Below the pieces are notes generated by a model, which did no database searches, was not told where the DNA came from, and saw only the letters and a program-made list of their open reading frames with translations. A stretch of DNA of 27,815 nt from Chthonomonadales bacterium (GTDB lineage Bacteria; Armatimonadota; Chthonomonadetes; Chthonomonadales; Chthonomonadaceae), in contig JBBQPO010000048.1 of the NCBI GenBank assembly GCA_038217285.1, positions 1 through 27,815 of the forward strand, written 5' to 3'. Below are positions 1 to 27,815 of this stretch, piece after piece. Made by a program: the position numbers and the translations under genes. Position 1 is the stretch's first letter. Each line of letters opens with the position of its first letter.

Positions 1-2
1 TC

Positions 3-2564
3 CCGCCCGGATTTACCATTACCACCGCGACCTGTAATGAATACTACACGGCCGGGAAGGTACTGCCCGCTGGTCTGATGTCCGACGTGCATGCCGCTGT
101 CGAAGCGGTCGAGAAGAAGATGGGACGCACCTTCGGCGGCAGCCAGAAGCCGCTGCTGGTTTCGGTCCGCTCCGGCGCGAAGTTCTCCATGCCGGGAATG
201 ATGGACACCGTCCTGAACCTTGGCCTCAATGAAACAACCATCCAGGCGCTGATCGCCGAGACAGGCAACCCCCGATTCGTCTATGACGCCTATCGCCGGT
301 TCATCATGATGCTCTCCGATGTCGCGTTTGGCCTCTCCAAGCACGACTTTGACAACCATATTTTCCAGGAGTACAAGCATAAGGTCGGCGCGACCAACGA
401 CCTGGACCTGACCGGTGACGACCTCAAAGCCGTCTGCGCGCTCTTCCTGGAGCATGTCCGCTCCCATGCGGGCCGCGAGTTCCCGTCGGATCCCTTCGAG
501 CAGTTGAGCCTCGCCGTCGAAGCGGTGTTCAAATCGTGGAATACAGATCGCGCCATAGTCTACCGCCGGACGGAGAAGATACCGGACGACATCGGCACCG
601 CCGTCAATATCCAGGCCATGGTCTACGGCAACGCCGGAGATGACTGCGGTACAGGCGTTGCCTTTACCCGCGACCCGAGCACGGGCGAGCGGGCGATGTT
701 CGGCGAATACCTGATGAATGCGCAGGGCGAGGACGTGGTCGCGGGTGTGCGCACTCCCGTTCCGATCTCCGAACTCCAGAAGCAGAACCCGGCGGTCTAC
801 ACCGAGTTCATCGATATGTCGAACACGCTGGAGAATCATTTCAAGGACATGCAGGATCTGGAGTTCACCATCGAGCATGGCAAACTCTATATGCTGCAGT
901 GCCGTGTCGGCAAGCGCACCGGCCCTGCGGCGGTTCAGATCGCGGTGGACATGGTACGCGAAGGTCTGATCTCCGAGCGAGAAGCGGTCGGTCGTGTGAC
1001 CGGCTCCCACGTGGACCAACTGCTCCATCCGCGCATCGACCCGGACGCTCTGGCAACAGCGACGGTCTTCGCGACCGGCCTGGCGGCTTCGCCCGGCGCT
1101 GCGGTCGGTAAGGTCGTCTTCGATGCCAATACGGCGGCGGAGCGCGGCGTTCATGGCGGAGCAGGCGAGAAGGTGCTGCTGGTGCGTGATGAGACGAACC
1201 CGGACGACGTACACGGTATGCTGGCGGCGCAGGGCGTCCTGACCGCACGCGGCGGCAAGACCTCCCATGCGGCGGTCGTGGCCCGCGGCTTCGGCATCCC
1301 CTGCGTGGCGGGTGCGGAGAGTCTCAGAGTCAACGCGACCGCGAAGACCGTGACGGTCGGCGACATCGTGGTGCGCGAAGGCGACATCATCACGATGGAC
1401 GGCTCGACGGGCAATGTCTACGTGGGTGAACTGAAACTGATCGACCCGGAAGTCAGCGGCGCCTTCAGCGAGCTGATGGTCTGGGCAGATGGCATCCGAA
1501 CCCTGAAGGTACGCACCAATGCCGACAATCCCGATGACGCGCGGAAGGCCATCGAACTGGGCGCGGAGGGGATTGGCCTCTGCCGCACCGAGCACATGTT
1601 CTTCGAACCGGATCGCCTGCCGATCGTGCAGGAGATGATCCTGGCGAAGGACGAGGCCACCCGGCAGAATGCGCTCGACCGCCTGCTGCCGATGCAGCAG
1701 AAGGATTTCGAAGGCATCTTCGAGGTCATGGCGGGCAAGCCCGTCACGGTGCGTCTGATCGATCCGCCCCTGCATGAGTTCCTGCCTTCCCACGATAAAC
1801 TGCTCGTCGAGGTGACGGAACTGCGCATCCGAGGCAACAACCCGGAAGAGCTTCACAAAAAGGAAGTTCTGATGGAGGCGGTCGAGGGGATGCGCGAAGC
1901 CAACCCGATGATGGGCCTGCGCGGCTGCCGACTCTCCATCGTCTTCCCCGGCATCGTCGAGATGCAGGTTCGGGCGATCCTCCAGGCGGCAGCGGTGGTG
2001 CAGAAATCCGGCAAGGATGTGCATCCGGAGATCATGATCCCGCTTGTCGGCCATGTCAACGAGTTGAAGACGGTGCAGACGCAACTGGAAGCGGTCGCCA
2101 AGAAGGTGGTCGCGGAGCAGAACGTCGCGATCCCGTACATGTTCGGAACCATGATCGAAATTCCGCGGGCATGTCTCGTCGCGGACCAACTGGCGGAGCT
2201 GGCGACGTTCTTCTCGTTCGGAACCAACGACCTGACGCAGATGACCTTCGGCTTCTCGCGCGACGATGCGAGCAAGTTCCTGATCCCCTACGTTGAGAAG
2301 AAGATCCTGCCGTCCGATCCCTTCGACACCATCGAACAGGAAGGCCTCGGCAAGCTGATGAAGATGGCGGTCGATAGCGCCAAGGCCGTTCGCCCCGACA
2401 TCAAACTGGGCATCTGCGGGGAGCACGGCGGCGAGCCGGAGAGCGTGAAGTTCTGCCATAAACTCGGCCTGAACTACGTCTCCTGTTCCCCGTTCCGCGT
2501 TCCCATCGCCCGCCTCGCCGCCGCCCAGGCTGCGATCAACGACGGCAAAGAGCGCGACAAGTAA
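3..2564 (+). CDS. ppdK: Pyruvate, phosphate dikinase (5'-truncated by window edge)
   Basis: Frame is open from the window start (PPGFTITT...). Motifs: LLVSVRSGA, MPGMMDTVLNLG, phospho-His GGKTSHAAVVAR, GIGLCRTEHMF, FSFGTNDLTQ, GICGEHGG. Confidence 0.98.
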   Translation, partial: PPGFTITTATCNEYYTAGKVLPAGLMSDVHAAVEAVEKKMGRTFGGSQKPLLVSVRSGAKFSMPGMMDTVLNLGLNETTIQALIAETGNPRFVYDAYRRFIMMLSDVAFGLSKHDFDNHIFQEYKHKVGATNDLDLTGDDLKAVCALFLEHVRSHAGREFPSDPFEQLSLAVEAVFKSWNTDRAIVYRRTEKIPDDIGTAVNIQAMVYGNAGDDCGTGVAFTRDPSTGERAMFGEYLMNAQGEDVVAGVRTPVPISELQKQNPAVYTEFIDMSNTLENHFKDMQDLEFTIEHGKLYMLQCRVGKRTGPAAVQIAVDMVREGLISEREAVGRVTGSHVDQLLHPRIDPDALATATVFATGLAASPGAAVGKVVFDANTAAERGVHGGAGEKVLLVRDETNPDDVHGMLAAQGVLTARGGKTSHAAVVARGFGIPCVAGAESLRVNATAKTVTVGDIVVREGDIITMDGSTGNVYVGELKLIDPEVSGAFSELMVWADGIRTLKVRTNADNPDDARKAIELGAEGIGLCRTEHMFFEPDRLPIVQEMILAKDEATRQNALDRLLPMQQKDFEGIFEVMAGKPVTVRLIDPPLHEFLPSHDKLLVEVTELRIRGNNPEELHKKEVLMEAVEGMREANPMMGLRGCRLSIVFPGIVEMQVRAILQAAAVVQKSGKDVHPEIMIPLVGHVNELKTVQTQLEAVAKKVVAEQNVAIPYMFGTMIEIPRACLVADQLAELATFFSFGTNDLTQMTFGFSRDDASKFLIPYVEKKILPSDPFDTIEQEGLGKLMKMAVDSAKAVRPDIKLGICGEHGGEPESVKFCHKLGLNYVSCSPFRVPIARLAAAQAAINDGKERDK

Positions 2565-2587
2565 GTCCGCATACGCACAGCGAAATG

Positions 2588-2625
2588 AGCAGGGGGGAGA
2601 CAACTCCTCCCTGCTTATTTCATTT
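2588..2625 (+). terminator. Intrinsic terminator of ppdK
   Basis: 12-bp stem AGCAGGGGGGAG/CTCCTCCCTGCT (one G-U), 4-nt loop, then TATTTCATTT; 23 nt after the ppdK stop. Confidence 0.8.
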
Positions 2626-2706
2626 GGGTGTGTTCCATTTGGATTGACGGCGATCTTAGCACACGCGAACGCTTGACGTCTGTTCCAAACGAAATGGAAC
2701 GCACCC
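2626..2706. mobile_element. 81-bp MITE-like element with 15-bp terminal inverted repeats
   Basis: GGGTGTGTTCCATTT (2626-2640) and AAATGGAACGCACCC (2692-2706) are 14/15 inverted matches; the right end is followed by TA. Confidence 0.45.
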
Positions 2707-2777
2707 TATTCAATTGCATCTCAATCGCACCTTCCTGTGTGCGGTCTGTCTTGTTCGTTAGACTTGTCGTGTCGAGC

Positions 2778-3024
2778 AACCTCCTCTTCGCGCATCACTC
2801 CCCGCCCCTCAAGGAGCGGTCTGAGGCGTTAAGCCCCATAAATGGGACTGGCTCCCACGGGAGCGGAGGCGAATGCGCAAGGAATCAGGGTGTCAGCTAT
2901 CCCTCATGGAGGGATTGGCTCTCCCTTACAGCCTTCCCATGCCCATTTATGGGCCTTAACGTTCCCAACAGGCCGCCCCTTGAGGGGCGGCTTAAGGGAC
3001 AAAGTAAGGTGTGCGGTCAGAGAC
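2778..3024 (+). repeat. REPIN/MITE-like palindromic dispersed repeat, copy A
   Basis: Colinear with the reverse complement of 26945-27190. Imperfect inverted arms of ~45-49 bp (2802-2846 and 2942-2990), each made of two hairpins (CCGCCCCTCAAGGAGCGG, AGCCCCATAAATGGGACT; GCCCATTTATGGGC, GCCGCCCCTTGAGGGGCGGC). Confidence 0.9.
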
Positions 3025-3106
3025 TTTTTCGGCCATTCTCAGTCATCCAAATGATTGCTATTGCGCGTAATGTAGTTCAAGAGAAGTGGCAAAACGACCA
3101 ACCCAA

Positions 3107-3143
3107 CAATAATCATTATAAACAGATCGAATGCTGCTGACAA
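3107..3143 (-). promoter_or_regulatory. Orphan sigma70-type promoter with overlapping Fur/PerR-like box
   Basis: Minus strand reads TTGTCA (3143-3138), 17 nt, TATAAT (3120-3115). TTATAATGATTATTG (3121-3107) matches the PerR consensus TTATAATnATTATAA at 12/14. Confidence 0.55.
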
Positions 3144-3190
3144 TGGCCTATCCTTTCGGGACCGAAAACAGACGGCGGGTCAAGTCCTCA

Positions 3191-4030
3191 TCATCCGAAT
3201 CGGCCTTCGACATAGTCGTCTGTGCGCTTGTCGCGGGGACTGCCGAATATCTGCGTGGTATCGCCGGCTTCGACCATGTCGCCTTTGAGAAAGAAGGCGG
3301 CTCGCTCGGCGACCCGCTGAGCCTGCTGCATATTGTGTGTGACGATGACGATAGTATACTTCGTCTTCAACTGCTCCATCAACTCTTCGATGCGGAGCGT
3401 GGAGTTCGGATCGAGGGCGGAACAGGGTTCGTCCATCAAGACGACTTCCGGTTCAACGGCGAGCACTCTGGCAATGCAGAGCCGCTGTTGCTGGCCACCG
3501 GACAGATCGAAAGCCGACTTGTTCAGCACGTCCTTGACCTCATCCCACAGAACGCCCTGCCTTAAACTCTTCTCGACAATCTCATCAAGGCGCTTCTTAT
3601 TGCGTTCGCCATGTAGTTTCGGCCCGTAGGCGACATTCTCCCAGATGCTCATCGGGAACGGGTTGGGGCGCTGAAACACCATGCCGACCCGTTTGCGGAG
3701 ATGCACCACATCGACCTTCTTGCCGTAGATGTCGGCGCCGTCCAGTTTGACCGAGCCTTCCACCTTGATGTCCGGGTAGAGGTCGTTCATGCGGTTGAGG
3801 CAGCGTAGAAATGTCGATTTACCGCAGCCGGACGGCCCAATGAGCGCCGTCACCTGGTGATTGTACATATCCAGGGTTACTTTTTTGAGGGCATGAAACT
3901 TCCCGTAGTAGAAATCCAGATTCTTGACGGCGATTCGCACATCCGAGTCGCCCTTTTCATGGGGATGTTTCTTCGGGGAGGGCCCCGACTCTTTCCCGCC
4001 TACGTCTGTCCCATTTGGACCGGTTTTCAC
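3191..4030 (-). CDS. pstB: Phosphate ABC transporter ATP-binding protein
   Basis: [65 protein letters not shown]-terminal GRFG. GTG start with upstream AAAGGTG. Confidence 0.97.
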
Positions 4031-4117
4031 GCTGTTTCACCTTTCGTCCTGCTCTGTTTGGCGCTCTGTGCGCCTCCGTAAAGGACGGTTACGTTATCGA
4101 AAAGTCTGCGTTGCTAA

Positions 4118-6226
4118 CTAGCTTGCGACTCCCATGCGATTACGGGTCAGGAAGCGCGCCACGATATTCAGACTGAGAACCATCACGACGAGTACCAGCG
4201 CCACGCCCCACGACTGCTTTAGGGCAAGGTCCGACGGGGCATCGCGCAACACATAGATCTGCACCGGTAAGGAAGCCAGTTGCCCATGTGGATTGGTGTT
4301 CCACAAGGAGCTGTTGCACCCGACCATCAGCAGGGGAGCCGTCTCACCGGCGATACGGGCCACCGCCAGCAGGATACCGGTCACGATACCGCTCTTCGCG
4401 GCGGGAAGCACGATCTTCAATATAGTACGAAGTTGAGTCGCTCCGAGTGCCAGCGAGGCTTCGCGAAGGGCCTGCGGCACCAGGCGCACGAGCTCTTCCG
4501 TCGTCCGCATCACGGTCGGAATCATCATGATGCCGAGTGCAAACCCACCGGCGTAGCCGAAGTTTTCGTGCGAGGGATTGAAGCGCGACAGGATGATCAC
4601 CTGGTATGCGAAGATACCGATGACGATCGAGGGAACGCCGTTGAGTAGATCGGTGGCGAACCGGATCCAGAAGCCGAGTTTGTTGTTACCGAACTCGGAC
4701 AGGAAGATACCACCCATCACACCAATGGGGATGCCGAGCGTCGATGCCATGGCGATAAACAGGCCCGTTCCCGCGATGGCATGGAGCATTCCGCCCTTGT
4801 CGGGATTGATCGGGTTCGGCAATTTGAAGAACTGCGCGTTCACCGAAGAAAAGCCCTCTTTCGCCACGAAGTAGAACAGGACCAGGAGTGCAGTACAGCC
4901 TATTATGGTGGCTGCCCCGCACATCGTCAGGGCGAACGTGTTACAGAACTGCCTCCACCGAACGAAGAAAGGTTTGCCTGGTATATAACGGTTGAAGCTG
5001 GAGAGACCGGCAATAAATGCCGTTAGGAGGAATGCGCCGCTGAAAAAGCCTCCTACTCCGCGAGTGCTGAAATCGTACTTCATCTGATAGAGAAGCGTGC
5101 CACTGAACAGCACGATGCCGATCCATCGAATCGACCCGGTGATTGCAGATTTTGCTTTGATACTGAACTCACTGGAGGTTCCTCCTGAGCGCAAAGCCGT
5201 CAGCCAGACGAGGCCTCGGGCTGCGCCATTGAGTAAGATCGTGACGGCAAAGAGGGTGAGCGCGACCTGTGTGAGCGCGGAGATGTGCAGCGGGGAGTTC
5301 GGGCTGGGATACTGGTCCGCAAGGATCGACGTCATCGTGTAGCCGGGCCGGAACAGAGAAAAACTGGAGGCGTCGTGGAGTTTCGGAATACTGACCTTGC
5401 TGCCGATGACGATGGTAACAGCCATTGTCTCCCCGATGGCACGCCCGAGGCCGAGCATGATAGCGCCGATGATGCCGCCGCTTGCATACCGAAGGACGAC
5501 CGTCTTGATGCCCTCCCATTTCGTAGCGCCCATGCCGTAAGCGGCTTCGCGTTGGGCCATCGGTACCGTTCGCAGCACATCCCGCGACACAGCCGTGATG
5601 AACGGCAGGATCATCAGCGTAAGGATGAGACCGGCGGAGAGAAAACTGAGGCCGGAACCTGAGTCGTCGGCCGTCATAAAAAGCGGAATGTGACCGAGGC
5701 TGTTATGGAGCCACTTCTCGCCGTGAGACTGCATTAAGGGGACAAGATAGAGCAGCGCCCAGAAGCCGTACACGATGCTGGGGACAGCGGCGAGCATCTC
5801 GATAAGAAAGGAGAGCGGCGTACTGACCCAGCGAGGAGCGATCTCGGCCAGGAAAATCGCGGCTCCGACTCCTATAGGCACCGCCAGAATCAGGGCAATC
5901 GTGGAGGTGACCAGAGTTCCGTAGATGAACGGGAGTACGCCGTAGACGTCACCGATCAGTTTGTCGGTATCGGCAGGAACGGGATCCCAGGTAGTCATCT
6001 TCAGGAACGAGAAGCCGGTATGCGTGAGATTGGCGCGGGAGGCTAGAAACAGTGTGGCCGCGATACCGAGAATGAAAAGTACCGTGGTGAGGGCGAAAAT
6101 CAACGTGAGGTTACGAAAAATCCAGTCCCCGAGTCCCGCACCGGGGCCGCCGGTCAAATTACTCGGAGTCGGATTTTCTTTTTCGACGGGTACGAGAGAC
6201 GGACTACCCGAAAGTGGTTGTGCCAT
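4118..6226 (-). CDS. pstCA: Fused phosphate ABC transporter permease PstC-PstA
   Basis: 702-aa ORF with two permease units. PstC-like unit: LAAVPSIVYGFW, REAAYGMGAT, GRAIGETMAV. PstA-like unit: LNGVPSIVIGIF, REASLALGAT, ARIAGETAPLL. Confidence 0.93.
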   Translation of the reverse strand: MAQPLSGSPSLVPVEKENPTPSNLTGGPGAGLGDWIFRNLTLIFALTTVLFILGIAATLFLASRANLTHTGFSFLKMTTWDPVPADTDKLIGDVYGVLPFIYGTLVTSTIALILAVPIGVGAAIFLAEIAPRWVSTPLSFLIEMLAAVPSIVYGFWALLYLVPLMQSHGEKWLHNSLGHIPLFMTADDSGSGLSFLSAGLILTLMILPFITAVSRDVLRTVPMAQREAAYGMGATKWEGIKTVVLRYASGGIIGAIMLGLGRAIGETMAVTIVIGSKVSIPKLHDASSFSLFRPGYTMTSILADQYPSPNSPLHISALTQVALTLFAVTILLNGAARGLVWLTALRSGGTSSEFSIKAKSAITGSIRWIGIVLFSGTLLYQMKYDFSTRGVGGFFSGAFLLTAFIAGLSSFNRYIPGKPFFVRWRQFCNTFALTMCGAATIIGCTALLVLFYFVAKEGFSSVNAQFFKLPNPINPDKGGMLHAIAGTGLFIAMASTLGIPIGVMGGIFLSEFGNNKLGFWIRFATDLLNGVPSIVIGIFAYQVIILSRFNPSHENFGYAGGFALGIMMIPTVMRTTEELVRLVPQALREASLALGATQLRTILKIVLPAAKSGIVTGILLAVARIAGETAPLLMVGCNSSLWNTNPHGQLASLPVQIYVLRDAPSDLALKQSWGVALVLVVMVLSLNIVARFLTRNRMGVAS

Positions 6227-6291
6227 GTGGAGAGATTATCCCGTTGACTGTCTGGCTGGAATTTGGATTGGGTTCGGTACAGTCGGTGGTA

Positions 6292-6339
6292 CGCATCTCG
6301 TCTGCATAGGTTCGCAAACCCATGCAGACGAGCGATGCG
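6292..6339 (-). other. Stable stem-loop just downstream of pstS (mRNA stabiliser/attenuator)
   Basis: CTCGTCTGCAT (6297-6307) and ATGCAGACGAG (6322-6332) form a perfect 11-bp stem, extended by CGCAT/ATGCG. Confidence 0.6.
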
Positions 6340-6347
6340 GATCGAAA

Positions 6348-7385
6348 CTATTTGATGACCGCGCCCGGAACGGACTTGATGTTCGCGATGTTGATTTTGA
6401 CGAGAGCCGCCGGCAGCGGTGCATAGAAGAGCGTTTTCGCTTCTTCCTGCACTTTAGCGGACATCGCCCAACTCCACAGCGCCGTAATGTCTCCATTCTT
6501 GGGTCCAGGTGTGCGATAGATAATGATGTAGGTGACGCTGCAGATCGGATAGCTGTTTGCACCTTTCGCATCGACCGTCGGCGTCTTGACGTTACGTGCC
6601 AACTCCGTCACATACTCGTTGATCGCGGCGCTCGTGGAGGCGACCGTCGGCTCGATGAACTTGCCAGCGCGGTTCTTGACGTTGCCGTAGGGCATTTTCT
6701 GGTTGATCGCGTAGGCGAGTTCGACGTAGCCCACGGCCCCCGGAGTGCGCCGCACCAGCGACTCGACGCCTTGATTGCCTTTACCGCCGAGACCAACGGG
6801 CCAGTTTACCGACTTTCCGGCGCCTGGACCGGCAGCCCAGTCACTATTGGCCTTTTTGAGATAGTTGGTAAAGATGTAGGTCGTTCCCGACCCATCCGTC
6901 CGGTGAACCGGCTGAATCGCGACATCGGGTATGTTTTTGCCCGGATTGATTGCCCGGATGCGTGGATCACCCCAGGTTTTGATCTTTCCGAGGAAGATAT
7001 CGCTGATGACATCTGCCGTGAACTGAAGGCCATTGCCGATGCCGGGCAGATTGTAACTGAGAACCACTGCGCCACCTACGGTCGGAATGTGAATGACCTG
7101 ACCCGGCATCGCAGCCTCTTCTGCTGCGGACAGTGGAGCGTCACTGGCTCCGAAGTCGACCGTCTTATTCTTGATGGCGTTGTAGCCTGCGCCGGAACCT
7201 ATTGCCTGATAGTCTACGGACTTGCCGGTCTGCTGTTGGAATTCGGCAAACCATTTCATATAGATCGGAGCCGGGAACGTAGCTCCTGCGCCCCGAATCT
7301 GCGCGGACGCGCCGGTCGGCGCGAGGGCAGCGATCGCCAGCGTCGCGACCGTCGCGAGCTTACCCCATTTATATGTCTGTTTCAT
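6348..7385 (-). CDS. pstS: Phosphate ABC transporter substrate-binding protein
   Basis: Signal peptide, then GAGATFPAPIY, IGSGAG, DFGASDAPL, RTDGSGTT, GYVELAYA, YPI. Start moved to ATG 7385, which has a GAGGAG SD. Confidence 0.96.
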   Translation of the reverse strand: MKQTYKWGKLATVATLAIAALAPTGASAQIRGAGATFPAPIYMKWFAEFQQQTGKSVDYQAIGSGAGYNAIKNKTVDFGASDAPLSAAEEAAMPGQVIHIPTVGGAVVLSYNLPGIGNGLQFTADVISDIFLGKIKTWGDPRIRAINPGKNIPDVAIQPVHRTDGSGTTYIFTNYLKKANSDWAAGPGAGKSVNWPVGLGGKGNQGVESLVRRTPGAVGYVELAYAINQKMPYGNVKNRAGKFIEPTVASTSAAINEYVTELARNVKTPTVDAKGANSYPICSVTYIIIYRTPGPKNGDITALWSWAMSAKVQEEAKTLFYAPLPAALVKINIANIKSVPGAVIK

Positions 7386-7408
7386 GAAATTCTCCTCAGT
7401 CGTAAGGC

Positions 7409-7452
7409 GCGCTCTGTGGGGAGGCGAGCAGTCTCGGCTTCTTACAGAGCGC
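7409..7452 (-). other. Intergenic stem-loop between porin gene and pstS
   Basis: GCGCTCTGT/ACAGAGCGC 9-bp outer stem with an inner CGAG/CTCG stem. Confidence 0.45.
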
Positions 7453-7470
7453 ATCCGTTTAGGTACAAAC

Positions 7471-9093
7471 TCAGAACGCTGTCTGGAAGTTGGACAGCAG
7501 GATCTGCCGGCGTGACCCGAAGAAGGCATATCCGTTGCCCTGCGTGTCTACATCGATGTAGTTGAGCTGAATTTTCGAGTTGTGGCCACGCAAGAAGTAG
7601 TTGACGCCCAGCGTGTATTCGCGCAGATTATGGTGGGAGATGGCGAACGTCTGGTTTGTCGCGAGGCCGGTCGTCGTGCCGCCGTGCACCGCAGGATCCC
7701 ATTCGTCATATCGCGCCACAAACTGTACGCGTTTGTTGAGGGTATGGGCATAGAGCGCATAGCCACCCAGTCCAATGGTGCGCGTGGCAGCGCCCGCGCC
7801 CTGATCGAGCGTATAGGCGCCTTCGGCCTCAAAGGTATGCGGGCCGCTCTCCCACTTGATCGTCGCCCCGGCTCGGTCCCGTTTGGCGCGCGGCCGATAG
7901 TCGTCGATGTTGGAGCCGCCCCACAGGCCAAGGGTCAGGTGGCGGATACCCGTAAAGTAGGCGTTGGCATCGAGGAACTTGTTGCGGTCGTTATCGACGG
8001 CGCTCTGCGTTACGCCGTTGTCGTCCCAGATGCCGACCATCGCACTGGCCTTCGCGCCGCTATAGCGCAGGACGGCGCCTACATCACGGATGTCGCCGAC
8101 CCGACCGACGGTGGTCGGAAGCCCGTTCATGATCGAACGCTCGATGGTCAGCAGTTGCGAGGAGGAGCGCGGTCCCTCTTCACTGAGGCCTGTCTTCTGT
8201 TGACCGATTTCGGCGCGGAAGCGGGGGAAGAGGTTATAGCCGACCCAGAGATCCTGCAGGACGGACGCGTTGCCGGTACCGGTTTTGGCGAGATCGAACA
8301 CCGCGCGGAAGTCCGCCGCTTTGGTGATGCTGCCCGTCACGTTGATCTCGCCGCGTCGGAGGCGGAACGTATCGCCCACGCCGCCGCCGAACGTGCGTCC
8401 GGGGGGCGTGGCGCTGAAGTTGCCCGACGGATTGCCGCCGAGCGTGTTGCCGAACGGAGCGCCGTACCATGCTTGCAGGAGGCCGCCGACCGACAGCTTC
8501 TCGATGCCGTTGTTCATGCCAACTTTTTTGGCCAGTTGCGCATTCGTGGCGTTTTTAAGCTCGGTGACGTTCTCCAGGGCCTGATCGACCGCTGTCGAGG
8601 TGTCCTTGATGCTTTTTTCGTTCGCCGTGATCCGTCCATCGAAGCCGTTGACCTTGTTGGTCAGCGCCCCGACCTGTTGTTTCAAAGCGTCGATATCGTC
8701 TTTCGCCTTGATCAGATCCGTGCCGATGACTAGCAGTTCCTTCTTGAAATCGTCTACGAGCGAACGGATCTCGCCGACACTGGCCTTCAGCGTATCGAGG
8801 TCGGCCTGGCTCGCCCCGGTCGCGCCGGGTTTCTGCTGCGCGAGCAGATCGTCCATACGAGTGATGATTCGCTCGATGATGGTCGCCATCTCATAACGGG
8901 AGAGCGTGCGGTTGCCGAGGAAATTGTTGTCCGGCGGATAGCCTTTGATCAGGCCCTTCATTGCCAGGTCTTTCACGGCGGCGTAGGCCCAGTGGGTAGG
9001 GGGAACGTCTTTGCCCGGCTCTTGCGCCATCGCCAGGGTGGGGAGAGATAGTAGCGAAAGTCCGACACATGTTACTTTCCAGGGGGTGTTCAT
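7471..9093 (-). CDS. SLH-domain outer-membrane porin with coiled-coil stalk, OprO/OprP-like barrel
   Basis: Signal peptide; SLH motif DVPPTHWAY..V..L...G.IKGYP....F.G.R.LSRYEMA; heptad-rich linker; barrel motifs FRLRR, GQQK, SSSQLLTIERS, TLGVNYF..GHNSKIQLNY; C-terminal Phe. First gene of the pst operon. Confidence 0.8.
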   Translation of the reverse strand: MNTPWKVTCVGLSLLSLPTLAMAQEPGKDVPPTHWAYAAVKDLAMKGLIKGYPPDNNFLGNRTLSRYEMATIIERIITRMDDLLAQQKPGATGASQADLDTLKASVGEIRSLVDDFKKELLVIGTDLIKAKDDIDALKQQVGALTNKVNGFDGRITANEKSIKDTSTAVDQALENVTELKNATNAQLAKKVGMNNGIEKLSVGGLLQAWYGAPFGNTLGGNPSGNFSATPPGRTFGGGVGDTFRLRRGEINVTGSITKAADFRAVFDLAKTGTGNASVLQDLWVGYNLFPRFRAEIGQQKTGLSEEGPRSSSQLLTIERSIMNGLPTTVGRVGDIRDVGAVLRYSGAKASAMVGIWDDNGVTQSAVDNDRNKFLDANAYFTGIRHLTLGLWGGSNIDDYRPRAKRDRAGATIKWESGPHTFEAEGAYTLDQGAGAATRTIGLGGYALYAHTLNKRVQFVARYDEWDPAVHGGTTTGLATNQTFAISHHNLREYTLGVNYFLRGHNSKIQLNYIDVDTQGNGYAFFGSRRQILLSNFQTAF

Positions 9094-9198
9094 CAGGTCT
9101 AAATTGCGCCTTTCTCGTCGAGAGATACTTCAGGATAATATAGGTATTGCCGGGATGTCTCTTCATGAAACAAAACTTGTGCCATACGAAACACCCGG

Positions 9199-9243
9199 AT
9201 TATGTCCCCTGAATGTTAAGGGAATGTTAAGAGAATGTTAAAT
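9199..9243 (-). promoter_or_regulatory. Pho box (three TTAACATTC repeats, 11-bp period) plus -10 element
   Basis: GAATGTTAA at 9211, 9222 and 9233 reads TTAACATTC on the minus strand, like PhoP/SphR TT(A/T)ACA sites. A CATAAT -10 lies at 9204-9199, upstream of the porin-pst operon. Confidence 0.85.
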
Positions 9244-9347
9244 TTGGGTCATGCAGGCCCCAGAGAGGAATCGTCATCCTGTAGAGGGAACAGGCGATAT
9301 ACGGGAAATAGAGGGCAAAACACCCTCCATAGATAGGAGCGATGGGG

Positions 9348-10343
9348 ATGACGAAACAGGGGATTATGACCAGAGCGGTCCGGCTTTTCCCGGCTCTCTT
9401 GTTTGCGATGGTCGCCATAGCGACCGCCGTACACGCGGCTGCACAGGGTGAGAAGACCGCTGTCACCGTCAATGGCGAGATCATTACGGAGCAGGAGTTC
9501 TTTGAGCGGCTGCAGCGGCTTCATGGTCAGGCGTTTGTGGCGCCCGGCAATCAACTCCGCACCGAAACCGCTGGAATGATCGTGCTCGACGCCATGATTT
9601 CGGAGCACCTGCTCCTCCAGGCGGCGAGCAAGGCGAAACTATCGATATCCGACGCAGAGATCGGTGCCGAACTGGCGAATCTCAAACGGCAGCCGCAGGT
9701 GGTCGCTGGCTTGACCGGGCATCTCTATACGGAAGAGATGCTGAAATACGACATTCGAATTCAGGGCGCGCGCTTCAAACTGGCGACGATGGGTGTCAAG
9801 GTCTCCGCTGACGACGTGGAAAAGTACTACAAGGCGCACACTACAGACTACACTACTCCGGAGAGTTGGGCGGTTTCGGTAATTCGTACCGCTAATCTGG
9901 ATACCCTGGCCAAGATAGACACAGATCTAAAGGCGGGTAAGTCGTTTGCAGAAACCGCGAAACTCTACTCCGACGACATCGCCACAAAGGATAAAGGCGG
10001 CGAAAGCGGCTCTATCTATGCCACCGACACGCGCATTCCCGCGACCCTCCTTGATGCCGTTAAACTCCTGAAACCGGGCGCGATCACGCCTGCGATAAAA
10101 CTCGAACAGGACGCGGGTTCCGGCAAACCCAAGATAGTAACCTGGTGGCGGATACTGCTCCGCAGCAAAGAACCGGAGAGTATTCGGCCGCTGAACGACA
10201 TTAAAGGGGCTATAGAGCGCCTCGCGCTGTTAGAAAAGGCAGGCGGCATCCAGGCCGGCGACAAAAGGGTCGCGGATCTGCGCAGCCAATCCGACATCAA
10301 AGTCAATCTGCCTGGTTACGAAAGTCTGGCGGCTCAAAAGTAG
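9348..10343 (+). CDS. SurA/PrsA-like parvulin-type peptidyl-prolyl isomerase/foldase
   Basis: Signal peptide; VNGEIIT SurA N-domain; SFAETAKLYSDD..TKDKGG rotamase motif. ATG 9348 chosen for spacing from AGGAG (9342 is an alternative). Confidence 0.8.
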   Translation: MTKQGIMTRAVRLFPALLFAMVAIATAVHAAAQGEKTAVTVNGEIITEQEFFERLQRLHGQAFVAPGNQLRTETAGMIVLDAMISEHLLLQAASKAKLSISDAEIGAELANLKRQPQVVAGLTGHLYTEEMLKYDIRIQGARFKLATMGVKVSADDVEKYYKAHTTDYTTPESWAVSVIRTANLDTLAKIDTDLKAGKSFAETAKLYSDDIATKDKGGESGSIYATDTRIPATLLDAVKLLKPGAITPAIKLEQDAGSGKPKIVTWWRILLRSKEPESIRPLNDIKGAIERLALLEKAGGIQAGDKRVADLRSQSDIKVNLPGYESLAAQK

Positions 10344-10366
10344 CCGCGCCACACCGATCCTGAACT

Positions 10367-11878
10367 TTAGAGGATGTAGCGGGTAAGATCCTCGTCTTTG
10401 ACGATGTCGTCGAGACGTTGATGGACGTAGGCCGCGTCTATCAAGATCGTTTTGTCGGTGCGGTCGGAGGCATCGAAGGAGACGTCTTCCAACAGGCGCT
10501 CGAGGATCGTGTGCAGGCGTCTTGCCCCGATGTTCTCGGTGCGGCGGTTCACTTCGGCGGCGACTCGGGCCAGTTCGGCGATACCGTCCTCGGCGAACTC
10601 CACCTCGATCCCTTCGGTGGCGAGCAGGCTGACATACTGGCGTGTGAGCGCATTGCGCGGCTCGGTGAGGATGCGCCTGAAGTCGTCTTCCGTGAGATTT
10701 TCCAGTTCAACGCGAATGGGCAGTCGGCCCTGAAGCTCCGGAATGAGGTCGGATGGCTTCGAGACGTGGAAAGCGCCGGCTGCGATGAAGAGGATGTGGT
10801 CGGTGCGCACCGGCCCATGCTTGGTATTGATGGTCGAGCCTTCGATGATCGGCAGAATGTCGCGCTGTACGCCTTCTCGGGACACGTCGGGGCCGCCTGC
10901 ACCGGAGCCGCGATTCGATCCGGCGATCTTGTCGATCTCATCGACGAAGATGATGCCGGTCTGCTCCGTGCGGTGAATCGCCTCGCGCACGACCGAATCC
11001 TTGTCGATCAGCAGTTGCGCCTCTTCGGCGGCGAAGATTTCTTTGGCTTCCGCGATCGTCACCTTCCGCTGCTTCTGTTTGCGCGGAAAGACGCCGCTGA
11101 AGGCGTTCTGCATATCCATGCCCATATCGTCCGTGCCCTGCCCGGACAGGGCCTGCATAAACGGCATCGGCTGGCTCTCTTCCACCGTGATCTCCACGGT
11201 CTCCGTATCGAGCGCTCCCGACACGATCTGAGGCCGCAGGCGGCCGCGAATCCGTTCGCGACGTTCACGGTCGGTTCGAGCCTCCTGGTCACGTTCCGCC
11301 TGCGCGGTTTCGTCGTGTGCCGTGACATCGACCTCGACAGGGGTGTCTGGCGCTGCGTTGCCGCCGCCGAACATCCGGCTCATCATCTGCTGTAAATCGC
11401 GCGTGATGTCGGACTTGTCTGCGCCGGTGCGACGCGCAGGCTGGGACTGCTGCATCGGCTGCATTATCTCCAGAATACGCTCCACCGCGCGTTCGGCCGC
11501 CGCCGCTTTGACTTCCGCGATCTTTTCCGTCTCCACGAGCCGGATGGCGATCTGCAGGAGATCCCGCACCATAGAATCGACATCCCGCCCGACGTAGCCG
11601 ACCTCCGTAAACTTTGTGGCCTCTACTTTAATGAAGGGGGCGCGTGCCAGGGTGGCGAGCCTGCGCGCGATCTCAGTTTTGCCGACTCCCGTCGGCCCGA
11701 TCATCAGGATATTCTTGGGGATCACCTCGTCTCGCAGATCCTCCGGCAACAGACGGCGGCGGTAGCGATTGCGAAGTGCAACCGCTACCGCCCGTTTTGC
11801 TTTGTTCTGTCCGATGATATACTTGTCCAGTTCGGCGACGATCTGGATGGGTGTCAACTCTTCCGTAAATTCGGCCAT
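10367..11878 (-). CDS. hslU: ATP-dependent protease ATPase subunit HslU (ClpY)
   Basis: [63 protein letters not shown]-terminal DLTRYIL. Start moved to ATG 11878. Confidence 0.97.
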
Positions 11879-11979
11879 TGTTCTCGGTGGTCCTTCAGTG
11901 TGCTGTTCTTCCCTCCCTATACGTGCCGGGAGGGGGCATGAGTTCATTATACACCGTAGAGCCCGATTGGACGCCGAAC

Positions 11980-12717
11980 CTACGGCACGGGCATCAGGCC
12001 GGTGTCGGTAGGTATGGCAGGAGTTGGGATGCACTGGGAGGATATAAGGCCTTCCGACGCCAGTTTCGCGTGGCCGTCCACGAAATAGGCGACTCGGTCC
12101 GGGCCATACGTCGTGTTGCCCGGCGTGGATCCCGCCCAGGCTTTCACCGCTTCCGCCGCACCGATGTGAAACGAGAGGACTTCCGCCCCCATGTACGTTT
12201 CCGCCGTACGTGGTATGGCGGCAAGGCTGGCCAGGCGCGTCACGACGGTGTTCAGGCAGTAGCTGGTCTTCTCGACCTTCCAGACAGGCAGACCTTGTGA
12301 GGGGTCGTTGACCAGCGAAGCGGGAATACCGACGTCACTCGGACACTTGAAAATGTCGATGCTTTTGATGTAGGGCTGGGCGTAGATCGTCGGATCGTAT
12401 GTCACGGTGTCGTCGGTTTTGAGGTGAGGGCGGCAGGGCTTACAGGGGTACTTGTTCGTATAGGTCGTCGAAGGCCCCCACTGTGAGTTGGCCGGTGAGT
12501 TGGAGGGTGGAAACGTCTCGTCGTAGTCTTGTACATACATCATCCAGCCGAGGCCGAACTGTTTGACGTTCGAAATGCAGGCCGTGCGGCGGGCGCTCTC
12601 GCGTGCCTTCGCAAAGACCGGGAACAAGATAGCCGCCAGAATGGCTATAATGGCGATAACGACGAGCAGTTCTATCAGGGTGAACCCGTCGGATGCGAAA
12701 CGAGGTCGGCGGTGCAT
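11980..12717 (-). CDS. Prepilin-type N-terminal cleavage/methylation, DUF1559-family protein
   Basis: [41 protein letters not shown]...MY.QDYDE; FKCPSD; C-terminal FVDGHAK; AAGGAG SD. Confidence 0.92.
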
Positions 12718-12747
12718 GATAAGAGATCTCCTTGAATGATAAAGGCG

Positions 12748-12767
12748 CGGAGGCAGTCTTGCCTCCG
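12748..12767 (-). terminator. Weak terminator/attenuator hairpin between ATPase and pilin-like gene
   Basis: CGGAGGCA/TGCCTCCG perfect 8-bp stem; on the minus strand it is followed only by a weak U-tract (CGCCTTTATCATT). Confidence 0.4.
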
Positions 12768-12771
12768 TACT

Positions 12772-13509
12772 TTAGGGAATCGGTCCGGCAGTGTCCTGGA
12801 CCAGGCGACCATCGCGCAGCGTCAGTTGGCGCGGCGCGGCGGCGGCAAGCCAGGGGTTATGGGTGACGACGAGAACCGTCAGACCATCGCGATTAAGCTC
12901 CTGAAACAGAGCCAGTATCGCTTCTCCGCTGGCGCTGTCGAGGTTGCCTGTCGGCTCATCCGCGAGGAGCAGGCTTGGCGAATTGATGAGGGCGCGCGCA
13001 ATGGCGACCCGCTGCATCTCCCCACCGGACAGCTCGTGCGGACGGTGGTTGCGGCGATGGGAGAGGCCGACCCTGTCGAGCAACACTTCGGCCTGTTCTG
13101 CAGCGCGCCGACGAGAAAAGAGCGTGGGCAGGGTCACATTCTCTGCGACGCTCAGTGTCGGGAGCAGGCCGAAATGCTGAAACACGAAGCCGACCTGCTC
13201 CCGGCGCAATCGTGTCAAGGCACCGTCCCGCATTCCCGAGGTCGACGTACCGGAGAGAGCGAGCAGCCCGGACGTCGGGGTGTCCATACACCCCAGTAAG
13301 TGAAGCAGGGTGGTCTTCCCAGCCCCCGAGGGGCCGACAATGGCGACGAACTCGCCCGCCGACACGTTGAACGTGACGTTGTCCAGCGCATGAACGCGCT
13401 CGTTCCCGCGCTGATACGTCTTGGTGAGCCCGTCGGCCCGGATCAACGCGGGCCTCAAGGGCCGCACCGCGGGCAAAGGGGTAACGATCTCTGCCATGAC
13501 ACTGTTCAT
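12772..13509 (-). CDS. ABC transporter ATP-binding protein (LolD/MacB-type)
   Basis: [48 protein letters not shown] 13509 overlaps the upstream stop (ATGA) and has a GGAGGAGG SD. Confidence 0.93.
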
Positions 13510-14687
13510 AGTCCTCCTCCGGCCCTTATCGCTTCGATGGGGGTGAGACGGGACGCCCGCCATGCGGGCAGGAGCCCGGCCATGCTGCCAAGCCCCAGAG
13601 CCACGGCGAGGCATACGAGCAACAGTCCGGCCTCCGGGCGTATGAGCGTCTCGGTCGGTGCAAACGGCAGGCGGTCGCGCATCCAGGACTCGATGCCGTG
13701 TGCGCCGAGGAGGGCGAGCGCCGCACCTGCGATCCCGCCGACGAGGCAGACCTGCACGGTTTCCAGCCAGATGAGCCCGAAGATATCCAGGGGCGAGGCG
13801 CCGACGGCGCGCATCACCCCGATCTCGCGGGTGCGCTCCGTTACCGCCATCAACACCGTGTTGCTGACGCCCGCTCCGGCGATCAGCAGCGCGACCACCG
13901 CAACGCAGCCCAGCAGAGCGCGCGTCGAGTTCACCAGCCCTTGAATCGTATGGAACAGATGTGCCAGCGGCACGACGTTCATATCCATGCCGGCGTCGCA
14001 GCCTCTCAGATCGCTCACCACCTGATCCAGTCGGTTCGGGTCCGTCAGGCGAACGAGAATATGGGTCAACTGATTCGGCCTCCGGAAAATGCGCTGTGCT
14101 TCCGCCAACGGCATGTACGTGAAATCGTCGTCGGCGCCCTGCGTTGGGGCGAGGATGCCGCTCACGACGCCGGTCTCGCCGGGGAGACCGGGCAGCGCGA
14201 ACTCCTGGCCCAGTTTGACGTGAAGTTTCGCCGCGATGTGCGCTCCGAGCAGCCGACCACGCGCTTGTTGCGGAAAGGTTCCGTTCAGATGCCAACTGCG
14301 TTTAACCGCCATCAGTCCCGGCTCCGCGCCCTGGTAGACGAACTGTTCGCCCGTACTGTTATCGTAGACCGCGTTCATCAGGATCGGAGCGGCCATGGCC
14401 ACACCTGCCGTCTGGGAGACCCGCTGCAGGTAGTCGGCCTTAAGATAGCAGGGCCAGCTCGCACCGTGCAGCGCGATGGAGGCGGCATCGTACGGACAGC
14501 CTTTCGGCACGACCAGGACATGCGCGCCGAGCCGCTCCAGTTCGTTCTGCATTCCGACCTGATAGCCGCGCTGAAACGAGAGCAGGCTGAAGAGGGCGGC
14601 GATGGCGATCGCTACCCCGCTGACCGTCACTCCGGTCCGCAATTTCCGTCTCCCAGCATTTTTTAACGCGAGCGAAATCCAGTGCAT
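13506..14687 (-). CDS. ABC transporter permease (MacB/FtsX family)
   Basis: N-terminal TM, periplasmic domain with VPKGCPYDAA, NTVLMAVTERTREIGVMRAVGA, PAWRASRL.P.EA. Start at ATG 14687 with GAAGGAAG. Confidence 0.9.
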   Translation of the reverse strand: MHWISLALKNAGRRKLRTGVTVSGVAIAIAALFSLLSFQRGYQVGMQNELERLGAHVLVVPKGCPYDAASIALHGASWPCYLKADYLQRVSQTAGVAMAAPILMNAVYDNSTGEQFVYQGAEPGLMAVKRSWHLNGTFPQQARGRLLGAHIAAKLHVKLGQEFALPGLPGETGVVSGILAPTQGADDDFTYMPLAEAQRIFRRPNQLTHILVRLTDPNRLDQVVSDLRGCDAGMDMNVVPLAHLFHTIQGLVNSTRALLGCVAVVALLIAGAGVSNTVLMAVTERTREIGVMRAVGASPLDIFGLIWLETVQVCLVGGIAGAALALLGAHGIESWMRDRLPFAPTETLIRPEAGLLLVCLAVALGLGSMAGLLPAWRASRLTPIEAIRAGGGL

Positions 14688-14700
14688 GAATCTTCCTTCG

Positions 14701-15867
14701 TCAGGTTCCCACGGCGCGCAGGGCGCGGGCGGGTGGGAGACGACTGGCCTGCCAGGCCGGATAGAGGCCGGCCACAATCCCTGTCGCCAGGCCGACCAGC
14801 AGGCACTGCCCAATAACCGTGCCGGAGAGAGAGAGCAGGCTGCCATCGGGCGCGAGCGTTACGAAATGACGGACGACGGCCTCGATGCTGTGGCCTGTGG
14901 CCAGCGCGAGCAGGAGCCCGATCAGGCTTCCCACCACTGTCAGCAGCAGGGCTTCGAGCGCAAGGAGCCGAAACACCTGCCCGCGCGATGCACCGACCGC
15001 GCGCAGGATCGCCAGTTCTCCGGTCCGCTCCAATACCGACGCCAGCATGGTATTGAACACGGTGAGGACGCTGATCGTAACTGCGAGCACTGCCACGGCC
15101 ATGACCAGGGTGCGGACCGCGCCGACGAGGTTCAGGAAAGTGCCCAGCATCTCCGCCAACGTCACGACCTGTGCGCCCGGCGTCTTCTGAAGGCGTTCGA
15201 TAGCGCCGGTCACCAGACCCGGATCCCGGAGGCGTATCGCGATGGCGGTGAGGCGGTCCGGCTGATGAAACATCACCTGCGCGGTGTGGAGCTGTATGAA
15301 GAAGAGGCTGTCGTCGCTGGTGCCGCTGCGTTCGAGGATGCCGCAGACCCGGAAGCGTCGGCCCGTTTCCGGACTGTAGAGCATATCCCCCACCTCGCGC
15401 AGCTCGGTCGCGGCCGCTTCCGCTCCCAGAATCACGCTGTCAGCATCGGCGAACCACCGCGAACCCGCCTTCAGTTTCCACCACGGCTTGAGCGGCCGGA
15501 TCGATTCGTCGACCCCGACCCAGCAGTCGGTGCGCCCTTCGGATGGGCGGGGCAGTGTCGCCATCAGTAGGGGAGCGGCCACCGCCACCGCCGCGTCTGC
15601 GCGCGCCGCCGTGAGCGCTGTCAACGGCAGGGAGACATCCAGTGTCTTTCCTTTCAATACTCGGGCGGCGGCATCGTAGGGGCAGCCGAGCGGTACCAAC
15701 ATCATCTGTACGCCCATACCGTCGAGTTCCCGCCGCAGTCCGTTTCGATAGCCCTCTCCAAACGCCAGCAGGCAGGCGAGACAGCCGACGGCGACCGCGA
15801 CGCCGGTGATGGTGATTCCGCTGCGAAAGAGACGCCTGGTCAGGTTTTGGAGGGCCAGTGTCATCAT
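14701..15867 (-). CDS. ABC transporter permease (MacB/FtsX family)
   Basis: VPLGCPYDAA, NTMLASVLERTGELAILRAVGA, YPAWQASRL.P..AL. Paralog of the downstream permease. Confidence 0.9.
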   Translation of the reverse strand: MMTLALQNLTRRLFRSGITITGVAVAVGCLACLLAFGEGYRNGLRRELDGMGVQMMLVPLGCPYDAAARVLKGKTLDVSLPLTALTAARADAAVAVAAPLLMATLPRPSEGRTDCWVGVDESIRPLKPWWKLKAGSRWFADADSVILGAEAAATELREVGDMLYSPETGRRFRVCGILERSGTSDDSLFFIQLHTAQVMFHQPDRLTAIAIRLRDPGLVTGAIERLQKTPGAQVVTLAEMLGTFLNLVGAVRTLVMAVAVLAVTISVLTVFNTMLASVLERTGELAILRAVGASRGQVFRLLALEALLLTVVGSLIGLLLALATGHSIEAVVRHFVTLAPDGSLLSLSGTVIGQCLLVGLATGIVAGLYPAWQASRLPPARALRAVGT

Positions 15868-16536
15868 CTATGGGATTGCTCCGGACACCGGGGCGCTATC
15901 CGCCACGGAGAGCAGCACGAGCATGGCATGTGCGGCTTCGAGAATCGCGGTGGCGGAGGATCGTGCGGCGGGAGGAACGTCGGGGATGTCGGCACCGATC
16001 CGCCATGCCGACGCCCTGTTCTTGCCGATGAATGCGCCGAGCCATCGTGCGGACTGCAACGCCTGCGCGACCTCCTCCGGCTCGCGCAGGCGTTGCAGAC
16101 GAGCGCCCAGGACGTCGCCGTTCGCGCCGACTGCCAGCAACAACTCGATAACGCCGGACTCTCCTCGCACTCGCCGGGCGACGACCGAACCCAGAACATC
16201 GTCGTGGCGCAGGATGCGGTAAACCTTCAAGGCGTTCTCTTCCGTCGTGCTGGCCCGTCCAAGCTGCCGCGCGACTTCCAGGCGCTTTCCGCTCAGGATC
16301 AGGGTTTCATCGCGGACATCGGTCGCGGTCGGAAAGAACTGACGACGGTCCCGAGCCTCTTCGCGCCAGGGGCAGAGGCCGACAGAGGGCTGCTCACGCG
16401 AGACGAAATCACGGGCGTCCGCGTGCGCCACCAGGACGTCTCCCGTCCTGGCAGAAAGGGAGAGCACCGCATAGAGCAGCGCGGTGCCGATAGCCAGCCC
16501 CAGCGAGGCCACAACGATCCAGGCGCGCTTTGTCAG
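15868..16536 (-). CDS. Membrane-anchored FMN-binding-domain-like protein (degenerate flavinylation motif); probable CTG start
   Basis: One N-terminal TM helix. FFP.A, G..G.IELLLAV...G.V, REP, WL..F.GK and DI..V...A.SS..I follow the FMN_bind family pattern. The ORF extension to 16710 overlaps the upstream gene. Confidence 0.65.
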   Translation of the reverse strand: MTKRAWIVVASLGLAIGTALLYAVLSLSARTGDVLVAHADARDFVSREQPSVGLCPWREEARDRRQFFPTATDVRDETLILSGKRLEVARQLGRASTTEENALKVYRILRHDDVLGSVVARRVRGESGVIELLLAVGANGDVLGARLQRLREPEEVAQALQSARWLGAFIGKNRASAWRIGADIPDVPPAARSSATAILEAAHAMLVLLSVADSAPVSGAIP

Positions 16537-16895
16537 TAGCGTACTCCGGATGCTTTCAACCCGACTTCTGTGCCGGATGCCACTGTGCCGCTCACCGTCA
16601 TCGTCGTGTGCAGGGGCACCTCGCTGACGACGAACCCAGCCTGCTTCGTATCCACTCGTACCATTCCTGTCTTGTCGCGCAGCATGAACCAGCAGCCTGC
16701 GACAGGGCATTTCTCTACCATCTCGCCTTTCACGGTCACGACGCTGCCTGTCTTTGCAGACAACTCGCGCACAAGGATAGTCGGCTGTTGCGCGGGAGCC
16801 TTGCCGAGAATGTTCGTTTGCGTCGGCGCGCAGCCCACCGCGAGCAGGATCACCAGAGCCGGCAGTGGCGCAATGCGGTTGACGGTGAAAGTCAT
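16533..16895 (-). CDS. Lipoprotein, DUF4920-like OB-fold with CxxxGCW motif
   Basis: Lipobox LAVG-C; VTVKGEMVEKCPVAGCWFMLRD; ATG 16895 with GGAGGAG SD. Confidence 0.75.
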   Translation of the reverse strand: MTFTVNRIAPLPALVILLAVGCAPTQTNILGKAPAQQPTILVRELSAKTGSVVTVKGEMVEKCPVAGCWFMLRDKTGMVRVDTKQAGFVVSEVPLHTTMTVSGTVASGTEVGLKASGVRY

Positions 16896-16946
16896 TCTCT
16901 CCTCCAAGGTTTAGGATCAGACGCGAATTGAGATCGATTACCTTGC

Positions 16947-16999
16947 ATTTTACTCCCTCTCCATTAAAGACCGCTTAAATCCTCATTAAGATAATTTAA
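16947..16999 (-). promoter_or_regulatory. OmpR/PhoB-type direct-repeat operator plus -10 element
   Basis: TTAA at 16964, 16975, 16986 and 16996 (spacing 11, 11, 10). TAAAAT -10 at 16952-16947, 11 nt from the proximal TTAA. Confidence 0.55.
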
Positions 17000-17101
17000 G
17001 CCGCCTCGTCCGGTAGTCGATCATGCTAGTGGCTTTACGGGGACGACGGTTGGGCATAGGGCCGGGGCCAGCTTTTACCCTCTGTTTCGGCTGTGGAACT
17101 C

Positions 17102-17130
17102 TTGCTTTTTTGAGGGGACTGTGATATACT
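17102..17130 (+). promoter_or_regulatory. Sigma70 promoter of nusA operon
   Basis: TTGCTT, 17 nt, TATACT, with an extended -10 (TGA-TATACT). Confidence 0.8.
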
Positions 17131-17161
17131 GCTAGGGCTTACAGTTACACCCGTCTGCCAG

Positions 17162-17190
17162 GAGTGGGTCCTTACCCACTCTTTTGTATT
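17162..17190 (+). promoter_or_regulatory. rimP/nusA leader attenuator hairpin
   Basis: GAGTGGGT-CCTT-ACCCACTC followed by TTTTGTATT. Resembles the GAGTGGG...CCCACTC leader I recall upstream of rimP-nusA operons. Confidence 0.7.
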
Positions 17191-17292
17191 ATATGGCGAT
17201 TCCGACGCAGACCGGTACCATTTGTCGGGCTGCGAGCGGAGACCAGGGTGCATCGAACCCGGGCCGACCCTGTTTTGGAGAAGCGCGTAACT

Positions 17293-18576
17293 ATGAATGG
17301 TGAATTTCTCGAAGCACTTCAGGCAATTGCAAAAGAAAAAGATATACCGCTGGATACCCTGATCGAAACGGTCGAATCGGCGCTGGCGACAGCCTACAAG
17401 CGGAATAGTCCGACGACCGGCGAAGTCAAAGTGCATATCGACTCGCAACGTGGGTCCGCCCAACCGTTCTTTGTCTTCGTTGAGAAGACGGTCGTTGAAG
17501 TTGTCGAGAACGAGCAAGAGGAGATCGCGCTGGAAGATGCGCGGAAGCTCGATCCGGAAGCCCTGGTCGGCGAACCGGTCAAGATTCCTGTGCCGCTCGG
17601 CAGTTTCGGGCGTATCGCCGCGCAGACCGCCAAGCAGGTCGTGGTGCAGCGGATCCGCGAGGCCGAGCGCCGTAAGATTTTCGATGAATACAACGAGCGC
17701 GTCAGTGAGGTCGTGACCGGCACCGTGCAGCGCCGCGAAGGCGGTAATGTCGTGATCACGCTGGGGAAACTCGACGCGATTCTGCCGCGCCAGGAGCAGG
17801 TCGAATCGGAGCCGTACCGTTTCAATGATCGTATAAAAGTCTATGTGCTGGAAGTCCGCGATGGCGTCAAGGGGCCGCAGGTCATTGTCTCGCGTACCCA
17901 TCCAAGCTTGATCCGCCGCCTGTTCGAACTGGAAGTGCCGGAGATCTCCGACGGCATCGTGACCATCAAGAGCGTGGCGCGGGAGCCGGGCGCACGCTCC
18001 AAAATCGCGGTGATGAGCCGCGACGAGAAGGTCGATCCTGTTGGCGCCTGCGTAGGGCATCGCGGCGCGCGGGTTCAGGCCGTGGTCAATGAGCTTTACG
18101 ACGAAAAGATAGACATTGTACGCTGGAATGCGGACAACGGCCTCTTCATCGCAGAAGCGCTCTCACCGGCGAAAGCCGTGAAAGTGATTGTGAAAGAAGA
18201 CGAGAAAAGCGCCTTCGTCGTTGTGCCGGACAATCAACTTTCCCTGGCGATCGGTAAAGCGGGTCAGAACGTGCGCCTTGCCGCCCGACTCACCGGATGG
18301 AGGATCGACATTCGCAGCGAGGCCCAGGTGGCGCGCGCGGCTCTCATCTCGATGACCCCGAGTGACGAGGAACCGGAAGACGACCTGCCAACTCCTGAAG
18401 AAGACTCTATTGAGGAGAGTTTCATCGGGGAAGCCCCCAACGCGGAGAGCGATGGCGACATCGGGGATGCAGAGGCGGAGAATGTTGGCGTACAGGAGGC
18501 TGATTCTGTACGTATAGAAGAGGAGGAGAGCGTTTCCGTCGAGACGGCTCCTCATGATACGGAACCGGGTTCTTAA
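17293..18576 (+). CDS. nusA: Transcription termination/antitermination factor NusA
   Basis: FGRIAAQTAKQV, VSRTHP, AREPG.RSKIAV, DPVGACVG..G.RV, SLAIGK.GQNVRLAARLTGW; acidic C-terminal tail. Start at ATG 17293. Confidence 0.98.
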   Translation: MNGEFLEALQAIAKEKDIPLDTLIETVESALATAYKRNSPTTGEVKVHIDSQRGSAQPFFVFVEKTVVEVVENEQEEIALEDARKLDPEALVGEPVKIPVPLGSFGRIAAQTAKQVVVQRIREAERRKIFDEYNERVSEVVTGTVQRREGGNVVITLGKLDAILPRQEQVESEPYRFNDRIKVYVLEVRDGVKGPQVIVSRTHPSLIRRLFELEVPEISDGIVTIKSVAREPGARSKIAVMSRDEKVDPVGACVGHRGARVQAVVNELYDEKIDIVRWNADNGLFIAEALSPAKAVKVIVKEDEKSAFVVVPDNQLSLAIGKAGQNVRLAARLTGWRIDIRSEAQVARAALISMTPSDEEPEDDLPTPEEDSIEESFIGEAPNAESDGDIGDAEAENVGVQEADSVRIEEEESVSVETAPHDTEPGS

Positions 18577-18583
18577 GGATGCG

Positions 18584-18936
18584 CTGGAACGAGGCAGATT
18601 TTCGCGAAGATTGGGGTGGTTCCAGGCAGGCAGTCGCGCTGCCGGTGGAACTCAACATGGAGAACAGCTCGGTTGAAAAGACAGTGAAAACGACAAAGAA
18701 AGAGATGTGTGGCCGCATGACCGCCAAACGGTACGGGGGGTCTGCGGCCTTTGGGAGACAGCCGATGAATTAGCCGATGTTTCGGGCGAAAGCGTTTGCT
18801 TTTGCCTTCGTCGTCCGCGATTTCGCGCTGTCCCGTCGCTTTGTGGCGTCGGACGGGTTTCGCTCCTCCCGGAGCGGTTCCGCGTGTCTCCCCTCATCCT
18901 CTTTTTTCGCTCCGCACGCTGTTTCCCGAGTTCACC
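18584..18936 (+). ncRNA. Candidate structured RNA in the nusA-ylxR intergenic region
   Basis: Four nested long-range complementary segments and at least six local hairpins, identified by eye (see findings). Confidence 0.45.
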
Positions 18937-18946
18937 TGAAGAAACT

Positions 18947-19393
18947 ATGGGCAAACGCAAACATATCCCGATCCGTACCTGTGTCGCCTGCCGCGAAACC
19001 GACGAGAAACGTGACCTTATGCGCATCGTGCGTCAATCCGATGGCTCGGTTTGCTACGATCCGAAGGGCAAAATTTCTGGTAGAGGCGCCTATCTCTGCG
19101 CGCGGCCGGTGTGTGTGGAACTGGCGCGGAAACGCAAACAACTGGAACGCTCCTTGAAAGTGTCCGGTATCCCATCGGCATTCTTTGACGAGTTGGTCGC
19201 GTATGCAGCGAGCCGTGCGAACTCCTCGGCGGTCGCAGCAGGCGAGGAATCCCCGTTCGACGGATCCGCGAATGGAATGCAGACCCCTGCAAACAGTGTA
19301 ACGAACTCGCCTGGATCACACAACGGACAGGCAACCGGGAGTGCAGCGATGCGACCCGATATGTTAATCGAGAATGAGGGAGAGACTATATGA
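18947..19393 (+). CDS. ylxR: YlxR/RnpM (DUF448) RNA-binding protein with low-complexity C-terminal extension
   Basis: HIPIRTCVACR...KRDLMRIVR, GK..GRGAYLC...C...A.K...L.RSLK; canonical position before infB; ATGA overlap with infB. Confidence 0.93.
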   Translation: MGKRKHIPIRTCVACRETDEKRDLMRIVRQSDGSVCYDPKGKISGRGAYLCARPVCVELARKRKQLERSLKVSGIPSAFFDELVAYAASRANSSAVAAGEESPFDGSANGMQTPANSVTNSPGSHNGQATGSAAMRPDMLIENEGETI

Positions 19394-21348
19394 CAGCTAT
19401 TGCGGGCATCCGTCTGACGGACCTTGCGAAGGAACTCAAGATGACCACCCCCGAAATGGTCACGACCCTGAAGGAACTGGGCGTCTCCATTACCGGAGCG
19501 ACCGCGTTGCTCGACCCCGAGACGGCGAACACGGTGCGCGGACTGCTGGGCAAATCCGCGTCTACGGAGAAGATTGCGGAGATCGGTGGGGACGCTACGC
19601 TGAAAGACCTGGCGGAAGCCATGGGTATTCAGGCCAATGCGGCGGCGAAGAAGATGATGGACCTTGGCGAACTGGTAGGGCCGCATCAGCGCCTCTCCCG
19701 TCCGCTTGCGGATCGCCTGGCTGGGGCCTACGGCTACACGGTTCGTATCAAAGTGGAACCCAAGCCGACCGTTGCGTCGATTCATGCCAAACATAAAGCG
19801 CCCGGAGGCGCGCTGGCGGCTCGACCGCCTATCGTCACGATCATGGGTCATGTCGATCACGGCAAGACCACGCTGCTCGACGCCATCCGGAAGACCAACG
19901 TCGTCGAAGGCGAGTTTGGCGGCATCACCCAGCACATCGGTGCGTACCAGGTCGAGGTCGATCACAACGGCGAGAAGCGCAAAATCACCTTCCTCGATAC
20001 TCCCGGTCACGCGGCTTTTACGGCGATGCGTCAGCGCGGTGCCAGCGTCACCGATATCGTGATCCTCGTGGTGGCTGCCGACGATGGCATCATGCCCCAG
20101 ACCATCGAAGCCATTCAGCACGCGCAGGAGGCCAAAGTCCCGATCATCGTTGCGGTGAACAAGATGGACAAGCCCGACACGACTCCCGAACGCGTCAAGC
20201 TCCAGTTGACCGAACATAACCTGGTCGTGGAAGAGTATGGCGGCGATGTCATCGCGGTCCCGATCTCCGCAAAGACGGGCTTGGGCATCAACGACCTGCT
20301 GGACTATGTCCTGCTGCTCGCAGATGTGGCGGAACTGAAAGCCGATCCCAGTGGACATGCCATCGGCGCAATCGTCGAAGCCAAAGTCGCGCCTGGACGC
20401 GGCCCTGTGGCGACAATGTTGGTTCAGAGCGGTACGCTGCGCGCCGGGGATGCCGTCGTCGCGGGCGTCACCTACGGTAAGGTGCGCGCCATGACCAATG
20501 ACAAAGGGGAGAAGCTTGTCAAAGCGCCGCCCTCGACCCCGGTAGAGATCATCGGGCTGAACGCGGCGCCCTCCGCAGGCGATGTCGTCGAGGTCGTGAA
20601 GTCGGACAAAGAGGCCCGTGCTATCGCGGAACGGCGGATGCAGCGCGAGCGCGTTGTTCGCATGGGCAACACCGGCAAAAAGATCACTCTCGCCGACCTT
20701 TCGAAGCAGGTCGGACCTACGAAGGACTTCAACGTCATCGTCAAAGGCGATGTGCAGGGAAGCGTCGAAGCGGTCGTCGGACAGCTTATCAAAGTCGAAG
20801 AGAACAAGAAGGAAGCAGAAGTGCGGCTGGTCATCAAGGCTAGCGGCGTCGGCACCATCAACGAGTCCGACATTCAGCTTGCCGAGGCGACCGACAGCAC
20901 GGTGATCGGATTCAACGTTCGTCTCGAATCGAACGTGGAACGGGCCGCCGAACGCGACGATGTTACTGTTCTGACGTTCAACATCATCTATGATCTGGTG
21001 GCAGCCGTCGAAAAGACGATGAAGAAGATGCTGACGCCGATCTACGAAGAGGTGCCGCTGGGCAAGGCCGAGGTGCAAGTACCGTTTAAGACCTCGACCG
21101 GCATCTACATCGCAGGAAGCCGCGTAACGGAAGGCAAGATCGTTCGTGGCGCGTTTGTACGCTTGCGACGCGGCAAGGAGGTCATGAACTCCGCCGGCCG
21201 TATCGATTCGCTGAAACGTGTCAAAGACGACGTGCGCGAAGTGGCAACAGGCATTGAGTGCGGTATCACCATCGGGGACTGGAAGGAAGTGTACCAGCCC
21301 GGCGACATTCTCGAAGTGTTCGAGATGCGCGAGATCGAACGCGACTGA
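19390..21348 (+). CDS. infB: Translation initiation factor IF-2
   Basis: RPPIVTIMGHVDHGKTTLLD, GGITQHIGAY, FLDTPGHAAF, NKMD, KGDVQGSVEA, ECGI. Confidence 0.99.
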   Translation: MTAIAGIRLTDLAKELKMTTPEMVTTLKELGVSITGATALLDPETANTVRGLLGKSASTEKIAEIGGDATLKDLAEAMGIQANAAAKKMMDLGELVGPHQRLSRPLADRLAGAYGYTVRIKVEPKPTVASIHAKHKAPGGALAARPPIVTIMGHVDHGKTTLLDAIRKTNVVEGEFGGITQHIGAYQVEVDHNGEKRKITFLDTPGHAAFTAMRQRGASVTDIVILVVAADDGIMPQTIEAIQHAQEAKVPIIVAVNKMDKPDTTPERVKLQLTEHNLVVEEYGGDVIAVPISAKTGLGINDLLDYVLLLADVAELKADPSGHAIGAIVEAKVAPGRGPVATMLVQSGTLRAGDAVVAGVTYGKVRAMTNDKGEKLVKAPPSTPVEIIGLNAAPSAGDVVEVVKSDKEARAIAERRMQRERVVRMGNTGKKITLADLSKQVGPTKDFNVIVKGDVQGSVEAVVGQLIKVEENKKEAEVRLVIKASGVGTINESDIQLAEATDSTVIGFNVRLESNVERAAERDDVTVLTFNIIYDLVAAVEKTMKKMLTPIYEEVPLGKAEVQVPFKTSTGIYIAGSRVTEGKIVRGAFVRLRRGKEVMNSAGRIDSLKRVKDDVREVATGIECGITIGDWKEVYQPGDILEVFEMREIERD

Positions 21349-21412
21349 CAACACGCGGTTCCAGCCCCGACCGCCGAACCCTTTGAACGGGGAGGGGCAG
21401 GTCAACATGACA

Positions 21413-21480
21413 ATGCATATCAGAACACTCACCGTCGTCCTCCGGTGGAAGTCGGGGAGGTCGAGTTGGAACTGCTCTGA
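21413..21480 (+). pseudogene. Collapsed DUF503 (YlxP) relic
   Basis: MHIRTLTVVL is joined out of frame to PVEVGEVELELL-stop. These resemble the N- and C-termini of DUF503, at its usual position between infB and rbfA. Confidence 0.6.
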
Positions 21481-21516
21481 CTCCGGCCTGACCCCTGAAA
21501 GATCGGGTTAAAGAAG

Positions 21517-21921
21517 ATGAGCGTTCGACAGGAACGGGTTCAAGAGCAGTTGGTTCAGGAGCTGAGTGAGATGATACGCCGCGACCTGCGGGATCCGCGC
21601 ATCGGGTTCGTGACGCTGACCGGGGCGGAGATTACCGGCGATCTGCGGCATGCCAAGGTCTTCGTCAGTATCTATGGGACGGCGGAAGAGCAGAAACAGA
21701 CGCTGAAAGCGCTCAATGGTGCAAGCGGAATATTGCGCGGAGAGTTCGCACGACGCGTACACTTGCGCCTTGCGCCGGATATCGAGTTTCGACTGGACGA
21801 AGGCATCGCACGCGGACAGCGGATCTTTGAGCTGCTGCATTCCGTCGAGGGCGACCTGAAACCGCAAACCGAGGTTGTCGAACCGGTCGTCGAGACGGAA
21901 AGCTCACACGAAGCCTCATGA
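21517..21921 (+). CDS. rbfA: 30S ribosome-binding factor RbfA
   Basis: RQERV.E....ELS, DPRIGFVT, DLRHAKVFVS, LR.AP.I.F.LD. Confidence 0.97.
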   Translation: MSVRQERVQEQLVQELSEMIRRDLRDPRIGFVTLTGAEITGDLRHAKVFVSIYGTAEEQKQTLKALNGASGILRGEFARRVHLRLAPDIEFRLDEGIARGQRIFELLHSVEGDLKPQTEVVEPVVETESSHEAS

Positions 21922-22898
21922 GAAAGCCGGTCAAAGAAGCGGCGGCAGCCATCGATGCGGCCCACCGGATCGTCCTGGCAGGGCATGTCAATCCAGATGG
22001 CGACACCCTGGGATGTGTCCTCGCACTCGCGCACGTTCTGCGCAATGCTGGGAAGGACGTCACGGCGATCAGTACGGACGGCGTCCCCGACATCTATCGC
22101 TGGATGCCGGGTGCGGATCAGATCGTTACCGGCACGGAGCGGCGGGATTTCGATCTCGCCATCGTCTGTGATGCGGGCGCGCTGGAGCGGATCGGACGCA
22201 ACGTCGTCCCTGCCATTGAGTCGGCTCCGCGCCTGATCGACATCGACCATCATGTCGCGGATGGCGTCTTCGGCGACATCCGCATTCTCGACGTCACGGC
22301 GGCGGCCACGGCGGAACTGGTGTGGCTATTGATATTTGCCCTTGGCAAATTGTGGGGTCGGGACGTTACCGATAAGGCGGTCGCGGAGTGCCTGATGACG
22401 GGGCTGATTACCGACACCGGCTCTTTTCGTTTTTTGAATGTCACACCGCGCACGTTTCTTCTCGCCGCTCGCCTTCAACGCCTCGGCGCGCTGCCTGCCC
22501 CTATCACCGAGTTGGTCTTCGAAAATCGATCCTATGCCAGCGTCAAACTACTCGGACGCGCCGTCGAATCTATGCAATGTACGGACGACGGACGCGTGGC
22601 CTGGGCGCACGTTCGCGCTCAGGACTTCGCCGATCTCGATGCGACCGACGCGGACACGGAAGGTATTGTCAATCACATTCGGGCCGTCAACGGCGTTCAG
22701 GTTGGGATACTGTTTCGTGAGGTGCCGGGCAAAAAAGTGCGCATCAGTTTACGGGCGCGCGATGGAGCGGATGTCAATCGTATTGCGAACGTTTTCGGGG
22801 GTGGTGGACATAAACTGGCCGCAGGCTGTTCGGCCGAACCCCCGCTTGCGGATGTGGAGAGCGCGGTGGTCGCTGAGACGGTGCGGCAGTTGGGCTGA
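21918..22898 (+). CDS. nrnA: DHH/DHHA1 oligoribonuclease/pAp phosphatase
   Basis: HVNPDGD, IDHH, TDTGSF, SLRAR, FGGGGH.LAAG. Confidence 0.92.
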   Translation: MRKPVKEAAAAIDAAHRIVLAGHVNPDGDTLGCVLALAHVLRNAGKDVTAISTDGVPDIYRWMPGADQIVTGTERRDFDLAIVCDAGALERIGRNVVPAIESAPRLIDIDHHVADGVFGDIRILDVTAAATAELVWLLIFALGKLWGRDVTDKAVAECLMTGLITDTGSFRFLNVTPRTFLLAARLQRLGALPAPITELVFENRSYASVKLLGRAVESMQCTDDGRVAWAHVRAQDFADLDATDADTEGIVNHIRAVNGVQVGILFREVPGKKVRISLRARDGADVNRIANVFGGGGHKLAAGCSAEPPLADVESAVVAETVRQLG

Positions 22899-22926
22899 TG
22901 GCTCGGAATGGATGAAGGAGCACGGT

Positions 22927-23865
22927 ATGCTGCCGGTAAGCGGAATCGTGGTGGTGAATAAGTCGGCCGGGATGACGTCGCACGATGTGGTCGATGTGTT
23001 GCGGCGGCTTTTCCGTACCAAACGCATTGGCCATACCGGAACGCTTGATCCGGATGCGACCGGTGTGCTGGTGCTCTGCGTGGGCAACGCGACCCGGCTT
23101 GTCGAGTACCTGACCGCCGCGCGCAAGCACTACGTCACCGAGATCGTGCTGGGCATCGAAACAGATACGCAGGACGCCTCCGGTAATATCGTCACCGAGC
23201 GCGACGCCGATCATCTAACGGAGGCGGACGTCCTCGCGTTACTGCCCCGGTTTCGAGGTACAATAGAACAGGTTCCTCCCATGGTTTCCGCCCGCCATCA
23301 CGAGGGCAAACGGCTCTATGAACTGGCAAGGGCGGGTATTACGGTGGAACGCGAGCCCCGGCCCGTTCAGATCGACGCATTGGAGATGACGGCCTTTCTT
23401 CCCGGCCCGCGCCCGCAAGCCACATTAGAGGTTACCTGTTCGACTGGGACCTATATCCGTACGCTCGCGGCGGATATCGGTGCGGCAGCAGGAACCGGCG
23501 GCATGATGCGGACTCTGCTGCGTACCTGGGTAGGAAACGCGGACGGAGCGTTTACGTTGGCGGATGCCCATTCGCTGGAAGAGTTGCGTTGCCGAGCCGA
23601 GGAGCAGACACTTTCGGGTGTCGTTATTCCGCTCGAAGCTGTCGTGGCCGACTGGCTGACAGCACGCCTCGACGCCGCACAGACCGCACGATTCCGCAGC
23701 GGACAGGCGGTCCCAAGGAGCGAGATCAGGCTTACCTGTGAACCTCTCGAGCAAACGTCGCCCGTGGCGGTACTCGACGACTTCGGAGCGTTGTGCGGCC
23801 TCGCGAAATTGGATATCGATCAGTTGCATCCTATGAAAGTGTTCCCATCGGAATCCCCGGACTAA
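22927..23865 (+). CDS. truB: tRNA pseudouridine(55) synthase
   Basis: NK..GMTSHDVV, GHTGTLDPDATGVL, QVPPMVSA, GKRLYELAR.G, CS.GTYIRTLA.DIG. AAGGAG SD before ATG 22927. Confidence 0.97.
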   Translation: MLPVSGIVVVNKSAGMTSHDVVDVLRRLFRTKRIGHTGTLDPDATGVLVLCVGNATRLVEYLTAARKHYVTEIVLGIETDTQDASGNIVTERDADHLTEADVLALLPRFRGTIEQVPPMVSARHHEGKRLYELARAGITVEREPRPVQIDALEMTAFLPGPRPQATLEVTCSTGTYIRTLAADIGAAAGTGGMMRTLLRTWVGNADGAFTLADAHSLEELRCRAEEQTLSGVVIPLEAVVADWLTARLDAAQTARFRSGQAVPRSEIRLTCEPLEQTSPVAVLDDFGALCGLAKLDIDQLHPMKVFPSESPD

Positions 23866-23914
23866 GGGAGATGCATTCCGGTCGGGTTTTACCAAACGAA
23901 GTGTATACCTCACG

Positions 23915-24850
23915 ATGAATGTCTTTGAGGGTCTGGAAACACTCCCACAACCCTATACTGCCTCTTCCCTGGCCATCGGAACCTTCGACGGCGTTCACAT
24001 CGGTCATCAGGCGATCATACGCACTGCGGTCGAAGACGCACGCTCCCACGGTCGGCCTGCGCTCGTCCTCACGTTTGACCGACATCCTTCGGAATTGCTC
24101 TCTCCCGACCGTGTTCCAGGTCTGCTCACCACGCCGGACCAACGGAATCGTTATATCGCCGAGCTTGGCGCGGATGGCCTGGTCATCGTCCGCTTCGATC
24201 AGGCGCTTGCTCAACTCACTCCAGAGGCGTTTCTCCGTACCATCCTCAAAGACCGACTCGGCGCACAGGCTATCGTTGTGGGAGCGAACTTCTGTTTCGG
24301 CAAGGGGCGCGCTGGAGATGTAGCGTACCTTGAAGAGGCCCAGTCGGAGTTCGATTTTACCCTCCGTGCGCTGCAGCCGATCCGTGTGGGAGATCTGCCG
24401 GCGAGCAGCACGCGCATTCGGGAACGCCTTCGTGTGGGGGACATAGCAGGGGCCGAAACCCTGCTGAACCATCCTTTTCTGCTTGCAGGCATCGTTGTTG
24501 AGGGGCAGAAGCTGGGGCGCACGCTCGGCTATCCGACCGCCAATCTGGCGTTGACCTGTCGGCAGGTCGTTCCTGCAGATGGCATCTATGCGGTTCGCGC
24601 CGTCCTGGAGGATGGTCAGAGGGTGGGGGGAGCGTGCAGCATTGGAAACCGACCCACCATCGAAGGCGCCGGCTATTCTATCGAAACCTATCTCTTCGAC
24701 TTCGCAGCAGACATCTACGGCAGGGGCATGGAACTGCGATTTGTAAAGCGCTTGCGTGACGAACTTAAGTTCGACTCCCTGGAGGCTTTGACGGCGCAGA
24801 TGGCGCTGGATGTGACGGCGGCTCGTGCCGCTCTGGAGGCAGAACAGTGA
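23915..24850 (+). CDS. ribF: Bifunctional riboflavin kinase/FAD synthetase
   Basis: IGTFDGVHIGHQ, SSTRIR, GRTLGYPTAN, IG.RPT, E.YLFDF..DIYG, LR.E.KF. Confidence 0.97.
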   Translation: MNVFEGLETLPQPYTASSLAIGTFDGVHIGHQAIIRTAVEDARSHGRPALVLTFDRHPSELLSPDRVPGLLTTPDQRNRYIAELGADGLVIVRFDQALAQLTPEAFLRTILKDRLGAQAIVVGANFCFGKGRAGDVAYLEEAQSEFDFTLRALQPIRVGDLPASSTRIRERLRVGDIAGAETLLNHPFLLAGIVVEGQKLGRTLGYPTANLALTCRQVVPADGIYAVRAVLEDGQRVGGACSIGNRPTIEGAGYSIETYLFDFAADIYGRGMELRFVKRLRDELKFDSLEALTAQMALDVTAARAALEAEQ

Positions 24851-25728
24851 CAACAGACTACGCTCGGTACAACGACGGCAGCGACACTCCACCGCGTTTG
24901 CGGATTCAGCACTCGCTCTGGTCGCTTATCAAACTTCCTTTCAACGCCTCGGTCGAGTGGACTTTGGACGAGAAGTTCCAGAGGGCAAAGGCGGAGGGGT
25001 TCGAGGCGGTCGAATGCTGGCTCAACGACGACAACGAGGCGGAGCACCGCACGGCACTGGACAGGGCAGGTCTGCGACTCATCCTGGGACATCGTCCGTT
25101 CCAACTACAGGACGTGCGGGCGACGGTAGAACGCGCCCTGCGCCTCCATGCCGATTTTATATTCGCGCAGCCCGCCGACGCGTTTACGCCCGTCGGGGAG
25201 GTGGCAGCGCTGGTCCGGGAGGGGCGCAAGATCGCCAATGACAACGGGCTGGCATTCTTCGTGGAGATCCACCGCAACAACTTTACCGAGAATCTGCCGC
25301 AGATCAAGCAGCTCATCGAGCTTGTGCCGGACATTCGCTTCACCGCCGACCTCTCGCACCTTGTCGTCTGCGGCGAGTTCTATGGATGGGAAGACGAGCG
25401 CGCTGTGGATCGGCTAATGCCGGTGCTGGAGCGTACAGCGCACATGCACGGCCGTATCTCCAATGGGGAGCAGGTGCAGGTCGATGTCGGGGATGGCTCC
25501 AATGCGACCGCTCAGTTCTTCGTCCGGCTCTGGGCGACGGCGATGACCCACTGGCTCAAGGACGCTGGCCCCGGCGACGTTCTGCCATTTGCCAGTGAAC
25601 TCGGCCCCCCGCGCTATGCCATCACGACACCGGAGGGCAAAGAGATAAGCGACCGTTGGGAGCAGAGCCTGGTGATGAAGCGACTGGCGGAGCAGGCCTG
25701 GAAGACCGCTGTCGAAAGCAAAGGATAG
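24847..25728 (+). CDS. Xylose-isomerase-like TIM-barrel protein (sugar phosphate isomerase/epimerase family)
   Basis: GFEAVE, VEIHR, TADLSH, HMHGR, ELGPP.YAIT, DRWEQSL; GTG start overlaps the ribF stop (GTGA). Confidence 0.8.
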   Translation: MTTDYARYNDGSDTPPRLRIQHSLWSLIKLPFNASVEWTLDEKFQRAKAEGFEAVECWLNDDNEAEHRTALDRAGLRLILGHRPFQLQDVRATVERALRLHADFIFAQPADAFTPVGEVAALVREGRKIANDNGLAFFVEIHRNNFTENLPQIKQLIELVPDIRFTADLSHLVVCGEFYGWEDERAVDRLMPVLERTAHMHGRISNGEQVQVDVGDGSNATAQFFVRLWATAMTHWLKDAGPGDVLPFASELGPPRYAITTPEGKEISDRWEQSLVMKRLAEQAWKTAVESKG

Positions 25729-25730
25729 TC

Positions 25731-26363
25731 ATGGAGATCGTGCGCTACGAACTCGGCCCGATGGCCAACAACACCTATCTGATTATCGACGAAGCGACAC
25801 GCGACGCCGCGATTGTCGATCCGTCCTTCGACTCCGAATCCCTCTGGCCGGAAATCGAAGGGCATAACGTGCATGTCCGTTATATTCTGAACACTCACGC
25901 CCACTTCGACCATATTATTGGCAACGCGTTTTATGTCGGGAAGACGGGCGCTCCGCTGGCGCTTCATCGCGCCGACCTCGACCGACTCCGCGCTCTGCCC
26001 GACCACGCGCGACGCTACCATTTCGCCGCGACGCCCTCGCCGGATCCGACGCTGTTTTTGGAGGACGGGCAGGCCCTGACCCTCGGAGCCACGTCGATCC
26101 GCGTCGTCCATACGCCGGGGCACTCTCCTGGCAGCGTCACCTTCCTGTTCGATGATGTTGCGATTGTCGGAGACGTGCTGTTCGCTGGCAGTATCGGTCG
26201 CACCGACCTGCCGGGCTCGTCTACGCAAACGCTGTTGCACTCCATCCGCACTCAACTGTTGACGCTGCCCGACGAGACGAAGGTTCTGCCCGGCCACAAT
26301 GAGCCGACGATGATCGGCCAGGAGCGCGCCACCAACCCGTTTCTTCAGGACTTAGCGCCATGA
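25731..26363 (+). CDS. MBL-fold metallo-hydrolase, glyoxalase II-like
   Basis: NTHAHFDH (HxHxDH), TPGHSPG, GDVLF.GSIGRTDLPG, PGH, E...NPF. Confidence 0.92.
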   Translation: MEIVRYELGPMANNTYLIIDEATRDAAIVDPSFDSESLWPEIEGHNVHVRYILNTHAHFDHIIGNAFYVGKTGAPLALHRADLDRLRALPDHARRYHFAATPSPDPTLFLEDGQALTLGATSIRVVHTPGHSPGSVTFLFDDVAIVGDVLFAGSIGRTDLPGSSTQTLLHSIRTQLLTLPDETKVLPGHNEPTMIGQERATNPFLQDLAP

Positions 26364-26932
26364 AGCCGACGCATGACCGCGCGTTCAAGGAGTGGGCCGT
26401 CTCGTGCGAGGCGCTTCAAGCGGGCCGTCAGACTCTGTTGATCCGCAAAGGAGGCATCCGCGAGGATGGGGGCGTCTTCCGCATCGATGACCCGGAGTTC
26501 TGGCTGATGCCCACCTACGAGCACCAGAACGCCGCGCTGCTCCAGCCGGAATGGGTGCCGGCGCTGGAAGCCATTCAGTCCACATCTCACCACGCTCATG
26601 AAGTCACCCTGACCGCGTACGCCGTTGTCGATACGATCTGTGTCGCCAGCGATGACGCCCAGGTCAATGCACTCGCCCATGAACATATCTGGAATCCTAG
26701 TTATGTCAAAATGCGTTTCGACTTCAATCCGTACGATCCTCTGTACATCGTTCTGTTACGCGTCTATCGCCTTTCGTCCCCGATAACCGTCCCGATGCTG
26801 CCGGACTACGAGGGCTGCAAGTCCTGGGTGACATTGGCACAGTCCTTCTCGACGACCGGTGCCACCCCTGTCCTTTCTGAAACCGATTTCGCGTCAAGAC
26901 GTGAAGTCATACTTAATCGTTTCGATTCCTGA
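26360..26932 (+). CDS. DUF1802 family protein
   Basis: AFKEWA....AL..GRQ.LL.RKGGIRE, F.L.PTYEHQ, HIW, Y.GC.SWV. Confidence 0.88.
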   Translation: MKPTHDRAFKEWAVSCEALQAGRQTLLIRKGGIREDGGVFRIDDPEFWLMPTYEHQNAALLQPEWVPALEAIQSTSHHAHEVTLTAYAVVDTICVASDDAQVNALAHEHIWNPSYVKMRFDFNPYDPLYIVLLRVYRLSSPITVPMLPDYEGCKSWVTLAQSFSTTGATPVLSETDFASRREVILNRFDS

Positions 26933-26944
26933 GCGCCGAACGAC

Positions 26945-27190
26945 GTCTCCACCGCAGCTTATCTTGTCCCTTAAGACCGCCGCCCCCAAAGGAGCAGCCT
27001 GTTGGAGAAAGTAAAGGCCCATAAATGGGCCTGAGATGGCTGAAAGGGAGAGCAAATCTCTCCACAAGGGAGGGCTGACAGCCTGTTTCCTTTCGCAATC
27101 GCCCCTGCTTACGTCCGACCCAGCCCCCTTTAGGGGGCTTACTGCCTCAGGCCGCTCCTTGAGGGGCGGGAAGTAAAGCGCGAGGAGGTT
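26945..27190 (-). repeat. REPIN/MITE-like palindromic dispersed repeat, copy B (inverted relative to copy A)
   Basis: Reverse complement aligns across its length with 2778-3024 (e.g. CCCGCCCCTCAAGGAGCGG, GCCCATTTATGGGCCTT, CTTAAGGGACAA). Confidence 0.9.
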
Positions 27191-27206
27191 CCTGCTTAAG
27201 GCAAAT

Positions 27207-27815
27207 CTAAGCCTTAAGCTGGGCCAACAAAGTATCCGCTGTATTGACTGGTTCCTTGCAGGCGAAATTCTCGCACACGTATGCTGTCGGCCGGTTGTCT
27301 CGCTGAGGGCGATTAGCTAGAAGCGGAATCTCAGTGGATGCCTTGTCGGGTGCGTCGGCCTGAATCACGATTTTGTTCGGAAGATAGAGGCTGTAGACAG
27401 TGCTGAGCAGTTCTCGGGTGCCTTCGACCGTCAGGTCGCCTATGATCGCGATCTCTTTCGGCGTGGAGAGGTAGAAGTCCAGGGCACTGAGGCAACGGGC
27501 GAAACTGTAGGGATGCTTCTCCAGAGTGGAACCGAGACGGCGGAGGACGCGCGCGGCGTGTTCACGGTAACCATTGTCGCCGGTGAGAACTGCGAGGCGC
27601 AGGAGCACGTCGAGCGCCACGGAGTTGCCGCTGGGGGTGGCGTTGTCGTCCCAGTCCTTCGGGCGTTGGATGAGGGTTTCGTGATCGGTGCTGGTCGCGA
27701 AAAAGCCGGAGTTCTCTTCGTCCCAGAAATAGGTGAACATCGAGGCGACCAGTTCGCGAGCCAGGGCAAGCCACTGCGGGTCGAAGGTCGCTTCGTACAG
27801 ATGGAGCAGGCCGTC
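27207..27815 (-). CDS. YyaL/SSP411-family thioredoxin-domain protein (C-terminal part; 5'-truncated)
   Basis: Frame is open to the window end. GLL.LYEATFD..WL..A, F.D...GFF.T, D.ATPSGNS, TAYVCENF.C..PV. Confidence 0.9.
   Translation of the reverse strand, partial: DGLLHLYEATFDPQWLALARELVASMFTYFWDEENSGFFATSTDHETLIQRPKDWDDNATPSGNSVALDVLLRLAVLTGDNGYREHAARVLRRLGSTLEKHPYSFARCLSALDFYLSTPKEIAIIGDLTVEGTRELLSTVYSLYLPNKIVIQADAPDKASTEIPLLANRPQRDNRPTAYVCENFACKEPVNTADTLLAQLKA

Follow-up and report, generated by a model that had tools for sequence, protein, structure and literature searches.

At positions 11980–16895 of the window, by which we mean the whole 27,815-nt stretch of Chthonomonadales DNA that was analysed, the ORF list and the sequence place six genes, all on the minus strand:

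16533–16895, minus strand: OB-fold lipoprotein, an ORF of 120 aa with a GGAGGAG ribosome-binding site 5′ of its ATG
15868–16512, minus strand: membrane-anchored FMN_bind-like protein (RnfG/NqrC fold), 214 aa from GTG 16512
14701–15867, minus strand: MacB/FtsX-type permease A, 388 aa, with VPLGCPYDAA after TM1 (C62)
13506–14687, minus strand: MacB/FtsX-type permease B, 393 aa, with VPKGCPYDAA (C64), WPCY (C80) and RGCD (C230)
12772–13509, minus strand: ABC ATPase, LolD/MacB-NBD-like, 245 aa, matching ABC_tran
12718–12771, minus strand: 54-nt spacer between the ATPase and pilin genes, with an 8-bp GC-rich hairpin and an AAGGAG ribosome-binding site
11980–12717, minus strand: DUF1559 pilin-like protein, 245 aa, matching N_methyl and SBP_bac_10/DUF1559

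An earlier sequence-only reading had described these genes as co-oriented and tightly coupled, and most of the junctions stand as described: the permease A ATG directly abuts the FMN_bind-like stop, 13 nt separate the two permease genes, the ATPase start and the permease B stop share 4 nt (ATGA, read from the sequence), and 54 nt precede the pilin gene. The exception is the supposed abutment of the lipoprotein and FMN_bind-like genes. For the latter, the most probable start codon is GTG 16512, since the two closest relatives (L001 and L002) have an ATG at this place in the alignment; with this start, the lipoprotein stop lies 20 nt away. Folding of positions 12710–12785, around the ATPase/pilin spacer, gives −20 kcal/mol (z −2.26; 6 of 200 shuffles are equally stable), and a search of the spacer sequence for a convincing terminator or promoter found none. 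Downstream of the pilin gene, on the same strand, lies hslU.

The proposed MacB-type ABC assignment of the permease pair and its ATPase is borne out by profile matches. Both permeases, which are ~37% identical to each other, match MacB_PCD and FtsX in Pfam (2.4e-16 and 2.3e-18 for permease A; 4.3e-19 and 4.3e-18 for permease B), and the ATPase matches ABC_tran (3.1e-35). The solved chains closest to permease A are MacB (5gko, 1.7e-14), LolE and LolF. The Cys of the GCP motif is present in every aligned row of both permeases (C62 of permease A, 22/22; C64 of permease B, 21/21), and C80 and C230 of permease B are found in 19 of 21 rows, which amounts to 19 of 19 true orthologs, as the two discordant rows (L002 and L005) are permease A genes. 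In a wider set of 56 full-length single-domain representatives among the best 150 permease matches, GCP follows TM1 in 45, and another 4 carry a Cys at this place within a variant motif.

This architecture invites comparison with lipoprotein sorting. A Lol-like machine, in which the heterodimeric ABC would extract its own lipoprotein or the pilin helix from the inner membrane and pass it on, with the Cys residues serving structural roles, has in its favor that LolCE and LolD are the best NCBIfam matches, that the closest solved chains include LolE and LolF, that LolCDE likewise pairs two diverged permeases with one ATPase gene, and that a lipoprotein is encoded in the cluster along with a pilin whose N-terminus forms a membrane helix. 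We nevertheless consider it improbable. The scores fall far under the cut-offs (81.4 bits against 362 for permease A and the lolCE model; 242 against 307.75 for the ATPase and the LolD model), and the FMN_bind-like marker of the core occurs in just 53 of 401 sampled phylum genomes, which argues against a housekeeping sorter. Moreover, the GCP Cys and the FMN_bind-like partner are conserved in a wider module whose usual gene set has a single permease and lacks the pilin, and sorting would leave the regulators found beside relatives unexplained.

Cys motifs had been noted in all of the extracytoplasmic parts, and alignments of orthologs from 22 related loci show them to be invariant. In the lipoprotein, C22 of the lipobox LAVGC and C63 and C68 of the invariant CPVAGCW motif are kept in 22/22 ortholog rows; some distant relatives lack the second Cys of the latter motif. 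Pfam scores for this protein lie just below cut-off (BOF, 25.7 bits against 25.8; DUF4920, 22.4 bits against 25), and a profile from 23 homologs finds Escherichia coli YgiW (1nnx, E 4.5e-6). The FMN_bind-like protein has no match in Pfam or NCBIfam, but its confident AF2 model (pLDDT 89.5) has as top Foldseek matches RnfG (9eri_G, E 2.9e-6) and NqrC chains, and it has 89 homolog clusters, the named ones mostly from Chthonomonadaceae. After the anchor helix it carries GLCPWR, in which C58, P59, W60 and R61 are invariant among homologs (the Cys in 22/22 ortholog rows). Thus, the FMN-domain assignment holds at the level of fold. The [S/T]GA[S/T] flavin-attachment motif, however, is absent at the aligned site of this protein, making a flavin redox relay unlikely, although the genome has genes for two ApbE flavin transferases at other loci, which leaves a small chance of flavinylation at an unusual site.

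The pilin-like protein consists of a prepilin leader and helix followed by a globular part with six conserved Cys (including those of PCKPCR), H184 and DGH216. It matches N_methyl at 33.4 bits and SBP_bac_10 at 40.5 bits; solved pilins match it only at the N-terminal helix, and its structure model has a pLDDT of 48.5, too low to place the Cys and His residues relative to one another. C47, C95, C125, C154 and C229 are present in 19/19 rows and C92 in 18/19, the exception being a frameshifted copy (L014). There are 48 invariant columns among 18 orthologs and 38 among 98, and C[KR]xCR occurs in 120/120 homologs among the matches listed. At other loci, the genome also encodes a prepilin peptidase and three secretins.

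The genome contains 70 ORFs that match the pilin profile, including the cluster's own gene, and adjacency by itself would therefore be weak evidence. One could argue that the DUF1559 gene is a chance neighbor, one of many scattered paralogs with no part in the ABC system, and could point also to the hairpin inside the 54-nt spacer and to hslU, an example of an unrelated gene that comes next on this strand. Several observations make this explanation very hard to sustain. First, core gene order is kept in 22/22 related genome loci, and the orthologous pilin adjoins the core in all 18 informative loci, 11 times downstream of the ATPase and 7 times upstream of the lipoprotein; the pilin thus switches sides, and the flanking genes vary from locus to locus, but the link to the core stays. 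Second, in a tree that included the 35 best-scoring of the 70 profile matches in this genome, the cluster-linked pilins form one clade separate from these paralogs (SH-aLRT 99), and C[KR]xCR is found in 18/18 linked pilins and 0/35 paralogs. Third, in a 401-genome sample of the phylum, the FMN_bind-like marker occurs in 53 genomes and the pilin ortholog in 37, of which 35 carry both; the two share a contig in 31 of these 35, 0.35–3.7 kb apart. The related genomes are kin rather than independent samples, and the majority are MAGs. Finally, among the loci examined, the pilin and the porin-like gene described below are never found in one locus. The association exceeds chance: the pilin gene belongs to the six-gene unit, and the six genes are one conserved envelope unit.

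More broadly, the core is part of a wider, unnamed module that combines a porin-like gene, an FMN_bind-like gene, often a DUF4920-like OB-fold gene, a permease with invariant GCP and an ATPase. In a context sample of 80 metagenome loci, the FMN_bind-like gene lies upstream in 53 of the 54 loci with enough sequence and the porin-like gene in 45 of 46. Plasmids carry relatives as well. A Massilia putida plasmid encodes an ArsR/SmtB protein, a 313-aa hypothetical protein, an FMN_bind-like homolog (E 5e-12, motif CVWR), a small protein, a GCP permease, an ATPase and DsbD-N; a Vibrio campbellii plasmid encodes an ArsR/SmtB protein with a CVC motif, a small CxxxxC protein, a permease, an ATPase and TlpA, adjoining a P-type ATPase and a thioredoxin. 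With the 313-aa M. putida protein as the porin-like query, we found no match in the 22 pilin-type loci or in the whole of the cluster's own genome. Conversely, 11 Armatimonadota loci without the pilin each have two permeases and two ATPases, 10 of them have the porin-like gene, and none gave a pilin match; among the loci examined, the pilin and the porin-like gene were never seen together. In most lineages, the core is encoded with a porin-like outer-membrane protein and, in this Armatimonadota lineage, with a dedicated DUF1559 pilin, rich in conserved Cys and His, instead. Because the pilin is encoded where the porin-like gene is missing, we read it as a lineage-specific outer partner.

The neighbors of the wider module bear on what the machine might handle. 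The module often lies behind CsoR-type repressors and beside YtkA-like, YHS, NosL, TlpA or DsbD-N genes or, in the plasmid relatives, behind ArsR/SmtB regulators. Of the 41 loci that have a porin-like match and at least 400 bp further upstream, 10 have a co-oriented CsoR-family repressor gene immediately upstream, and all 10 repressors retain one Cys plus HxxxC, a pattern that we take to be of the Cu(I)-sensor type. YHS is found in L051 and L111, and NosL with a MerR gene in L074. YtkA-like genes lie upstream in 16 of 40 loci, and the portions consulted of one report (PMC13344008) implicate YtkA/CtaK domains in the supply of copper to CuA. The metal link is built on homologs that are 25–40% identical, and a scan of the flanks in the window and in 16 pilin-type relatives found no metal regulator or known copper gene adjoining the cluster. 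Other neighbors are mixed (FeoB, sulfite-reductase-like, IscS/NifU, Rrf2, DsrE/DsrH and TauE) and also fit sulfur or iron–sulfur chemistry, and the thiol reductases of the plasmid relatives could indicate a redox relay instead of metal binding.

An extracytoplasmic thiol, persulfide or sulfur relay would use the invariant Cys residues to pass electrons or sulfane sulfur between the periplasm and a target, here the pilin-like protein, with the ABC transporter gating the exchange and metals not being the substrate. Members of the ArsR and CsoR families can sense persulfides; TlpA, DsbD-N and thioredoxin genes accompany the plasmid relatives, and the sulfur-related genes just listed lie near some others. 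In addition, the FMN_bind fold is typical of extracytosolic electron-transfer proteins, according to the consulted part of PMC8238504. We regard such a relay as unlikely, as the missing flavin-attachment motif, the Cu(I)-sensor-type residues in 10/10 CsoR-like neighbors and the copper-related YtkA-like, YHS and NosL neighbors speak against it, and the pilin-type clusters encode no thiol oxidoreductase. An accessory module of P19/Ftr1-type iron uptake, similar to the Campylobacter 1651–1656 genes, is very improbable. In the consulted parts of PMC6083913 and PMC8238504, those genes comprise two inner-membrane MacB-type permeases, an ATPase and thioredoxins or (outside Proteobacteria) an FMN-binding protein, a parts list similar to that of the cluster; by contrast, a search of the 95%-complete genome for P19 (PF10634) gave no match, and none of the scanned flanks contains an Ftr1 or P19 gene.

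We tentatively favor a model in which the whole is a thiolate-lined machine for handling a soft metal, probably copper, with the pilin as its lineage-specific outer partner. MacB-type engines use ATP hydrolysis to move periplasmic domains and do not carry a solute across the membrane. Here, permeases A and B would form a LolCDE-like type VII (MacB-type) ABC engine with the single ATPase, presumably present in two copies. Each permease has one invariant Cys (GCP) right behind the first strand of its periplasmic domain; the FMN_bind-like protein, having lost the flavin-attachment motif, supplies another (GLCPWR), and the YgiW-like lipoprotein supplies the CxxxxCW pair. These thiolates could bind and hand over a soft metal, for which Cu(I) is the likeliest candidate, its capture or release being powered by the ABC engine, and the pilin could take over the metal, supply it or conduct it between the cell surface and the machine. 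Metal binding, metal identity, direction of transfer and physical contacts are all inferred here. The earlier suggestion of thiol-based metal handling or a redox relay thus survives in part, backed indirectly by CsoR, ArsR/SmtB, YtkA-like, YHS, NosL, TlpA, DsbD-N and thioredoxin genes of distant relatives; its flavin-relay form is unlikely, and its metal form lacks an adjoining regulator in this lineage. As that reading also supposed, the system appears to be undescribed: we found no account of the six-gene cluster in curated families or the literature. If the model is right, the puzzling DUF1559 family gains a first testable job, probably in the handling of a copper-like metal in the envelope.

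LolCDE works on membrane-anchored envelope proteins through mechanotransmission, and the cluster shares with it two diverged MacB_PCD+FtsX permeases and a single ATPase gene. It differs in scoring far under the equivalog cut-offs, in the invariant GCP Cys of both permeases, in its patchy distribution (53/401 genomes) and in obligatory FMN_bind-like and OB-fold partners and a linked pilin that are foreign to Lol. MacB pumps take up periplasmic substrates and expel them via ATP-driven periplasmic movements; the permease fold is common to both (MacB 5gko, 1.7e-14), and the wider module likewise has its own outer-membrane protein gene (45/46 loci). In contrast to MacAB–TolC, the cluster has no MacA-type adaptor or TolC-type duct, its ATPase is a separate gene, its parts are cysteine-lined, and the outer component is porin-like or, here, pilin-like. 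In NosDFY–NosL, an ABC engine powers copper transfer from a lipoprotein chaperone to a periplasmic client, nitrous oxide reductase, and clusters of this kind encode NosR, an FMN_bind-domain protein. NosFY is not a MacB-type transporter, a Pfam scan of the window revealed no NosD, NosY or NosZ homolog, and a NosL gene adjoins one distant relative (L074); the resemblance appears to be one of logic, not ancestry.

The Campylobacter jejuni 1651–1656 operon, as far as the consulted parts of PMC6083913 and PMC8238504 describe it, combines two permeases, an ATPase and a periplasmic thioredoxin or FMN-binding protein and is tied to metal acquisition, whereas our genome has no P19/Ftr1, its FMN_bind-like protein has no flavinylation motif, and the cluster has an OB-fold lipoprotein and a pilin instead. 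The lipoprotein profile matches YgiW (1nnx, E 4.5e-6), with borderline Pfam scores for the YgiW/YdeI (BOF) and DUF4920 families, but the cluster protein is lipid-anchored, is encoded within an ABC operon and has a conserved CxxxxCW that is absent from YgiW in the profile alignment. Lastly, the pilin has the same prepilin leader, helix and SBP_bac_10 start as DUF1559 proteins of Planctomycetota, Verrucomicrobiota and Armatimonadota. It differs from them as a single-copy subfamily with six conserved Cys and PCKPCR, a motif absent from the 35 own-genome paralogs compared, and in being tied to an ABC module.

Six minus-strand genes of the window encode a MacB-type ABC engine, a set of accessory proteins for which we found no description, and a DUF1559 protein as their partner.

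Genes of the cluster (window coordinates, in order of transcription)
16533-16895, minus strand: lipoprotein, 120 aa, with lipobox LAVGC and GGAGGAG before the ATG
15868-16512, minus strand: membrane-anchored FMN_bind-like ('FMN-like') protein, 214 aa, most likely starting at GTG 16512
14701-15867, minus strand: permease A, MacB/FtsX-type
13506-14687, minus strand: permease B, MacB/FtsX-type
12772-13509, minus strand: ABC ATPase
11980-12717, minus strand: DUF1559 pilin-like protein, 245 aa

The tight coupling described in the sequence-only reading is borne out at every junction apart from the start of the FMN-like gene, which is most likely GTG 16512, a codon that lies 20 nt past the lipoprotein stop and at which both of the closest relatives have an aligned ATG. 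The FMN-like stop directly abuts the permease A start, 13 nt separate permeases A and B, permease B and the ATPase overlap at ATGA, and the pilin gene comes after a spacer of 54 nt. This spacer (12718-12771) folds into a GC-rich hairpin of 8 bp (-20 kcal/mol; z -2.26, equalled by 6 of 200 shuffles) followed by an interrupted T-run, which may tune expression of the pilin relative to the ABC genes. At L003, a related locus, the same spacer is only ~25 nt long, so that the hairpin is not necessarily conserved. A promoter and terminator scan of 11700-17300 gave counts no higher than in shuffled sequence.

The hslU gene (10367-11878) lies on the same strand ~100 nt downstream of the pilin gene, with no hslV noticed adjoining it in the ORF lists of the window, and nusA is divergent and upstream of the cluster. 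The order of pilin followed by hslU is kept in three relatives (L003, L015 and L020). Just before the plus-strand nusA ORF, the divergent region carries a 10-bp inverted repeat and then a T-rich run (17160-17183), which could be a leader or attenuator of a nusA-infB operon; as a CsoR-type operator the repeat was dropped, its half-sites being wrongly oriented relative to the operator consensus. Elsewhere on the minus strand, a phosphate-uptake set occupies 3194-9093, and its putative SLH-tethered phosphate porin is of interest in its own right.

Genes of the phosphate-uptake set (window coordinates)
7474-9093, minus strand: 540-aa protein joining SLH and Porin_O_P domains, upstream in the set
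6348-7529, minus strand: PBP_like_2 binding protein
4121-6226, minus strand: 702-aa protein with two BPD_transp_1 stretches
3194-4030, minus strand: PstB-like ATPase

A DUF1559 neighbor would by itself be little evidence of a functional tie, because 70 ORFs of the window's own genome (6.2 Mb in 459 contigs, 95.27% complete; the window is the entire contig C48) match the pilin profile. Several observations nevertheless link this particular gene to the five-gene core. First, 22 related loci all share the order lipoprotein, FMN-like protein, permease A, permease B, ATPase, with variable flanks beyond the core and pilin, and a full-length pilin ortholog (41-88% identity) adjoins the core in 18 of the 18 loci that reach far enough (L001, L002, L005 and L011 end too early to be counted), either just downstream of the ATPase (11 loci) or just upstream of the lipoprotein (7 loci). 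Second, in a quick IQ-TREE search that combined the 18 linked pilins with the 35 best-scoring own-genome paralogs among the 70 matches, and excluded the frameshifted copy at L014, the linked pilins form one clade (SH-aLRT 99). A C[KR]xCR motif is present in all 18 of them and in none of the 35 best-scoring paralogs, and each of the 120 database homologs listed has it as well. Finally, in a sample of 401 genomes from the phylum, the FMN-like marker occurs in 53 and the pilin ortholog (E <= 1e-45) in 37, 35 of which have both; in 31 of these 35, both matches are on the same contig, at a distance of 0.35-3.7 kb. One of the two pilin-only genomes (G054) has a weak match of 163 bits, and the match in the other (G074) lies close to where a 5-kb contig ends. 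Adjacency, clade and motif, and co-occurrence among these related genomes, which are kin and mostly MAGs, therefore assign the pilin to the cluster, as had been proposed from the sequence alone, and the six genes very probably constitute a conserved unit.

Two linked pilin genes (L014:11247-12027 and G384:C3:125096-125879) each appear to be broken into two overlapping parts that are read in different frames, which may reflect a frameshift or an assembly error. Named homologs of the cluster proteins come from Chthonomonadaceae and other Armatimonadota. Within the own genome, the 2.9-kb contig C437 (L116, 1-2939) carries a partial second core, consisting of the end of an FMN-like gene and homologs of permeases A and B that are each 64% identical to those of the window. 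No second pilin accompanies it, as the genome has a single pilin ortholog, and C437 could either represent a second system that has diverged or have strayed into the bin.

The pilin-like protein carries a prepilin motif, with matches to PF07963 (33.4 bits; cut-off 21.2) and TIGR02532 (33.1 bits), and its match to PF07596, the DUF1559 family (40.5 bits; cut-off 23.3), covers only profile positions 2-49 of 268. Its resemblance to solved pilins lies solely in the N-terminal helix, and a structure model made from 18 orthologs is of low confidence (pLDDT 48.5). Conservation extends well past this helix: 38 columns are invariant in 98 ortholog sequences, including PCKPCR, SYCxN, E179, H184, DGH216 and QC229. 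The own genome has a Peptidase_A24 gene and three secretin genes, and the pilin may be processed by a prepilin peptidase and assembled into a fibre.

The engine itself has the marks of a type VII (MacB/FtsX-type) ABC transporter. Both permeases match PF12704 (MacB_PCD; 2.4e-16 for A and 4.3e-19 for B) and PF02687 (FtsX; 2.3e-18 and 4.3e-18) above the cut-offs, and each has the type VII architecture, in which TM1 is combined with a periplasmic core like that of MacB and with an FtsX domain of three helices at the C terminus. The ATPase (ABC_tran, 122 bits) falls in the LolD/MacB/FtsE group, with LolD, the MacB nucleotide-binding domain and FtsE as its best NCBIfam matches. In MacB-type engines, ATP binding and hydrolysis move the periplasmic domains. 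The cluster resembles LolCDE in pairing two diverged permeases (~37% identical to each other) with one ATPase gene, but its best NCBIfam matches, lolCE for the permeases (81.4 and 67.4 bits versus 362.45) and LolD for the ATPase (242.1 versus 307.75 bits), fall far under the equivalog cut-offs. The closest solved chains to the permeases are MacB, LolE, LolF and YtrF.

The cysteine motifs that had drawn attention to these genes prove to be conserved among orthologs from the 22 related loci. C22, C63 and C68 of the lipoprotein and the LCPW cysteine of the FMN-like protein are present in 22 of 22 rows, and the GCP cysteine after TM1 is present in 22 of 22 rows for permease A and 21 of 21 for permease B. 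The additional WPCY and RGCD cysteines of permease B occur in all 19 true orthologs; the remaining two of the 21 rows, which lack them, are permease A genes that had been picked in error. In the pilin, five of the six cysteines are found in 19 of 19 rows and the sixth in 18, the odd row being the frameshifted copy. The GCP motif is not private to the lineage of the cluster. Among the best 150 permease A representatives, it follows TM1 in 45 of 56 full-length single-domain proteins, with a variant-motif cysteine there in 4 more; fused forms of at least 700 aa in the same set have it in only 1 of 39 cases.

The name 'FMN-like' fits the fold of the second protein but probably not its chemistry. 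No FMN_bind match was found by Pfam, the 280-aa ORF matching no Pfam family at E <= 0.01; none of 89 homologs has a precomputed Pfam domain, the window protein has no NCBIfam match, and an ESM Atlas look-up gave no usable match. Its AF2 model (pLDDT 89.5), by contrast, shows an N-terminal membrane helix followed by an RnfG/NqrC fold: Foldseek returned 13 PDB chains at E <= 0.001, all of them RnfG or NqrC (best E = 2.9e-6). We take the flavin-attachment motif of RnfG and NqrC to be [S/T]GA[S/T], at a conserved site near the C-terminal helix that we placed ourselves. By this placement, the motif is absent from the aligned site, which reads VPPAARSSA in the window protein and DPSxxS in distant relatives. 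Such a string occurs somewhere in 7 of the 89 family members; as flavinylation sites these strings were rejected, since the five with visible context lie in a variable tail or elsewhere, at non-homologous and non-conserved positions. The C-terminal tail (15868-15900) ends in SGA plus I, A or T in the closest relatives (SGAIP in the window protein, SGATH in the homolog P0004); its likeness to the flavinylation motif is due to chance or descent, but the last residue is not conserved. We read the protein as having an FMN_bind fold and, to judge from these alignments, as probably not flavinylated, a reading tempered by the presence of two ApbE genes elsewhere in the own genome.

The lipoprotein, a putative OB-fold protein, narrowly misses two Pfam families, BOF (25.7 versus a cut-off of 25.8) and DUF4920 (22.4 versus 25), and a profile of 23 homologs matches E. 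coli YgiW (1nnx) with E 4.5e-6.

More broadly, the GCP permease marks a larger module. We scanned metagenomes with a 14-row permease alignment sharing KGCPYEA, and the 80 loci recovered represent one subgroup of the GCP family, being relatives of the permease P0220 at 46-56% identity, bar two that are near-identical. Upstream and on the same strand, where enough sequence was available, are an FMN-like homolog (53 of 54 loci), a porin-like protein of ~340 aa (45 of 46), a DUF4920-like OB-fold protein (39 of 69) and a YtkA-like protein (16 of 40). Two of the porin-like proteins have weak Porin_4 or Porin_O_P matches. The 20 long loci have one permease gene and then one ATPase gene (two in L047). 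Cysteine motifs can be aligned across the groups, both in the N-terminal region of the FMN-like protein (GLCPWRxPxxD...FFP in the cluster versus VGC[SD]LNDPDRD...FP in the metagenome loci) and in the OB-fold protein (ECxxGCWF, with the second cysteine missing in some distant members). One layout among these loci (L025-L104) runs porin-like, FMN-like, OB-fold, permease, ATPase; another runs YtkA-like, porin-like, FMN-like, permease, ATPase without an OB-fold gene (for example, L052, L079, L103 and L104), and the OB-fold and YtkA-like proteins may be chaperones that substitute for each other. The accessory proteins are named by no Pfam or NCBIfam model, and the titles and abstract openings of the openly accessible literature yielded no description of the module.

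Comparison with this module suggests what the pilin may stand in for. The phylum sample includes 18 genomes with the FMN-like marker and no pilin, 11 of which were compared (G389, G017, G031, G131, G212, G302 and G312 were left out). Each of the 11 has the FMN-like gene, an OB-fold gene and a pair each of permease and ATPase genes; a porin-like gene is present in 10, and a pilin match in none. Conversely, no porin-like match at E <= 1e-3 was found in the 22 pilin-type loci or anywhere in the own genome. It thus seems that, in the pilin-type variant of the cluster, a gene for a dedicated DUF1559 protein has taken the place of the one for a porin-like outer-membrane protein, and we infer that the function was taken over too, as opposed to one gene being gained and another lost independently.

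The surroundings of the wider module bear on function. At least 10 of 41 loci that have a porin-like match and 400 bp or more further upstream carry a CsoR-family repressor gene directly upstream on the same strand (L027, L030, L040, L045, L051, L060, L068, L077, L082 and L090). All 10 CsoR-like proteins have the Cys + HxxxC pattern that we take to be the Cu(I)-sensor fingerprint of the family, and the one from L051 scores best against RicR (73 bits, under the cut-off). Other neighbors encode YHS (L051 and L111), NosL and MerR (L074), NosD-like (L047), cupredoxin-like (L045) and Rrf2 (L033, L083 and L096) proteins. YtkA/CtaK domains have been implicated in supplying the CuA site with copper (PMC13344008). 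A Massilia putida plasmid encodes ArsR/SmtB, a 313-aa hypothetical protein (our porin-like query), an FMN-like homolog with the motif CVWR (E 5e-12), a small protein, a permease with GCP, an ATPase and a DsbD-N protein. On a Vibrio campbellii plasmid, ArsR/SmtB (CVC motif), a small CxxxxC protein, a GWCAYE permease, an ATPase and TlpA adjoin a P-type ATPase and a thioredoxin. By analogy, these contexts point to soft-metal stress, copper first.

The sequence-only reading had proposed a thiol-based metal-handling or redox relay with the DUF1559 protein as cargo or receptor. The soft-metal contexts of relatives indirectly support part of this proposal; the lack of a flavin-attachment motif at the aligned site weighs against another part. 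The scanned flanks of the pilin-type clusters hold neither a regulator nor a copper gene. Their link to metals is taken over from homologs that are 25-40% identical, and by this analogy we put soft-metal handling at somewhat below an even chance. The main alternative is thiol or sulfur chemistry rather than metal; FeoB, sulfite-reductase-like, IscS/NifU, DsrE/DsrH and TauE genes also lie near some loci of the module. A P19-linked iron system (the P19/Ftr1-associated ABC module) was rejected: the own genome, at 95.27% completeness, has no PF10634 match, and no P19 or Ftr1 gene was found in the flanks scanned.

If soft metals are handled, the two GCP thiols, the LCPW thiol and the CxxxxCW pair of the lipoprotein could form a chain of soft-metal sites, at which the MacB-type engine would switch affinity or access. 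The pilin, anchored by its N-terminal helix and bearing six cysteines together with conserved His, Asp and Glu residues, might then serve as the outer acceptor, donor or conduit, a role given elsewhere to the porin-like protein. Detoxification or export is somewhat likelier than acquisition, because CsoR- and ArsR-type repressors are released by excess metal; even so, export as such is less likely than not. Less likely again, and offered as a conjecture, the protein would not be a pilus subunit at all but the arm that faces outward in a copper relay driven by ATP and lined with thiolates, doing the job that falls to a dedicated porin-like outer-membrane protein in other phyla, as a Cys/His-rich, membrane-anchored receiver or conduit. 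Were this conjecture true, at least some of the very large DUF1559 expansion, which lacks an explanation, would be made up of adaptors that span the envelope and dock onto machines in the inner membrane, and the module of porin-like, FMN_bind-like and OB-fold proteins with a GCP permease would be a new class of MacB-type-powered, copper-responsive envelope system.

There are several broader implications. DUF1559 and related pilin-like proteins number from tens to hundreds per genome in Planctomycetota, Verrucomicrobiota and Armatimonadota, and we know of no settled function for them; the cluster ties one clearly delimited subfamily to a constant genetic partner. In addition, a MacB-type module that is widespread but has no name has come to light, with an FMN_bind-like subunit, predicted to be non-flavinylated, that often lies behind copper-type repressors. 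If the module handles copper, it would be a third kind of energised periplasmic copper machine, besides Cus-type RND pumps and the NosDFY-NosL relay, and would extend the idea of MacB-type mechanotransmission to metal transfer.
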